A stretch of DNA of 64,000 bases from positions 1-64,000 of the IMG/VR virus record IMGVR_UViG_3300011008_000025. The stretch is one strand, 5' to 3'. Under the pieces are notes generated by a model, which had not been told where the DNA came from, ran no database searches, and saw only the letters and a list, made by a program, of their open reading frames with translations. Numbering within the stretch: position 1 is the first letter of the stretch; every line of letters begins with the position of its first letter. This document shows, one piece after another, positions 1-64,000 of the stretch. The position numbers were made by a program, and so were the translations under genes. The stretch comes from a virus. Taxonomy: Duplodnaviria > Caudoviricetes.

Positions 1-291
1 TACACGTTTACGTTTTTTGATTTCTACAATGCCTTTGGCGTTGGTTCGCCAAACTCGGCATCGACGTTTCGGTATGCAACGGCGACTTACGTATATCGAT
101 CAAGCAGTTCCATAGGCGTAGGGGGGACTCATTGTTCGACCAATTCCGATAGCACAAGCGCAAGCAGCACCGTGTATTCAAGGTATTGGGTAACGCCAAC
201 TGGGTTTATGCCGTACACCAACAGCACGAGTCGCTACTGGAGGGCAGGACGAACATACAAGTGGTACGCGGTATGGAAACCTGTTGCATAA
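1..291 (+). CDS. C-terminal fragment of a probable tail/receptor-binding protein (5' truncated)
   Basis: Frame 1 is open from base 1 to TAA at 289-291 (...YTNSTSRYWRAGRTYKWYAVWKPVA). It is Ser/Thr/aromatic rich and lies just upstream of the lysis cassette. The function is inferred from position. Confidence 0.5.
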   Translation, partial: YTFTFFDFYNAFGVGSPNSASTFRYATATYVYRSSSSIGVGGTHCSTNSDSTSASSTVYSRYWVTPTGFMPYTNSTSRYWRAGRTYKWYAVWKPVA

Positions 292-305
292 GGAGGAAGT
301 TTATT

Positions 306-560
306 ATGAAGACAGTTACTAAGGAAAATATTACAGAGTACGACGAAAACGGTCGCGTGACCCGTGTGACTACTACGGAAACGACTGAGGAATCTGTGGA
401 TAAATGTCAAAACTGTTGGCGGTACCGTCCGTGGTGGCAGGTTGACACTACACCTATTAATACCACACCGAGCATTACGTGGACATCAAGCAACGGTATA
501 AATACGATCAGTGGCACCAATGTCGGCAACGACGGTGCCACCGCTACAATAAAGTTCTAA
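306..560 (+). CDS. hypothetical protein
   Basis: GGAGG at 292-296 precedes ATG 306 (MKTVTKEN...). Confidence 0.65.
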   Translation: MKTVTKENITEYDENGRVTRVTTTETTEESVDKCQNCWRYRPWWQVDTTPINTTPSITWTSSNGINTISGTNVGNDGATATIKF

Positions 561-576
561 GCGGGGTGATGATCCG

Positions 577-1338
577 ATGGGCTACACAAACAGTTCGCTG
601 GTCGATGTGATTCAGATCAGCCCGAACCAGTCCGGGGCCAGAACTCACAAAATCGATACGGTGACAATTCACTGCACTGCCGGGCAGACCACGGCGCGGG
701 CATTAGGCCAGTGGTTTGCGGATGCTAACCGCAAGGCGTCAAGCAACTATGGTATTGGCTACGACGGCAGCATCGGATTGTACGTTGAGGAAAAGGATCG
801 GTCCTGGTGTTCTTCGTCAAGCGCCAACGACAACCGCGCGATTACGATTGAAGTGTCGAGCGACAACTATCATCCGTACAAGATTACCAACGCGGCCTAT
901 AAAGCCCTGGTCGATCTATTGGTGGATATCTGTCAGCGCAACGACATTGAGAAGCTGTTGTGGCAGGGGGATAAGTCGCTGATCGGGCAGGTGGACAAGC
1001 AGAACATGACCGTCCATCGGTGGTTTGCCAATAAGCCCTGCCCGGGCGACTATTTATATAACCTTCATCCGCAGATCGCGGCTGAGGTCAACGCAAGATT
1101 GGAGGATGAGGAAGTGAACATCGACAAGTTTATCGAAGAGGCTTCTGACGAGCAGCTTATCGGCCTCTTCAACAAGATGAACGCGGCTCTGGCAAAGCGT
1201 GAGCTACCGACGAACTGGAACGCTCGCGGCGAGCTCGATGAAGCTGTGGCCATGGGCATCACGGATGGCTCTCGTCCGATGGCCGTATCCATGCGGTACG
1301 AAGACGCCATCATGATTAAGCGGGCGGCAAAGAAATGA
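577..1338 (+). CDS. endolysin, N-acetylmuramoyl-L-alanine amidase (Amidase_2/PGRP type)
   Basis: TIHCTAG, ASSNYGIG, AITIEV and HRWFANKPCPG Zn-amidase motifs; adjacent to holin-like genes. Confidence 0.9.
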   Translation: MGYTNSSLVDVIQISPNQSGARTHKIDTVTIHCTAGQTTARALGQWFADANRKASSNYGIGYDGSIGLYVEEKDRSWCSSSSANDNRAITIEVSSDNYHPYKITNAAYKALVDLLVDICQRNDIEKLLWQGDKSLIGQVDKQNMTVHRWFANKPCPGDYLYNLHPQIAAEVNARLEDEEVNIDKFIEEASDEQLIGLFNKMNAALAKRELPTNWNARGELDEAVAMGITDGSRPMAVSMRYEDAIMIKRAAKK

Positions 1339-1661
1339 AACCGCTTCGCCGCAAAGAACCGCGTAAAAAACACAAAATACAGTGGAGTAAATGGCTGACG
1401 CTCCTCGTGATCCTATGCGGGTTTGTGATTGCGCAGGAGTGTATCGTGCTGATCTACCTCTGCATCCGCCATGGATTTACTGCCACTGCTGCATATCTGA
1501 CTGCTGCTATCGGTTTAGCCGAAGCGGTTATCGCCGCCGGTCTGTCCGGGTACTTGTCACTCTGTAAGGTGGAGCATAAAGGTCCAGACGGAGCCGGCAT
1601 TACTTATGCCACGGCTCAGGCTAACGGATTCCAGTTGGCCGAGGACGAGCCGCCTGTATAA
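1335..1661 (+). CDS. membrane protein of the lysis cassette (holin-like)
   Basis: Basic N-terminus and two hydrophobic helices; overlaps the endolysin stop. Confidence 0.6.
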   Translation: MKPLRRKEPRKKHKIQWSKWLTLLVILCGFVIAQECIVLIYLCIRHGFTATAAYLTAAIGLAEAVIAAGLSGYLSLCKVEHKGPDGAGITYATAQANGFQLAEDEPPV

Positions 1662-1676
1662 CGAAATTGCAAGGGA

Positions 1677-2012
1677 GTGAAAATTATGGATTGGACTACT
1701 GCACTTGTTCCCATACTCGTTGGCTTGGCGGTTGTGATTCCGCTGATTGTCGCGCTCGTTCGCTACGTCAAGAAGTCTGTCAAAGAACGGAACTGGCCTT
1801 CCCTGCTGGCTCTGGTCAGAAACTATATGGAGCAGGCGGAGATTAAGTTCTCCGAAGGCGCCGACAGAAAAGAATGGGTCATGGCTATGGTCAAAGCCTC
1901 TGCCAACAGTATCAACTACGAGATTGATATGGATGTTGTCAGCGACATGATCGACGGTCTTTGCGCTATGAGCAAAATCGTAAATGCAGAGATCAAGAAA
2001 GACGGTGAATGA
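1677..2012 (+). CDS. holin (LL-H-like)
   Basis: One N-terminal TM helix, then AE...GADRKEWV and an amphipathic tail typical of LL-H-type holins. Confidence 0.7.
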   Translation: MKIMDWTTALVPILVGLAVVIPLIVALVRYVKKSVKERNWPSLLALVRNYMEQAEIKFSEGADRKEWVMAMVKASANSINYEIDMDVVSDMIDGLCAMSKIVNAEIKKDGE

Positions 2013-2458
2013 TGGGAGGTCTTGCTGAGTTGACCGTCGGGCAGATGATTGGCTGGCTGTCGGCCACACTGATCGCGTTAACCGGCGTAATCGAAATTAT
2101 TCCCATCAAACTGAATCCGTGGTCATGGCTTGCTCGGCGCATCGGAAGAGCAATTAACCGCGAAGTTATTGATAAAGTTGACACGCTGAGCGATGAAGTT
2201 GTCGAGCTGAAACGCAGCATTGACGAGAGAGACGCCAAATCGGCCAGGGAAAGCATTTTAGAGTTCGGTGATGAGTTAATCTATAATCCGGACAAAATGC
2301 ACAGCAAGGACAGATTTGACACAGTGGTGCAGCGTATCACGGAATACGACGCCTATTGCGTCGCACATCCAGAGTTTAAGAACCATATGACAGAGTCAAC
2401 CAAGCGGCTGATTCTGAAACAGTACGAGAAGTGTATGAAAGATCATAGCTTCCTATAA
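2009..2458 (+). CDS. lysis-module membrane protein
   Basis: N-terminal TM segment followed by the IEIIPIKLNPWSWL pattern common in Clostridia phage lysis cassettes. Confidence 0.6.
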   Translation: MMGGLAELTVGQMIGWLSATLIALTGVIEIIPIKLNPWSWLARRIGRAINREVIDKVDTLSDEVVELKRSIDERDAKSARESILEFGDELIYNPDKMHSKDRFDTVVQRITEYDAYCVAHPEFKNHMTESTKRLILKQYEKCMKDHSFL

Positions 2459-2469
2459 GTGCAAGCCAC

Positions 2470-2498
2470 TTGACATTATCATAGTTTTTGCATATACT
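2470..2498 (+). promoter_or_regulatory. sigma-A promoter of the toxI-toxN locus
   Basis: TTGACA (2470-2475), 17-bp spacer, TATACT (2493-2498). Confidence 0.85.
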
Positions 2499-2532
2499 AT
2501 AGCCGAGAAAGATATTTCTCTTTTAATGAGAA

Positions 2533-2606
2533 GTGCCCCGCCACTTTGAGCGCGGATCATTTATGCGAGGTGCCCCGCCACCTTAAGCGCGGATGATAAT
2601 GTTGAG
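2533..2606 (+). ncRNA. toxI: type III antitoxin RNA (ToxI-like), two 37-nt tandem repeats
   Basis: GTGCCCCGCCACTTTGAGCGCGGATCATTTATGCGAG and GTGCCCCGCCACCTTAAGCGCGGATGATAATGTTGAG lie between a promoter and a terminator upstream of toxN, the standard type III TA layout. Confidence 0.85.
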
Positions 2607-2636
2607 GGGGCGTTTATGCGCCCCCTCGTTTTTTTT
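2604..2636 (+). terminator. intrinsic terminator between toxI and toxN
   Basis: GAGGGGGCG-TTTATG-CGCCCCCTC followed by G and eight T. Confidence 0.9.
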
Positions 2637-2654
2637 GGAAGAAAGAGAATATGA

Positions 2655-3146
2655 ATGGATAAATTAAATTTTTACACCGTAGATCTGGACTATGTGCAGT
2701 ATCTAAAGGATGTCGAGTTGGCGAGCCGTGGCTTTAGCCGGGTCCCTGATATGGATTACGGCCAGAAACGCAAGCCTAAATTTTTGTGCGGCATTGTCCT
2801 AAAAATAGACTCTGTGGACTACTATGTGCCAGTGTCGTCATATAAGCAGCAAAAGAAAGATAACATTTTGATCCGTGCTGAAAACGGAGAGGCTGTTGGA
2901 TCGTTGCGTTTTAACTATATGTTTCCGATTCCAATAGACATTGTGCGCGTACGTAGGTCTTTGCTTTCGCAGGAGTTGCGGTTTTGTATTGAGCATCAAG
3001 ATACTATTATGCATGACGCCGAGCGGACATATAAACGCGTATTGCTTGGCAAAGATGTGGGCTTGGTGAGAAATAGCTGCGATTTTAAGTTGTTAGAAGA
3101 AGCATGCCTCTCTTACGTGCTACAACACACATCGCATTCCACCTAA
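2655..3146 (+). CDS. toxN: type III TA toxin, ToxN/AbiQ family endoribonuclease
   Basis: FYTVDLDYVQYL, FLCGIVL, YYVPVSS and LRFNYMFPIP motifs, plus the upstream repeat array. Confidence 0.85.
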   Translation: MDKLNFYTVDLDYVQYLKDVELASRGFSRVPDMDYGQKRKPKFLCGIVLKIDSVDYYVPVSSYKQQKKDNILIRAENGEAVGSLRFNYMFPIPIDIVRVRRSLLSQELRFCIEHQDTIMHDAERTYKRVLLGKDVGLVRNSCDFKLLEEACLSYVLQHTSHST

Positions 3147-3292
3147 CCCACACGCCTCTCTTTGATGCGGACCACGTTGGGGTTTTTCAGGGTCATATCA
3201 CATTTGTGGTATGGCCCTATTTTTTTTGTTACCACTTTGTTGCTTGGAGAGTGCTTCGAAAAGTGATACAGTATGACGCGGAGGGATAAGCC

Positions 3293-3364
3293 GTGTCAGA
3301 TGAAATTAACGCGCAACAGCAGGACGATATGTTTTGGGAGTTGCTTGCGGAAATTCGCTATTAA
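3293..3364 (+). CDS. candidate 23-aa small protein
   Basis: GGAGGG at 3280-3285, GTG 7 nt later (MSDEINAQQQDDMFWELLAEIRY), followed immediately by a terminator. Confidence 0.4.
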   Translation: MSDEINAQQQDDMFWELLAEIRY

Positions 3365-3372
3365 AAAATTTT

Positions 3373-3403
3373 TAGCCGCCCGGACAGGGCGGCTATTTTT
3401 TTT
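3373..3403 (+). terminator. intrinsic terminator
   Basis: TAGCCGCCC-GGACA-GGGCGGCTA followed by a T run. Confidence 0.8.
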
Positions 3404-3474
3404 GCCTTGTATAATTATCACTGCATACACACTCGCGTATGTACTGATAGTCATGCAATTGTCAAAATCTGGTT

Positions 3475-3735
3475 TCGTCTGTAAAATCGTCTGTAAAATT
3501 GGGGTAGAATATAGGTCTACGAAGTAGACTCTCAGTCTACTTTTTACAATTTCTGAAAAACGTTTTGCTTTGAAATGTTCCGAAAAGTTCCTAAAAATAT
3601 GTAAAAGTCCGGACTTTTTGAACAATCCGGACTTTCAACGTATGGAGCAGGGTACGGGAGTCGAACCTGTTTTTCGTGCCACAAACACGTTGAAAATCAA
3701 GGCTTTGCGGATTCGTCTGTAATTTTGTCTGTAAA
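3475..3735. other. attP region: tRNA 3'-end core (3643-3667) with arm-type repeats
   Basis: Minus strand GGTTCGACTCCCGTACCCTGCTCCA is a T-arm, acceptor 3' strand, U discriminator and CCA (tRNA-Gly-like). Paired GTCTGTAA repeats sit at 3475-3498 and 3713-3735, next to the integrase stop. Confidence 0.8.
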
Positions 3736-4815
3736 TGTGTAAAACGCACGCATGGAATCGGCGGCTTCGGACAGGTCTTTTGAGGAGAGATGGATGTATA
3801 TTTTATGCATAGTCTCCCAATCATCCCATCCGCCAATCGCCATGGTTTTACGCTCTTGCCACCCGAGATGGTAGGCAAGCGACGCAAAGGATCTTCTTAA
3901 TCCATGAACGCCAACCTCCGGCAGGCCGGCGTGTCTGCACACCGTATTGATATGATTATAAAGTTTATTGAACCGAATGTCAACGTAAGGTTCGTCAGGG
4001 CCTTTATCTGACGCGTCAATCAGCTCCTGCAGGCGCGGGATCATGATCGGAACGACGCGTGTTGACGCAGTGTTCTTGTTTGCTTTCTTTTCAACAAGAT
4101 TGTTGTCGCGGTCTATGACCATCGATCCGCTGACATGAATACCGTCTTCACGTATCTTGGACGGTGTGATAGCAAGCAGCTCTGAACGCCTCAAAGAATG
4201 AAGCGCAAGCAGCGCGGCAAATTCGCACGGAGTCCCCCGCAGCTCCTCCACGAACCGCAGTACCTGTTCATAGTTCAGCCACGGACGTTCTGTCGGTACT
4301 ACCTGTGGAAGCCTGACATCAGGCGGCGTTATGTGATTGCAGCGCATGACACGGGCAACGAGACCCCAAGCGTTTTTGAGCGTCTTCGGCCCGCACAGTT
4401 TTGCTTCTCGGTTAATGGCCGCCTGCCAATTCACAGACGACAGTTCTTTATCATGATATGGTTTGAAACGATTGCGGCCTATTTCTAAGTACCCGCGTAT
4501 CGTACCGGGAGACAGCACGGCGTCATTCTCGGCAATGTACCTCTCGATTGCCTTTGCCATTGTCAGCTTTGGCGCACTCTTTTGGGCTTCCAAGAATCCT
4601 GCGCGGATCGCTCTTGCTTTCGTGATACACTTCTCTTTGGTGTCTTCCGTTACGCTCTGCCCTTCCGCCCGCAGATAGACATTCCACTTCCCGCTTGCCA
4701 GTTTTTTCGGCTCCGGGATCTTGATCACTTGTTCTTCCTTGACCTGTCTGGCGCCACACCAATTGCAAAAGATAGAATTATCGTCGATCTTGCGTTTGCA
4801 AGCTTTGCACTTCAT
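3697..4815 (-). CDS. int: phage integrase (tyrosine recombinase) with N-terminal zinc ribbon
   Basis: LRRSE, HGLRRS, GGW and IY catalytic pattern; CxxC...CxxC N-terminus; adjacent attP. Confidence 0.92.
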   Translation of the reverse strand: MKCKACKRKIDDNSIFCNWCGARQVKEEQVIKIPEPKKLASGKWNVYLRAEGQSVTEDTKEKCITKARAIRAGFLEAQKSAPKLTMAKAIERYIAENDAVLSPGTIRGYLEIGRNRFKPYHDKELSSVNWQAAINREAKLCGPKTLKNAWGLVARVMRCNHITPPDVRLPQVVPTERPWLNYEQVLRFVEELRGTPCEFAALLALHSLRRSELLAITPSKIREDGIHVSGSMVIDRDNNLVEKKANKNTASTRVVPIMIPRLQELIDASDKGPDEPYVDIRFNKLYNHINTVCRHAGLPEVGVHGLRRSFASLAYHLGWQERKTMAIGGWDDWETMHKIYIHLSSKDLSEAADSMRAFYTFTDKITDESAKP

Positions 4816-4830
4816 CGCATCATCGCCTCC

Positions 4831-5118
4831 TTATTTATGTAAACCATGATGCGTGGCGTCCAGACGAATCGCCTCTACAAGCTCTTCTGGAGGAACGCGA
4901 AGAACCGAGGCCCATAAAAGAACGGTTTCCTTTTTCCAGGCGTCGGTTCCTCGCGCCTTTTTGTCTTTGATGGCTTGTTCGTTGCGGCAGCCAACCAGAG
5001 GAGCTAATTCCGCGTTGGTCAGGTGGTTGGCCTTTTGGTATCGGCGGAATAGCTCCATGGTGTAGTCTGGTCGGTCAACGATAAGAGGCGCTTTGTGTAT
5101 CCAGGTGGTTCGCGGCAT
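4831..5118 (-). CDS. small HTH DNA-binding protein (possible excisionase/regulator)
   Basis: LTNAELAPLVG HTH-like segment; directly upstream of the integrase. Confidence 0.5.
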   Translation of the reverse strand: MPRTTWIHKAPLIVDRPDYTMELFRRYQKANHLTNAELAPLVGCRNEQAIKDKKARGTDAWKKETVLLWASVLRVPPEELVEAIRLDATHHGLHK

Positions 5119-5606
5119 TACTTGCCGTCCGTACTGCCGAAACCACCGTTGCGCGTGGCATTTACAGCATCGTCAATCGTCAGGAAATATTGCTGGATGA
5201 TGCCCTGTGCGATAGCCTGTCCGGCATTGATTTCGAGCGCTTTGTTCTCTCGCGTGTCATTTGTGAGCTTGATCCAGATATGCCCTTCGTTATCGGAGTT
5301 TACATAATCCGCGTCGATGATGCCGATTGTATTGTCGATCTGGAGCTTATACTTAAAACCAAGTCCGCTGCGAGGATAAATGGCAAGGAATTTATCATTG
5401 TCGAGTTCCACACCGATGCCGAGAGGGATTTTGATCGACTCTCCAGGTTCCAAATAAAAGGAACACGGAGAGAAAATATCATATCCGGCGGAGAATTTGG
5501 TGGCTCTGGCCGGAAGCTTAATGGCTTTATATTCCTGTGTTAGGTCGGCGTCGCCGCCGACATCCTTTACATACTGTGCGAATGTTACCTTATAAAAAAC
5601 GTTCAT
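5118..5606 (-). CDS. dut: trimeric dUTPase
   Basis: SAGYDI, PRSGLG, GIIDADY, IAQGI and RNGGFGST motifs I-V. Confidence 0.95.
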   Translation of the reverse strand: MNVFYKVTFAQYVKDVGGDADLTQEYKAIKLPARATKFSAGYDIFSPCSFYLEPGESIKIPLGIGVELDNDKFLAIYPRSGLGFKYKLQIDNTIGIIDADYVNSDNEGHIWIKLTNDTRENKALEINAGQAIAQGIIQQYFLTIDDAVNATRNGGFGSTDGK

Positions 5607-5920
5607 AAGTCCTCCTTGTGTTCCCACACGTAATCTGCAAACTTGTCCCAGTTCATCATGACCTGGTTATACACGTCGATTTTGATGGCGCCATAATCCT
5701 CTCTCGGCGGCCAGTTCGTCACAACAACTTCCCACTCACACTTTGACCAGTAGTAATACAACAGGTCGTTTTTGAGCTGATATACAAATGTGGCCCGGTC
5801 GTTTTTGTTCTTTTTAGCGTTGTCGCGGCAGTCCTCTAAAAACCGCCAATGGTCAAATACGTTATGCTCGCGGATCTTACGGGCATTAAAGTCTCCTACG
5901 TAAACATTCCATTTTAACAT
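5603..5920 (-). CDS. conserved phage hypothetical protein
   Basis: In operon; YYWSKCEWEV...KIDVY motif. Confidence 0.7.
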   Translation of the reverse strand: MLKWNVYVGDFNARKIREHNVFDHWRFLEDCRDNAKKNKNDRATFVYQLKNDLLYYYWSKCEWEVVVTNWPPREDYGAIKIDVYNQVMMNWDKFADYVWEHKEDL

Positions 5921-5925
5921 AGTGT

Positions 5926-6426
5926 TTACTCCTCATCTGCCAGCCATTCTTCCAAAGAAATGCTCGTTTCGTTCAGCGGCACGCAATCTTCGCAATATGG
6001 AGAGATCCAGCCTATCGTGACAAATCTTGCCGGCCTGCCGCACTTGATGCATGTACGCTGGCTGATGTCGGCGTATTTATGGATGATACTGTCCGTTTCT
6101 ACGGTGCCGCCATAATCGTACCAGTGGAGCCAGCCGAACTTCTCTTTAATCTGCGTGATGCGGTATGTATCAACGCGGCCGGCAGCTTCCAGTTCGCGCT
6201 GGAGTTCTTCGCACATCTGTTCGCCGAAAGCAATGCGCCAGCCCTCCGGCATCTCATCAAGCTCTGTGTTCTCATAGTCCCATTCCGGAACAATGTCCGG
6301 CGTTCCTGGCCAGTAGCCAGCCCCATCCGTGATGCGTTTGCCGCTCCACCTATTGGTGGGAATCAGCCATGGATATTTTGCGCAGAGTTCTTTGTTGTGC
6401 TCTGTTGTTTTACCCGTTGTCGGCAC
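5926..6426 (-). CDS. conserved phage protein (QIKEKFG motif, C-terminal zinc finger)
   Basis: QIKEKFGWL and CxxC...CxxC; start codon uncertain. Confidence 0.7.
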   Translation of the reverse strand: MPTTGKTTEHNKELCAKYPWLIPTNRWSGKRITDGAGYWPGTPDIVPEWDYENTELDEMPEGWRIAFGEQMCEELQRELEAAGRVDTYRITQIKEKFGWLHWYDYGGTVETDSIIHKYADISQRTCIKCGRPARFVTIGWISPYCEDCVPLNETSISLEEWLADEE

Positions 6427-6432
6427 CTCCCG

Positions 6433-6696
6433 TCACGATTTCAGCTTCATCTCTCTCATTTTCTTGGCAAACACGCGAAGTTCCGTGTATGTCAGTCCGA
6501 CATTGGTGCAACCGATTCCGCGCTCATCGGTGAGGTGGGAATCGTAGCTCTGGAGAATATGTCTCCCCGATGCTTTGTGCAAGATTGCGACGGTTTGAAT
6601 ATAGCCGTTGCAATCCTTGATATACTCAGCCCCGTACTTATCCTCTCTTACTTTTTCAAACCCCAGTTTTGCCAGTTTAGCATCCGTTCTGCTCAT
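6433..6696 (-). CDS. hypothetical protein
   Basis: RBS; packed in operon. Confidence 0.65.
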   Translation of the reverse strand: MSRTDAKLAKLGFEKVREDKYGAEYIKDCNGYIQTVAILHKASGRHILQSYDSHLTDERGIGCTNVGLTYTELRVFAKKMREMKLKS

Positions 6697-6984
6697 TTAT
6701 TTTCCCTCCTGTGTTGTAATTTTCACGCTCCCGCCATAGCCCAGCAGAGCGTTCATCTCTTCCGTCAGCCCACACTCGGCGTAGGCTTCTTCCTCATCGG
6801 CTGTGTTGAGGAAAATCCATTCGTGCATCGCAAACGCCGCTTTGAGCAGTTTGGTGTATTGCTCTCTTGGCACAACGTCTGCGGCTGGGAATTGGTTGAG
6901 AAGTTTCGCTCCGCGCATCGTGATCGCGTCGGCATCGTATAGCAACTCCAACACAGCCTCTCTCTCGATGTACTCTTTAGCCAT
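6697..6984 (-). CDS. hypothetical protein (YIEREA...PAADV family)
   Basis: RBS GGAGG; N-terminal pattern typical of Clostridia phage accessory genes. Confidence 0.65.
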   Translation of the reverse strand: MAKEYIEREAVLELLYDADAITMRGAKLLNQFPAADVVPREQYTKLLKAAFAMHEWIFLNTADEEEAYAECGLTEEMNALLGYGGSVKITTQEGK

Positions 6985-7138
6985 TGTCTACCTCCTCTCT
7001 CTTAACGCAACCAGTAACCTTACAATAGCCAAATTCGGTAGCAAACTCGCACATCGTTCCGTTCTTGCACATGTGCTTAATCGGAGCCAATGATGTTGTG
7101 CTATTGCCCAAATCTATGCCCCAGATGATTTCAGCCAT
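6977..7138 (-). CDS. hypothetical Cys-rich small protein
   Basis: GGAGG before ATG 7138. Confidence 0.5.
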   Translation of the reverse strand: MAEIIWGIDLGNSTTSLAPIKHMCKNGTMCEFATEFGYCKVTGCVKREEVDNG

Positions 7139-7140
7139 TG

Positions 7141-7416
7141 TCAGCCCTCCATTTTGATGCCCGTGCCATTGCAGTGAGGGCATATCACGTCCTCCATCTG
7201 CCCGGCGGCATCGCATTTGCGGACGTTGCCCGTCCCCCGACAAACGGGGCAGAGATAATTTTGGATAGCCCCATTGATCGTTTGCAATGCTCTATCGACC
7301 TCTCTGATCCCCGCATCAATCTCGGCGATCTGACAGTCAAAATCTCGCTTGAGCTGACGCTTGCGTTCTGCGAGCCTCGCCTTTTTAACGCTTAGAGCGC
7401 TTATCACATCAGTCAT
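7141..7416 (-). CDS. coiled-coil protein with DnaJ-like CxxCxGxG zinc finger
   Basis: CPVCRGTG and CPHCNGTG. Confidence 0.65.
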   Translation of the reverse strand: MTDVISALSVKKARLAERKRQLKRDFDCQIAEIDAGIREVDRALQTINGAIQNYLCPVCRGTGNVRKCDAAGQMEDVICPHCNGTGIKMEG

Positions 7417-7807
7417 TGTCTACCTCCTCTGCCGGGATGATGCCGTTGCCAATTGTCATGGTCAGCACCTCCTCCTCTGCCGGGGCGATTTTCACGCCAT
7501 AGTTCTGGCCACGTTTGCAGAACGTAAATTTGCCAATAAGCCTGTTTTTGAAAAACCGGCAACGCCTCATTGCGTCGTCGAAGTCGGTTAAAAACATCTC
7601 ATAACTTTTCCCGTCTTTGATGCTTCGGAAAAGGATTCTTGCCGCAGAGCATCCGCGAGTATATCCCGCATATTCTAAATCGTCCTCAAAGATGTAGTTC
7701 TCTGACCACTTGACAGTCCCTCTGTTGTCGTCCGGGTAATCATGGCGGACATAAACAAGCAGTTCGCCCGTCTTCGCATCAAACGGGAAAAATATTTTCT
7801 TCGGCAT
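7409..7807 (-). CDS. hypothetical protein
   Basis: RBS; FCKRGQNYG motif. Confidence 0.65.
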   Translation of the reverse strand: MPKKIFFPFDAKTGELLVYVRHDYPDDNRGTVKWSENYIFEDDLEYAGYTRGCSAARILFRSIKDGKSYEMFLTDFDDAMRRCRFFKNRLIGKFTFCKRGQNYGVKIAPAEEEVLTMTIGNGIIPAEEVDND

Positions 7808-7809
7808 TG

Positions 7810-8121
7810 TCAGCCCTCCTCTGCCGGGATGATAGTGGGCGGTACTTCCCCCATTAAATGAGATAGCAGAAACTTTGAAACTGTTGTTTCGATATTTCGG
7901 GATGAACAGCTATCGCCATCTGAGAGTTTTACTTCCCAGACTGCGATAGGCGCATCCGCATCAATCAGCCTCCCGTGCGGTGGGATGGGGATAAGAGGGC
8001 AATCAGCCTTGCGCTCACCGTGTTCTACGTCGTCAAGAACGCACTCAAACACATAATGCCATCCAATTTCCAGACATTTTGCACAGCTTTCGGGTATCTC
8101 CATATTGATGTAAACGCCCAT
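7810..8121 (-). CDS. hypothetical protein (PPHGRLIDAD family)
   Basis: RBS; CPL...HGRLIDAD pattern common in Firmicutes phages. Confidence 0.65.
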   Translation of the reverse strand: MGVYINMEIPESCAKCLEIGWHYVFECVLDDVEHGERKADCPLIPIPPHGRLIDADAPIAVWEVKLSDGDSCSSRNIETTVSKFLLSHLMGEVPPTIIPAEEG

Positions 8122-8124
8122 TAT

Positions 8125-8295
8125 TCAGTCTCCTCTCTCGTCCTCTTCCCTATTACTCCGCCGCCTATAAATGCGGCTCAGATACTTCTTGCACCACTTA
8201 ATGCGCTCCCGGCTGCTGCAATAAATACCGCGATGCCGGAGAACGTCAGCCGGGTATTCCCGGCTCGTTTCCTTTTTATATCGGCCGCGCATCAT
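8125..8295 (-). CDS. small basic hypothetical protein
   Basis: 56-aa ORF that fills the gap between neighbours; absent from the supplied track. Confidence 0.45.
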   Translation of the reverse strand: MMRGRYKKETSREYPADVLRHRGIYCSSRERIKWCKKYLSRIYRRRSNREEDERGD

Positions 8296-8939
8296 TATTC
8301 TTCTCTATTACCGGTAATCAGTACCGACAGCGGGAGTGTTTCGATCCAGTCGCACACGACGTGCCAATCGGGCAGTCTGTGGTTGCGGCGCTGTTCGTAG
8401 ATGTTTTTCAGGCAGCGGTAATTGGTCGTCATGCCGGCGGTCAACTCAAAACCGGACGGCATGTTATAGAGTAGATCCAGATAGGCTTCCTTTTTCTCTG
8501 CGGACGAGGCGTCACCGTCGATGTCGTTGTAGCGCTTCTGCAGGCGCTCAACCTCTTTGATAATCTCCGGGCTGACACGGTCGTTGCAGCAGTCGCCGAT
8601 CTTAAAGAAAGCAGCGCGGTGCATGGAGCTCATAGAGCTGATAAAGTTCAGGAATGTATACCGCTCAGCTTCTACCCAGGCTTTGTTGGAAAGCGTCAGG
8701 TCAAAATCTACGTGGATGCCGGTCAGGAACTGATCATGACCTCCACCCTTTGCTGTGGCGAGATTGATCGCCCGCTTAATGGCCGGATGCTCGTAATTAC
8801 CCGCCATCCGTGCGGCCCAGATCTCACCCACATTCTTTTCAAAATCCATCTGCGTCGGAGCTGCCTTCAGCATCGGGTATCCGCTGCGATAGATTGCGCT
8901 GTCCAATCCGTAAACATCCACATTTGTAATAGCTGCCAT
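8295..8939 (-). CDS. divergent ThyX/Thy1-like protein
   Basis: GHDQFL, EAERY, SMSSMH, TTNYRCLKNIYEQRRNHRLPDW resembles the phage ThyX-like family; located among nucleotide-metabolism genes. Confidence 0.55.
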   Translation of the reverse strand: MAAITNVDVYGLDSAIYRSGYPMLKAAPTQMDFEKNVGEIWAARMAGNYEHPAIKRAINLATAKGGGHDQFLTGIHVDFDLTLSNKAWVEAERYTFLNFISSMSSMHRAAFFKIGDCCNDRVSPEIIKEVERLQKRYNDIDGDASSAEKKEAYLDLLYNMPSGFELTAGMTTNYRCLKNIYEQRRNHRLPDWHVVCDWIETLPLSVLITGNREE

Positions 8940-9307
8940 CAATAAAACACTCCTCTTTTTTTCAGTAAATCGGCATAGGTCTCGACGTCTTGTTGCATGC
9001 TCTGTATCGCCTTGGCGACATGTTCACTCGCTTCGTCTTGCTGTCTTTTCGTGTACCATCTGTGATAGCGCAGCGTGTCTATCGGCGAAAGCTCTATGCC
9101 ATATTCTTCGCCTGACGAACTCTGGTAGGTAATGCTGTATTCATACATCGTCCAACGATGCGGACACATGTGATATAACGACAGAACCGTCTTAAACTTC
9201 ATCCTTATTGTGTGATTGCCCTCTGTGTTGACAAGGCTAATCGAAGTATATACGAGCATGACGACAATCAAGAGGATAATAAGAATGACGATGACTATAA
9301 TCGGCAT
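8939..9307 (-). CDS. membrane-anchored hypothetical protein
   Basis: N-terminal TM helix. Confidence 0.6.
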   Translation of the reverse strand: MPIIVIVILIILLIVVMLVYTSISLVNTEGNHTIRMKFKTVLSLYHMCPHRWTMYEYSITYQSSSGEEYGIELSPIDTLRYHRWYTKRQQDEASEHVAKAIQSMQQDVETYADLLKKRGVFY

Positions 9308-9574
9308 TTATGTGCTTTCCTCCGCAGTTTCTTCTGGCTCCAGAACGGAGCAGATCAGACGAACAATTTTGCCGTCTACACGCGTCCATTCATAGCCGTA
9401 CTGTGTCTGGTATTCTGCCATATGTAATACAAAGGAATCGCGCACAGCTTCTACGACCTCCTCTGTCGCTTCACGTTTTTCCAGCCACTTATCACCTTTA
9501 CTGTTAATGCGTCCGACGTAAATTTCGCCTGTCAAATCCGACGCGTGGACGCCGATTCTCTCAATGGGAAACAC
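9308..9574 (-). CDS. hypothetical protein
   Basis: AAGGAGG upstream of GTG 9574. Confidence 0.55.
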   Translation of the reverse strand: MFPIERIGVHASDLTGEIYVGRINSKGDKWLEKREATEEVVEAVRDSFVLHMAEYQTQYGYEWTRVDGKIVRLICSVLEPEETAEEST

Positions 9575-9620
9575 AAAGCCCCTCCTTTTTTTTACTAACC
9601 AAACTACTATTTCTTCGTCG

Positions 9621-9854
9621 TCAATATATTTCGCTTGGGTACCTCCAATGGTAGGTGCCCTCCTCATAGGAATCACATGCCGGTGTGTCCTTGTAGCACA
9701 GAAAGCCGCATGGGTAATCCGGGTGCGGCAGATCACAGCAGAGATTCCAGTCGCCAGCTCCGATAAAATGTTTGCAGGTCTCGCACGTCAGCCCGGCCCC
9801 GGCCGCCGGGCGCGGTGGCATAGGATACTTGTAGCCGTCTCCGACTTCCATCAC
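9621..9854 (-). CDS. Cys-rich hypothetical protein
   Basis: RBS AAGGAG; CETCKHF...CC...C pattern. Confidence 0.55.
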   Translation of the reverse strand: MMEVGDGYKYPMPPRPAAGAGLTCETCKHFIGAGDWNLCCDLPHPDYPCGFLCYKDTPACDSYEEGTYHWRYPSEIY

Positions 9855-9938
9855 GCATCACGCTCCTTCTCACTTGTAATTACCCTATTTCTGATATGTA
9901 GGGGTGAAAGAAGGTGGTTCTCCACCCCTACGTTGCTT

Positions 9939-9983
9939 ATTATATCACATTGTTGCGCACTTGTCAATACCCTAATTCTGATT
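9939..9983 (-). promoter_or_regulatory. sigma-A promoter fused to the repeated phage element
   Basis: AATCAGAATTAGGGTA-TTGACA, 17-bp spacer, TATAAT with an extended -10 TG. Confidence 0.85.
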
Positions 9984-11064
9984 CCCAGTTGTGCGCTTCA
10001 AGATCGCGGAAGAATTCATAGGTTTGCGGAGTGAATTGCTGCATATCTTCCAGTGCAATGCGGTAATTCGGGCGGCCGACGTAATAGGCAAACGCCTCGG
10101 CAAAGTATTCCTTGACATTGGTCTCGGCATAATCTCTTAAGTATGCCTGCCCCAAACGGATCTCCTCTTCCCAAAGCGGATCGTTTGATACGTCTCCGAG
10201 ATAGTGGTCGAGGAAGTGTCCAAACTCATGAGCCATAGCATGCGGACATTCAAGAAAGATCACTTTCGATGTGGCCGAGGTCGCTCCGATAACGGATGCG
10301 TTGTATTGATCGCCGAGCCGGCAGAGGTAATCAAAATCAAGTTTGATCTGCCAACCTTCATCTATAAACGCCTGCACGATCGCCGTCGGTAAGTGTACGA
10401 GCTCGTCGTAATATGGCGCGAGATCAACATTTTTTGACGCTTCTATTTGCAGCAATTCCGGCGCCTTGATCATAGACGCACAATCGTTTGTGGCGAGACG
10501 ATAAATGACCGATACAGCTTCTGCTCGCGTGGAAATCACGCCGCTTGCCGCATACGCTTCACACAGGCCGACCTGATAAGCGGTGCGCATTACATTTTCT
10601 GTCGTTGTCATATGCTCCCCGCCATAGACTTCGTTTGGATATACAGAAATGCCGTAGGCGCGAAACGCGCTTTTGTACAGGTTCCATCTGCACCATGAAG
10701 ATTCAGGACTTGTTACGGCGACATCGTCGATCCAACCGCGATCGAATGCGTGCGACAAGCTGGCGTCTCCAAAAGCCCCATTGTCATTTATTGCGCTCTC
10801 GACGCGGAAGGCGCGGCACAGCATGACGGCCCACTGACGTGTGGTCACGGGATCGTCCGGGGAGAACCGGCTATTTCCTGTGCCATTTGTAATGCCGTTG
10901 GATGTGGCCCATGCGACGGCTTCGTAGTAATCGGCGTTGCGGGAAACATCGCTGTACAGGTCATGCTCGGGCCCGAGCGCTATATAAGCTGTCTGCGTCA
11001 GAATAACGAGTATCAGCAGAATGACAAGCGGAAGCAAACGATGGCGGTGCATATCAATCACCAT
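9964..11064 (-). CDS. exported SLH-domain protein with anthrax-lethal-factor-like Zn-metallopeptidase domain
   Basis: Signal/TM helix; SLH motif (YSDV...GITNG...FSPDDPVTTRQWAVML); HEFGH and YAETNVKEYFAEAF. Confidence 0.75.
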   Translation of the reverse strand: MVIDMHRHRLLPLVILLILVILTQTAYIALGPEHDLYSDVSRNADYYEAVAWATSNGITNGTGNSRFSPDDPVTTRQWAVMLCRAFRVESAINDNGAFGDASLSHAFDRGWIDDVAVTSPESSWCRWNLYKSAFRAYGISVYPNEVYGGEHMTTTENVMRTAYQVGLCEAYAASGVISTRAEAVSVIYRLATNDCASMIKAPELLQIEASKNVDLAPYYDELVHLPTAIVQAFIDEGWQIKLDFDYLCRLGDQYNASVIGATSATSKVIFLECPHAMAHEFGHFLDHYLGDVSNDPLWEEEIRLGQAYLRDYAETNVKEYFAEAFAYYVGRPNYRIALEDMQQFTPQTYEFFRDLEAHNWESELGY

Positions 11065-11290
11065 CTTCCAGCTCTTCGACGTAGCCGTGACGATCCATCA
11101 GAACAGAGAAAATCGTCCAAAACCCGTCGATGCGCGGATCGTCAATATCATCCACGAGACCGACCTGCATCATGGCAAGTAAAGCCAAACCTTTCGGCGT
11201 AAGCTCATAACGATCATCATCTGCATCGTCCTGCGGGGAAACCTGATCCAACAGTTCCTGCTCAGTCTGAGGTTTTAATGTAGAGTCCAC
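11054..11290 (-). CDS. hypothetical protein
   Basis: YELTPKG motif; packed in operon. Confidence 0.55.
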   Translation of the reverse strand: MDSTLKPQTEQELLDQVSPQDDADDDRYELTPKGLALLAMMQVGLVDDIDDPRIDGFWTIFSVLMDRHGYVEELEDGD

Positions 11291-11447
11291 AGTGACACAT
11301 CCCTTCTTCCATTTCTTTGAATTCTTTGCACATGCATTTTGTCTCCTGCGTTCGGACAAGACGGCATGGGCAATAACCGCCGTTCTTTTTTAGCGCCGCT
11401 TTGATGTTGGCGACATGTTCGGCGTCTGGATTTAATATGATTTTCAT
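11262..11447 (-). CDS. ferredoxin-thioredoxin reductase catalytic-subunit-like protein
   Basis: GYCPCR...CMC...CHCGLY six-cysteine signature. Confidence 0.8.
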   Translation of the reverse strand: MKIILNPDAEHVANIKAALKKNGGYCPCRLVRTQETKCMCKEFKEMEEGMCHCGLYIKTSD

Positions 11448-11929
11448 GACAGCTCCTCGGCGTACTGGTTATCAGACGCCAACGTGATTCCGAGCACGTC
11501 GTCGTAACGCGCCGGACGGTCCGGTATATACCGACCGAATTTTACGATGATATTGGAAAAGCTCTGTCGTATGGAACGCAGCTCATTGGCGATCTCTTCC
11601 GGGTAGTAACCTGTATAGATCACAAACGGACACATCTCTCCCCTCTCCCGAAACACACGAATCAACTCAAAAATGTCGTTGAACTGCAGGAAGGGTTCGA
11701 GACCACCGATCACGACGGCGCGGCTTATATCATTGTGGTGATACAGCTCAAAGATGGCGTCATACGACACGTCCATAATGGGGCTCGACGCAAGGGGTGC
11801 GTTTTGGCACACCCCAAGGTCGAGATTCTGTTCACAGCAGCATTTCCAGTCACACAACGATGTTGCGATATACATGGAGGGCAGGCGGAAGTTTTGAAAA
11901 TCCTCCGCGAGAATGCCGCGTATCTTCAT
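11444..11929 (-). CDS. nrdG: anaerobic RNR activase (radical SAM)
   Basis: CDWKCC cluster motif, GGLEP, IYTGY and ASDNQY; overlaps the nrdD stop. Confidence 0.85.
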   Translation of the reverse strand: MKIRGILAEDFQNFRLPSMYIATSLCDWKCCCEQNLDLGVCQNAPLASSPIMDVSYDAIFELYHHNDISRAVVIGGLEPFLQFNDIFELIRVFRERGEMCPFVIYTGYYPEEIANELRSIRQSFSNIIVKFGRYIPDRPARYDDVLGITLASDNQYAEELS

Positions 11930-13329
11930 TGCATCACGCCGTCCTTTGAAAGTACGTTCATCCAACGGCGACGATCAAACTCATGTTTGCGGATTTTCTG
12001 ATAACTGCTGACGGGGGTATAGAAGCCGACCACGCGAGCATATGTATCCGCTACCGGTTCGCCGCAGCGAGGACAGGTCTGCGTTCCGATAAAGGCGTGC
12101 TTGTGTTTGCACGCCGAAATCTTGGTGGTGAAAGCGAAATAGATCACGCCATGAGATGCAACATAGTTCAGCATATCCCACGCGGTCTCCTCGTTCGGGA
12201 AACGATTTTCGATATTGATATGGGCGATACATCCACCGCCGCACTTCTGATCGAACAGAGAACCGAGACGGCACTTCTCCTGGATCGTGCATTTCTCCAT
12301 CAAGGGGATCCACTGGTTGGAATAGATGAAGTATTTGTTCTGCTCGTAGATCAGGTTGTCGGCCTGACAAATCACACCGGCGCAGTTTTCGGCGGGGATC
12401 ATTTCGACGTTGAACGAAAAATCACACTCAAAAGAATCCTTGACCTCATTGATCGTGTCCAGGATTTCGGTTGCAAACGCGACAGCTTCATCGGAATAAC
12501 TCTTGTTGCCGAATTCATCCGTATCGATCAGGCCGAACAGATCCATGACCTCATACATGCCGATACCGCCAATGGTGCAGAACTGCTTATCAAGCTCGAC
12601 GGCCCCGTCCTGATAATTCGGAAGCAGGCCCTTCTCAATATTACGTTGGAGAATGTGGCGCATGGAAGTCAGCGCCTTACAGTCGAGCAGCACGCGGTCT
12701 CGCAGGATCTTGAGATACTTTTTCTTGTTCATGTCGCTCTCATAAGCGATTCTCACCAGGTTAATGGTGCTGACGCGGCAGGAGCCTACAGACAGCGCCG
12801 TGCCGCCAATAGAATTGATGAACGCATCGAGCTTTTTGGTGTCGCTGAGAAGCCGGCAACAGTTACTCAGGACACCAACGTTATCGCTGACAAAGAAGTT
12901 GCTGTCGGACCACTGCATGTTATGGGCGGAGCACCAGCGGGCGAAGGGCTCGTCTACGAACTTGTTATCCTGATATAACAACGAATAAGTTAATACTGGA
13001 TAAGTGAACATGTTCGTGCTTCTGATCTCGCTGACGACGTCCATGAACACCTTCTGACATTCGATCAAGTCTTCGATGTGGTCAATGGCAAAGGTCCCGT
13101 CCGGGAACTCAACGCCGCCAAACAGGGATTCCAGATACGGGCGGTCAAAGATGGAAACGTTGGTAAAGGCGCTCTGATCTATCCGAAGGAACGGTTGATT
13201 CAACCGGTAAATAAATTTCTGAAACTGCTGGCGGAGATAATAATCCGGATTTTTCATGTAATAGCCGTCTTCGCAGTCCTTCTTCCAGAAGTACCATGCC
13301 CAGATCAGAACATTGGGCATGCCTACTGC
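11926..13329 (-). CDS. nrdD: class III ribonucleotide reductase, exon 2
   Basis: Starts AVGMPN; FTYPVLT, SNCCRL finger loop, EMIPAE, CGGG, zinc ribbon and RVVGFY glycyl-radical motif. Confidence 0.92.
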   Translation of the reverse strand, partial: AVGMPNVLIWAWYFWKKDCEDGYYMKNPDYYLRQQFQKFIYRLNQPFLRIDQSAFTNVSIFDRPYLESLFGGVEFPDGTFAIDHIEDLIECQKVFMDVVSEIRSTNMFTYPVLTYSLLYQDNKFVDEPFARWCSAHNMQWSDSNFFVSDNVGVLSNCCRLLSDTKKLDAFINSIGGTALSVGSCRVSTINLVRIAYESDMNKKKYLKILRDRVLLDCKALTSMRHILQRNIEKGLLPNYQDGAVELDKQFCTIGGIGMYEVMDLFGLIDTDEFGNKSYSDEAVAFATEILDTINEVKDSFECDFSFNVEMIPAENCAGVICQADNLIYEQNKYFIYSNQWIPLMEKCTIQEKCRLGSLFDQKCGGGCIAHINIENRFPNEETAWDMLNYVASHGVIYFAFTTKISACKHKHAFIGTQTCPRCGEPVADTYARVVGFYTPVSSYQKIRKHEFDRRRWMNVLSKDGVMQ

Positions 13330-14457
13330 CGTAGGCGTCCCGTGTTTCCACGGGGACTGACTATATTTTGCCGCTGTCTCAAACAGCGGTGTCGCTCTTT
13401 CCACCGGCGTATCAATAGCCGGTGTACTCCCCTTACCGGGGATAGTCGATACAGGGTCGCCTCCCCTGATTGTGTTTGCGCAAAGGATACGTCAGCTCTG
13501 CACGTCGGTATCTTTTTGCAGATCCATTATTAATGATATATACGGTTTGTAAATCAATTCCATAACATTTAGCAATTTGTCTACAAGACATGGTTGTGTT
13601 TTTTAATAAGTCGGAAATCTCGGTCACCTGTGCATATGTGCAGGTCGGTTTGCCGCTGTTTTTATAAGCGCGTATTGGATATTGCACACCTGGAAGCGGG
13701 TGACATTCTCCAGAATTGATTTGCTTGATGGTAGAAACAGACACGCCGTATTGCTTACCGAGGTCTTCGTATTGTCGATATGTATATCGCAGCAACTCGA
13801 CAATGTCAGCCACTTGGTCGTCTGACAGCTTTCCGCACAAATTAGGTGTTACACGAATTGGATATGTTTCACCAAGCTCCTCATAATGAAGCCCCTGATT
13901 GATACGCATGACAGTTCTCTTTGACGTGTTATGCAGTTTTGCAATATCCGCTAAACTAAGTTTTGTAGTACGAAGCTCGGTTTTGATTTTTTTCACTTCA
14001 TCAAGACTGTCAAACGACGATAGCGGATGATCAATAGAACGATGTACAGGCGGTTCTTCGCCTCCTGGGAGCATATTGTATCCACCAGGAATTAACGAAT
14101 GAAGCTGTTCGATCCAAAATCGCTCACGATCGTTGTAATTTTCCACCTGGCTTTCAAGAACCTCGTACCAGAAATTTTCTGCGCCATATTTTTGTATCGC
14201 CTTATCGATCAACGAATTGTCTTTTGCAGCACTTGGCTTGCAATGTTTTATAAAGCGATCGGCGGCATTAATGGATTGCCCGACATAAACCTTATCATTG
14301 ATTCGGTTTTTGATTACGTATATATCTTTCTTAGGACATTGGGAGGCGATTCCCACGGTATTAGCTTGCATATACTGTTTAGCTTTCACCGTTAGCCAAT
14401 AAGAAAATTGACCCCACTGATGATGTGGAAAAGCGACAAACGGGCACAGCGTTTTCT
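13330..14457 (-). mobile_element. group I intron in nrdD
   Basis: The 5' exon ends TCGGGT and pairs with the IGS GCCCG (U-G wobble). The intron has the R element ATCGACTA, the S element AAAATATAGTC and a terminal G at 13330. Splicing restores in-frame SNRQSG|AVGMPN. Confidence 0.9.
13433..14389 (-). CDS. GIY-YIG homing endonuclease (intron-encoded) with repeated HTH modules
   Basis: DIYVIKN...KVYVGQS, R...H, ERFWI and GYN; three C-terminal HTH-like repeats. Start codon uncertain. Confidence 0.88.
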   Translation of the reverse strand: MKAKQYMQANTVGIASQCPKKDIYVIKNRINDKVYVGQSINAADRFIKHCKPSAAKDNSLIDKAIQKYGAENFWYEVLESQVENYNDRERFWIEQLHSLIPGGYNMLPGGEEPPVHRSIDHPLSSFDSLDEVKKIKTELRTTKLSLADIAKLHNTSKRTVMRINQGLHYEELGETYPIRVTPNLCGKLSDDQVADIVELLRYTYRQYEDLGKQYGVSVSTIKQINSGECHPLPGVQYPIRAYKNSGKPTCTYAQVTEISDLLKNTTMSCRQIAKCYGIDLQTVYIINNGSAKRYRRAELTYPLRKHNQGRRPCIDYPR

Positions 14458-14979
14458 ACCCGACTGGCGATTTGAGAGGAAGCTGACAAACTCGATCACA
14501 TCATCAAAATACGTGGTCAAATGTTTCGGCCCCTCGTTGTTATAATTGCCAAGGAAGAACAGGCCCTCTTTGGCGAGGCGCGTAAAGTCGTTCGCCCAGC
14601 AATAAGGGAAATAACTGGCGGTCGTGCTGTCGTTCAGATAAAAACCCTTGCTGAATTCCTGCTCTAACCACTGCTTGGCTGTCCGCAGCCCCCAGCGCTT
14701 CTTGATCTCCGTAAAAATCTTGTTCAGTCCAAACAGCTTGTCTTCGCTCTTGGCCTTCTCCGTCATAAAGCTGCGGATGTCCTTATGGTTGGCATTGGCG
14801 TTGGGGTCGATGCTGGCGTCAGCCAGCGTCTTTTTGTCCACGAAGTTGTCGATGAATTCCGAAAAATCCAATTGACTCGGATGTACCCCGTTCAAAATTT
14901 CAAAATCTTCACCGTACTTGTTGCGGAGATCGTTTAAGCAACGCTCAAAGTCCTTTGAAAGTTTCAGCTCAATCTGCAT
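14458..14979 (-). CDS. nrdD: class III ribonucleotide reductase, exon 1 (no ATP cone)
   Basis: SIDPNAN, FYLND, PYCWA, PKHL and SNRQSG. Confidence 0.9.
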
Positions 14980-14982
14980 CTT

Positions 14983-15183
14983 TTACTGTTCTCCAATCCA
15001 TTTGTTCGCGGCCGCAAAACCAAGCAGCTCACCGTCTACGCTGAGTACAGGCACACTGTCGATCCCAAGCGCCAGCATCGCTTCAACATTCTCGTTCACA
15101 CGATACGACAACCCTTTAGTGTCCAATTTCTTTTTTAGTACCGAGCACTGCGGGCAGCCGGTACTGTATAACACAAGTTCCAT
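14983..15183 (-). CDS. nrdH: NrdH/glutaredoxin-like redoxin
   Basis: CPQC and SVPVL; directly upstream of nrdD. Confidence 0.85.
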   Translation of the reverse strand: MELVLYSTGCPQCSVLKKKLDTKGLSYRVNENVEAMLALGIDSVPVLSVDGELLGFAAANKWIGEQ

Positions 15184-15202
15184 ATCATCACCACCATATT
15201 AA

Positions 15203-16150
15203 TCAGTCGCCAAGACTCAGCATATAGTTTCCGTCGTTGCTGAGCACGGTATCCGGCAGCTTGCCGTCCCATTCTTTGATCCAGTAGTAGTCGATCAGAT
15301 TATCCGTGAGAGCCGCCGCAATGCGTTCGTTCATGTTGGCTTCCCGCTCGCCGGCGTACAGAGCCGCATCGGCCTGGATTTTCACAACCTCCAGATCCGC
15401 GTTCGCAGCAATAATGGCCTGCTCCGCCTCCGCTTTGGACATAATAATGGCGCGGTCGGCTGCGGCCTGCTCTTCCATAGTCTTCTGCGCCTGCCGGGTC
15501 TCTTCCGCCAGCTTATTTTGAGCAGCCACCTGCTTGGCCTCAACCGCATTGGTAAAAGCGTCCGTGAAGTCAATGTCCTCGATGGCGATCGAAACAATGG
15601 TGATGCCGTATGAAGCCATATCGTTCGCGGTCGTCTCCAGGATTAAGTCGGACAGGCTGTCCCGTTTAGAGATCAGATTCTCCGCGGAATACTGGGAGAA
15701 GACCGCCTTGGTGTTTTCCTGGATGCGGGGATACATGACATTTTCGTAGTAATTGGTGCCGATGGTGCGGTAGAGCTCCTGGGCCGTGGACTGGTCGATA
15801 CAATAGTTCACTGACAGGTCAAGATCCACCTGCTGAATATCACTGGAGAAAGCCGAGGTCTCGATGACGACTTTCTGGGTTCGGTTGTCCATCTTCACGA
15901 CCTTCTGCCAGGGCGCGACAAAGTTGATGCCGGACTGAACCGTGCGATCCTCCACGCGGCCGAAAGTGGTGAGAATACCGGTATACCCTGTTGGCACCAC
16001 CGCCACACAACTTACGATGACGAGCACAACGGCAAGAACAACTCCGCCTATACGACAGGCCCAAGCTGCTTCCGGACTATACGCGACAGCACCTGCAACA
16101 AGGCCGCCGATCAAAAGAATGAACGCCAAAATCAGTAAAACCATATACAA
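15203..16150 (-). CDS. SPFH/prohibitin (band 7) family membrane protein
   Basis: Two TM helices, VPTGYTGILTTFG, AVEAKQVAAQ coiled coil and WDGKLP. Confidence 0.9.
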   Translation of the reverse strand: MYMVLLILAFILLIGGLVAGAVAYSPEAAWACRIGGVVLAVVLVIVSCVAVVPTGYTGILTTFGRVEDRTVQSGINFVAPWQKVVKMDNRTQKVVIETSAFSSDIQQVDLDLSVNYCIDQSTAQELYRTIGTNYYENVMYPRIQENTKAVFSQYSAENLISKRDSLSDLILETTANDMASYGITIVSIAIEDIDFTDAFTNAVEAKQVAAQNKLAEETRQAQKTMEEQAAADRAIIMSKAEAEQAIIAANADLEVVKIQADAALYAGEREANMNERIAAALTDNLIDYYWIKEWDGKLPDTVLSNDGNYMLSLGD

Positions 16151-16160
16151 TCTCCTTTTC

Positions 16161-16676
16161 TCAATCCAAAAGATCGGCCATAGCCGCTGTTTCGCTTCGT
16201 TCCGTTTTGATCAGCGTCACGAGGCCAAAGCGAGGATGGCCCTTTAAGCGGTCTGCGGCGGCCGCAAGACCACTGTTCTTTACAAAAACTTCTGCGTCCA
16301 CCTGACGGTAGTCGCCGTTGATCCAGAGCTGAGACCCCTCACCTACTCGTCCGAGCAGAAGCTGAATATGTTCTTTTGTCATATTCTCCGCTTCGGGAAC
16401 GTAGATGATGGCGTCCTTGATATCGCGGCCCCGGATAAATCCAAGATGAACGATCTCCAACTGCCCCTGGCTCATCATAAATTCAATGCCGCTGACGCCG
16501 CCCATATGGTCGGCTAAAGGCATCGCGTAAGGGAGGAGTTTATCTTTGTCTGTGCCGGGCAGAAAACCGATCGGCTTGGAGTCCTTGACCTCGATGTTGT
16601 TGCGCACATAGACGGTCTTGTCAAACTTGTTTTTGTCAAGCATGTCCAGAGCTACTGTAGACATTAACAAATCTTT
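16161..16676 (-). CDS. phoH: PhoH-like ATPase, exon 2
   Basis: IGFLPG, FIRGR, EAENM, GRVGEGS, GDYRQ and ERS motifs. Confidence 0.9.
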   Translation of the reverse strand, partial: KDLLMSTVALDMLDKNKFDKTVYVRNNIEVKDSKPIGFLPGTDKDKLLPYAMPLADHMGGVSGIEFMMSQGQLEIVHLGFIRGRDIKDAIIYVPEAENMTKEHIQLLLGRVGEGSQLWINGDYRQVDAEVFVKNSGLAAAADRLKGHPRFGLVTLIKTERSETAAMADLLD

Positions 16677-17791
16677 CACTGCTACCTCGCCTTTCGGCGA
16701 GGGTTAGACTATATCTTCGACCCTATTATCCTCGCATTGCCGCTATTGCCAAACGGTATTTACGAGCAATTGCAATATCTGCGTTATCATAAAGCGCCGA
16801 CGCCAATTTTTGTGCCCACGCACCATTAAACGTTATACGGTATACATTATCGCTCACCTGGATTTTGAGCGGTGCATCTCTCCCGATCATGCTGCAGCAC
16901 ACATTTCCGACATCGCGTACCAGTGATTGAAAGTGACCGCAATAATTGATGTGCCATGACCCTTGGCTAAAATAAATACTGCCATCACCGTCAATTAATC
17001 CACGAACATAATCTTTCATATATTGTTCGGGGATATTTTGTGGCAGTACGCGAACGCGATGGGTTTTATCTTGCACGATATGATAAGCAGCAAGAGTAGA
17101 CGCCATGTGCGCCGATCGAAATTTCAGAGTATATGTACCATGTTTTCTGCCTGCTCGCTTTGCATAGCACAGCTTGGTGCTCAACCCGATCGCGTCACGC
17201 AGTCTGTGCAAGATCTCGACGTCACTCTCTATAAGCTCAATGCTGATTTCTGGCTGCCTAATGCGCTCAGCATCATAAATCACGCTTCCGTCGGTTAATA
17301 ATAATCCCAAGAAGTACGCCTTTTCAGCAGAATCAACTACATCGAAATACTGATCGTTCATATGGCGATTTGCGCCCTTGCGATAGTTGATAGAAACGTT
17401 ATGAGCTTTTAGGATGCCACTGATAGTTTGTACTTTGGCGCTATACTTTGCCGCGATCACTTTTTGTGTACAGCGCTGGACGGTATACATATGAACAATG
17501 TCGTCAACCTGCTCTTGTGTCCATGTCCTCTTTGTCACTCTTTCACCTCCCGTTGTTTAATGGCAATATATCGGGTCGTCTTGTTTTTCGGGCTTGCGCC
17601 CTACTCCTTATGGATAGTCGTTGAACCTTCCCCTATTCGGGGCTTGGCTGCTGATTGCCCAATCCGCACTGTTTTCACACCATCGCGCCCAGGCGTTTCA
17701 TCCTCACGCTGTGGTCTGTGCGGCTCTCAGGGTGTTCCAGCAATTTACAAGATTGTCAACCGAGCGTTGCCGCGCGGCGGGGCAAGATTTT
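16677..17791 (-). mobile_element. group I intron in phoH
   Basis: The 5' exon ends TCGGGT and pairs with GCCC. P10 pairs ATCTT with exon AAGAT. The intron has the R element TTCAACGACTA, the S element AAGATATAGTCT and a terminal G at 16677. Splicing restores Walker A GPFGSG|KDLLM. Confidence 0.9.
16726..17538 (-). CDS. LAGLIDADG homing endonuclease (intron-encoded)
   Basis: AYFLGLLLTDGSV and YVRGLIDGDGSI. Confidence 0.9.
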   Translation of the reverse strand: MTKRTWTQEQVDDIVHMYTVQRCTQKVIAAKYSAKVQTISGILKAHNVSINYRKGANRHMNDQYFDVVDSAEKAYFLGLLLTDGSVIYDAERIRQPEISIELIESDVEILHRLRDAIGLSTKLCYAKRAGRKHGTYTLKFRSAHMASTLAAYHIVQDKTHRVRVLPQNIPEQYMKDYVRGLIDGDGSIYFSQGSWHINYCGHFQSLVRDVGNVCCSMIGRDAPLKIQVSDNVYRITFNGAWAQKLASALYDNADIAIARKYRLAIAAMRG

Positions 17792-18112
17792 ACCCGAGCC
17801 AAAAGGCCCCTGTAGCATTTTGACGGTCATATCCGTGTTGTAAAGCATATCGATCGCGCATACCTGCTGCGGGTTGCGGGGGCGGATCGTACCAAGATAT
17901 CTGGTTTTGATCTGCTTGGTCGGAACGCGGACATGCGTTTCGCCGTTCCAGCGGTATGTATCGATCGTGTTGCCATCAATATCTGTGAGGAGCAGATATT
18001 CGTTTCGGAACAGATCGAAGCGATTAAACGTAAGATCGCTGTAGAAGGCGGCGAGCTCTTCGTCGCTTAAATACCGATCGACAAATCCCAGATATTTATC
18101 ACTCAATGCCAA
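17792..18112 (-). CDS. phoH: PhoH-like ATPase, exon 1
   Basis: IRPRNPQQ and GPFGSG. Confidence 0.88.
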
Positions 18113-18695
18113 GTTCCTCCGTCAAAATAGTTTTCACGTCGTCATATGTATAAGCTCTGTGTATGTTGTGACGCTCCGTATCAAACGTGTGGTTGTACGG
18201 CTTATCCATCAGGATCTTCAAACCGCGAAACCCGATCAGGTTCTGCGGCCGGTCGTCGATCAGGGCATCGCCGCGAATCATGGTTTTATTGGTGGTCATC
18301 ACAATGTTCTGCGGGTGAACATCGGGATAATACTCACCAAGAAAACGCAGCATATACTCGGTGCTGTTGACCGGGTTGCCGTCCCACATGTACTCATACA
18401 GCGTGGTTTCAGGCAGAGCCAGCAGGCCGGCCGTCACAATATATATGGTGTGCTTTTGCGCCAGATCGTGCAGAAGGTTTTGCGCTCCTTGTTCCGGATG
18501 GGCGTCCAGATAAAGCGTTCCATCCAGATATGGCGTATAGATCTGATAATCGGATAAGTCTGGAAACGATTCTCCGATTTCAAATTCGGAGACGCTTTCC
18601 CATTGAACCTGCTTGCCGTACTCACGATTCAGCTCCTGGATAAAACACTTGCTCAGATCGTTCAGTACGTCGTCAAAATCAAAAAGGATTGTCAT
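18099..18695 (-). CDS. 5'(3')-deoxyribonucleotidase (HAD, NT5C family)
   Basis: DFDDVL, IVTA, K...GDALIDD and PYN. Confidence 0.88.
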   Translation of the reverse strand: MTILFDFDDVLNDLSKCFIQELNREYGKQVQWESVSEFEIGESFPDLSDYQIYTPYLDGTLYLDAHPEQGAQNLLHDLAQKHTIYIVTAGLLALPETTLYEYMWDGNPVNSTEYMLRFLGEYYPDVHPQNIVMTTNKTMIRGDALIDDRPQNLIGFRGLKILMDKPYNHTFDTERHNIHRAYTYDDVKTILTEELGIE

Positions 18696-19244
18696 TTAAC
18701 GCCCCGCTTCCAGACAGGCTTGAATTGTCTTGATGATATTGTCCATATCATCGTCATTTTTGTTTTCAAACGCGTAACCATCTGCGCCGTAAAGTCTGGC
18801 GATCACCTTGGTGCGGACGCCGTCAAACGCCTTGCGGTCATGTTCGATACGTCCATCAATAGCTTCGTCGCTGTCGCCGCGCTCTTTCATACGGGCCCGG
18901 CACACGTCCTCCGGCACGTCCAGATAAACGATGATCGGTACGCGCCTGCCATGATACTGACTAAGGAACCACTCGATGCCGGCAGGGTCGATTACGTACA
19001 CGTCACTGGCATCCACTTGTTCTGCTGTGGCCCAATAGTCATAACCGTTGAAATTGGTGTAGGCCACCGGATGTTCAACTTTGAATTCGCTGACGAAAAT
19101 ATGTCCGGTCTCACCGGGAAAACGCGGCGGTCTTGTGGTGTAAGACTGTAATTCATGTAAGCCGATAGCGCCAAGGCGTTTCGCCAAGGTCGTCTTGCCG
19201 CTTCCACTTGGCCCAACGATCAGAAAAATGTAATTATCTCGCAT
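18696..19244 (-). CDS. guanylate kinase-like dNMP kinase
   Basis: GPSGSGKT, SYTTRPPR, HIFV and YVIDPAG. Confidence 0.88.
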   Translation of the reverse strand: MRDNYIFLIVGPSGSGKTTLAKRLGAIGLHELQSYTTRPPRFPGETGHIFVSEFKVEHPVAYTNFNGYDYWATAEQVDASDVYVIDPAGIEWFLSQYHGRRVPIIVYLDVPEDVCRARMKERGDSDEAIDGRIEHDRKAFDGVRTKVIARLYGADGYAFENKNDDDMDNIIKTIQACLEAGR

Positions 19245-19253
19245 AGCATCCCC

Positions 19254-19913
19254 TCACTGATAATATTCTGGATGGCTGGAGTAGCAGAAATATGTGGCTC
19301 CAAGCTGGTCATCTATCAGTTTCAGCGCCGTACCACTTCCCTGCGGGAAATTCGCCTGAAAGACAATAGACGGATCGTTCAGGACTCGTTCACCGCTCAG
19401 AAGCCGCTCTGCCAACTCGTATTCATGGTCAGTCAGTTTGACAGTGGCAAAGTTGCGGGCCAATGCGTACTGTCCTTTCTGATACACAACATCATGAATG
19501 GTATCCGGAAACTCCGGAGAGGCCACGCGATTCAGCACAACCTCCCCGGCAGCCATCTTCCAATCATCCGGCAGCCAGTAGCTGCCCGCTTCGTTATGGA
19601 TGACTCTCGCCAGAAGCTCAACATCTTCATCTGTATAATCAGACGCTTCCTCGTAGGCATCCATAGCGGACAGGATATCGACCGGGTCTGTAAAGCACAG
19701 AAAATAATTTGTCGTCCGGTAATCCAGATCCATGTTCTGGATCTTCTGATTTCGGAGTGTCTCATAGACAGCGCCCTGCCGCATAGACATTTCGTCGCCC
19801 TGTTCGGCGGCCTCGCGCATCATACGCCAGTAATCAACATCGGCGCAGGATGTTATAACGAACGCGCCGCAGATCAGCAGAGCGCAACAGAAAAAACATA
19901 ACAGTCGCTTCAT
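19254..19913 (-). CDS. exported cell wall hydrolase, SleB/Hydrolase_2 family
   Basis: Signal peptide; LARVIHNEA, VVLNRV and FPDTIHDVVYQKGQY. Confidence 0.85.
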   Translation of the reverse strand: MKRLLCFFCCALLICGAFVITSCADVDYWRMMREAAEQGDEMSMRQGAVYETLRNQKIQNMDLDYRTTNYFLCFTDPVDILSAMDAYEEASDYTDEDVELLARVIHNEAGSYWLPDDWKMAAGEVVLNRVASPEFPDTIHDVVYQKGQYALARNFATVKLTDHEYELAERLLSGERVLNDPSIVFQANFPQGSGTALKLIDDQLGATYFCYSSHPEYYQ

Positions 19914-19926
19914 AAGCTATTCTCCT

Positions 19927-20178
19927 TTATTCTCCAAAGTCGCGCACCGTAAAACAGTTGGAACACAGCTCGGTGCCGTCCTGTAATTTTATGTAGGTGT
20001 CGGTGATCATCTCTCCGCATTCGTCGCAGAGATGCGTCTGCGTGAACGGGCCTCCGCAATACGGGCAGCACAAGTGCTGTTCAAACAGATGATCTACAAG
20101 GCTGTAATGCTCGGTAAAGGTGTCTGGTTCATCAAATTCAAGCTTGCAATCCAGACAGGTATAACTTGAAACTCTCAT
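19927..20178 (-). CDS. zinc-finger protein
   Basis: Four CxxC pairs. Confidence 0.65.
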   Translation of the reverse strand: MRVSSYTCLDCKLEFDEPDTFTEHYSLVDHLFEQHLCCPYCGGPFTQTHLCDECGEMITDTYIKLQDGTELCSNCFTVRDFGE

Positions 20179-20179
20179 T

Positions 20180-23100
20180 TCATCCTCTCTCCACCGTGTA
20201 TTCGTTCAGATGCCAGTAGCCCTTATGGTCTTTGCTGACACCGCGAATCGACGTATGTAAAATGTCGAACTGCGCGAACGGGTGCTTACGGAACTGCCGC
20301 GCTTCCACTGTCATGTTGCTCTGCTTGCCTGTGCCGAGAGACTGCGTATTGACGCTGTAAGCCCACGGGTTGCGCGTTCTTGCGCTGATGAGCGGACGGA
20401 CTTCCAGAGCGATCAACTTTGTTCTGTCCTCCGGCAACCCGGTTACTTCGGACACATAGCCGAGCATATCTTTCTGATTAGCGATTTTCGTTTTAAGGTC
20501 GAGGTCCGGCAGATCCATTGCCAGCACCGTTTCCTCCACATGTTTCAGCAGTCCTGGCATGTCGGTAATCTTATAAGTTTTCAGCGTCTCGCCCTTGGCA
20601 TTGACATCGGTAGCATACGGCGCGATGAACTCTGCCATAGCCGGCGTGATGCGGTCTTTGTTAAAACTCTTGGCCTCCCCCTCTTTGAGAAAACGGTAAA
20701 GGTCAAGCATACGCGTCAGAGTCGGAATGTTGCCGTACTGCCGGAAGTAATCGACCTTGATGAGGTTGTCCAGTTGGTTGGAGCGCAGCGTTGTGTGTTC
20801 CTTCATCAGCCCGAGCAGCTCGATAAAGGAATCGGTCGGATTTGTTTTGGACAGCTCATAGAGGTCGCGTGAGACCTGCTTATTCAGATCGCGGATAGAA
20901 CCGACGCCTTTGTAGATTACGTTTTTGTCGCGGTCGAAGAAGTAGATGTCTGTGGATTCACCGTACTGCGGCGGCAGGATCTTGATCTTATACAGTTCTG
21001 CAAGCTCTGAGCCGTTTTTAATGTCATCGTCATTGGCGGCGTGGTTTAAGTAAGAAGTGATAAATTCCAATGGATAGTAGCAGCGAAGATATGCGCAGAT
21101 GTAGGAAAGCAGAGAGTAACCGATTGCATGATTCAGGCCAAACATGTAAGACGAAGCGTCCTCTATGATCTGCAGAAACTCTTTTGCCTCCTCCTCCGCA
21201 TCTTCGCGATTGTGCGGGGATTTGGAGCAATAACCATCAAGGATCTTCGGCAGAGCCGCCTCCAGGATCTCCGGTTTCTTGCGGGCGATGCCGCGCCGTA
21301 CCGTATCAGCCTCACTACCTGTCAGGCCGCACACGACCTGCAGGAACTTAATGATATCTTCCTGATAGACCAGATAACCGTTGTTATCGGACAGCAGGTC
21401 ATCGATCAGCTTGGAGGGGTTGCGATGTGGCTTACGCGAGATCAGGGCATCGCGGTAAGAAGCACCGGACGGGCGGATACAAGCGGTGACGATCGTCACA
21501 TCGAAAATCGATTTTGGCTGGAACTGACTGAGCAGTCGCATAGCGTAATCGCCCTCGAACTGGAAGATGCCGACAGGAGAGCGAACCATGTCTTCGTACA
21601 CCTTTTGGTCGTTCCAATTGATCTCGTTCATCTTCGGATACGGTTTCCCGGCATAGGCGAATGCGTCGCGAATGATGCCGATATTGCTCAGCACCAGAAA
21701 GTCATACTTGACAAGACCGCAGTCATGAATCTCGTCCATATCGATCATCAGGCACTGGTCGCCGTCTTTTTCAAACGTACCGTAATGATCCGGCAGCGTG
21801 ACAGGGCTGATGACCATACCGGCCGGGTGAACAGACTGGCTGATCTTCACACCCCACAGTCCGTCGAAATACTGAAACACGTCAGGCTTCTTCCGCTTAA
21901 GCTCTTGGAGCCACTCGATTTCGTCGATGGTTCCTTTCTTGACGGCGTTATCCATGGCGCTGTCCGCGTCGTCCGGGAGCATATCTTTCAGCTTATCGGC
22001 AGCAGCGTAACAGTACGGATTCTCCTGTGTGCGGTCGTCGAAGCGTAGACCGTGAGTCTCGTTCCACTCATACATCTTTGCGCGGCAGACCTCGTCTACG
22101 ACGCCCCTTGCCTTGATTGTCCCGTAGGACGGGACGCGGGCGGTTTTGCTCTGGCCGAACCGGCCAATGATATATTCAAAAATTTTGGGTCTGTCTGTGT
22201 CGATCACATCGACATCGATATCACCCACTTCGACACGATCTTCATTGCAGAAGCGCGAGAATACCGTGTGCCACTGCTCCGGATTCAGGTCAGTGATGTT
22301 GTCCACATACGCCACGCGGGAACCGCCGACAGAGCCGCGAGACGGGCCGACCGGAATGCCATTTTCCTTACACCATGTGATCAGCTCGCTCATGCTGAGC
22401 ATGAAACCAGACATCTGTACCTTTTCAAAAACACGGAGCTCTTCGTTGATGGCGTCCCGAAAACCCTGCTCCTGTTCCGTCGGGATCACACCGTCGGCGA
22501 GTTTCTTATCAAGGTTTTTCCATGTGACTTCGACCAGCTTTTTCTTGTCTTCTTCCTGCGAACCGTAGAGGATCGGGTATTTCAGAGAGGTGTCCAGCGT
22601 CCAGTTCTCGCACATATCTGCCGCCACATTGGTGTTGTTGATCGCGTCCATATACACGGACTCCGGCAGGATGTCCTGCTCCCGGAACATCTCGACCAAT
22701 TCCTCATAGGATTTGTAGGTCAGATCAAAGGTGTCGTCGTCATAGCTCTTCCGCTTTGCTCCGGTCAGAATGGCGCGGCAGTCACGATGATAAGCATTCA
22801 GGCTGTGCGTATCTGTGCCGACGATCAGCGGCTTGTGATACTGCGCGGCCAAGGACGCCAGATGAACGTTAAAAGCTTTTTGATCCGGGTCATTATGCGG
22901 CTGGATCTCCAGAAAATCATAGCGGTCTATCAGCTTTTTGTAGTAAGGATGGTCGATGGGCAGCTTGTTAAGAGGAGACGCCAGACAGGCGCTCGTCGTA
23001 AGGATGTTCGGCGAGAGACGCAGGAACTCATCGAAGGTCATGCGGTTGGTAAAATAGAAATGATCCGGCTGGGCGGAACGCGATACGGCATTGTTAAGCT

Positions 23101-23410
23101 CAAGAACACCATCCCAATTCTTTGCCAGCAGGATCGTGTGGTAGTTGTCGCGCACCTTTTTCATCTCACCGGTTTCCGGATCTCGCTGTTCCAGAGCCTC
23201 CGTCAGATAGATCTCTACGCCGTGGATAAACTTAATTCCGGCGGCGTCGCAGGCCATTTTCTTACGCACCCATCCACGCGGAAGCCCGTGCTCGGTAGAG
23301 GCGATGGCGGTCTGACCAAGCTCTTTCGCTCTGGCTATGTAATCAGAAAAGCGTGTTGTGCTGTCGAGTAAGCTGTAATCGGAGTGAAGATGCGTAACTG
23401 TGTAATTAAT
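20180..23410 (-). CDS. dnaE: DNA polymerase III alpha subunit (family C); probable ATT start
   Basis: PHP domain HLHSDYS, RGSVGGS, FSRF, DIDVD, HPAG, KYDFL, YQE and HAIGY. AGGAGGTG lies 7 nt before ATT 23410. Confidence 0.95.
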   Translation of the reverse strand: MNYTVTHLHSDYSLLDSTTRFSDYIARAKELGQTAIASTEHGLPRGWVRKKMACDAAGIKFIHGVEIYLTEALEQRDPETGEMKKVRDNYHTILLAKNWDGVLELNNAVSRSAQPDHFYFTNRMTFDEFLRLSPNILTTSACLASPLNKLPIDHPYYKKLIDRYDFLEIQPHNDPDQKAFNVHLASLAAQYHKPLIVGTDTHSLNAYHRDCRAILTGAKRKSYDDDTFDLTYKSYEELVEMFREQDILPESVYMDAINNTNVAADMCENWTLDTSLKYPILYGSQEEDKKKLVEVTWKNLDKKLADGVIPTEQEQGFRDAINEELRVFEKVQMSGFMLSMSELITWCKENGIPVGPSRGSVGGSRVAYVDNITDLNPEQWHTVFSRFCNEDRVEVGDIDVDVIDTDRPKIFEYIIGRFGQSKTARVPSYGTIKARGVVDEVCRAKMYEWNETHGLRFDDRTQENPYCYAAADKLKDMLPDDADSAMDNAVKKGTIDEIEWLQELKRKKPDVFQYFDGLWGVKISQSVHPAGMVISPVTLPDHYGTFEKDGDQCLMIDMDEIHDCGLVKYDFLVLSNIGIIRDAFAYAGKPYPKMNEINWNDQKVYEDMVRSPVGIFQFEGDYAMRLLSQFQPKSIFDVTIVTACIRPSGASYRDALISRKPHRNPSKLIDDLLSDNNGYLVYQEDIIKFLQVVCGLTGSEADTVRRGIARKKPEILEAALPKILDGYCSKSPHNREDAEEEAKEFLQIIEDASSYMFGLNHAIGYSLLSYICAYLRCYYPLEFITSYLNHAANDDDIKNGSELAELYKIKILPPQYGESTDIYFFDRDKNVIYKGVGSIRDLNKQVSRDLYELSKTNPTDSFIELLGLMKEHTTLRSNQLDNLIKVDYFRQYGNIPTLTRMLDLYRFLKEGEAKSFNKDRITPAMAEFIAPYATDVNAKGETLKTYKITDMPGLLKHVEETVLAMDLPDLDLKTKIANQKDMLGYVSEVTGLPEDRTKLIALEVRPLISARTRNPWAYSVNTQSLGTGKQSNMTVEARQFRKHPFAQFDILHTSIRGVSKDHKGYWHLNEYTVERG

Positions 23411-25340
23411 CGCCGAACACCTCCTCTGCGTCATAGTTGCGACCGCTGCTCAGGCAGCCGTCATAAAGATTGGTATCCCATAAATACTGATGATCGTATT
23501 CCTCATCGTCGGAAAAGAAGCGGCGTGACGCCGGGTCGTAGTACAGGCCGAGCTCAATATTGGAGCGACCGAACATGCGGTCTTTCAGAATCGTTACAAG
23601 CACATCGCAGCCCAGCAGAGCCCGGCGGCGTGGAGAAAAGCGTGCCGCATTGTCACGGTCGGCGTCGGTCACGCGGCGCATGGAGATTGTACGGTGGGCC
23701 AGATTGGCTATGTTCGATGTGCCGGCGATATCGTCGAGGCCGATTTCCGCGCCGCCGTCTTTTGTGGAGAGCTTTCGCGGGTGCGCCACAAGAATTACGG
23801 CGCAATCGTATCGGCGGGCAAAGAGGATAAGCTTTTTAATAGTGTCGGTCTGCGCTTTCAGCTCGCTATCGCTATTCTCGGTGTCGATACACATGAAGTT
23901 GTCGAGGATCAGCAGCTTCGTTGCGTACTTGCGTACCGAATTCGTCATGGAATCCAGCAGACTGTCGAGAGTGTTATCGCCGTCGTCGCGGTAGATATAC
24001 CAACGGCCTTTATATTTCTCGTTGATGGCCGCGATCGTTTTGTTTGTGATGCGTTTATAGGCGTCGCCGCGTGTGGATACGGAATCTTCCACGTTGCGCG
24101 GCCCTGCAAATATGTAATTGAACCAGCTTTTTTCTACGGAGTTGGGCAGTTCGCCGCTGTAGAGCCAGGTATTGATACCCTGGTCAAGAGCGTTGCACAC
24201 AAGCTGGGAGATCAAACTGCTCTTACCGGAACCGGGTCGGCCGGAGATAACGGTCAGGGTTCCGAAAAACAGACGAAGGAGGTTGTCGTCCAGAGGCTTG
24301 AGACCGAATTGCACCCCATCCACATCTTCATAATCGGTCGCCTGTATCTCGGACAGATCCACGACAGAGGCCACGGGGCTGTCTTCCGCCGAGAGGATGG
24401 CGTCGATCACGGCTTCTTTGCCGCTGTGATACAGGAGCTCATTCAGGTCTTTTAGGGGTTGTTCTTCGCCGCGTTTGTTGATAACCGTGGTCGGCAGATG
24501 GATCGTTTTGGTGCGCCATGCGCCGAGCATCGGCACGACCGTTTTCTGGTACTTAGTTCCCGACTCGTCGTTATCCGGACAGATGATAATACTCTGGAAC
24601 TGTTCGAGCCAGTCGTAACACTCCTGCACCCAATGGAGGTTCTGATCTCCGAGCGGGATCGACACAGCGTTTTTCCATCCGGCTTCCACGGCTGCCGCGC
24701 AGTCCAGCTCTCCGGAGCAGATCAGAAGCGGCTGATCCGGGTTGATGCGGTTCATATTGAAGAGGATCGGCGCCGTGTCCGCGTTTTCCTGACACCAGTT
24801 TTTTGACTGTCCCTTTTCGATTCTGTGGGACGGACGATACTTCACCATGGTCAGCGTGTCGTTGGCGTCGTAGTAGTTGAACACGCAATTCCCCTCTTCG
24901 TCCTGTCGAATGTCAAGGTAATCCGCTGTTTCCGGGCTGATCTTACGGAGTGACAGGTAGTGATACACCTGTGTTTTGTCCGTACAGATCACTTCTTTCG
25001 GATAGCGGTAAGCGCGTTTCGTTCTGACTTTGCGCTCGCCGAAGGTATATGGGATCTTCGCCGTCTGAAAGAGCTTGTCGCAAGCTTCCAGATAGGTCAG
25101 GCCCTTATGCATATAGATGTCGATGATGTCATAACTGCGGCCGCACGACCCAAAGCAATGGAAACTGAGCGATTTCGGGTTCCAGATGAAAGACACATGG
25201 TCTTCATTATGAAACGGGCAGCAGCACTTCAAATTTCTCTCGTCAAAATCTTCGATTTCCAACTCGTCGCGGATCATCAAAGCCATCTCGTCGCCGAGTT
25301 TTTCTTTCGCTTCCTGTATTTTTTTAGGATCAACTAAAAT
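23406..25340 (-). CDS. bifunctional primase-helicase (T7 gp4/Twinkle-like); probable ATT start
   Basis: CHC2-like zinc finger (CPFH...CFGSC), TOPRIM GELD and DND, Walker A GRPGSGKS, and LVAHPRK. AAGGAGG lies upstream of ATT 25340. Confidence 0.9.
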   Translation of the reverse strand: MLVDPKKIQEAKEKLGDEMALMIRDELEIEDFDERNLKCCCPFHNEDHVSFIWNPKSLSFHCFGSCGRSYDIIDIYMHKGLTYLEACDKLFQTAKIPYTFGERKVRTKRAYRYPKEVICTDKTQVYHYLSLRKISPETADYLDIRQDEEGNCVFNYYDANDTLTMVKYRPSHRIEKGQSKNWCQENADTAPILFNMNRINPDQPLLICSGELDCAAAVEAGWKNAVSIPLGDQNLHWVQECYDWLEQFQSIIICPDNDESGTKYQKTVVPMLGAWRTKTIHLPTTVINKRGEEQPLKDLNELLYHSGKEAVIDAILSAEDSPVASVVDLSEIQATDYEDVDGVQFGLKPLDDNLLRLFFGTLTVISGRPGSGKSSLISQLVCNALDQGINTWLYSGELPNSVEKSWFNYIFAGPRNVEDSVSTRGDAYKRITNKTIAAINEKYKGRWYIYRDDGDNTLDSLLDSMTNSVRKYATKLLILDNFMCIDTENSDSELKAQTDTIKKLILFARRYDCAVILVAHPRKLSTKDGGAEIGLDDIAGTSNIANLAHRTISMRRVTDADRDNAARFSPRRRALLGCDVLVTILKDRMFGRSNIELGLYYDPASRRFFSDDEEYDHQYLWDTNLYDGCLSSGRNYDAEEVFGD

Positions 25341-25371
25341 GGTACCGCCCTCCTTTTACTTTCAGGTCGCG

Positions 25372-25644
25372 TTAAAGCAATTGAAAGGCCCGACGCACAA
25401 CGTCGGCCTTACATTTCTGCAGAACATCCTCCCACGAGTCGCCGTGCCATACCACTTCTCGCGGTTCCGGCCCGACGTGATACGCCAGCGTAAGATGGTA
25501 TACATCATTTTCCGTGTCACAAGACGGAATCAGTTGACACGGTTCCTCATCAGCAGTCTCGCCATCTTCTTCCATATCACGGCGCAGCAGCGATACCAAC
25601 AGGCGGCGCACTTCATTGAATTCATATTTCAATCTTTCTGGCAT
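25372..25644 (-). CDS. hypothetical protein
   Basis: Strong AAGGAGGTG RBS. Confidence 0.65.
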   Translation of the reverse strand: MPERLKYEFNEVRRLLVSLLRRDMEEDGETADEEPCQLIPSCDTENDVYHLTLAYHVGPEPREVVWHGDSWEDVLQKCKADVVRRAFQLL

Positions 25645-25677
25645 TGGGTCACCTCCTTAAACTTTGTTGTGTGTATA

Positions 25678-25965
25678 AAATTGCGGGCAGGGATTTGCAC
25701 CCTGCATACTGACGTTATTGCACCTTGCGCCCCCGGGAGTCGAACCCGGAGACTTGGGGACTCGAACCCCTTCCTCACGTCAGCCTGAGACCGTCAACTA
25801 TGCGTCTACTCTTGGCTTATCCGGATTAACTGTCCGGCGCTGTGCGCATCAGCCGCCTTTACCATATTTGCCTTTTCACTCAATGCCATTCCTGCGCCCT
25901 GATCCATGGGCCGGTTTTCTGTTAAGTACCTCAACGCAAATATGTCTATTCCGCCACCGCAATTT
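25678..25965 (-). ncRNA. candidate large tRNA-like structured RNA with three T-loop hairpins
   Basis: Terminal stem AAATTGCGG/CCGCAATTT; split Leu-like D-arm; T-arm GCAGGG-TGCAAAT-CCCTGC; two internal TTCGA hairpins; no anticodon arm. Confidence 0.7.
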
Positions 25966-25972
25966 ATTTCTG

Positions 25973-26854
25973 TTATCTCTGTTCGTTTCGGACCAGCCGG
26001 AACATAGGCTCGATCTCGTCCATCAGCGGCCAACGCTCGGTTGACACACTGCTTTTGGCGAACTCTCTGAAAACGGCGTCCACGTACATCGTGAACTGAC
26101 CGTCGTCGCCCATATAGAATTCATTCCATTCCTCTTCACTCATCAGGCGCTTCGGGTCGAGCTGACGAATCGCCAGATTGTCAAAACTCACGACCTCAAA
26201 ATGTTTTACGAGCTCCGGAAGTTCCGCGTACAGATGGGCCATATTCAGGTCAGTATCCGGTTTATGCGCCGCAACGCCGCGACGAAAATCCTTGTAGCCG
26301 AGGATCAAAAGCTTAAGTCCCTTGTCATACATCATCCTGAGTTCATCGACTGTAATCACGCCGTTGATCACGTGCAGTACCACGTTTGGGATCTGGCGCA
26401 GTTTATCCAGCAGATCGTTGGTCATGTACGTGACAGACACGCCCAGACCGTGGATATAGCCGTCGTCCGACAGCTGCTTAATGCGGTCAAAGTCCCGAAT
26501 GAAATGCGCGGCGTTGACCGTCATATTGGCGATCAGCCGTTTTGATTTCAGAAGCCGCAGGAACTGCGTCAGGTCTGGATGGCTCAGCGGGTTGCCGCCG
26601 CCGATGGCAATCTCTGTGTACGGCAGCAGCGTATCCAGAAACGGAAGATTCAGGATATCGCCGTGGGCGCCGCCGGGCGTGGAATCTTCGTGACACATGG
26701 GGCAACCCATATCACAGCGGTTTGTGATTTTGAGATCCATGGATTCGGGCTTCGTCGGCTCAAAAGCGGTACCGCACGTTTGCCTTACCTTGGTGCCGTC
26801 ATCCCAGATGGTTACGGAATAGTTGCCATTTTGATAAGAGCCGAGAACTTTCAT
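25973..26854 (-). CDS. radical SAM protein of unknown function
   Basis: CDMGCPMC cluster motif, EIAIGGGNPL, NMTVN and VSFDNLA. Confidence 0.9.
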   Translation of the reverse strand: MKVLGSYQNGNYSVTIWDDGTKVRQTCGTAFEPTKPESMDLKITNRCDMGCPMCHEDSTPGGAHGDILNLPFLDTLLPYTEIAIGGGNPLSHPDLTQFLRLLKSKRLIANMTVNAAHFIRDFDRIKQLSDDGYIHGLGVSVTYMTNDLLDKLRQIPNVVLHVINGVITVDELRMMYDKGLKLLILGYKDFRRGVAAHKPDTDLNMAHLYAELPELVKHFEVVSFDNLAIRQLDPKRLMSEEEWNEFYMGDDGQFTMYVDAVFREFAKSSVSTERWPLMDEIEPMFRLVRNEQR

Positions 26855-26866
26855 CCAAATTCCTCC

Positions 26867-27226
26867 TTAGTCGTGGCCGTACCAGCCGAATGCTACCACC
26901 GTCTCGCCGGACGGCGTCGTAAACGAGTCGTCATACCATTCCAGGTACTCGTAATAATACGTGTCATACGTATAGATTTCGTGTTCGCGCATAATTGCCA
27001 GAAGCTCGTCCTCCGATAACTTTTCAGGTTCCGAAACAGGATCCCACTTATCGCTTCTCAAAAGCTCAAAAGCTTCGTCTTTTTGCATAAATTGTTTGCT
27101 GGGATAGCCCTCATTATAGTAAATATGACCATTTTTCCACTCATCAAAGTCCGATTTCATACACATCGTGATGGAGTGGGTCGAACTGCTGTTCGTTTCA
27201 AAGACACCGCGCCGGATCTGAATCAT
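26867..27226 (-). CDS. FETNSSSTHS-motif protein, paralog 2
   Basis: N-terminal IRRGVFETNSSSTHSI. Confidence 0.8.
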   Translation of the reverse strand: MIQIRRGVFETNSSSTHSITMCMKSDFDEWKNGHIYYNEGYPSKQFMQKDEAFELLRSDKWDPVSEPEKLSEDELLAIMREHEIYTYDTYYYEYLEWYDDSFTTPSGETVVAFGWYGHD

Positions 27227-27227
27227 A

Positions 27228-27779
27228 TCAATTCCCCTTTACAAAATACTGATAGTGCTCTTCGTCGTGATAAGGATTTGGCATCTCGGAATATTTGCCG
27301 CTATCGTCATATTTCCAAATGGTTTCGTCGCCGATATTACAGCCATCCGGCACACAGTCCTGATTGTCGTTGCCGGTATAGATACAACTATCACCAAAGA
27401 GATAGCGGGCCAGCAGATCCTTATCGGCCAGAACCGCGTCGATAAACTCACTGAGTTCATAGCTGTGGTCGACATAGCAGTCGTAGCAGTCGTACTCGGC
27501 GTTATATGCCGGATAAACGAATTCGTATTCGACGCCGAGCTCTTCCAGCAGTTTTTCAAGACGCTCGATGCGCATGCTCCGCAGAGACCGCGGTCCGTCC
27601 AGGATGCCGGTGAAGAGATATCTGGCTGTGTCGTCTACGCAATTGTTTTCCCAGCCATATTCGTCTGTACGGAAGGTCACCTTGCTCGGCAGAAAACGCA
27701 CAGGCGCTTTGCTGATGACGATGCTGTGGGTGCTGGAGCTGTTCGTCTCGAACACTCCCTTACGAATCTTTTGAATCAT
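27228..27779 (-). CDS. FETNSSSTHS-motif protein, paralog 1
   Basis: N-terminal IRKGVFETNSSSTHSI; YVDH and TGNDN. Confidence 0.8.
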   Translation of the reverse strand: MIQKIRKGVFETNSSSTHSIVISKAPVRFLPSKVTFRTDEYGWENNCVDDTARYLFTGILDGPRSLRSMRIERLEKLLEELGVEYEFVYPAYNAEYDCYDCYVDHSYELSEFIDAVLADKDLLARYLFGDSCIYTGNDNQDCVPDGCNIGDETIWKYDDSGKYSEMPNPYHDEEHYQYFVKGN

Positions 27780-28105
27780 GTGCCTTCCTCCTCCACTACA
27801 ATCAGGTCGCCGTCCCACCATAACCATTTCGGCTTTGTCGTATCCTCTTCCAGCTCCAGAAAGCTATGGCGCTTCGTGGGCCAGACACGACGTGCGGTGA
27901 ATACGGTGTCGCGATTCCTGACAACAAAATCCTGGTATGCCGGAAGCTTCGAGCGATAGTCTTTACGGGCGGTGATTTGATCTACGTTCAGTTTTACCTT
28001 TGCGCCGTCCGGAATCTTCATTTCGTTTTGCAAAGCCTCTGCTACCGCAGAAGCCCCATCGAAACCAACCGCTTTGTCGAATTTGCGTCGCTGTGCCCGA
28101 TTCAT
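27776..28105 (-). CDS. hypothetical protein
   Basis: MNRAQRR N-terminus; overlapping start and stop codons. Confidence 0.7.
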   Translation of the reverse strand: MNRAQRRKFDKAVGFDGASAVAEALQNEMKIPDGAKVKLNVDQITARKDYRSKLPAYQDFVVRNRDTVFTARRVWPTKRHSFLELEEDTTKPKWLWWDGDLIVVEEEGT

Positions 28106-28455
28106 TCCTGCTTCCCCTCCTCATTCATTTCAGCCAGTTTGCTCCAGCCAGTCTGGTTAGGGCCGCGAATAATGCGCTGTACATCTTTACATACAAACGG
28201 CATTTTCGGAGGCTCTTTATATTCCCACCATTCAGAACCGTCATATTCATGCCGTTCCATCCACCAGTTGTCGCCAACGACAAGGAGATCGGTGGCGACT
28301 TCCTGCCATCCATATCCGCTGTCGTACATACGATCAGCCAGTCTCCAAAAAGTAGCCGGGCCAATGGCGAAATCACGGCAGCCGATCCAGACAATGTCCT
28401 CTTTTGTTTTGCCGTGTTCTGCCATGATCTCCAACGTTTCATCTTTCAGATTCAT
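28102..28455 (-). CDS. conserved phage protein (YDSGYG...EYDGSEWW)
   Basis: Recognisable widespread phage motif. Confidence 0.75.
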   Translation of the reverse strand: MNLKDETLEIMAEHGKTKEDIVWIGCRDFAIGPATFWRLADRMYDSGYGWQEVATDLLVVGDNWWMERHEYDGSEWWEYKEPPKMPFVCKDVQRIIRGPNQTGWSKLAEMNEEGKQE

Positions 28456-28745
28456 TCCGCGTCCTCCATCCAGCAGTGAGCCATGGACGCGAAACGCTTG
28501 ACCATGATAATGACGCGCTCTGTAGGCTCGGCCTCAAGCCAGCGCATACCGCAGGACTGGAACTCAAAGCATGGCTCATGAGCGTTCCATTTCAGCGTGG
28601 CGACTGTGTAGCAATAATCACCGTTCCACTTCACGATGTCGTACAGTTCCGGGTATTCATCGACGCGGCCGTCCACATATGTAACATCGCGGATCTGAAA
28701 TCCGTCTACGATTGGCGTATAACGCCTGAATTCTGTTTGAATCAT
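28452..28745 (-). CDS. hypothetical protein
   Basis: Packed in operon. Confidence 0.6.
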   Translation of the reverse strand: MIQTEFRRYTPIVDGFQIRDVTYVDGRVDEYPELYDIVKWNGDYCYTVATLKWNAHEPCFEFQSCGMRWLEAEPTERVIIMVKRFASMAHCWMEDAE

Positions 28746-28945
28746 TCTCGCCCTTCTTTATCCCATTTATTAATCAGGTCGATCATCAACGCGGCTCCGT
28801 TCAAAGCCCACATGACTGCCAGGCAGCAAATACCGGCGCACACGAGCCACGACACATGATATTGTGTGGTCAGAATCACGTTTTCCATAATCAGACATAG
28901 AACACATAAGACCTCAGAGAGAATAGAAAGCCATCTTCTCTTCAT
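28742..28945 (-). CDS. small membrane protein
   Basis: Two hydrophobic helices. Confidence 0.55.
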   Translation of the reverse strand: MKRRWLSILSEVLCVLCLIMENVILTTQYHVSWLVCAGICCLAVMWALNGAALMIDLINKWDKEGRE

Positions 28946-28950
28946 TAAAA

Positions 28951-29700
28951 TCACCCCTTTTTCTTTTGATCGCAGGAGCTCCGGCAGGAGCACAATTCCT
29001 TACAGAAGAACTCATCGTAATGACTGGCGTAATCCCATGTTTCGTTAATGGCTTTTACCGTATCACGCGCCCACTGTTCAGCGGCGTGGAAGTCCTTAAT
29101 GTTGAACGGAATGACCGATTTCTTGTTGCCTTCACGGAAATGGAAGAACTCAAGCCTGTCCGGGTAGCGGCCAAATTTCTCTTTGATGTAGGCCGAATAT
29201 AAGTACGGCTGTTTGCCATGTTCGGCGATATCCTTTTTCGTCCACCGCTTCCCGCTCTTCCAGTCACGGCACACCAGCTTGCCGTTTTTGTCCCGGTAGA
29301 TCAGGTCGATGAAACCCTGCAGGGCGAAATCGCCCATGTCGATTTCAAAATGATCCTCGACCCCGAGGATTTCGAGATCATCGAAACCCTCGAAGTTATG
29401 GAAGAAATCAATGCCCTGTTGCAAATAGCTGTCGTGCAGATTGACATATTTGTTCGGAGGAAATTCCTCCGGGATGCTGGCCTCGTAGCTCCATTCAAAA
29501 AGCTCGGCCAGATCTTCCCGTTTCAAATCACCGCATGCACACTGCTGGAGCAGCTCGTGGATCAAAGTTCCGTACGAGGAAAAGGCGTTGTTTTCTCGCG
29601 GCGCCTTTTCCTTATAGATCTTGAACCAACTGTACGGGCATTGCTCAAAGGTGTTGAGCTGAGAATAAGAGTAGACGGTCTGGCCTTTGGCGTTTACCAA
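28951..29700 (-). CDS. PD-(D/E)XK exonuclease (RecB/Cas4-like, four-Cys cluster)
   Basis: SYSQL...CP, GTLIH, GFIDL, DWKSG, QPYLY and C-terminal cysteines. Confidence 0.88.
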   Translation of the reverse strand: MVNAKGQTVYSYSQLNTFEQCPYSWFKIYKEKAPRENNAFSSYGTLIHELLQQCACGDLKREDLAELFEWSYEASIPEEFPPNKYVNLHDSYLQQGIDFFHNFEGFDDLEILGVEDHFEIDMGDFALQGFIDLIYRDKNGKLVCRDWKSGKRWTKKDIAEHGKQPYLYSAYIKEKFGRYPDRLEFFHFREGNKKSVIPFNIKDFHAAEQWARDTVKAINETWDYASHYDEFFCKELCSCRSSCDQKKKG

Positions 29701-30083
29701 GGCTCTTCCTCATCGTCGTTAGCGGCGGAAACATCAACACCCTTGGTGGGCGTGGCGGCCTTCGGCTTAGCATTCTGGCCGTCAGCGCCGGAAGGACCAA
29801 ATTCCATCACGAGCAGACGGAGATTGTTTTTCCAATTGCCGTCTTTATCCTTATAAGATTCGTTGGACACCTTGGCCTGCGTGATGGCGTATGTATTACC
29901 CTCTTTGATCTTACCGGTCTTCACCTGCTGGAGGGCATGGCCGATGGCTCTTGCGGGCCAGGAGCTGTTGGCATAAGTGCCATCCTGTTTCTTTTCGGAC
30001 GTGCTGATGTTCATATCAGCGTACTTGCCGTCCACACCGAAAATCTTCCAGACCTTTGCGTACTTGTTCGTTACCCAAAACAT
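29694..30083 (-). CDS. ssb: single-stranded DNA-binding protein
   Basis: OB-fold-like body, acidic tail ending DDEEEPW, and position next to the annealase. Confidence 0.75.
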   Translation of the reverse strand: MFWVTNKYAKVWKIFGVDGKYADMNISTSEKKQDGTYANSSWPARAIGHALQQVKTGKIKEGNTYAITQAKVSNESYKDKDGNWKNNLRLLVMEFGPSGADGQNAKPKAATPTKGVDVSAANDDEEEPW

Positions 30084-30084
30084 C

Positions 30085-30765
30085 TTACTTTCCCTCTTTC
30101 TTCTTCATCATGTTGGCGAATTCATCTTCGATCTGCTTGGCGACTTCGACACTGGGGATCGTGTTGGGCTGCTTGTTGCCGTTAATGCGCTCCACAACAG
30201 CGTACATCTCTTCCTTGGAATAACCGGCCTTGATCAGTTTCGTGCCGGCGGCTACAACACGCTTGATGGCGGCGGCGAGCTCCTCTGCTGCTCTTTCCTG
30301 TTCCTCGGTGACAGCCTCGGGCAGGTCGTCTTTGTTATAGATGTACATACCAAGGCCGAACGCGGCGATGTTCTTTACAAGGCAGCGCATCAGCGCCTTG
30401 TTGATGTCGTAGAAGGTCGCGGCCTCTACCCGGATTCCCTTTGTAGTCTTCGTATCATATGTATACGGGTCGGCCTTCATGGCCTTGTTGTTGGTATCCA
30501 GTACCGGCAGCCACATTTCCTTTGTGATACCGCCGATGGTCACGGTGGTAAAAACCATATAACCAAGCACCGGATCATACTGGTACGGCAGTTCATCCGG
30601 GCCGAAACGCCGGATGCTGTAACTCATATCCGGATAGAGCTTCATCACTTCGGACAGTGCGTGGCTCCAAGGAAGATACGTCAGGCCCTTTCGGGCGTCG
30701 GTATACTGACTTACATCGACCGCAAACAGCGTGTCGAATATCTCTTTTGCTTTATTATTTTCCAA
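30085..30765 (-). CDS. single-strand annealing protein, DUF1071/Sak3-like
   Basis: LTYLPWS, MWLPVLD, DINKALMRCLVKNIA and GLGMYIY...DLP. Confidence 0.88.
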   Translation of the reverse strand: MENNKAKEIFDTLFAVDVSQYTDARKGLTYLPWSHALSEVMKLYPDMSYSIRRFGPDELPYQYDPVLGYMVFTTVTIGGITKEMWLPVLDTNNKAMKADPYTYDTKTTKGIRVEAATFYDINKALMRCLVKNIAAFGLGMYIYNKDDLPEAVTEEQERAAEELAAAIKRVVAAGTKLIKAGYSKEEMYAVVERINGNKQPNTIPSVEVAKQIEDEFANMMKKKEGK

Positions 30766-30840
30766 TGTGTGAATCCCCTAATTCTGATTTTTAATCAGGC
30801 GTAAACCTGTAAATGGACACATGAGCAGTATGCGATTTCC

Positions 30841-31419
30841 TCATCGCTTTTCCTCCATGGTATAAGTCGCCATCATGTCGGCCATATGTAACGCCAGAGC
30901 CAGCGGGCACTTTTCAAAGATACGGCCGATCATCTGGCTGCCGCCCTTAAAGGTGGCGTCGCTGAATCCCATATGGGCACGAATGGCATAAATTTCATCG
31001 GTGGTCAGGTGCATGAAATTCTGGATCAACACCAGAGATTTGTCGGAATGATCTCCGAGAGGCCACATCTCATCGATCTCGTAGACCTCTTTCGTCTCCC
31101 ACTTCCCTGTTTCCGGGTTCTTCACATTACGTGTGCCAGGCTTGTAAAAGTTAGTCTTGCACAGGTCATGCAGGAGGGAGACGATCAAAATCGTTTCATC
31201 GGGATAGCTGCGCTCCGGGCAAACCGTCTCCAGCATTTTCAGCAGACAGTCGTATACGTTCAGCGAATGTTCCAGCAGACCGCCTTCGTAATTGCCGTGA
31301 AAGCGGGTGGACGCCGGAGCCGTAAAGAAATCGCTGCGCTGCAGGTAATTGTACAGTTCGTCTGCACCAGAGCGGTGAATGTCGTGATACAGATGATCAA
31401 AGCGTTCCTTATTCGTCAA
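30841..31419 (-). CDS. HD-domain phosphohydrolase
   Basis: FFTAPAS...HG...GGLLEHS, LLHDLCK, HMG and LHMAD. Confidence 0.88.
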   Translation of the reverse strand: MTNKERFDHLYHDIHRSGADELYNYLQRSDFFTAPASTRFHGNYEGGLLEHSLNVYDCLLKMLETVCPERSYPDETILIVSLLHDLCKTNFYKPGTRNVKNPETGKWETKEVYEIDEMWPLGDHSDKSLVLIQNFMHLTTDEIYAIRAHMGFSDATFKGGSQMIGRIFEKCPLALALHMADMMATYTMEEKR

Positions 31420-31720
31420 ATTCGTTTTCCTCCAATGTCATATCCCGTGCGGAACGGACGGAATATTTCAGCTCCTCCATAAATTGATCGAATTCCTGAT
31501 ACTCCAGATCGACATACGGAGCCATAGCCGTGTCTGGCATATCCAGAATATCCTGTTTCCAATCGTGGTATTTCGTGAAGAGAAAGACATGCGTCGCGTT
31601 GTCTTTCAGGTAGCGGCCGCCGATCACATCGCCGCATACACTGCAGCGCAGGACGTTTCCGTCCCAAATCAGATGCCGGCGGCACAGCTTCCAGAACAGG
31701 AAGTGCAAAAATCCTTTCAT
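31409..31720 (-). CDS. hypothetical protein
   Basis: GGAGG RBS; packed in operon. Confidence 0.6.
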   Translation of the reverse strand: MKGFLHFLFWKLCRRHLIWDGNVLRCSVCGDVIGGRYLKDNATHVFLFTKYHDWKQDILDMPDTAMAPYVDLEYQEFDQFMEELKYSVRSARDMTLEENEFDE

Positions 31721-31923
31721 ACTTCCTCCACAAATAAGTAATAGGCAAGTTTATTCTCGATCAGCCACGCAGCCACAGCCAGAAGGATCTTGGCGATCGG
31801 CGTCATGGAGTGATACGGCGTCAGGTTGGTCACGAGACCATATACAACTGCCCAAATTCCTATGGCACAAAGAGTGCGGTAAATGCGAAGCACAATGGCC
31901 GTTACATCAATTTCAAAATCGAA

Positions 31924-32109
31924 TTACTCCACCTCCAGATCGATCGTATCCTCCTGTCTGAGCCAGCCGATGCTGACCTTGCCGCATTTCGGACAGCGTA
32001 GAATGCTGACCGTAACATTGGCATGTCGTTCCACTTCTTCGAATTCACACGGATCGATTTCGTATGCACCGAGGCGGACGGACGCGGCGTTTTCGTGCTG
32101 GCAGCTCAT
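31924..32109 (-). CDS. small zinc-ribbon protein
   Basis: C.H...CPKCG; RBS. Confidence 0.6.
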   Translation of the reverse strand: MSCQHENAASVRLGAYEIDPCEFEEVERHANVTVSILRCPKCGKVSIGWLRQEDTIDLEVE

Positions 32110-32354
32110 GTAGGTTCCTCCTCCTGCGGAAGCGGCGGCACACAGTAATAGAACTCTGTGTGGCTTCCCACATCGAACATAGTCGCCGGCTCGCCGTTCC
32201 GATTAACCACCCAATTTCGTATGTAGTACACCACAAAATTCGGATTTCGTCTTGCGATGTCGTCGCGGATGGCCGGCCACACGCTCTTGTCGTCGGGGGC
32301 CCTGGCTACCGGCTGGATCTCGCCGTTGCTGCGTTCAAAATACAACTGGTACAT
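32106..32354 (-). CDS. conserved phage protein (FDVGSHTEF motif)
   Basis: RBS; YYIR...FDVGSHTEF. Confidence 0.7.
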   Translation of the reverse strand: MYQLYFERSNGEIQPVARAPDDKSVWPAIRDDIARRNPNFVVYYIRNWVVNRNGEPATMFDVGSHTEFYYCVPPLPQEEEPT

Positions 32355-32383
32355 TGGACTTTCCTCCTGTCTAAAAAGATTGA

Positions 32384-32457
32384 TGGTACTGCGGAAAAGA
32401 GTTGAACTTTTATCAGACGATTATAAGTCGCCCGCTCTGCCGTTGAGCTACCGCAGT
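32384..32457 (-). tRNA. tRNA-Ile (anticodon UAU)
   Basis: Cloverleaf with ACTGCGG/CCGCAGT, anticodon loop CTTATAA and encoded CCA. Confidence 0.85.
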
Positions 32458-32460
32458 GTG

Positions 32461-32536
32461 TGGAGCTGCCGATGAGACTTGAACTCATAACCTACGCCTT
32501 ACAGGGGCGTCGCTCTTCCAATTGAGCTACGACAGC
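32461..32536 (-). tRNA. tRNA-Thr (anticodon UGU), C at position 33
   Basis: GCTGTCG/CGGCAGC, anticodon loop CCTGTAA and CCA. Confidence 0.8.
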
Positions 32537-32748
32537 GTATGTCCGCTTAGACCGTCAAAACTAAGCGGCGCTTGCAGGTGAAGCCGTTTCTGTTACCCGA
32601 TTTTGACAAAGGAGGATGAGAAAAGAAAACAAAATCGGCGGTACTGTGTCCGGGTCTGCCTGCGGTTCGCGGCACATTAAGGATTCGCAAAGAATAGTTG
32701 TTCCGCCGTCTGCAATAAGACGGTGTGCCCTCCGGTTTTTGTGAAAGA

Positions 32749-32825
32749 TGGTACTGGCGGCGGGGATCGAACCCGCAGAAACCGGATTTTAAGTCCGGTG
32801 CGTCTGCCAATTGCGCCACGCCAGC
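32749..32825 (-). tRNA. tRNA-Leu (anticodon UAA) with short variable loop
   Basis: GCTGGCG/CGCCAGT, Leu-type D-arm, anticodon loop CTTAAAA and CCA. Confidence 0.85.
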
Positions 32826-32877
32826 ATAATTGTGAATACCCTAATTCTGATTTTATGATCCGAAAAGAAAAGGACGG

Positions 32878-33810
32878 TTAACCGCCCCTTTCTTTTACGG
32901 CTTCCAAATAACATTGGTAGGCGTGCAAAAGGTCGTTTTTGTGTGTCGTGCTTTTGACTCCGAAGAAACGAACAATATGACTGGCGTCCGCCTGGATGCC
33001 ATATTTTTCGGTAAAAGCCCGGATCTCGGCGAAGGCGCCGAAATAATTCAGGTCGCGGATGGATACCACAACCTCCTGGCCGATGGCGGCGCCGGCCTCC
33101 GTAATGGTGTTGGATAAAAACCGGGTTCCGATCGGCTTGTTTTTGGCGGAGCCACGCTTCACAAATCTGCGGTAAAAAGTGTCGCCGTCTGCCTTCTCCA
33201 GCGGGGCGGCGTTGCCGATCACGACCTCTGTCTCGGCGTATTCATGCAGCTTGCGGGACACAAAACCGTCGTCGATCATGTGGTTCCCGATCATAACGCT
33301 GCCGTCGCCTGAGAAGTATACCTCATTTTCTTTCAGAGTGCGGATGTCCTCGGCGCTCTGCCCCAGCCACGCCAGACAGTAGATGACCGGAAGCTGTGCG
33401 CTTTCGCGGTAGTTGCGGAGTTTGTTGCACACGAGCTCCAGATCGTTCTCTGTCAGCACAAGCTGTTTGGAAAAGGCGGGCGTCAGGGAAAAGTTGTACG
33501 TCTCCCCGTTTGCGATGGTCGGGTGGTCTTTTTCGTTGACGAACACGCCGTCTGTAATGCAGCGCCAGCGGACATACAGCTTGCCGTAATGAAAAATATT
33601 GCGGTAGGTCCTATAGGCAATAGTGGTTCCTTTTTCCTCGACGCTTTGATAGATCTCTTTTGTGCGTCCTGCGGCGACCAGTTCAAAATAGTCGGTGTTC
33701 AGCGGCTCCTCGATCATTTCCGCAATGCGCCCCATGGAATAGGTGGCCTGCACGACGTCCGCTTTACTTAAAGATTCGATGAATTTTTGTTTGATCTCCG
33801 GGTTGAACAT
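32878..33810 (-). CDS. MrpR/YopR-like repressor (degenerate tyrosine-recombinase fold)
   Basis: MFNPEIKQKFIESLS N-terminus matches my recall of SPbeta YopR. The recombinase-like core (LAWLG...IRTLK) lacks the R and HxxR catalytic residues. The repeated element flanks the gene. Confidence 0.7.
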   Translation of the reverse strand: MFNPEIKQKFIESLSKADVVQATYSMGRIAEMIEEPLNTDYFELVAAGRTKEIYQSVEEKGTTIAYRTYRNIFHYGKLYVRWRCITDGVFVNEKDHPTIANGETYNFSLTPAFSKQLVLTENDLELVCNKLRNYRESAQLPVIYCLAWLGQSAEDIRTLKENEVYFSGDGSVMIGNHMIDDGFVSRKLHEYAETEVVIGNAAPLEKADGDTFYRRFVKRGSAKNKPIGTRFLSNTITEAGAAIGQEVVVSIRDLNYFGAFAEIRAFTEKYGIQADASHIVRFFGVKSTTHKNDLLHAYQCYLEAVKERGG

Positions 33811-33835
33811 GAACATTCCTCCTCGCATTACAGGT

Positions 33836-33880
33836 ATTATACCATATGTAAGCGAGTTTGTCAATACCCTATTTCTGATT
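33836..33880 (-). promoter_or_regulatory. sigma-A promoter fused to the repeated element, upstream of the MrpR-like gene
   Basis: AATCAGAAATAGGGTA-TTGACA, 17-bp spacer, TATAAT. Confidence 0.85.
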
Positions 33881-34239
33881 TATTCTGTTGGAAATGGAGA
33901 TTGTACGCGCCGGGCTCGTCCCACACGGATCAGGTCGTTCCATGTAAGATGACCGAGCTTGCGGCTGAGCTGCGACTGATTGATGGTCTGCGTCTGTTCG
34001 GTCAGCGCGATGCTGTCCTGACGCAATCCGTTTTCCTGTTCGGCACTGATCACAACGTGCGTCGGCAGATAGCTGGCCTTGCCGACACGGCTGGACATCG
34101 GAATGACTTCGATCGTGGGACTGTGCTGATTGCCCGTGTTGTTCTGCGCGATGATCACGGGGCGGATTCCTCCCTGCACACTGCCATTCACGGTTAGGCT
34201 GGCGACGTAAACGTCACCGAAATCCGGTATTCTGTTCAT
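33880..34239 (-). CDS. mazF: PemK/MazF family endoribonuclease (orphan)
   Basis: GDVY, GSVQGGIRPVIIAQNNTGN...SPT, LPTHV and DSIALTEQ. Confidence 0.9.
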   Translation of the reverse strand: MNRIPDFGDVYVASLTVNGSVQGGIRPVIIAQNNTGNQHSPTIEVIPMSSRVGKASYLPTHVVISAEQENGLRQDSIALTEQTQTINQSQLSRKLGHLTWNDLIRVGRARRVQSPFPTE

Positions 34240-34262
34240 ACAACGACCTCCCTTCGTGTGTA

Positions 34263-34307
34263 ACTATAGCACATTTGCGCCGATTTGTCAATACCCTAAT
34301 TCTTATT
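34263..34307 (-). promoter_or_regulatory. sigma-A promoter fused to the repeated element, upstream of mazF
   Basis: AATAAGAATTAGGGTA-TTGACA, 17-bp spacer, TATAGT. Confidence 0.8.
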
Positions 34308-34521
34308 TTTTCGAAAATTTTGTGAAATCCAGTTCGAGCTTAGGGGCTGACACGTCGTGGGACTCGACCAAGATCATCTGATTGTTGGCCGGGTCATAGT
34401 AGACAGCCGCGTATTTCCCTCCCTCGCGGTGGTCGAAATACAGTACGGCGTTCTCGCCATAAGTCTGCAGTGTCTCGCCGCAAAGCCGGCGCACACGTCT
34501 GGTGGTTCTGAACCGTTTCAT
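34303..34521 (-). CDS. hypothetical protein
   Basis: Packed in operon; RBS. Confidence 0.55.
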   Translation of the reverse strand: MKRFRTTRRVRRLCGETLQTYGENAVLYFDHREGGKYAAVYYDPANNQMILVESHDVSAPKLELDFTKFSKK

Positions 34522-34772
34522 GGGCTGGACACCATCCTTTTCAGTTTTTCAATTTCCTCTTGCGCAAATGCGTGGTCTATGTAGTGCGGCCTGTCGTCTT
34601 CGTCCAGGTAGCACAGCGCTGCTTTGTAGTTATAGTTGGTCATGATGACCATGGCCCGTTTGGCGTAATCGGGAATGCCTGGTGCCGGCAGTGTGACCGG
34701 CACCTCACAGCACACATAATCATCGTCACGTCTGGTCTCGGCTTGGTTCCAGTTAAGATTCATGTTCCTCAT
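34518..34772 (-). CDS. hypothetical protein
   Basis: Packed in operon. Confidence 0.55.
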   Translation of the reverse strand: MRNMNLNWNQAETRRDDDYVCCEVPVTLPAPGIPDYAKRAMVIMTNYNYKAALCYLDEDDRPHYIDHAFAQEEIEKLKRMVSSP

Positions 34773-34774
34773 CC

Positions 34775-35011
34775 TTATTCTGCTGCATTCTCTAAATTTC
34801 CGATGGCTTCCTCTAAATTGCTGCTCGCTTCTTCCAGTGCGTCAAGGGCGTTTTCTGCGATCTCACCCCTTTCCGATCCCTGTAAATTCTCAGGCATGTT
34901 GTCGAAGTAGTCCTGTTCGTCGTCCCGGATCGACTCGATTTCTTCTGAGAGCTGTTCGAGCTTTTCGGCGATGGCACGGATGGCTGCGCGACGTTTGTTG
35001 TTCATGGGCAT
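34775..35011 (-). CDS. conserved coiled-coil phage protein (DNMPENLQGS motif)
   Basis: MNNKRR...DEQDYFDNMPENLQ.S.RG pattern. Confidence 0.75.
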   Translation of the reverse strand: MPMNNKRRAAIRAIAEKLEQLSEEIESIRDDEQDYFDNMPENLQGSERGEIAENALDALEEASSNLEEAIGNLENAAE

Positions 35012-35016
35012 TCCTC

Positions 35017-35736
35017 CTATTTTATATTGTCGTAGTCATGCTGCTTCCTTGTCAATGCGAGACGTGCGTCTTCGCGCGTACGCTTGCCATGCAAAACATC
35101 GTAAACAAGTGTAACAATATCACTTGGAAAACCGCCTGTTCTATATGGCCCCGGCATGAATGGAGTATAGCTATTACCAAAATCTTGATAGACATTGCTT
35201 GGGAGATATCCATGTTTGATCACTTCATATCGAGCAAGTCCAAGGCAATACATGGCCGGCGATAGATACCACGTTCGTATCTCTAAACTTCCTCCATAAG
35301 AACACCATGGTTCTTTATAGGTATATACGACAGAATCTCTATAGTTCCATTCCACATCAGAATGATAGTAATCTCCAGGCTGAAATGTCATATGCTTATG
35401 TGTTTTAAGCATAGAAGCCCCATATTCAACCGTCCATTCGTCATATGCACTTCCTGGAGGGTGTTCACCTTCGTATTTTTTAAGCATTACGTCATAAAGC
35501 CGCATCGCCTCATCAAATTCCAATAGGAAGTTATAACGCGTTGGGTTTTGTCCATTCAAAAGCTCTCGTAGTGTGTTGCTGCGCTCATTGCCAATGCTTT
35601 GAATTTGATCTGCTGTATCGTATAGTTTCTTTTGCCACTTACGGTATTTCATAACACTGCTTGTATTGGCGCCGATAGCGGCAACAACAAAAACAATGAG
35701 CGCGAATAAAAAAATCACGACTTCCAAAGTTATCAC
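35017..35736 (-). CDS. membrane-anchored hypothetical protein (AT-richer, moron-like)
   Basis: N-terminal TM helix; visibly lower GC than neighbours. Confidence 0.65.
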   Translation of the reverse strand: MITLEVVIFLFALIVFVVAAIGANTSSVMKYRKWQKKLYDTADQIQSIGNERSNTLRELLNGQNPTRYNFLLEFDEAMRLYDVMLKKYEGEHPPGSAYDEWTVEYGASMLKTHKHMTFQPGDYYHSDVEWNYRDSVVYTYKEPWCSYGGSLEIRTWYLSPAMYCLGLARYEVIKHGYLPSNVYQDFGNSYTPFMPGPYRTGGFPSDIVTLVYDVLHGKRTREDARLALTRKQHDYDNIK

Positions 35737-35963
35737 CTCCCAGCCAACGCGTCGTAATACGCCTTGCGGTCTTTTCGTTTTTGTTTCATAACTTCACGCT
35801 GCTTCCAGTACGGATGATCGTTTTTCCGCAGATGGAAGCACTGTTTCTGCAGACATTCATGGAGACGCATCTCCGGGACCGTCAAATTCCTTTTGTGATG
35901 GGCACAGTAGGCGCAGGGATTTTTCGGCTTTCCTCCGTACAGACTCTTTTTCATACGGCCCAC
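35733..35963 (-). CDS. small Cys/His-rich basic protein
   Basis: AYCAHH...ECLQKQC. Confidence 0.6.
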   Translation of the reverse strand: MGRMKKSLYGGKPKNPCAYCAHHKRNLTVPEMRLHECLQKQCFHLRKNDHPYWKQREVMKQKRKDRKAYYDALAGR

Positions 35964-36748
35964 GCTCCCGAACTGCGGTAGAAATCCATTCCGTTCTTCC
36001 GACCCAGACCGAGACTTAAGGTTTTGTAAGCGTTCTGGATCTCATCTTCCGTGATACCGATGTAATGCATGGTCATCTGCGGCGTGGAGTGGTTCAGGAT
36101 CGTCTGCACGATCTCAAGCGCCCGGTTTCGATCCGGCACACTCATCAGCGTCTGATACGCAAACGTCTTCCGCATCATGTGGGTGCTGGCGTGAACGTCC
36201 AATTTCAGCTCTGCTTCCACGATCTGTTTCAGAATGCGCTCAGCGTTGCGACGTGACAGGCATTTGGATTCGTCCCAGAGACCGACGTTGTTGCTCTGAC
36301 TGGTAAACAGGTAATCATCCAGATCGATGCGGCGGCCGGACATGTAAATTTTCAGCGCGTCGAACACGTCGTCGTTCACATACACATGCCGGCGTTTCAG
36401 TCTGGCGTTTGTGTTTTCCGTTTTCTCCTCGATCAGCTCGATCATATCACGCACTCGCCCGTTCGGCTCCAGGATGTGTCCGTACTGCAGCCGCAGCAGG
36501 TCTCCTGCCCGCAGGCCGAAATTGATTCCCATGACGAACATCAGGTAATCCCGCAGACGAATTTCCTCTTTGCGGTAGTCCCGCCGGTTCAGGATATAAT
36601 CTTCGACCAGCATGATATCTTCAATGCGCTTGATCGGTGTCGCAGCATGACTTCTTGCGATTTCGTTTCTTCCGTGGAACGCACTCTGTACAACTTCATA
36701 ATCCGTGTTTCTCGGCTTCGTCGGATCAAACAGGATCAGCTCTCCCAT
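35951..36748 (-). CDS. tyrosine recombinase (catalytic domain only, XerC-like)
   Basis: GLRAGDL, EEKT, HMMRKTF, LNHS and HYIG intact. Confidence 0.9.
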   Translation of the reverse strand: MGELILFDPTKPRNTDYEVVQSAFHGRNEIARSHAATPIKRIEDIMLVEDYILNRRDYRKEEIRLRDYLMFVMGINFGLRAGDLLRLQYGHILEPNGRVRDMIELIEEKTENTNARLKRRHVYVNDDVFDALKIYMSGRRIDLDDYLFTSQSNNVGLWDESKCLSRRNAERILKQIVEAELKLDVHASTHMMRKTFAYQTLMSVPDRNRALEIVQTILNHSTPQMTMHYIGITEDEIQNAYKTLSLGLGRKNGMDFYRSSGAWAV

Positions 36749-36811
36749 ATACACTCCTTTCCAGTTGGGAGGGCGAAGCGAATTGCTTTTCAGCAGCCCG
36801 CTTCGCACTCG

Positions 36812-36934
36812 ATTATACTGATTTTTTGGAATTTGTCAATGCATTTGCAAAAGTTTAATGCTTCACAATTACGCATTTGCGTAATATCTATTTTTCTATA
36901 CACTCATCATACGTTACCAATTACTGTCTGTCAA
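36812..36934 (-). promoter_or_regulatory. tandem sigma-A promoters upstream of the recombinase
   Basis: TTGACA-17-TATGAT (about 36906-36934) and TTGACA-16-TATAAT (about 36812-36839). Confidence 0.65.
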
Positions 36935-36953
36935 GCAGGTAGATGTTGGTAAT

Positions 36954-37682
36954 TTAAATATGACAGTCCACCACCGTGAGGATCCAGTCCGGATCGGCCG
37001 TATCAATGAAGGTTTCCTGGTAATGCTCGTCCCAATACAGGCCGTCCTCAGGCTCCTCGCTGGAACAGCCGAACCATCCCATCTGTCCGGGTTCATGCCA
37101 AACGCCATCCGGCGTCAGCACAGCGTAAGTGTTGAACACCGAATTCAATCTGGCATACGTTTCCCGGTCGCGGTAGCGCTGCCTCATGTAATCCTCTCTG
37201 AAGAAGCAGAGGGGCTTTTCCTCTCCTTCCTCTACCTTGCCGTCAACGGCTTTGTCCCACCAGATCGCGGCCTCTTCATACTCTGTCATATCGGGCGAGA
37301 AATCCAGGTCACGGACGGCGGCGCTGTCTGTTATTCCTCCGGATTTCAGTCGAAGGCTGCCGCTCCATCTGCCTCCCTCCTGATACCAGTCCCACTTGGA
37401 ATTCGGATTGTAGGTGGAATACAGGTTTCCATCCTCGTCTTTCATGTCTGACGCATAATCAGAAGCGATGTAGGCATAGCACTGTGCGTCGGTCGCCTCT
37501 GCAACGGGAATTTTCTTGGGGCCGTCCATCACAAAAGACCAATGCTGCCGCACATGGTCGATGGCCTCCTGCTTCGTATAGGAGAGATACGGGTCGACCT
37601 CCAGATTCTCGTCAAACGGGGCGAGCAGATCGTCGATGTCCTGATCGGGACGGTGAAAAACAGCTACGGCATAATGGCTCAT
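36954..37682 (-). CDS. conserved phage protein (YNPNSKWDWY..GGRW family)
   Basis: MSHY.V.V, NPNSKWDW, TPDG.W and VDCHI motifs. Confidence 0.8.
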   Translation of the reverse strand: MSHYAVAVFHRPDQDIDDLLAPFDENLEVDPYLSYTKQEAIDHVRQHWSFVMDGPKKIPVAEATDAQCYAYIASDYASDMKDEDGNLYSTYNPNSKWDWYQEGGRWSGSLRLKSGGITDSAAVRDLDFSPDMTEYEEAAIWWDKAVDGKVEEGEEKPLCFFREDYMRQRYRDRETYARLNSVFNTYAVLTPDGVWHEPGQMGWFGCSSEEPEDGLYWDEHYQETFIDTADPDWILTVVDCHI

Positions 37683-37734
37683 TCGATTTCCTCCTTAAAT
37701 TTACATCGTGTGTTGTCCAAAATTCTTCTCTCTA

Positions 37735-38411
37735 TTAATGCTTATGAAAGGCAAGAGTCTCGCCGTTGTGAATTGTCCAGCATCCGGTGCCGCGACAGGC
37801 GCACTCGAAACAATTGCCGCCGCAGATCGTCCAGTTTTCCTTCGGCGGATTTTCTTCTGTGAAGATGTTGGTTTCCGGGAATTTATACGGGTTAACGGGT
37901 TTCAGATTCGTCCAGCCGGAAAACAGGATATGTAAATTCGTCGGCAGCTCCTGGTATTCGTTTACGATCTCAAATCGTTTGGTGAAGGCCAAAATTCGCA
38001 GTGCGGATTTTCATTTGCCGTCCAAAGCATTCCCTCAAAATACTGGTTGTTGATAATATCTCCGGAGACGTGAAAGCGGAAGAAGCGCTGTGCTCTGCAG
38101 AAATCGCGGATTTCTTCGAAATAACGATCCATGTCACGGACGGCCAACACTGTATTGTTGGCGTAAGAGTTCAGGACGCTCGGCCGCAGATTGGCAAGCT
38201 TGGCGGCGTAACAGGCGGGGCCACAAGTATCTCTGCACCTGGCTGGGCAGGTCAGAAACGGAAGCAGGGACGCGCTTGGAACAGCTCCCATTTTGGAATT
38301 CCCTCCCGAGAATTTCACATGCAGCTCTTCGCCGTCTATAAACTTTTCTTCATATGCTGCGTAGGCGTCGTTGAATTTTGCGATCACATTACGGTTGTAA
38401 TATCCGCTCAT
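37735..38411 (-). pseudogene. Gp88-like Fe-S protein split by a 1-nt frameshift near 37993
   Basis: GNSKMG, TCP..C...CYA and FRFHVSGD in frame 1; LAFTK and CGGNCFEC...CW...FHKH in frame 2. Confidence 0.7.
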
Positions 38412-38505
38412 CCACATTCCTCCTTTGTGACAGGAGGCGTGGACCAATATTCAATTCACGCCTCCGCGCATTTGTCAATACCCTAATTCTGGTTTATGCA
38501 GAAAA

Positions 38506-38805
38506 TCAAACAGTCATTTCGTCTTCAAACATATCTGCCTCGGACAGGTCGGGCAGACGCACATGGTACATCAGTTCTTTGCTGTGGCCGAAGTGATATT
38601 CCAGCCTGCGTTCTGTGAAGAGATCGAATGGCTCGTCCAGCCAGCCAAGCGATTTGATTTTCAGATACTGATCGACGATCAATATGCAGACAGTGGCCAC
38701 TTTTTCTTCGCCCTGTTCGCCAAACGGGAGTTCGATCCAGCAGTTCTTGTCCATGTAGGCCGCTTTCATGCCGATGATCACCAGCAGATGGTCGCGCAGA
38801 TTCAT
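38506..38805 (-). CDS. hypothetical protein
   Basis: GGAGG RBS. Confidence 0.55.
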   Translation of the reverse strand: MNLRDHLLVIIGMKAAYMDKNCWIELPFGEQGEEKVATVCILIVDQYLKIKSLGWLDEPFDLFTERRLEYHFGHSKELMYHVRLPDLSEADMFEDEMTV

Positions 38806-38806
38806 A

Positions 38807-39040
38807 TCACTGATCCCTCCCGAATTTTTTGAGCAGCGCGTTTTCGATCCAGCTGTACCATGTGGTTCCATTGGAATTCTCCATGGTAACTCCGCAGCTT
38901 TCACGCCATTTGGCATATTCCTTTTCGATCACGCCGAGCAAGGTTTCGTCATCAAAAATGTTGATTCGCTCTGCGTGTTCCATGCAGCCTGAGATGTTGG
39001 CTGCGCTTACGATATCTACAAGTTCATCGTGTGTGTACAT
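38807..39040 (-). CDS. hypothetical protein
   Basis: GGAGG RBS. Confidence 0.6.
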   Translation of the reverse strand: MYTHDELVDIVSAANISGCMEHAERINIFDDETLLGVIEKEYAKWRESCGVTMENSNGTTWYSWIENALLKKFGRDQ

Positions 39041-39052
39041 GTCCGTCCTCCT

Positions 39053-39463
39053 TTAATCGTACCAGCAATAGGCTCCGCAATCGCCGGCGTCGCACTCGTC
39101 TGCCCAGCGGAACATACGGTAGAAATCGGCTACTTCCTTATCGGTCAGCGGTGCGTCGGAACCGACGCCCTCAAAGCTGACGCGGGTATCGAGCCTGGTC
39201 GGACTGACCACATAGCCGTGCAGATACCATTTCCCTGTTTCGTCATCACAGAAATCGATCATAGACTGGTTCGTCGGCGAAAGATTCTGCGTGTCGTCCG
39301 GATCGATATATCCGCGCTCCAGAAGTTCTTTTGCTTTTTCTACCGGCATATGCTCGAAATACCGAATTCCTCCCATACCGTAAAACTCCGGCCTGTAGTC
39401 GTAGCCAAAAATGATCCGCTCTCGCTCATTGGCCTGTGCAAGATCTAATTTCGTTATAAACAT
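39053..39463 (-). CDS. conserved phage protein ending WYD
   Basis: QNLSPT, HGYVVSP.R.D.R...EG and ADE...WYD. Confidence 0.7.
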   Translation of the reverse strand: MFITKLDLAQANERERIIFGYDYRPEFYGMGGIRYFEHMPVEKAKELLERGYIDPDDTQNLSPTNQSMIDFCDDETGKWYLHGYVVSPTRLDTRVSFEGVGSDAPLTDKEVADFYRMFRWADECDAGDCGAYCWYD

Positions 39464-39502
39464 TTTGATTCCTCCTTTTACTCTGCTACTTTCTTCGTTT
39501 TA

Positions 39503-39952
39503 TCAAACAAGGTCAACATACTTCAGTTCCTCTGGAGAGATATCTGCACCAAGAGATTCAAGGCGGTCGTACAGAACGGACCGGTCGGTACAGTAATCCT
39601 CCTCCAACACACGGGCCAGACGGTAGGCCAGCGTGTCGGCCGTGATGAAGTCGCCCACATCGAAACTGAATTCCCTCTGGATGTAGACCAGAAGCTGCGT
39701 GATATCAATGCCAGATTTAGCGATTTCGGCCGCCCGGCGGACAATTCGTTTCTGGTAATCGTTTGTCATCACTGCATTGGAATCGTCCTGCTGATCGATT
39801 TTCTTGCAGGTGGACTCAACGATTTCCGGCGTAAAGTTTCGCATGCCGGTATCGATCAGGTGGTAAACCGCCATACGGAACTGAACTTCGCCGCCATACT
39901 TATGGCTGTTTCGTATGGAGTCCAGAATCTTTTTCGCTTCGCTATACTTCAT
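39503..39952 (-). CDS. hypothetical protein
   Basis: GGAGG RBS. Confidence 0.6.
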   Translation of the reverse strand: MKYSEAKKILDSIRNSHKYGGEVQFRMAVYHLIDTGMRNFTPEIVESTCKKIDQQDDSNAVMTNDYQKRIVRRAAEIAKSGIDITQLLVYIQREFSFDVGDFITADTLAYRLARVLEEDYCTDRSVLYDRLESLGADISPEELKYVDLV

Positions 39953-40149
39953 GAGTGTTTTACCTCCTCCAACCAATTCACGGTCTCTTCATCTAAAATT
40001 TCTGTTACATCGATTTCGTTCTGACTCAGGCACATACCGACAGCTTCTTGCCCGGCGTCACTCCAGAAGTATTCCAGAGCCGCATCTTCCGATTCCGCTT
40101 CAACGGAAATTCCTCCTGTCACCTGAAAACAAATCGTATATGTCTGCAT
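39949..40149 (-). CDS. hypothetical protein (VEAESE.AA family)
   Basis: AAGGAGG RBS. Confidence 0.6.
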   Translation of the reverse strand: MQTYTICFQVTGGISVEAESEDAALEYFWSDAGQEAVGMCLSQNEIDVTEILDEETVNWLEEVKHS

Positions 40150-40159
40150 CGCTTCCTCC

Positions 40160-40432
40160 TTACTGAACGTCCATTTCGAGGACTTCCCAACAATAAATGG
40201 TTGCTCCATACGGGTCCATGATTCCGGCAGCGAGATAGACGTAGTCGTCCGTCTCTTCGCTGTACTCTTCATCCCATTTCCAATCCATACCGGCGTAGAG
40301 TTTTTTGATCGGATTCACGTCCGCCTTCATGGCGGCGCGGGCGGAGTCTCTGTCCGCCCACGCTCCAAGAACCTCGCGGCCGTCGTCCTGATCGGTGTCC
40401 CACCAAGTCAGCACAACGTACACTTTCATCAT
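40160..40432 (-). CDS. hypothetical protein
   Basis: GGAGG RBS; MKVYVV N-terminus. Confidence 0.6.
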   Translation of the reverse strand: MMKVYVVLTWWDTDQDDGREVLGAWADRDSARAAMKADVNPIKKLYAGMDWKWDEEYSEETDDYVYLAAGIMDPYGATIYCWEVLEMDVQ

Positions 40433-41385
40433 TAATCCTCCACAAATTTTCCGACTTTGGCCACCAGCTGATCCAGAAGCGCATGGCCATCCATGATTCG
40501 TCCCCAGTTGTTTTCGGCATAGGTGCCGGTGTTGCGGGCCGGAGCTGCGTGAGAGACCATATCGCTCATGGCGTTGACTGCACCCCATGCCGTACCACGG
40601 AACTTGGCAATGTCGGGCGCAAAGTAGCACACCATGAAACTGTCCTTGGCTGCCTGTGCGTTTGCCTTCTTGCGATCGGTTTCATCCTCGGGGACGGCAA
40701 ACATTTCGTCAATGATCTCCCGCAGCTTCGTCTCTTCCAGTTTCGTATTAGCGAGCTTGTCGGCGTACTCGGCCAGAGAATCCATATAATCCTCCGCCAG
40801 TTCGAGGCACTGCCGCGCCTCGCGGATCTTGCCCTGAACGTCGCCCACATGCGGCGTACTCCACGCACGCTTAGCCGAGTTCAGAGCCAGGTTCAGCGTG
40901 TTGTTGCACACCACGCGGATCGGTGTCATACAGACGCGGACGCTGCCGCTGCCGTCATGCGTATTCGAGAAGCAAACGTAGGATTCCACGTCGTCTCCGA
41001 CCAGTTTCGTATCCGGAAGCCGGGCCAGCAGCCAGACTTTCTTGCCGTTCTGGAGGCTGCCGGCGGTTTCGTATCGGACATCGCCGCCGATCAGCTCGTC
41101 AGTGAACGCAAACGCCTCGGTGTTCTGAACGATGCGGTAGCGGTCGGATACCACGCCGAGCACACGGTTGTCCGAAGAGCGAACGTTGGCCTTATAGCCT
41201 GGAATCCGATCGCCATTTTCGTCCTTGAGCTGGATGTCTTTCTGGATCACGTTCCAATCCAGGCCGGCCAGACGCAGAGCCTCGGCGCTGTTCGGCGCGT
41301 CCTGCAGGATCTTTGTCACATCTTTCGTCATGGAATAGTGCCAGGGTTTCTCGCGGACACTGAACATACTTTCAACATAATGCAT
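40432..41385 (-). CDS. DUF932-family phage/plasmid protein
   Basis: REKPWH, AGLDW, YRIVQN, ETAGSL, NTHDGS and TPIRVVCNNTL. Confidence 0.9.
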   Translation of the reverse strand: MHYVESMFSVREKPWHYSMTKDVTKILQDAPNSAEALRLAGLDWNVIQKDIQLKDENGDRIPGYKANVRSSDNRVLGVVSDRYRIVQNTEAFAFTDELIGGDVRYETAGSLQNGKKVWLLARLPDTKLVGDDVESYVCFSNTHDGSGSVRVCMTPIRVVCNNTLNLALNSAKRAWSTPHVGDVQGKIREARQCLELAEDYMDSLAEYADKLANTKLEETKLREIIDEMFAVPEDETDRKKANAQAAKDSFMVCYFAPDIAKFRGTAWGAVNAMSDMVSHAAPARNTGTYAENNWGRIMDGHALLDQLVAKVGKFVED

Positions 41386-41388
41386 AAA

Positions 41389-44300
41389 TCAAATTCCTCC
41401 TTGCCCAAAATTGACTTCCCAAACCTCTTCTACCGTAAATGACCATCCGTATTCATGGCCAGAATCGTAATCTGTGCCATGAAATGTGATCGGATACTCT
41501 AATTTGATTTTTCTTCCTGTTGCCGTGAGGACTTCAAGCCTGCACGTTCGTTCGATCGTATCGCGGCCGCACCAATTTGTGGCGCCCTCATAATAAAAAT
41601 CCTTCTGATCGATTTCGCTGTTGTGTTCGATCAACTGTTCAAACGGCGCAAGAGAAGACAGCATACAGCAATACTCTCCCGCTACGCCAAGATATGTGTA
41701 ACGCCTCATTCTTCTCACCCGATCTGGTACATGATCTGATGCAGATAATAAAAACTCTTGTCAACCGCCACGAGAACGCCATTATGTATCAGACGGTAAA
41801 TGGCGTCTTTCCCTTTTCCAACCCGGTAAATGGCGGCATTCTTAAAACTGGCGACTTTCTTTTCAGGCATATGCATTCCTCCTATCTCCACGGGATCGCG
41901 GCGTAACACTTATCGATGTTCGCAGCGGTCAAAAGTTTGTCGGCGCCATCGGCACCTAACTTCCAAAGGGTAAATTTGTCCTTGGCTATGTTGTACGTCA
42001 CCTGGTAATTAGTGCCGCCCACGGTACGGCAGAGAACACCAGGTGCGTTCAACTCCGATTGCGGGATCTTCATGTCGGCAAATACATTGCACCGAGCTCG
42101 TTCGGATTGGGCGGCAGGACAAAAAATCTCAGGAAATTGATGCCGCCCAACTTACGCGATTCGTTTGCGCCCATGGAACGGAGCTCGTCCAGATACGCGT
42201 TGACCGTTGCATGGTCCATTTCAACATCGCCAAATGCAATGTCGAGCGCCAACCACTCGTCCATCGCCGGTATAAAACCCTCCTTGGTCATAACAACGTA
42301 CTGCAGATCCATTTTTACTCCTCCTTTTCCTTGTCGAAATCGAACAGTTTACTGACCACGTCTGCAAATTTCTTTTCCAATTCCTCGCGGGTGTAAATAC
42401 CATAAATGTCGCAGTCTTCATATCCGGTGACTACTGCCACGCGTTTTCCGATCATGTCGGAGCTAAGCACGGATTCCCAACCGCAGCACTCCTTGCCGTA
42501 CATATTGGCGGCCACGACCGTATTCATGTCCTTCACATCGATTACGCGGACACAATCTTCAAACGAGAACGGAATATTGTGCTCGTTAAAAACCGTACTG
42601 AGCTTCTGCCACTGGGTTTTGATCACACTTCTGGCCGTCTGTTCATACGCCTTGCACTGCTCTTCGCTGTTGAACCAAGTTCCGTCGTCGGCTTCGTATC
42701 CAACTACAACTTCCTGCGTCTTCGTAATTGCTTTCATAATTCAAATTCCTCCTTAGTTCATCCAGTATTTCATAAACTCATCGTGGGTATAGTACAGATC
42801 CGGATCGCTGACGTCGAGGAACGGGCGAAAGATGATTTCGATATAATCCTCAACAAAATCTGCTTCCTTGCTGCCGGTCGGATATTTCTGTTCGATTGCC
42901 GCTTTGACCTGCTCAGGATATTCGCACGGCACAAACGTGTGATCAAAGAAATCCAAAACGTAAAACATGACTCCCTCCTTCATGTTTATACTCTCAGCTT
43001 CCTGCTCGGCGTTTTCGTCGTGCCATCCACATCGGACACCCAACAGATCACGCCGCCACACATGTCGTCCGTCAGATGGAGCAGGCCACAGATCTGTTCC
43101 TCTCGCTGGTTGCCGGTGTAGATGATTTCATAGGCATTGTTATTTACAATTCCATTTGCGTGTTCGTTTTTGCCGAATTTGATATTGGGAATTCGTGCTG
43201 CGATCGCGTCTCGCACCTTGCCGACATCGACGCGATCCATACCCCAGGAGTATGCGCTGAGCGGCTTCGGGTCGAGCGACCAGATCAGTTTGTTGATCTG
43301 ATCCGAAATAACGCCGTACATTCTGTCGTCTACAACTCGTCTCATAAAAATCCTCCTATTCAATTTCTGCGCGGGTTTCACAGAGCTTTTTCATGTCTTG
43401 AAGTCCACTGATAATCGAGTCTATCCAATAAGGCGAGAAACAGTGTGTAAACTGCCCGTATTGTCTCGGGAACTGGATCGTACCATCGTCTTCAAACCCA
43501 ACCGCTACGAGTGGATGGTCGGCAGTTCCGATTTTCATGTATGCCCAGATGCCGCCGTTATAAATAACGTTATACTCGTTTCTGAGCTGTGCCCGCGTTT
43601 TGTAATCCCATGTTTGGTCGTAAGCCGAGAACATAACAGGACCGTCCGAGTATTTTTCTTCTGGATCAAGGCCGTCAATATAGTCCAACATACGCATTCC
43701 TCCTATCAAATCTAAATTTCTTCTTTGATTTTGCCTTTATAATTCGCTTTACGCCATTCGTATAGGCGTTGCAATTCATCGAGCGGCAGGTCACAGATGA
43801 GTGGCCTTGTATTTGAGCCAACCAAACGATATTTGACATCTTCACGCAGAGGGAAACGCTTCGGGACTTGCTCATAAAAATGATTACCGTATTGATTTGC
43901 AAGAACATATTGGAGTTCAAAATACCAATGCGGATCACCGTCATACTCGATGATGGATGCTTTCCACCCATACCATCTGTGAAATTTTTGATCATTGTTT
44001 ATCATTTTGATTGCTCGTTTCTTGCGGTTTTTACCGTAGAATTCCGCAGCGTCATTGTGATCGCGAGGAATGACTGATATACGCGGCCGAAGGCAATACG
44101 AACAGCCGTGTTCATCATAACTGCAAGCCCATCGTTCCTCCCCTGTAAGCGTATTGGTATATAACACTGCGCATTTTTTCATTGTGTCCTCCAATCAAAC
44201 TAAATTTCGTTACAGGCCGCGCACTTCAAATGCCATTCCTTGGTATTCATAGAAGGCAAAGTATGGACGAATGTGGACGACCTGAATCTTTTTCATATCC

Positions 44301-44434
44301 ATACGCTTCCGGATTTCTGCTCCGGTATAGAAGGATGGCGCGTACCACGGGTAGGAATCTCCTTCCTTCACCATTCTTACCACCTCATCGTCACGGATCT
44401 GACAGAGCTTAAAGGCTTCACTCAACGTGATCAA
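41389..44434 (-). CDS. run of about nine small co-oriented hypothetical early genes (41389-41718, 41715-41873, 41882-42073, 42070-42312, 42315-42737, 42753-42982, 42986-43345, 43356-43691, 43712-44182, 44210-44434; starts approximate)
   Basis: Tightly packed minus-strand ORFs, most with GGAGG RBS; no recognisable domains. Confidence 0.6.
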
Positions 44435-44446
44435 GTCGATTCCCCC

Positions 44447-45454
44447 TCACTTTTTCTTTTTCTTTTTTGGTTTCTCGTCCACCACAACCAGCGCCTCATT
44501 GCGCTTCTTGTCCGCCTCCTCATAGGCAGCGGCGATAGCGTCCCAATCCACGACCGCTTCATATGCAGCGAGTTCGGGATCGAACTTCGGTGTGTTGCCG
44601 TCCGGCAGGTAAATTCCGATTTCCTCGATCTGCTCGCAGGCATCCATGTCCGGGTCGTACCAGTAGACATTGCCGCAGGAATCCATACGAAACTCTGTCA
44701 GATCGTCGCACATTTCACCGGAACTGAAATCGAAAGCGTAGGAGCCGTCCGGCAGAAGATCGCACCACATGAGCAGCTTTTCATCCCGGCAGATCCCCTC
44801 GTCCTTGTCATAACCGTATCCCCAGCCGCCATCCATTTCATCCCAATAGGAATAGGACGGATAGTACATCCGCATTTTGTAAGTCGAATTCGAGTACATG
44901 ATGCCCTTGTCTTCGATGAAATCGCCAATGGTGTAGATCTCGCCCTTGCTGTTCAGAAAAGTCATTTTGCTCTTGATGGCATTGGAGATCATCTCGACCA
45001 GATTCGGATCGCGATAGAAGCTCGGCATGGATGCATAAAGCGGAGCAAGTTGCGTGGCAATATACTCCATCGTGTCGCTGATTCCTTTGCGCGGGGTCAC
45101 GGATGAAATGATTCCGTTGTGAGCCACGCCCAGCGCGGTTGCACACGTTTTCCTTTTGAGCATTTCAATGCTCCGCGTCACAGGAAACGGATGACAATTT
45201 TCCTCGCTGGTTCCGCCGTGGGTCGTAATGCGGAAGTGGAATACCATCGGCGTGTTCTTCAGATTCATTTTCCGTTTCAGAGAAGACAGCGCGGACGTGA
45301 AGTCGGTGTATTTCATGAACCCCTTTTCGATACGCACCTTGCCGTCTTTCACATACATGATGCCGGCACCATCCGAATTGTTTGTCCACATGTTGTAGAA
45401 GATATTCTCGTCTGGGAGTTCAACCCCTGCAGGTTTCGCCGCAATAATGCACAT
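44447..45454 (-). CDS. class II glutamine amidotransferase (Ntn hydrolase)
   Basis: Catalytic Cys2 (MCII), NSDGAG, HFRITTHG, HPF, AHNG and SDT. Confidence 0.9.
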   Translation of the reverse strand: MCIIAAKPAGVELPDENIFYNMWTNNSDGAGIMYVKDGKVRIEKGFMKYTDFTSALSSLKRKMNLKNTPMVFHFRITTHGGTSEENCHPFPVTRSIEMLKRKTCATALGVAHNGIISSVTPRKGISDTMEYIATQLAPLYASMPSFYRDPNLVEMISNAIKSKMTFLNSKGEIYTIGDFIEDKGIMYSNSTYKMRMYYPSYSYWDEMDGGWGYGYDKDEGICRDEKLLMWCDLLPDGSYAFDFSSGEMCDDLTEFRMDSCGNVYWYDPDMDACEQIEEIGIYLPDGNTPKFDPELAAYEAVVDWDAIAAAYEEADKKRNEALVVVDEKPKKKKKK

Positions 45455-45484
45455 AGGCACATTCCTCCTTTATTTGTTATGTAA

Positions 45485-47254
45485 TCAGGACAGCGAAGGT
45501 GTGATCGCCGCCACCGGGTCCGGGATAGAAACCGTGTGCTGGCGCAAAGCCACACGAGGCGTGACATCGTCTTCGACCTCGGGCATATCCTCCGGCGGCA
45601 GCTCGTCCGGAATCAGCTTCCGGACCACCATGTAAGCGTGGAGCTCATCGAATTCCTCGTAGAGCGCCACCTCTTTCCACTTAGACGTGCAGACTTCCTC
45701 CCAACTATGCTCCATGGCATAGCGGCAGATGTTGCTGACAAGCTGAATCGAGGAAATCACGGTGTCGCGCACCAGACTTCCACGGAAGATACGGAATTCG
45801 ATCGTAGAACGATTTGTCAGATTGACCGCCTGATACCGATTACCGAAATTGATCACGTCGCTGGCTCTTACGTCGTTGTAAATCTTGTCGGGATCATACT
45901 CGGTCAACATGCGTCCGAAGCTTGCCCACTGGGAAAGGTTTTCGGATCTGCGGCGGCTGAACTTGGTCAATTCCTTTTCAAACCGCTTGGCCAGCATAAC
46001 GATTTTGTATGTATCGCTGTTGGTTAGGCAGCTACGTCCGACATGGATATGCAGGCCGCAGGTGTCGGTGTCGTGAGACTTGTAATCATAGTCGCTTGCC
46101 TTTCTGAATAGATCCGCATAAGGCATTTTCTCCATGTGATAGCGGAGAGATCCCGGATACGAAATCATTTCAAACCCGTCATCGCTCAGACTGCCATCAT
46201 GCTCGAACACGACGCGATCGGTAATGGCGGACATGGCATCCACGCACTCACACGGATCGTCGCCGTCATCCATTTCGTCCTCGATGCCGAAGGTCAAAGT
46301 GTTGTAGTAATCCTCGCCGGGCATATATCCGATGTTGTATTCGTATTCGCCCTTATGAGCGTGATACGACCCGATTCCTCCTTCGTGATCGCCGATGCAG
46401 TTGTCGCAGTAGCAGTTGTCGTCGTATTCGGAGTAATACTCATTCCCCTCGGCGATAAAACAGCCGCAATCATCACAGGTATGCCAGTAATGATCGTCAT
46501 AGCAGTTGTCGCAGAGGAAATCGTCGTTGGAATCAACGTATCCGGCGCGACGGATGAAGTGTTCGCCGCAGTCGATGCACTGGTAATAGTTGCGATCGGC
46601 GCAGTAGGAGCAAACGTATTTTTCACCGCCGCGATATGTATACACGGTCACCATATCGTCCGCATGTTCAACTTCGCCGCAGTCTTCGCAGACAAAATAG
46701 TTGTCCTCGAAGCAGCTGTTGCACAGCGGGTCGCCGTGATATTCGTATTCAAATTCGTCTGCGGGCAGCCACTCACCGCAATCGCAGCAGCGCTTATAAC
46801 CCATTTCCTCCAGTTCCTCGGCGGTGTACATTTCGCCGTTGACTTCGTATTTCATGTCGCTTTTCTCCTTATTTTCAATTTCGTTTTCTGCAGTGATATT
46901 TCCACGCCGCACCCACTCAATGTCCGCGGGCAGCACAGCCTGACGCAGATTATCAGGTTTGCGCACAAGATGCAGCGAATGGTTATAGACGATTTCGACC
47001 TCACACAAATCGCCAACCATGTAGTTGTGGCCGAATTCGTTAGCGCTCGGCACGACACGGACAAGGTCGCCCACCTCCCAAACCGGGCCGCACTCCTTGT
47101 CTGTGAAGTACGGCGCGACCCGAACGCCCTTGGCCTTATAGTTGACATCATGCACTTCAACTTCGTACACGCCTCCGATCGTCAAGCTGTGGCCAAACAG
47201 CCGCCGCAGGATGCGCACCTTATCGCCGGTATGGAATCTTAATTCGGTGCTCAT
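45485..47254 (-). CDS. COOH-NH2 ligase (amidoligase) with N-terminal CxxC zinc-finger repeats
   Basis: FGIEDE, HDGSL, GFEMIS, TCGLHIHV, RYQAVN and TIEFRIFRGSL; many CxxC pairs upstream. Confidence 0.88.
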   Translation of the reverse strand: MSTELRFHTGDKVRILRRLFGHSLTIGGVYEVEVHDVNYKAKGVRVAPYFTDKECGPVWEVGDLVRVVPSANEFGHNYMVGDLCEVEIVYNHSLHLVRKPDNLRQAVLPADIEWVRRGNITAENEIENKEKSDMKYEVNGEMYTAEELEEMGYKRCCDCGEWLPADEFEYEYHGDPLCNSCFEDNYFVCEDCGEVEHADDMVTVYTYRGGEKYVCSYCADRNYYQCIDCGEHFIRRAGYVDSNDDFLCDNCYDDHYWHTCDDCGCFIAEGNEYYSEYDDNCYCDNCIGDHEGGIGSYHAHKGEYEYNIGYMPGEDYYNTLTFGIEDEMDDGDDPCECVDAMSAITDRVVFEHDGSLSDDGFEMISYPGSLRYHMEKMPYADLFRKASDYDYKSHDTDTCGLHIHVGRSCLTNSDTYKIVMLAKRFEKELTKFSRRRSENLSQWASFGRMLTEYDPDKIYNDVRASDVINFGNRYQAVNLTNRSTIEFRIFRGSLVRDTVISSIQLVSNICRYAMEHSWEEVCTSKWKEVALYEEFDELHAYMVVRKLIPDELPPEDMPEVEDDVTPRVALRQHTVSIPDPVAAITPSLS

Positions 47255-47290
47255 AATTCTTTCCTCCTATAAGCAAATTTTATTTTGATT

Positions 47291-47527
47291 TCACTTTCTC
47301 TTTTTAACCTTCACTTTAAGTGTGAGCTTGCGGCCGCATTCCGGGCAGTATTTCGGATAATAGCGATCTGTTGTGTCATCGCCTACTCCCTCCAGAAACA
47401 GCCTGTTATTTGGCTCCACGCCGCGCACAATTGACGTCCACGCACCATCTACAACAGTGGTCGTTCTTTGTTTATCCCGGCTATATCTACCGGATTCGTC
47501 ATAGCGGAGATCGCAAAATTCGCACAT
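47291..47527 (-). CDS. small zinc-ribbon protein
   Basis: MCEFC...YCPECGRKL. Confidence 0.7.
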   Translation of the reverse strand: MCEFCDLRYDESGRYSRDKQRTTTVVDGAWTSIVRGVEPNNRLFLEGVGDDTTDRYYPKYCPECGRKLTLKVKVKKRK

Positions 47528-47564
47528 AAATCCATTCCTCCTAAAATTGGTCTTTAATTCTGTT

Positions 47565-47638
47565 TGGCAGGCCCGATTGGGGTTGAACCAATTCCAACAG
47601 AGTCAAAGTCTGTTGTGCTGCCGTTACACCACGGGCCT
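47565..47638 (-). tRNA. tRNA-Gln (anticodon UUG)
   Basis: AGGCCCG/CGGGCCT, anticodon loop CTTTGAC, G discriminator and CCA. Confidence 0.88.
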
Positions 47639-47908
47639 ATGTTGGCGCTCCTTGCGGAGCGCCGATTTGTGATTACCCTATTTCTGATTATTTAGGGGCA
47701 AAAATTTTTGTGGCTGACGAGTGCCGCCACACCCAGGACGCCCACAAAGACACACCCTGCGCCCTCTTCCGGGCACACGATCAGGCCCAGAATTGCGATT
47801 CCAATTAGAATCGCGCCGAATATACGCTGCGTTTTCATTTTTGATTTTCCTTTCCATCGCTCCCTCAGCCGAGGCTATTGCCAAGGCCCGGTTACGATTG
47901 TGATTCAT

Positions 47909-47953
47909 AGTATAGTCCGAAAATTCCATCTTGTCAATACCCTATTTCTGATT
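47909..47953 (-). promoter_or_regulatory. sigma-A promoter fused to the repeated element
   Basis: AATCAGAAATAGGGTA-TTGACA, 17-bp spacer, TATACT. Confidence 0.8.
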
Positions 47954-48742
47954 TTAGCCAGAAATTTTGCGGGAATGGGCGGGAGTGGTCACGGCGGCAA
48001 CCGGATCCCAGCCAAGAATATTGATGCGGCTGCTGATCGTGTTCAGGCTAAGGCCGGAGATTCTCGCCCACTCGGACATGTTGTGCACTTCGCCGTTGAC
48101 TACGATCATGCGCGGTCTGCCGGGATGTTTGGCGTTTTCCCATTTCGTCTCGGCGTCACTGCTGCCAAAGCCCATCACGGGCTTGTAGTCGTCGGGTTCG
48201 GCGTAGGCGATTTCATCGGAATCATCTTCGCGGAATGTGACCGCCGCGATATCCGAATCGGGAATATGGCCGGTAATCAGATTCGCCAGTTTGGCAAATT
48301 CCCGACCAGTGAACAGTTTCACGATCGGGTGCTTGCGCTTGCGGTAACGCTCAACCATGACGGAATAGGTCATAGGAAACGCCGCCGGCTCGGCGTAGTA
48401 AACCTCATTTTTGGCCGCATTGAAGCGGAAGCCGGGCATGAGGTCGATGGATTCACTGATCTCCTTGCGCATGTATTCCGCAATGTCGATCAGCTCTTTC
48501 ATGGAGCGCGGCGTGGCGGTCAGAATCGTTACCGGCGACACCAAATAAGCGCCATAGCGCCTCTCTTCAAACAGGGGCACTTCCCGATACCTCACTTCGT
48601 CTTTCAGGCGCTCCATATAGATCTGCGCCTGTGCCATTTCGTGGCGCTCACAGTCCTCGCGCTTGACGAACTGCGCTCCATCCTCTGCTTCCCAAATCAT
48701 AACCTGCTTTGCCATTTTTGCCTTCCTTTCTCCCGGATTCAT
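47954..48742 (-). CDS. hypothetical protein with C-terminal HTH DNA-binding module
   Basis: NGE...SEWARISGLSLNTISSR...GW...A.TTP tail, as seen on phage HNH-associated modules. Confidence 0.65.
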   Translation of the reverse strand: MNPGERKAKMAKQVMIWEAEDGAQFVKREDCERHEMAQAQIYMERLKDEVRYREVPLFEERRYGAYLVSPVTILTATPRSMKELIDIAEYMRKEISESIDLMPGFRFNAAKNEVYYAEPAAFPMTYSVMVERYRKRKHPIVKLFTGREFAKLANLITGHIPDSDIAAVTFREDDSDEIAYAEPDDYKPVMGFGSSDAETKWENAKHPGRPRMIVVNGEVHNMSEWARISGLSLNTISSRINILGWDPVAAVTTPAHSRKISG

Positions 48743-48759
48743 GCCGGGATATGTATTTG

Positions 48760-49065
48760 TTATCGAATGATCGCGGAAACGTTTTCGAAAGACCAGCCGC
48801 TGTAATATGTGGCAAGGAATTCATCGTCGAAGATCTCGGGCGTGAAGCCGCTGTACATGATACAGCTCACCAGCTCGCCCTGCTGGTAATCTTCGATGCC
48901 GCAAAAGGCAAATTCATGCCCGTTTGCGGTTTCGCAGATGACCATGTCATTGGCATAGTCAAGATGCGTGATGACCATAGTCTCCGGATAAATGACTTCC
49001 GCCGAGACCAAAGCGGAAACCAGAAGCATGATCGCGGTCATAATGCCGGCAAGTTTCGCTTTCAT
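48760..49065 (-). CDS. exported hypothetical protein
   Basis: Signal peptide; TPEIFDDE motif. Confidence 0.65.
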   Translation of the reverse strand: MKAKLAGIMTAIMLLVSALVSAEVIYPETMVITHLDYANDMVICETANGHEFAFCGIEDYQQGELVSCIMYSGFTPEIFDDEFLATYYSGWSFENVSAIIR

Positions 49066-49067
49066 TT

Positions 49068-49295
49068 TTACACCTCCTGCAAATTGACGGACACATATCC
49101 GTCATCCCTGTTGAAAGAAGTCCCGACGCCGCGATTGCGTTCGGAACTTCTAATGTACACACGGGTGCTTCCCTTGTGGGAATGCATTTCCGTGTTGCCT
49201 GAAACGGCGTAAAAATTGCCGTTTTCCTCACGGAACGTGAGGTCGAAACCGGCACATAATTTGCGCAGTTTCTCTTTCCAATGTTCAAAATCCAT
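49068..49295 (-). CDS. hypothetical protein
   Basis: AAGGAGG RBS. Confidence 0.6.
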   Translation of the reverse strand: MDFEHWKEKLRKLCAGFDLTFREENGNFYAVSGNTEMHSHKGSTRVYIRSSERNRGVGTSFNRDDGYVSVNLQEV

Positions 49296-49343
49296 TTCAA
49301 ATCCTCCTTATAAAAATGACGCCCTTGCCGGGCGCTTTTTTAA

Positions 49344-49658
49344 TTACGGCTTACAACAGTAGAAACTAATGGGATTGCTACTACACCGGCGGCAAAAGTA
49401 GTCGCCGGTGCGCATATCGACCAACATATCGCCGCGGTCGAAGAAAGCGCTGCACCCGTAGCACCACTCATAACCCTCCTCGGCGCACTGGCCACAAACG
49501 GCGCGCTCAGCGCCATTGGCGTGCACAGTGACAACCGAATTCGCTTCGATCATCGCGCCGCAGTCAGCGCAATAAGTGAATTCGATACCGGCATCGGCGG
49601 TATCCGCCGCAGACAGGTTGCGCTCAAAGCGCAACGGTAAAATTCTGTTGGTACGCAT
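49344..49658 (-). CDS. zinc-finger repeat protein
   Basis: Four CxxC pairs resembling the amidoligase N-terminal repeats. Confidence 0.6.
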   Translation of the reverse strand: MRTNRILPLRFERNLSAADTADAGIEFTYCADCGAMIEANSVVTVHANGAERAVCGQCAEEGYEWCYGCSAFFDRGDMLVDMRTGDYFCRRCSSNPISFYCCKP

Positions 49659-49985
49659 AATTTTCCTCCTTGCAAAAATTCCGTTTTCGTGTTAAGATAA
49701 AAAGCGCCCGGCGGTAAACCGGGCGCCCGTCGTGCTATCAGGCTATGTAGTCACAATATTCCTGTTCTGTCGCGAACAGGATATACCGATTTCCTACCCA
49801 GCCCCAATAGCCGGCTTGGGTATAGTATCCCCTCGTGATACTACACCCCCTTTCTTAGCGCCTGTATGTTGCCGCATATGGGCGCTATTATTTTGTGGGT
49901 TTGCGAAGCTTGTCCCACGACGCCCCGGGCAGGGGCGTTTCGTCGCAATTTTCAGCGACTCATCGGGCGGGCTCTCAGTATCGCC

Positions 49986-50666
49986 TTACTTGGCGGCAAT
50001 CTTGCGAGCGGCGGCGCGGGCCTTGTTGCGAGCCTTGCGCTCGGCGTCGAGTTCGGCGACGGTCTTGGACATGACATCGTCGAGCTTCTCGGCCACGAGC
50101 ACTTCGCAAGCCTTGCGGAACGCTTCGACGCCCACGGGCGCCTTGACCTTCTGCTTCGACTCTTTGGACTCCTTGGAGTCGGCGAGCATAGTCTCCACCT
50201 TTGCGGCAAGGGCGGTAGCCACGTCGGCGTCCATGGAGTAGTCGGGGCGTGGCTCTACCCCGGCGAGTTTGCAGGCATAGGCATAGTCAGTCCCTGCGAA
50301 ACTGGCCTTGTCGGCGTCCCCGGCACGATAGCGAGCGAGGGCGAGCACAGTCTTGAGCGCGGCGGTCTCCGCATTATCGACATTGCGGAACGTCACGGCG
50401 GCGTCACGGTAGCGGGCGAGGTCGGCCACACCGTCAAAGCGGATACGGCGGATGTCGTCGAGGTCGGCGTTGATAGACGCAAAGATAGCCTTGCCCGCTT
50501 CAAAGGCGGCGCTTGCGTCTTTCTTGGAATCGATCAGACTCCAGTCATACAGAGCGTCACGGAACGTAGTCCAGTCCTGCTTAGCGTTCTCCCCATAGCA
50601 ATCGATGGGGACAGTCTTGGTGTTGGCACGGTTGGCACGGATAGAGTTGATGAGATTGATAGTCAT
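49986..50666 (-). CDS. Ala/Lys-rich hypothetical protein, first gene of the leftward arm
   Basis: GAAAGGA RBS before ATG 50666; strong GC3 codon bias. Confidence 0.7.
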   Translation of the reverse strand: MTINLINSIRANRANTKTVPIDCYGENAKQDWTTFRDALYDWSLIDSKKDASAAFEAGKAIFASINADLDDIRRIRFDGVADLARYRDAAVTFRNVDNAETAALKTVLALARYRAGDADKASFAGTDYAYACKLAGVEPRPDYSMDADVATALAAKVETMLADSKESKESKQKVKAPVGVEAFRKACEVLVAEKLDDVMSKTVAELDAERKARNKARAAARKIAAK

Positions 50667-51869
50667 GGTATAGTCCTTTCCCCGGCTTTGCCGGAATAAA
50701 ATATTTTTGAGTTTTGCACTCACATCACGGCGCAAAGATTGCGCTGTCAAGTCAATGCAAAGCATACACTTCAAGAGTGTCCCGTAATATCGCGCTGTCC
50801 ACCAGCTTACTATGCCCCCTTTGCCAACAGTGCCCCGGCAGAGAACCAGGTTGCGCTGAAAAGGGCATAGTACACCCGCAGCCGCCTTTTTCACGGTTAG
50901 TTATACACGCATACACTTCACGCACCGCCCTAAAGCTGGTCATTGACGCAATCCACCCATGTTTTACACATCGATTAACCCGACGTTATAGGTATGGCAA
51001 GCCCTACCCATTGCGACAAGGGAACACGATAGAAAACGCCCCTGTTGCGGCTTGTGAGATGTATTCCGTTATCAAAGTACACGCATAGACTGATTGGATA
51101 TAAGGGTAATTTCTGTTAAGAAACGGCATATAGTCTGTTAAGACTGCTAACCCTTTGCCTATCTATCTATGAACTTGTCTTTCCCTCCTTGCACTCTCAA
51201 CATAACAGAACATACGGAAAAGTCAAGTAAACGGCGAAAAGTTCGGATTTTACCGTGTTTTATGTCCTATTTGCTCAAAAAAGGACGTAAAATGTTATGG
51301 GTTAGTTTACAATCTTTTCCAAAAATTCGGGCGAAACACGACCTTAGTTATTCCACCTCACCCTCACAAAATTTTCCACATTTTCGCACCTCGCTCCCAC
51401 CACAATTACATTCCATCACATACCTACCGCAACACACTCATTCCAATAATTTAATCACGACCTAATCTCCTAGCGCTCACTGTTCGATAAATTAAACCAT
51501 CCCAAAAACCGAGATCTCGCCATACCAGAATGATTTATGCCGGACCCGCGAAAAATCGGCCTGTAACGGATCAAAATTGCATGTGCGGGTTTAACGACCG
51601 AAGCTTTGCAGGTACAACAACAAAAAAGCCGGTACAGCAAAATGGCAAAACTGAGGAAGTTAAACCCCAGCTGCTACTGCTTTACCAGCTACAAATGCTT
51701 TACGTTATGTACAAGGTGAACGACCAAGCTTTTGACACCAAGCCTTTACATCTAACAGCTCAAAAGCGAGGGAGTTCACCGCCATCGTTATTCTTTAACA
51801 TCCGGGGCGCACGCGGCTTTGGAGGGCCGCTGCGCCCCTAACAAAGCATCACTCCAAACTTTTTTTCCG

Positions 51870-52235
51870 GAGTATGAATAATAATATACTTGGTCAAAGT
51901 AAATGATTTTACTAAGACATATCATTTCCTATATCATTTACGTATTACCAATACTTTACTGCTATTCATTTAAGTATGAGTAATCATTCTCATAATACTT
52001 TTAGTAAGCATAATCATTTACTCTATCCTTTTAGTTGGATTAATACTTTACTCTATCCTTTTAGTAAGAATAATACTTTACGTTCTATACTTCTCTTACT
52101 AAAATGATTTTATATATACTTTACTTATATTAATAATTTAATATATATAATATTAGAATATAAAGTATATAAGAGATATTCTTTTAGAATGATATATATA
52201 TTTTCTTTCTCTTACTCCAGCTTCTCTTTCTTTTA
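51870..52235. repeat. AT-rich region with iterated repeats, putative replication origin
   Basis: TTTACTCTATCCTTTTAGT repeated at 52017 and 52047; TTTTAGTAAG copies with an inverted copy; located at the transcription switch point. Confidence 0.6.
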
Positions 52236-52303
52236 AGGATCGGCCGCCAAAATACCACATTATCGGCAGCCATTTTTCAAAAACCCGACGACCCCTCGTC
52301 GGA

Positions 52304-52348
52304 AATCAGAATTAGGGTATTGACAAATCCAACTTTTTGTGCTATACT
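52304..52348 (+). promoter_or_regulatory. sigma-A promoter fused to the repeated element, driving the RNAP operon
   Basis: AATCAGAATTAGGGTA-TTGACA, 17-bp spacer, TATACT; a second element lies at 52391-52412. Confidence 0.85.
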
Positions 52349-52454
52349 GATCTTAGACAGCCGGGCAAGGCTGGTTATTTTGCGGGAGATAATCAGAATT
52401 AGGGTACTCACATTTTACCGGCTGTGAAAGCAACTACGAAAGGATTATGCAGGA

Positions 52455-52649
52455 GTGAACCGTGAACTGAATACCTGCGCCGGGTGCTTATGGGAGGAGG
52501 AGTGTAGGCGCATGACGAACTTTGACGCTGTTGGCTGCGACGATTATTGCGCGGCTGATGATGACTACAGAAATGATGAGCTCGCTTACGAAGACGATTT
52601 GGCTATGCGGGCGAAGACCTACTATTCTATTATGGAGGATTACATATGA
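52455..52649 (+). CDS. hypothetical protein
   Basis: First ORF after the promoter; Cys-containing and acidic. Confidence 0.55.
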   Translation: MNRELNTCAGCLWEEECRRMTNFDAVGCDDYCAADDDYRNDELAYEDDLAMRAKTYYSIMEDYI

Positions 52650-52876
52650 TCACCAGAGAAAGCTTTGTGCAGACGGTTGTGAAGGCAGACATGATTATTG
52701 AGCGTCAGCGAGCCTTCGAAGAGACTATGCGCGAATTTGGATTTGAAGCTACCGGCAAATCGCCGTTCGATCAGATGTTCTATTTGCTGATGTACACGCT
52801 TGCCGAGGCCGCCGGTCAGGATCGTGTTATCGCATGGACGATCGATCTTATTGAAAATGGTGTTGCGGATGAGTGA
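52646..52876 (+). CDS. hypothetical protein
   Basis: ATGA overlap. Confidence 0.6.
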   Translation: MITRESFVQTVVKADMIIERQRAFEETMREFGFEATGKSPFDQMFYLLMYTLAEAAGQDRVIAWTIDLIENGVADE

Positions 52877-53150
52877 GCTGCGTGAGAACGTTATCGAGTG
52901 GATCACCGGCGACGATCATGTGTCCGTGACGCTTACAGATCGAAGGTACATCAATAAAGTGCGAAAACTTATGGATGAGCTGGACGAAAATGAGCGCGTT
53001 TTCGTCGAGAACAAGGATGGGAGTATCTTTGCTCATCTCCCCCTCGAAATGGTGAAATTGGGTAAAAAACGTACAGTTGAGCTAAGCGACGAGCAGAAGG
53101 CTGCAATAGCCGCGCGGCTTGCAGCTGCAAGGGAGGCCAAGAAAGGTTGA
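52869..53150 (+). CDS. conserved phage protein (N.DGSI.A.LP...ELSDEQK)
   Basis: Recognisable motif; overlaps the RNAP start. Confidence 0.7.
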   Translation: MSELRENVIEWITGDDHVSVTLTDRRYINKVRKLMDELDENERVFVENKDGSIFAHLPLEMVKLGKKRTVELSDEQKAAIAARLAAAREAKKG

Positions 53151-55951
53151 GAGGTAAGTCCCTATATATCTTCTCTGCCGATTGCAAGGACCTCATCATT
53201 CCGCAATACTACAGCAACTGGCGCCGCAGACGCATAGGGCACAGTATGCTGAATCTTAAGCGCGACTATAATACAAGACGTTTTGTAGCCGCGCTGGATT
53301 TCAGCCTCGATCAGATCAAGCTTGGCGAGGTGTATGAGGGTGTTTACGGGGACACCGACTTCTCCTTTAAGCGCGGGCGCAAACACTATACGAAGAGCGT
53401 GATCAATGTGACGTTCAAATATGCGGTGCGCGAATGGAACCGCATCGGTGGCACAACGTATGTTAAGCTTGGGCAGTGCCCGCGAGATTTGACATTCCGG
53501 GACGGTATTGCCAGGGACGCAAACGGTACCGTGGTCGGTGTAGAGGTGGATAAACCCTTTGCGCGTTCGGCGGCAGACGACGAGCTGCTTCCATACTTCG
53601 GATATGCAGACGGTCAATATAAAATGCTTCACCAGCCTAAAGTTATGGTCGGTACGGCCGAAGCGCGTGAGCGTCTGTACAAAAACGGCTTCTGGTGCGA
53701 CAACGTCCATTATGTGCGCTGGAAGCGGAGCTCCGGTTCGGCGCGTGTGGGCAAATGCCTGTTCATCGACGAGAAGCTGTACGACGAGATGCACAAATGG
53801 GAGATGTGCGGGCTGGATGTGCGCGATGGCGATCAGATCGATCTGGCGGCTCTGGAGAGCTACATCTCTCTTCCCTCCTCCAGCATCGTGGATGTGCTTG
53901 AGCTGGCGCCGGAGAATATCCTGGTGATCGACGATTGGGAAAGTGTGTTTGCCGACGACGTGATCTCTGTGGAGGAGCACGGGGGTAGGTTGTCGGCCGA
54001 GCATAAAACCTGTGAGATCCACAACAGTATCTGGGACGGGCAGGGGCTGATTGACAAGTCGGCTATGGGGCCGTACAGCGATAAGGGTATGATCCTGCTG
54101 CGGAACCTGTTTTTTAAGTGCTGCTGCTTTAACTGCAATCTGCAGCAGTGGTTTGCCGATAACGGCATCACGGAGATCGGTCAGCTCCATGGCCGCACGA
54201 AGGCCAAGCGCGTCGAGGATATCAAGCTGATCACGACGCCGAGCAGTATCAAGTATGTCAAGTTTGGCACACTGGATGAGTGGATGGCGCACATTGAGCC
54301 GATGTTCGGTGTGGTGAAATATGATAAGCCCACACATTTCTTTGACGGCCGTATGGTGCAGATCCATTACCAGCTTCTCAATACGCTGCAGCTCACGCCG
54401 GACGAAGTGCGGGCGCTGCTCGCTCCAACCTTTGATTATATGACGATGCTGCGGACGGACCCTGCTGTGATGCGCTACCATATTAAATACCCGATCGATC
54501 CGGATGCCGACGAGATCCTGCCGGCTCAGAGCAAGAACGACGTGATATATCAGATGCTCGGCATTAACGACAGGTTTGCCGAGACGAAACTGTACCATGA
54601 CTTCCGTACAGATGTATTGAAATCCATGACAAAGAGCCTGCGGCTTGGACATGTGCTCGTGAACGGCAACTATAGTGTGCTGTGCGGCAATCCGATCGAG
54701 ATGCTGCGGGCGGCAATCGGAACCTTTGACGGTACCAGTCAGATCGGTGCGGGTAACATTCACTCAACACGCTTTGCGTACGGGCAGAAGCTGCTTGGCT
54801 CCCGCTCCCCTCACGTGTCTATGGGCAACGTGTTGGTAGCGAACAATGCCGCAAACGACATGATCGATCGATACATGAATCCGTCGCCGCAGATCGTATA
54901 TCTCAACTCTATTGGCGAGAGCATCCTGGACAGACTGTCCGGGGCCGACTTTGATTCGGACGTTATGCTCCTTACCGACAACAATATTCTGATAGAGGCT
55001 GCAGAAACGCACTATGCCCACTTCCCTGTTGCCGCGTACAACGTGGTGGCGAAGAAGATCGCCCGATATTACACCAAGGCTCAGCAGTGTGACCTGGATA
55101 TAAAAACGAGCCGCAATTTGATCGGCCGCATCGTGAACACGGCCAGCGAGATCAACTCCATGATATGGGATCGCCTGAATAATGGAGCATCGATTGAGGA
55201 TGTGCAGCCGTTATATCTGGACGCGTGTTTGCTGAACGTGATGAGTAATATCGAGATCGACTCCGCCAAGAAGGAATTCAACGTCAACAATCGTAAAGAG
55301 CTTGACATCTTGAATCAGAAATATGCGCGTGTCAGCGCCGACGGTCGCAAGGTGAAGCCAAACTTCTTTGCGGCGAAAGATCGCGGCAAGGGATATTACG
55401 ACGCATCGTCCAAGGTATATCAGAAGCATGCATCGACGATGGATTACCTGCAGACGGCCATCAACTCTTATAAGCTGCGGGCAGGTCACGGGGATCGGCA
55501 CGGTGCCTTCCTCCCCTTCTCGGAGCTCGTTACAAGCGAAGATTACAATCACCGTAACGTGTGGCGTCCGAAGATCGAGCGCGCTGTGGAGCTGGTGAGG
55601 CAGTCGCGGAGCGAAATCAAGTACATATACGCGTCCGATACTCTTGAGCCGGAGGATCAACACCGTCTGGCTGCTACAAGGCGACAGGATTGTATCGATT
55701 ACGTCGGCGAGATCGTGATGACACGTAACACCATGATCTATTTCCTAAAACATCTTGAGGATGATGAGCTCAAAGATATCTGCCGCTCCGTCTTCAACAC
55801 TTTGTTCGGTTACCCCAACTCTTCCTTCTTCGATCTGATCAAACGAAGCCGGGAGCCGGTGCTGTCCCTGGTAGAGGATCCGGATGGCGATCTGCGTATC
55901 TTCGACCTGCATTTCCGCCGGGAAATTACAAAAAATGGCCAAATTACTTGA
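53147..55951 (+). CDS. YonO-like single-subunit two-barrel DNA-dependent RNA polymerase
   Basis: KRSSGSARVGKC, WDGQGL, LLRN.FFK, SRSPH, catalytic LSGADFDSD, IG.IVN and EIDSAK; located upstream of the late genes as in SPbeta. Confidence 0.9.
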   Translation: MRGKSLYIFSADCKDLIIPQYYSNWRRRRIGHSMLNLKRDYNTRRFVAALDFSLDQIKLGEVYEGVYGDTDFSFKRGRKHYTKSVINVTFKYAVREWNRIGGTTYVKLGQCPRDLTFRDGIARDANGTVVGVEVDKPFARSAADDELLPYFGYADGQYKMLHQPKVMVGTAEARERLYKNGFWCDNVHYVRWKRSSGSARVGKCLFIDEKLYDEMHKWEMCGLDVRDGDQIDLAALESYISLPSSSIVDVLELAPENILVIDDWESVFADDVISVEEHGGRLSAEHKTCEIHNSIWDGQGLIDKSAMGPYSDKGMILLRNLFFKCCCFNCNLQQWFADNGITEIGQLHGRTKAKRVEDIKLITTPSSIKYVKFGTLDEWMAHIEPMFGVVKYDKPTHFFDGRMVQIHYQLLNTLQLTPDEVRALLAPTFDYMTMLRTDPAVMRYHIKYPIDPDADEILPAQSKNDVIYQMLGINDRFAETKLYHDFRTDVLKSMTKSLRLGHVLVNGNYSVLCGNPIEMLRAAIGTFDGTSQIGAGNIHSTRFAYGQKLLGSRSPHVSMGNVLVANNAANDMIDRYMNPSPQIVYLNSIGESILDRLSGADFDSDVMLLTDNNILIEAAETHYAHFPVAAYNVVAKKIARYYTKAQQCDLDIKTSRNLIGRIVNTASEINSMIWDRLNNGASIEDVQPLYLDACLLNVMSNIEIDSAKKEFNVNNRKELDILNQKYARVSADGRKVKPNFFAAKDRGKGYYDASSKVYQKHASTMDYLQTAINSYKLRAGHGDRHGAFLPFSELVTSEDYNHRNVWRPKIERAVELVRQSRSEIKYIYASDTLEPEDQHRLAATRRQDCIDYVGEIVMTRNTMIYFLKHLEDDELKDICRSVFNTLFGYPNSSFFDLIKRSREPVLSLVEDPDGDLRIFDLHFRREITKNGQIT

Positions 55952-56095
55952 CCTACCCCAAAAGTTTCAAAGCTTTGAAATGCCCGCAAGTCCTTGATTT
56001 TCAAGGGTTTGCGGGTTTTCTGCATTTTGACGGGAGTGTGGTGTGTTAGGAGGAGAAACGGCTCCAAGCCACTCCTTACTACAGAAAAAGGACTG

Positions 56096-56272
56096 ATTAT
56101 TATTATCCAAGTGAGCAAAGAAGAGGCTCAGGCCATCCGCGAAAATTGTAAAGACCCTCAGATTGTGAGGACGTGCGTGCAGAAGTCCAACCGACACCGG
56201 TACTATGCCGTTGAAAGCCGGGAGGTCAAGGCGCTGCTGAGAAAGATGCGTGGTGCGGCCAATGTTAAGTGA
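56096..56272 (+). CDS. small basic hypothetical protein; probable ATT start
   Basis: AAAGGA followed by ATT ATT ATT ATC CAA GTG; ends overlapping the next gene. Confidence 0.55.
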   Translation: MIIIQVSKEEAQAIRENCKDPQIVRTCVQKSNRHRYYAVESREVKALLRKMRGAANVK

Positions 56273-57038
56273 TTATACGCCTATTCTGTTCAACACACCG
56301 AAAGAGTTCTCTTACATCGAACTGTATGCGCTGCATGATTTGCATATGGGCAGTGCGCAGTTCAACAAAGAAAAGTGGGGCGCTGTCAAACAGGAGATTC
56401 TGGATGCGCCGAACCGCTACTGCATCTTTGTGGGCGACGCCATGGAAAACGCGACTCCTGGTAGTAAGAGCGATGTGTTTACGCAGACTTCCACTCCGCA
56501 GGAGCAGCGGGAGTGGTTTGCCGAGCAGCTGTGTGATTTGTCTGATCGCACTATAGCTGTGATCGACGGCAACCATGAGCGCAACCGCAGTTATAAGTTG
56601 GCTGGGTTGTACCCGCTGTACGACGCCTGTATCATTGCCGGTATCAAGGAACGTTACCGTCCGCATTTTGCTTTTATTGATATCGGTGTTGGCACACGCG
56701 CCAAGGACCCTAACGCGCAGACGCACTACGTCGGCTACCTCGTGCATAAGGCCAAGGACACCAAGGCATACAGCACGGCGGACTTTGTCGACGGCGTCGA
56801 CTTTACCGTGTGGGGACACGACCACTCTCCCAAGGATCAGCCTCGGGCCAAGCTGGTTTACAATCCCATCCTTAAAAACATTACGCTGAAATCCACCGAG
56901 ACCGTGAACGCCGGGTCCTTCCTTGACTACGGCGGCTACGCTGTGGATAACGGCTACAGGCCCAACTCGGACAAGCTGTATAAGCTGGTACTTGTCGGGG
57001 CCGAGAAAAAGATTCAGACCGTCGGATTCTACGTGTAA
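56262..57038 (+). CDS. calcineurin-like metallophosphoesterase
   Basis: DLH, GD, GNHE and GHDH. Confidence 0.9.
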   Translation: MLSDYTPILFNTPKEFSYIELYALHDLHMGSAQFNKEKWGAVKQEILDAPNRYCIFVGDAMENATPGSKSDVFTQTSTPQEQREWFAEQLCDLSDRTIAVIDGNHERNRSYKLAGLYPLYDACIIAGIKERYRPHFAFIDIGVGTRAKDPNAQTHYVGYLVHKAKDTKAYSTADFVDGVDFTVWGHDHSPKDQPRAKLVYNPILKNITLKSTETVNAGSFLDYGGYAVDNGYRPNSDKLYKLVLVGAEKKIQTVGFYV

Positions 57039-57051
57039 AGGTGGTGACGGT

Positions 57052-57462
57052 ATGAATACAACGGAGTTTTCAAGGTTGTTTGCGAGCCAGTATAACGTCA
57101 GTGCGCAGACGGCTGACACGTGGGTGCGATCCATTTTTGAGTTCCTATGCGAACAGCTTCCTGTGAACCAGGAGATCAAGATCGCCGGTTTCGGCAGCTT
57201 TCGGCAGAAATATGCGCCGGCAAGACGGTATCAGGATTGGGTTACCGGCAAGATCATGACATCTAAACCGCATATGGACCTGACTTTTGTGCCGTGCGCA
57301 AAGCTCGATCGGAGCATGCGCGACGTGCCGATCATTGAAGAACCTATTAAAAAGGGCGGCCGTAAAAGCGAGCTGCCTGTGCGCGGCAGTGCGCCGCACG
57401 ATGTCGAGTATATCGACGAGGAAATACATGATGCTGAAGCGGTTGAAGAGGAGAAAAAATAA
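57052..57462 (+). CDS. HU/IHF-like DNA-binding protein
   Basis: IKIAGFGSF...APARR...TG...F.P. Confidence 0.85.
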   Translation: MNTTEFSRLFASQYNVSAQTADTWVRSIFEFLCEQLPVNQEIKIAGFGSFRQKYAPARRYQDWVTGKIMTSKPHMDLTFVPCAKLDRSMRDVPIIEEPIKKGGRKSELPVRGSAPHDVEYIDEEIHDAEAVEEEKK

Positions 57463-57654
57463 CGCCGCGTAGTGCTGTAACACCACGCGGCGGCGCCTCA
57501 GAAAGCCTTACAGATTTCATTGTAAGATCGGGCCCCGCTTGCACGGGGTTACCAAATAGACACCAGGGTCTATTGATCCACAATGAAATAAAGGCGTATA
57601 CACATTATACTCGTAATCTTGCAGTTTTGTCAAAAGGAAAGGGAGGTGAGACAA

Positions 57655-58713
57655 GTGGGTCGCAAGGTACAACAGAATAAGATTACGTCGCCGGAGAAGC
57701 TGGCGGCGGTCAATCCGAAAAATATGGAGCTGAAACGGGACTTTCTGGCCTACTTGCGCTCCATTCAGAGGTCGCCGAACACCATTAAGGGGTACGATAA
57801 CGACCTCGATATCATTATGGTGTTCCTGCTGGAACGCTGTGGCAACAAGGAGTTTGTCAGCGTTAAGAAGCGGGAATGGGTGGCCATGCAGGACTGGATG
57901 GTCAACGAAAATGGCAACAGTGCGGCGAGAGTGCGCCGTATCAAGGCTGTGATCAGCAGCCTGTCCAATTATGTGTCCAACATTCTGGCAGAGGACGAGC
58001 CCGATGAATTCGGCAGTTTCAAGCCTACGATTCGCGGCATAGAAAACCCGGTAAATACGCCGGTTATGGAGAAGACGGTACTCAGCGACGAGGAGGTCAA
58101 CACCGTGTTGTCTGCCCTGATGGACGCAAAACAGTATGAAAAGGCTTGCTACTTTGCGCTGGCTGCGTTCAGCGGGCGCAGAAAAAGTGAGTTGTTCCGC
58201 TTCAAGACGGAGCATTTTGGTCCAGATCATCTGATCTGTAACGGCGCTTTGTACTCTACGCTAGAGACGATCCAGTCGAAGGGGCGCGGGGTTACCGGCA
58301 AACAGATCGTGTTTTATACGCTGGCGAAGGACTTTCAGCCGTATTTCGACGCGTGGATGCAGTATAGGGAACAAATCGGCCTCGACAGTCCGTGGATGTT
58401 CCCCGATCCGGACGACCCGACGCAGCCAAGAGATCACAACATTGCTAACTCGTGGACGCATACGTTCAGCCGCGTGCTGTTTGAGAGCACCGGGCGCGCA
58501 GACAAGATCTATTCGCACGCGCTGCGGCACTACTATACGACTCGCCTGAGCAAGAGCGGTGTGCCGCACAATGTGATCAAGGAGATCGTTGCGTGGGAAG
58601 ATGTGTCTATGGTTGCGCGATACGACGACACAGACGTCGCGGAGAGTTTCTCTGACTACTTTACGGCGGATGGTATTAAGGGCACTGAGAAGAAATCGCT
58701 TAGCGACCTGTGA
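57655..58713 (+). CDS. tyrosine recombinase (SAM-like plus catalytic domains)
   Basis: SPNTIKGY, SGRRKSEL, KGRG, HALRH, W and RY intact. Confidence 0.9.
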   Translation: MGRKVQQNKITSPEKLAAVNPKNMELKRDFLAYLRSIQRSPNTIKGYDNDLDIIMVFLLERCGNKEFVSVKKREWVAMQDWMVNENGNSAARVRRIKAVISSLSNYVSNILAEDEPDEFGSFKPTIRGIENPVNTPVMEKTVLSDEEVNTVLSALMDAKQYEKACYFALAAFSGRRKSELFRFKTEHFGPDHLICNGALYSTLETIQSKGRGVTGKQIVFYTLAKDFQPYFDAWMQYREQIGLDSPWMFPDPDDPTQPRDHNIANSWTHTFSRVLFESTGRADKIYSHALRHYYTTRLSKSGVPHNVIKEIVAWEDVSMVARYDDTDVAESFSDYFTADGIKGTEKKSLSDL

Positions 58714-58730
58714 TTTTAAGGTGGTGACTG

Positions 58731-59762
58731 ATTATAGCAAACGCAAAGAATAGTTTGCCGAAGAAGCTTCCGAAGCGCGAAGTGCCGCGCAAGGAGCCTA
58801 TGACTACGGCGGAGGCGTTTGAACCGCCGAAATTTACGAAGAGGATCGTACGGCCGGATGTAGTCATGCAGCCGCCGTATTATTGCCATTGCACATTCAA
58901 GGAGTTCCAGGATCAAAAAGGAAACTTCCTGAAAACAAACGGAGATTTGTTCGCGGCAAACAACGGCTTCTTCCCTGTCAGCACGGATGCGATGGAGATG
59001 TACTATCAGCACATAGCAGACGATACGGGCAGCGAGCGCATTGCTTTGCATCGCGTAGCTCAATTGCTCGACTTATACATTAATGACGAGATCATTGATG
59101 CTGTGCTGGCGGCAGCTGCCGGGAAAAATCCGGTTGGGCGTTTGTGCATGAAGTCGCGCACCAAGGCATATGCCGACAAGACCTATGTTGACACGATGCG
59201 CGAGGAGGAGGCTGCCAGAGCTGCGGCTGCGGACATGATATCGACGCTGCAGCCGGCTAACGTCTCGGACGAGGAAGCTGAGAGTGATCCGCGAGCGGTT
59301 GAGCTGTTCGGTATCGGCTATCGGCCTCACGAATATGCGATCCTGATGCAGCATTACGAGATGCTGACGAAGCAGTTTGAGAATGCGGACGGCGTTCAGG
59401 ATTCGCTGATGCGCGACCTTTGCACGACTAAATTGTTGCAGATGCAGTCGCGCAACGACCCGGACGCGTATGCCAAGCTAACCAAGCTGTATTCTGATAC
59501 CTTGAAGAGCAGCGGACTGAAAACGCGTACCGCCGAGGACTACGCGGACGATGAAGCGGCCACCTGGGGACAGTTTATCGCGCAGGTAGAGCGGTTCTCG
59601 CCTGCTGAATTGTATGAAACGCCCGATCTGTACAAGGATGTGGATCAGATCGGCGACTATATCGAGCGGTTCTTTACCCGTTCAACGCTGAATTACTTCG
59701 GCAAGACGAATGATAAAGACCCTGAGTTCAGTCTAACGGAGGAAGAGATCAATGGCGAATGA
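58731..59762 (+). CDS. probable terminase small subunit/packaging-associated protein; probable ATT/ATA start
   Basis: Directly upstream of and overlapping terL, as in SPbeta-like phages; AAGGTGGTG RBS before ATT ATA GCA. Confidence 0.55.
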   Translation: MIANAKNSLPKKLPKREVPRKEPMTTAEAFEPPKFTKRIVRPDVVMQPPYYCHCTFKEFQDQKGNFLKTNGDLFAANNGFFPVSTDAMEMYYQHIADDTGSERIALHRVAQLLDLYINDEIIDAVLAAAAGKNPVGRLCMKSRTKAYADKTYVDTMREEEAARAAAADMISTLQPANVSDEEAESDPRAVELFGIGYRPHEYAILMQHYEMLTKQFENADGVQDSLMRDLCTTKLLQMQSRNDPDAYAKLTKLYSDTLKSSGLKTRTAEDYADDEAATWGQFIAQVERFSPAELYETPDLYKDVDQIGDYIERFFTRSTLNYFGKTNDKDPEFSLTEEEINGE

Positions 59763-61527
59763 GCAGCAACTGGCATCCAATATGTCAGGATGGCTGGCCG
59801 ATACACGTCATTTGCATTCTTTTCTCGATTGGAACCAGTTTTTTCGAAAAAATCCACATATTTTTGCCAGATTATACTTAAAAATTAAACTTTTTCCGTA
59901 CCAAGAGATCATTTTGTGGGGACTTTTTCAGTCCGATAACGCCATCATTGAGGCCAGTCGAGCGGCGGCCAAGAGCTTTATTCTGGCTGTGTACTGCGTG
60001 ATCCGGTGCATCTTATACCCCGGTACACACGTCATCATTGCCAGTTCGACGCGTAAACAGGCGTCGCTGATCATATCGGAGAAGATCATCAAGGAGTTAT
60101 GCGAGTGGTCTCCTATGCTGCGGCGCGAGATTAAGAGCTATAAGGATAACCAAATCGAGACGTCGGTGACGTTTCGCAACGGAAGCTTCGTCGAGATCGT
60201 TACGCTGGCTGACTCCGCGCGAGGACATCGTGCTCACGTCATCGTGATCGACGAGGGGCGCAACATTCTGGACGACGGCGAAGTCGTGAAGAAGGTCATT
60301 GTCCCCTTCCTGATTTCAAGACAGCCGGAGTTTGCAAGACTGCCGGAGTTCAATGGGCGTAAGGAATTCGTGGAGGAACCAGTGCAGATACAGATCTCCA
60401 GCAGCACGGACGATCAGCACTGGTTGTCGAAAGCTTCGGTCAACGCTATGCGCGGCATGCTGAACGGAGACGGTTCGGTCTTCTTTGCGCTGGACTACGC
60501 AATCTGCCTGAAACACGGAATCCGTACGCGCAAGCAGATGATTACGGCGTACCGAGACGCCGACCCGATCACGCGTATGACGGAATACGACAACATCATG
60601 ATGCGGCAGGGGTCCATGTCGTTCTTCACGTATGCGGAGCTGCGAAACCGGCAGGTTATCGCGAGACCATTTTACCCGAAGACGACAGATGAGTTCGTCA
60701 CAAAGGCCAAGCTTTTGAACCCAATCCAAAAACAGGACGGCGAGATACGGATTGTGGCGGCGGACTTTGCCGCTGTGAACCGATCCGGCAACGACAACAG
60801 CGCCTTCTCGCTGATGCGGCTGCTGCCGGATGTCGGAGACGACGGGCATAAGCTCTATCGTGTACAGGTTGTGTATCTTGAAGCTTTCAAAGGGACAGAG
60901 ATCCGTGCACAAGCTGTCCGACTACAACAGCTCAGGCACGATTTTGGAGCTCAATACTTTGTAGTTGACGGACGTAATATAGGAATTTCTATCGTAGACA
61001 CACTGGCGAGGGTCTTAGCTGACCCTGATCGCGGCGTGGAGTATGCGCCGGTAAGATGTATGAATGACCCAGTGGTTGCGGCGCGTGTCAACAATCCTAA
61101 TGCAGAAGAGTGTTTGTTTATTATTAACGCTTCTAACAAACTGAATGCCGAGATGACTATGTCGTTCAAGGCCATGCTTATGGAGAAGACGATCGAGTTC
61201 CTGATCCCGAAGGACGACGGTCTGGACGAAATCAGACGGTTTATTCCGGACTATAACAAGACGATCGACCCGGATGTGCGTCTGCGTTATGAGGCGCCGT
61301 ATCTTGAGACGATGCTTATGATCTCTGAGATTGCGACGCTGCAGTATGACCGAGCCCCGAGTACCGGTTTGATCCGCGTGTTTGAGCAGGGTAACAACAC
61401 AAAGGACCGTTGGAGCTCTGTTGAAATGGGTGCATACTTTGGCAGCCTGATGGCGCGTGATATGTTAAATGATGATGAGGGTGCGTTTGAGGACGCGCCG
61501 TTATTGGTTTCTAATTTGAATTTTTGA
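59752..61527 (+). CDS. terL: terminase large subunit
   Basis: LFPYQ, ASRAAAKS Walker A, ARGHRA, IVIDE, AADFA...NDNS and KDRWS nuclease motifs. Confidence 0.92.
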   Translation: MANEQQLASNMSGWLADTRHLHSFLDWNQFFRKNPHIFARLYLKIKLFPYQEIILWGLFQSDNAIIEASRAAAKSFILAVYCVIRCILYPGTHVIIASSTRKQASLIISEKIIKELCEWSPMLRREIKSYKDNQIETSVTFRNGSFVEIVTLADSARGHRAHVIVIDEGRNILDDGEVVKKVIVPFLISRQPEFARLPEFNGRKEFVEEPVQIQISSSTDDQHWLSKASVNAMRGMLNGDGSVFFALDYAICLKHGIRTRKQMITAYRDADPITRMTEYDNIMMRQGSMSFFTYAELRNRQVIARPFYPKTTDEFVTKAKLLNPIQKQDGEIRIVAADFAAVNRSGNDNSAFSLMRLLPDVGDDGHKLYRVQVVYLEAFKGTEIRAQAVRLQQLRHDFGAQYFVVDGRNIGISIVDTLARVLADPDRGVEYAPVRCMNDPVVAARVNNPNAEECLFIINASNKLNAEMTMSFKAMLMEKTIEFLIPKDDGLDEIRRFIPDYNKTIDPDVRLRYEAPYLETMLMISEIATLQYDRAPSTGLIRVFEQGNNTKDRWSSVEMGAYFGSLMARDMLNDDEGAFEDAPLLVSNLNF

Positions 61528-61547
61528 TAAGCAAGGAGGTGATACCT

Positions 61548-63140
61548 TTGGACGATTATGAAGTGGAATATATGGCAACGCCGATCGACGAGAACACGGT
61601 TCTGGTCACGTCGGATCACGATGCGGCCTGGATTGAAGAGCGCTATGACGAGATTCTGAGAAGTGCGCTTGAAAATTATCCAACCGCCGCACACAACTCT
61701 GTGATTGTATCGGATACCACGAGTGGGCAGACGCTGTCGCTGGACTACATCGATCAACTTGCGTCCGGTCTGAACTCCAGTGTGGCCAATGTCATTACGG
61801 CAAATGCCATCATCCTTCAGAAGATCCTCTCGGACGCCTTCTTTGGGCAGACGTATGAGTCTGTTGTGAAGAATATCAACACCGATTATAAGTTGTCATA
61901 CGGACGATACGAAGAGGATAACGACTATGCTGACGTGCTCCCCGATGTCAAGGCGGCTATTAAATACTTTAATCAGTCGGTTGGCATCAAGCGCCTGATA
62001 CGGGATGCTATCTCCGGCACATATGCCGAAGGTAACTACGTGCTGTATCTGCGCAACGACAAGAATAAGCGGCCGACCATTGACTGGTATCCGCTTTCCA
62101 TCGCGTATCCTTCGGACTATTTATATGATCACCGCAACGTGATCGAGTTCTCGATCGACAATCTGAAGTCGCGGCTGCGCAAAACCTATCAGAAGACGCG
62201 GAAGAACAAGGCTGTCTATTATGAGAACATCGACAAAGAGGTTCAGGCCAACTATCCGAAAGAGGTCGTGAAGGCGTATCGGGACGGAGAAAAGATTGTG
62301 CGGCTTGATCCGCGCTACTCCGATTGCGTGAAGTTCAACAGCATGGGGCGCAAGCTCGGCGTCAGTCCGCTGTTCCGCTGCCTGAAACCGCTGATCGTAC
62401 TTGATCAGATCCAGGCTGCTGACGTATCCGACAGTAAAGCGCGAAGCAAGAAGATCATCTTTCAGAAGCTGCGCAAGGAGCTGCTTGGTAGCGACGGTAC
62501 GCGCAAGGGTTTCGCTGAGGCGGCGCACGCTCACGAGCAGGCTGCCCAGGCACTCAAGACGAACTTTGGTCTGTATACTGCGATTCCGGCTGTTGAAGAT
62601 ATGTATTATGTGCAAGCAAAGGCGCAGTCCGAAGATTCTATCAACCAGCAGAAGGAGTATACGTCCAAGCTGCTGACCGCTCTGGGTATTGGCTTTACGG
62701 ACAGCGGGGCCAGTCTTGGCGCCGTGAAGATCTCCGTTGCCCAATTGCTCAAAACCGTCAATGCGATCGGCGAAAGCTTTGAAGACGTCATGTACAAGTT
62801 CTACAGAACTTATCTGGAGGACTGTGGATTTGACCCGGAGCTCGCTCCGACCATTAAGGTTATCGACTCCGAGCAGATGGAAATGGATGTGCGCAGACTG
62901 CTTGCTGGCTTTGTGTACAACACGCTGAATGGTTCTCGGCGTACGGCGATGAATATCCTCGACATCGATTACGATGACGAACGCGCCAAGCGTCAGCAAG
63001 AGAATGAAGATGGCGACAATGATATCTTCTATGCCCGCGAGACGTCTTATACCGCAAGCGGTAACAGCGGCGGCAGACCGAAGGGCGACGATGAAAATGG
63101 CCGCCAGGATTATGACGAGTCCTATCGAGAGGATACTTAA
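61548..63140 (+). CDS. portal protein
   Basis: Position between terL and the protease; size about 530 aa; EGNY and GVSP motifs; GGRP tail. Confidence 0.75.
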   Translation: MDDYEVEYMATPIDENTVLVTSDHDAAWIEERYDEILRSALENYPTAAHNSVIVSDTTSGQTLSLDYIDQLASGLNSSVANVITANAIILQKILSDAFFGQTYESVVKNINTDYKLSYGRYEEDNDYADVLPDVKAAIKYFNQSVGIKRLIRDAISGTYAEGNYVLYLRNDKNKRPTIDWYPLSIAYPSDYLYDHRNVIEFSIDNLKSRLRKTYQKTRKNKAVYYENIDKEVQANYPKEVVKAYRDGEKIVRLDPRYSDCVKFNSMGRKLGVSPLFRCLKPLIVLDQIQAADVSDSKARSKKIIFQKLRKELLGSDGTRKGFAEAAHAHEQAAQALKTNFGLYTAIPAVEDMYYVQAKAQSEDSINQQKEYTSKLLTALGIGFTDSGASLGAVKISVAQLLKTVNAIGESFEDVMYKFYRTYLEDCGFDPELAPTIKVIDSEQMEMDVRRLLAGFVYNTLNGSRRTAMNILDIDYDDERAKRQQENEDGDNDIFYARETSYTASGNSGGRPKGDDENGRQDYDESYREDT

Positions 63141-63511
63141 TAAACCAACCCGGAGGCGTGAACCTCCGGGCGGGCAATTTTACAGCCGATGGCTGCGGAA
63201 GTAATCTACTGCACGAAACAGTAGCTCGACGATTGCGCCGCCGAGTATGTTCATAAGTAAATTATCAACCATCGCGTGCCTCCTTCCCGGCATGTGAGCA
63301 TGCCTTGTTGCACCCTACGCGACTATGGGTGCTGCAGGGACAACACTATCCCGCGGGTCGTTAGCACGGGCGTCATGTGCCTCGGAAGGAGGTTGCGTAA
63401 CTATTGTAGCATATCAACATCTGTTATGTAAGTTATTTTTGATAGAACCCCGCCGGAGACCTGTACCGGCGGGATTTCTATATACATCCTTGCAGAAAGG
63501 AGGAGTTACCG

Positions 63512-64000
63512 ATGGACAAAATTCTTCTGTTCTCCAATAAAGTTTGGATCGCAGAGAATACCTCGAACGGCAATATGGTCGCCAAGTTCTGTATCTGTGA
63601 CTTTGACGTCAATCGCAACGGTGTGCAGCTTAACCGAGACACGATTGAAAACTGGATGCAGTCGATGGTGAACCAGCCGCTTGTAGGCAAAATTAAGAAA
63701 TCCGCCTTTGGTGAGGAGGCAGACTTCACCGGTCATAACATGAAGCGCGTTATGGTGAAGGATGAAGATGGCAACTACACGACCAGCGTCGAGTTTGATA
63801 CGGACGCTCTCGGCGTGTTTACCAGCGTCGACATCGAGACCATTGATGACAAGGAATGCATCGTTGGTACGGCCGAGATCTGGAGCCGTTACCCGCGTGC
63901 TGTGAAGCTGATTCGCGACCGCATTGAAGCTGGCACCCTGAGTACATCCTGGGAGATTTCTGTGAACTCTGCTCGGTCTGAGGACGGCGTGAAAATCGTG
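63512..64000 (+). CDS. prohead protease/scaffold (3' truncated)
   Basis: AAGGAGG RBS; MDKILLFS...NRNG...QPLVG...FTGH...IWSRY...STSWEI protease motifs; runs off the window. Confidence 0.8.
   Translation, partial: MDKILLFSNKVWIAENTSNGNMVAKFCICDFDVNRNGVQLNRDTIENWMQSMVNQPLVGKIKKSAFGEEADFTGHNMKRVMVKDEDGNYTTSVEFDTDALGVFTSVDIETIDDKECIVGTAEIWSRYPRAVKLIRDRIEAGTLSTSWEISVNSARSEDGVKIV

Follow-up and report, generated by a model that had tools for sequence, protein, structure and literature searches.

The 64,000-nt window analysed here belongs to a linear 95-kb phage contig that is 81% complete (about 19% of the genome missing), and it carries an EndoA-type mazF gene directly before the gene for a distant homologue of the SPbeta repressor MrpR. 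The explanation that best accounts for the whole, and in which we place moderate confidence, is a repressor-controlled phage MazF at the control core of a large, distantly SPbeta-like phage (about 100-120 kb). It draws on the homologies and anatomy of the locus, the conserved pairing of the two genes, a repeated element that varies with lineage and the depletion of a presumed cleavage motif from repressor genes. The host is probably an anaerobic member of the Bacillota (Clostridia), that is, of the gut Firmicutes. The first-pass annotation had described the order as element and promoter, mazF, element and promoter, MrpR-like gene, element and tRNA cluster, and every one of these features was found in its place on the minus strand, the last element being promoter-less and the tRNAs three in number.

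9874, 9961, 30767, 38472, 47667 and 47931, minus strand: further element copies
32384..32825, minus strand: cluster of tRNA-Leu(UAA), tRNA-Thr(UGU) and tRNA-Ile(UAU) downstream of the module (ARAGORN, Rfam)
32749-32825, minus strand: tRNA-Leu of that cluster, followed by tRNA-Thr and tRNA-Ile
32830..32848, minus strand: promoter-less element copy (TTCACA, no -10), candidate roadblock operator
32878..33810, minus strand: mrpR/sroF-like gene, 310 aa, tyrosine-recombinase fold, putative master repressor (profile, fold)
33836..33864, minus strand: PmrpR, TTGACA-17-TATAAT with extended -10 TG and UACAUAUG in the spacer
33858..33876, minus strand: operator-like element copy overlapping the PmrpR -35
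33880..34239, minus strand: mazF, 119 aa, gene for a PemK/MazF (EndoA-type) endoribonuclease (PF02452)
34263..34291, minus strand: PmazF, TTGACA-17-TATAGT with TG
34285..34303, minus strand: operator-like element copy overlapping the PmazF -35
34303..34521, minus strand: 72-aa ORF directly upstream of mazF, family unassigned, candidate MazF inhibitor
34518..35011, minus strand: 84-aa ORF and acidic 78-aa ORF (phrog_4068) of the cassette
35017..35963, minus strand: 239-aa and 76-aa cassette ORFs, function unassigned
35951..36808, minus strand: true tyrosine recombinase, 285 aa (PF00589, E 2.7e-15; phrog_216)
36812..36934, minus strand: element-free pair of consensus sigma-A promoters at the head of the recombinase-to-mrpR cassette
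52308 and 52395, plus strand: further element copies, the last ending at 52413

The 310-aa protein, whose ORF begins with MFNPEIK behind a GAGGAGG ribosome-binding site, is remotely homologous, over its full length, to MrpR/YopR of SPbeta and SroF of phi3T. A single-sequence phmmer search of the PDB matched YopR/MrpR at E 2e-4, and a family profile of 13 relatives matched YopR at E 8.6e-12 (positions 1-282 of 304). By tblastn against 50,697 phages, yopR of the SPbeta family gave the only matches, and an iterated family HMM matched Goe14 YopR (E 1.5e-24) and left the adjacent true recombinase unmatched. The AF2 model (pLDDT 86.6, pTM 0.83) adopts a two-domain CB + CAT tyrosine-recombinase fold nearest to MrpR/SroF; Foldseek ranks 1-6 were taken by YopR, MrpR, SroF-DNA (TM 0.62) and SroF-Sar, and YopR, MrpR and SroF were placed above XerA, lambda Int and Cre. 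Profile and structure comparison thus bore out the MrpR-like identity first proposed for this gene. The Pfam model MrpR_N_CB (PF22822), which is present in relatives P0008-P0010 and P0014, scored 15.8 bits, below its 27-bit cut-off, and MrpR_C_cat (PF22823) gave no match at E <= 1, indicating a distant relative outside the curated models. PHROG-type annotation names such genes 'integrase' (phrog_5830), a label that is likely an error and is corrected here.

The repressor had also been claimed to lack the recombinase R and HxxR residues. With regard to conservation this held, as the family alignment has no R or H among its invariant columns and Y298 is near-invariant; taken literally it did not, as HIVR at residues 278-281 forms an H-x-x-R string. 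HIVR stands 17-20 residues before Y298, as against about 31-35 for the recombinase motif, and is not conserved in the family, so that it is not that motif. At the Arg-I position, W148/L149 align with V137/S138 of MrpR (Table 3 of PMC10516654). The protein resembles MrpR (YopR) of SPbeta and SroF of phi3T (PDB 8A0A, 8BJ6, 9RD5) in its CB+CAT fold, in the loss of the catalytic Arg/His with retention of the Tyr, and in a length of about 310-325 aa; it differs in identity (about 18-26%, below Pfam thresholds) and in coming from a phage of 50% GC with a probable Clostridia host.

The adjacency of mazF and a repressor gene of this type is conserved. MazF adjoins MrpR-like genes in the related loci L002, L008, L009, L011/12 and L015/16, and 27 of the 80 IMG/VR MazF loci have an MrpR-like gene beside MazF, representing about 18 clusters at 50% identity; synteny is therefore kept across about 18 lineages that share <50% identity. 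The pair also stands in one Clostridia assembly, where its contig is 135 kb or longer, and an MrpR-like gene was missing beside mazF at all 80 Clostridia chromosomal loci. For the relative G201, the terminase query found no match and its contig 9 held no integrase. A search of viral contigs with the single MrpR-like protein returned no related loci, and a word-index-limited homologue search gave only two entries for MazF and, for the MrpR-like protein, three nearly identical ones. With the iterated MrpR-like HMM, the 337-aa gene near MazF in the Heliusvirales NatCom phages gave no match, nor did anything near MazF in Enterocloster phages, where MazF lies in the tail module, an unrelated context; the pairing is thus not universal for phage MazF. 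We found no paper describing it.

MazF itself was assigned by PF02452 (PemK_toxin; 76 bits against a cut-off of 23.1, E 3.3e-21), phrog_1936 (E 3e-24) and MazF/EndoA structures in the PDB (E about 6e-21 to 1e-20). In B. subtilis EndoA the catalytic Arg and Thr are R25 and T48. The corresponding Arg (R26) is invariant in the MazF clade, and the Thr position is occupied by an invariant Ser (S49), a chemically plausible substitution. The protein looks like an active EndoA-type RNase. It is 54-61% identical among related cassettes and 42-52% identical to Clostridia chromosomal MazF. In fold family and catalytic Arg it is like the product of chromosomal mazEF (ndoAI-ndoA / EndoA), from which the locus differs by having no MazE gene, by a promoter of its own with a phage operator-like element and by the C-terminal tail RRxQSPFP. 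This tail is conserved in the close clade; QSPFP as a marker of MrpR-linked toxins was rejected, being present in only 2 of 27 linked viral MazFs.

A shared operator-like element at the mazF and repressor promoters had been proposed, and the copies proved identical: the 19-nt element AGAAWTAGGGTATTSACAA occurs with zero mismatches at 34285-34303, 33858-33876 and 32830-32848. The window holds 11 copies against 0.03 expected, all oriented with transcription, and contig bases 64001-95035 hold none. The full element spans ~24 nt and is asymmetric and non-palindromic (AAATCAGAAWTAGGGTATTSACAA). In five or six copies the element runs over the -35 of an early promoter of sigma-A type; five promoter-less copies stand just before genes or tRNAs, among them that at 32830..32848, which directly follows mrpR and abuts tRNA-Leu. 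MrpR binds a repeated element scattered over SPbeta (PMC10516654), and the SroF box is 26 bp long and bound as a monomer (10.1101/2025.11.27.690993); the non-palindromic ~24-nt element matches the latter, which we count in favour of an operator. A long, asymmetric, oriented element dispersed over the phage genome is thus a further likeness to MrpR/SroF, here with presumed binding; its sequence bears no relation to the AT-rich box of phi3T.

The window's element was found only in 82%-identical relatives. In L008, L009, L011 and L015/16 a different, lineage-specific element stands ahead of the -35 of mrpR and again behind its stop codon, the latter position, that of the promoter-less copy, being so occupied in L008, L009, L011 and L016; L110, L111 and L131 likewise have their own elements at equivalent places, although these patterns were defined after looking and their chance estimates are optimistic. 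An own element at the same positions in each lineage checked points to the MrpR-like protein as the candidate binder. This co-variation does not single it out rigorously, because other cassette proteins also diverge between lineages.

The surroundings are those of an SPbeta-like backbone, with a terminase-like gene 30% identical to its Goe14 counterpart, a xerC_1-like gene and a recombinase upstream of the repressor gene. The recombinase at 35951..36808 occupies the place of YopP/SroD in SPbeta, a few genes upstream of the repressor on the same strand as in the MrpR/SroF loci; the recombinase-to-repressor order recurs in L008 and L009, and the gene order in SPbeta-like Goe14 is xerC_2, yopQ, yopR. 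As in the sroA-F (yopMNOPQR) operon (PMC10769878), the repressor gene ends a same-strand cassette that includes the recombinase. The sroA-F cassette is functionally tied to the MazF RNase, and we infer a counterpart of this tie here; unlike in the Bacillus phages, which use host MazF, MazF is phage-encoded and directly precedes the repressor. In place of the divergent Sar-like gene of the MrpR/SroF loci, tRNAs follow the repressor, and no AimR was found in the contig. At the head of the cassette, the two element-free promoters flank an 18-bp palindrome (36868-36885); a LexA (Cheo) box search gave no enrichment (3 sites against 3.25 expected).

That SPbeta-family decisions run through host MazEF under arbitrium modulation, with MrpR as master repressor, was the premise of the first-pass annotation, and it agrees with PMC10769878 and PMC10516654. 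In phi3T, MazF promotes lysogeny, and in phi3T/SPbeta binding of MazE by SroA/phi3T_93 frees host MazF (PMC10769878). The accompanying remark that the window shows no aimR/aimP was confirmed for aimR to the extent that neither AimR (PF22871, E <= 1) nor the Goe14 aimR region (tblastn) found a match in the 81%-complete contig; no homologues of SroA, YosL or AimX were found, AimP and AimX being peptides below the length that such searches pick up. On the part of the genome covered, the system may be self-contained, as the first-pass annotation suggested.

UACAU, the usual Firmicute MazF site, was taken as the presumed motif of this MazF in order to follow up a predicted depletion of cleavage sites from phage transcripts. 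Depletion throughout the phage was rejected, as UACAU is enriched on the early strand (63 observed, 44 expected) and near expectation on the late strand (34 observed, 32 expected); the prediction held in repressor genes only. MrpR-like coding sequences contain 8 sites, where codon shuffling predicts 19.9 and the locus background 24.5 (P about 2e-3 to 1e-4), and in 13 of 18 lineages the coding sequence has none. The window's own mrpR has zero against 1.2 expected, which is not significant alone.

A regulatory scheme can be proposed from these observations, extending to DNA binding and repression by the MrpR-like protein, a temperate lifestyle and a MazF of particular specificity and role. The MrpR-like protein would bind the ~24-nt element as a monomer, as SroF does, repressing early promoters where copies lie over the -35 and blocking read-through into genes and tRNAs at promoter-less copies. 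With the element at both the mazF and mrpR promoters, MazF would belong to the repressor regulon, being produced after infection and upon derepression until the repressor fills its operators, and being kept low in the lysogen. The phage would thereby supply the MazF activity that phi3T/SPbeta gain by freeing host MazF from MazE, and MazF may act as a transient translation brake that spares the repressor message, favouring or accompanying repression. If PmazF and PmrpR were repressed equally, the lysogen would still produce a certain amount of MazF and an inhibitor would be needed; none was seen.

The lack of MazE that had been noted for the locus extends further than the immediate neighbourhood: the stretch from the mazF promoter to mazF contains no ORF, and searches with PF04014, PF01402 and a Clostridia RHH-MazE profile found no MazE anywhere in the 95-kb contig. 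[quoted passage not shown] Its inhibitor would be the 72-aa ORF, another small cassette protein, an AimX-like peptide or host MazE, and expression of MazF in the lysogen would abort superinfecting phages or stabilise the prophage. Such expression could be driven by the operator-less consensus promoters heading the cassette, and orphan-looking MazF is common in phages (92 records). The phi3T small peptide AimX is a MazE-like antitoxin (10.1101/2025.11.23.689978), a precedent that makes small undetected inhibitors plausible, and 10.1101/2023.04.27.537455 describes Bacillus host MazEF as a phage defence. Small ORFs of 71-82 aa with weak similarity stand directly before mazF in the window and in L002, L008, L009, L011 and L015, and the 72-aa ORF is kept in position within the close clade. 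However, this ORF belongs to no MazE-like family or fold: it had no Pfam, PHROG or NCBIfam match and no usable match in a protein atlas search, its AF2 model (helix + four strands, pLDDT 85) is of neither RHH nor AbrB type, and Foldseek with that model found nothing in the PDB at E <= 0.001. Complex prediction for a MazF dimer with the ORF scored 0.00, giving no verdict either way. Moreover, a promoter and a 63-nt gap part it from mazF, compared with gaps of -7 to +6 nt at chromosomal loci with an RHH MazE; L131, L156 and L111 retain the mazF/mrpR-like pair but have, in place of a small ORF, a gene of 241-283 aa upstream, and the MrpR-like gene is the sole partner that stays with MazF across lineages.

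A further reading, which we regard as doubtful, is that large Clostridia phages of a widespread family have made the MazF arm of the SPbeta-type switch their own. RNA cleavage, not a peptide signal, would be the trigger of dormancy: an antitoxin-less MazF, directly controlled by the integrase-fold repressor, would cleave messages of phage and host alike at UACAU and tip the phage into dormancy as the cut-site-free repressor message survived, and the promoter-less operators would serve as protein roadblocks insulating a module expressed in the lysogen.

It is improbable that the MrpR-like protein is itself the antitoxin, binding MazF and autoregulating a reversed-order pair of the higBA/mqsRA type. 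Its gene is the one constant companion of this MazF, mostly standing right after it in the same orientation, and one operator-like element on both promoters would suit an autoregulated TA operon; yet identity is 54-61% for MazF against only 20-27% for the MrpR-like proteins, an odd disparity for tightly bound partners, a separate promoter parts the two genes in most lineages, several lineages have reversed order or 1.4-2 kb between them, MrpR-like proteins occur without MazF (SPbeta itself, P0009, P0010), and element copies at nine sites far from the pair argue for a genome-wide role. Equally hard to credit is a virulent phage without lysogeny, its MrpR-like protein a temporal regulator that turns early promoters off (or on) by way of the element and MazF an early host-shutoff nuclease. 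In its favour, the only promoters bearing the element are those of long replication and early operons, the repressor gene lies within the early array on the same strand and cultured Enterocloster phages of about 100 kb carry MazF too; against it, the protein is most closely related, among those characterised, to lysogeny repressors that temperate phages encode, the early array ends in a 372-aa integrase-like gene, two other recombinases are encoded and the bacterial assembly mentioned above carries the pair on its contig of 135 kb or more.

The repressor-controlled phage MazF that we favour suggests that these phages may themselves bring the toxin which, in the SPbeta phages of Bacillus, the host supplies for the dormancy decision. 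The link between MazF and lysis-lysogeny is known only from two Bacillus phages, which rely on a host TA system and arbitrium, whereas the conserved pairing spans many uncultured gut phages in which no arbitrium was found. If our explanation is true, the connection between MazF and repressor would have arisen earlier and apply more widely than the Bacillus model implies, a simpler two-gene system would be at hand for studying how dormancy comes to be favoured by an RNase, and integrase-fold repressors with long monomeric operators would reach well beyond Bacillus.

On the minus strand, the locus around mazF follows the order described in the first-pass annotation:

Before mazF, minus strand: a copy of the short oriented element AGAAWTAGGGTATTGACAA fused to a TTGACA-17-TATAGT promoter
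33880-34239, minus strand: mazF
Between mazF and the 310-aa ORF, minus strand: a second element copy, fused to TTGACA-17-TATAAT
32878-33810, minus strand: the MrpR-like 310-aa ORF
After the 310-aa ORF, minus strand: a third element copy, TTCACA, without a -10
Beyond the third copy, minus strand: tRNA-Leu, tRNA-Thr and tRNA-Ile, in that order

A tblastn search of 50,697 phage records with the 310-aa protein retrieved only SPbeta-family yopR, the gene of the master repressor MrpR/YopR (26% identity over 73% of the query), and phmmer against PDB sequences returned YopR/MrpR (E 2e-4). Exhaustive HMMER searching of 1.84 billion representatives yielded only 12 relatives, and the profile of the 13-member family matched both YopR (E 8.6e-12, positions 1-282) and the chain of SroF, the phi3T counterpart. 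The best Foldseek matches of the AlphaFold2 model (pLDDT 86.6) were YopR, MrpR, SroF-DNA (TM 0.62) and SroF-Sar, with true recombinases lower, so that the proposed MrpR match was confirmed by profile and by fold. The protein scored below threshold with the Pfam MrpR models, indicating a distant relative rather than a member by the curated definition. The loss of the recombinase R and HxxR residues also held: the family alignment contains no invariant Arg or His, and W148/L149 align to the Arg-I position. The string HIVR at 278-281 was rejected as an HxxR motif, being too near the Tyr and not conserved in the family. Near-invariant Y298 is the counterpart of the Tyr retained in MrpR (Y304; Table 3, PMC10516654).

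A PemK gene lies directly upstream of the MrpR-like gene in the contexts of all of P0004, P0005, P0008 and P0014, distant relatives of the protein, with a recombinase ~3 kb upstream as well in P0004 and P0005; those of P0009 and P0010 are without MazF. When IMG/VR was scanned with a MazF alignment and the 80 best loci were searched with an iterated MrpR-like HMM, 27 carried a same-strand MrpR-like gene, mostly directly downstream of mazF, 1.4-2 kb away in a few and in reversed order in two. Together with the first set, the viral paired loci form ~18 clusters at 50% identity, across which the suspected synteny is kept. The HMM matched the genuine Goe14 YopR (E 1.5e-24), did not match the recombinase beside it and never gave more than one match per locus, making drift to ordinary recombinases less likely. 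None of 80 chromosomal mazF loci had an MrpR-like neighbour, and the pair was found on a large contig in one of 399 sampled Clostridia assemblies. Since MazF also occurs in other phage contexts, such as an Enterocloster phage tail module, the pairing applies to some phage MazF genes and not to all. In the cultured, ~100-kb phages PMBT24 (Enterocloster; L177) and CB473P1 (L178), orphan MazF, annotated as 'mRNA interferase' or hypothetical, sits inside the tail-gene module, and no MrpR-like gene was found near it. In L118 and some 35 IMG/VR loci like it, the same cassette genes are arranged in another order: a 103-aa MazF, then an 88-aa ORF, a HicA-like ORF, a homologue of the window's 285-aa recombinase and a phrog_4068 homologue; no MrpR-like gene was detectable there. 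Full-text literature searches found no paper on the mazF/MrpR-like pairing.

The window has 11 copies of the element (0.03 expected), every one oriented with transcription, and the remaining 31 kb of the contig have none. Its conserved stretch, flanks included, is ~24 nt and non-palindromic. Copies lacking a promoter sit immediately 5' of ribosome-binding sites or tRNAs and are read as candidate roadblock operators, an RNA-level role being a possible alternative. At 9874/9961 (minus) and 52308/52395 (plus), a promoter-fused copy has a promoter-less one exactly 87 nt downstream of it, resembling a recurring unit of promoter plus leader that contains two operators. The element itself was found only in the window's 82%-identical relatives. 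Loci L008, L009, L011 and L015/16 carry a different 10-16-nt element in two matching places, immediately before the mrpR-promoter -35 and just past the mrpR stop, and L110, L111 and L131 share the design. These lineage-specific elements of L008, L009, L011 and L015/16 recur elsewhere in their own loci, on the coding strand throughout (4 copies in L009 and 3 in L011, each vs 0.01 expected, optimistic estimates because the patterns were picked after inspection). A putative DNA-binding protein that diverges fast and has its own, likewise fast-diverging, sites on either side resembles an immunity repressor. SroF occupies a 26-bp box as a monomer, reading 24 bp, and MrpR binds the scattered SPbeta repeated element (SPBRE); the ~24-nt oriented element fits both, suggesting that the 310-aa protein would bind it.

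The linear IMG/VR contig (95,035 bp, ~50% GC, 81% complete by CheckV), whose first 64 kb make up the window, has every gene on the minus strand from ~3.3 to 52.2 kb, including DNA polymerase III alpha, primase-helicase, anaerobic ribonucleotide reductase, recombination genes and tRNAs, and on the plus strand from 52.3 kb. Besides the dead recombinase, it contains:

3697-4815, minus strand: true tyrosine-recombinase gene (372 aa), at the end of the early array
35951-36808, minus strand: true tyrosine-recombinase gene (285 aa)
57619-58713, plus strand: true tyrosine-recombinase gene (364 aa), in the late region
16685-17801, minus strand: group I intron (Rfam RF00028, 69.7 bits)

The 372-aa recombinase is the likeliest phage integrase, and the 364-aa one resembles xerC_1 of SPbeta-like phage Goe14. 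Upstream of the 285-aa recombinase gene, two consensus sigma-A promoters without the element (36812-36934, minus) enclose a perfect 18-bp palindrome, ATTACGCAAATGCGTAAT (36868-36885), where a second, dimeric cassette regulator may bind. A 270-aa ORF within the intron (16726-17538) presumably encodes a homing endonuclease. The 366-aa ORF at 9964-11064 (minus) carries an S-layer homology domain together with one that matches Pfam ATLF, a metalloprotease-like model, and may encode a cell-wall-targeted enzyme.

The 119-aa MazF (PemK_toxin, 76 bits) gives full-length alignments to B. subtilis EndoA and S. aureus MazF, keeps the catalytic Arg, has Ser at the Thr position and is 42-52% identical to Clostridia chromosomal MazF. 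Its orphan status was upheld: no MazE was matched in the contig with Pfam MazE_antitoxin, Pfam RHH_1 or a Clostridia profile built from 15 MazE ORFs located -7 to +6 nt from their own mazF. We infer that any inhibitor may be absent, and a small AimX-like peptide or host MazE is a possible alternative. In an ordinary toxin-antitoxin pair, the antitoxin could be a 71-82-aa ORF that the close clade has upstream of mazF and whose copies align weakly from locus to locus. This reading is made less likely by the ORF matching no known family, by its model (a confident helix plus four strands, without a PDB match and differing from the RHH and AbrB folds of MazE), by the promoter between it and mazF and by its absence from several lineages that keep the mazF/MrpR-like pair. 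Among 80 chromosomal mazF loci of Clostridia genomes (L017-L096), an RHH-type MazE ORF lies directly upstream in only 15, and in several the alanine racemase gene precedes mazF, leaving no space for an antitoxin gene. Clostridia may often have chromosomal MazF that seems to lack an antitoxin.

Firmicute EndoA-type MazF cleaves at UACAU. Depletion of this motif from phage transcripts, as had been suggested, was not observed: on the early strand (3300-52250, minus) UACAU is enriched (63 observed vs 44 expected), ranking among the top 1% of 5-mers, and UACAUA is over-represented (30 vs 15), both lying mostly within coding sequence and showing no clear preference for position, and on the late strand UACAU is neutral. 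The motif is rarer only in the MrpR-like genes, being missing from mrpR of the window and from 13 of 18 MrpR-like lineages, which together hold 8 (19.9 to 24.5 expected). UACAUAUG occurs in the mrpR-promoter spacer in four loci, where it would be carried by PmazF read-through transcripts and not by the repressor's own message. This pattern is no more than suggestive, UACAU being a putative site for this MazF.

No AimR was found in the contig, in line with the absence of aimR noted for the window. Most probably, the locus is an SPbeta-type repressor module, with a phage-borne MazF as a predicted direct member of its regulon. It is plausible, as the first-pass annotation proposed, that this module is a self-contained version of the MazF circuit of phi3T/SPbeta (PMC10769878) and would act in lysogeny.
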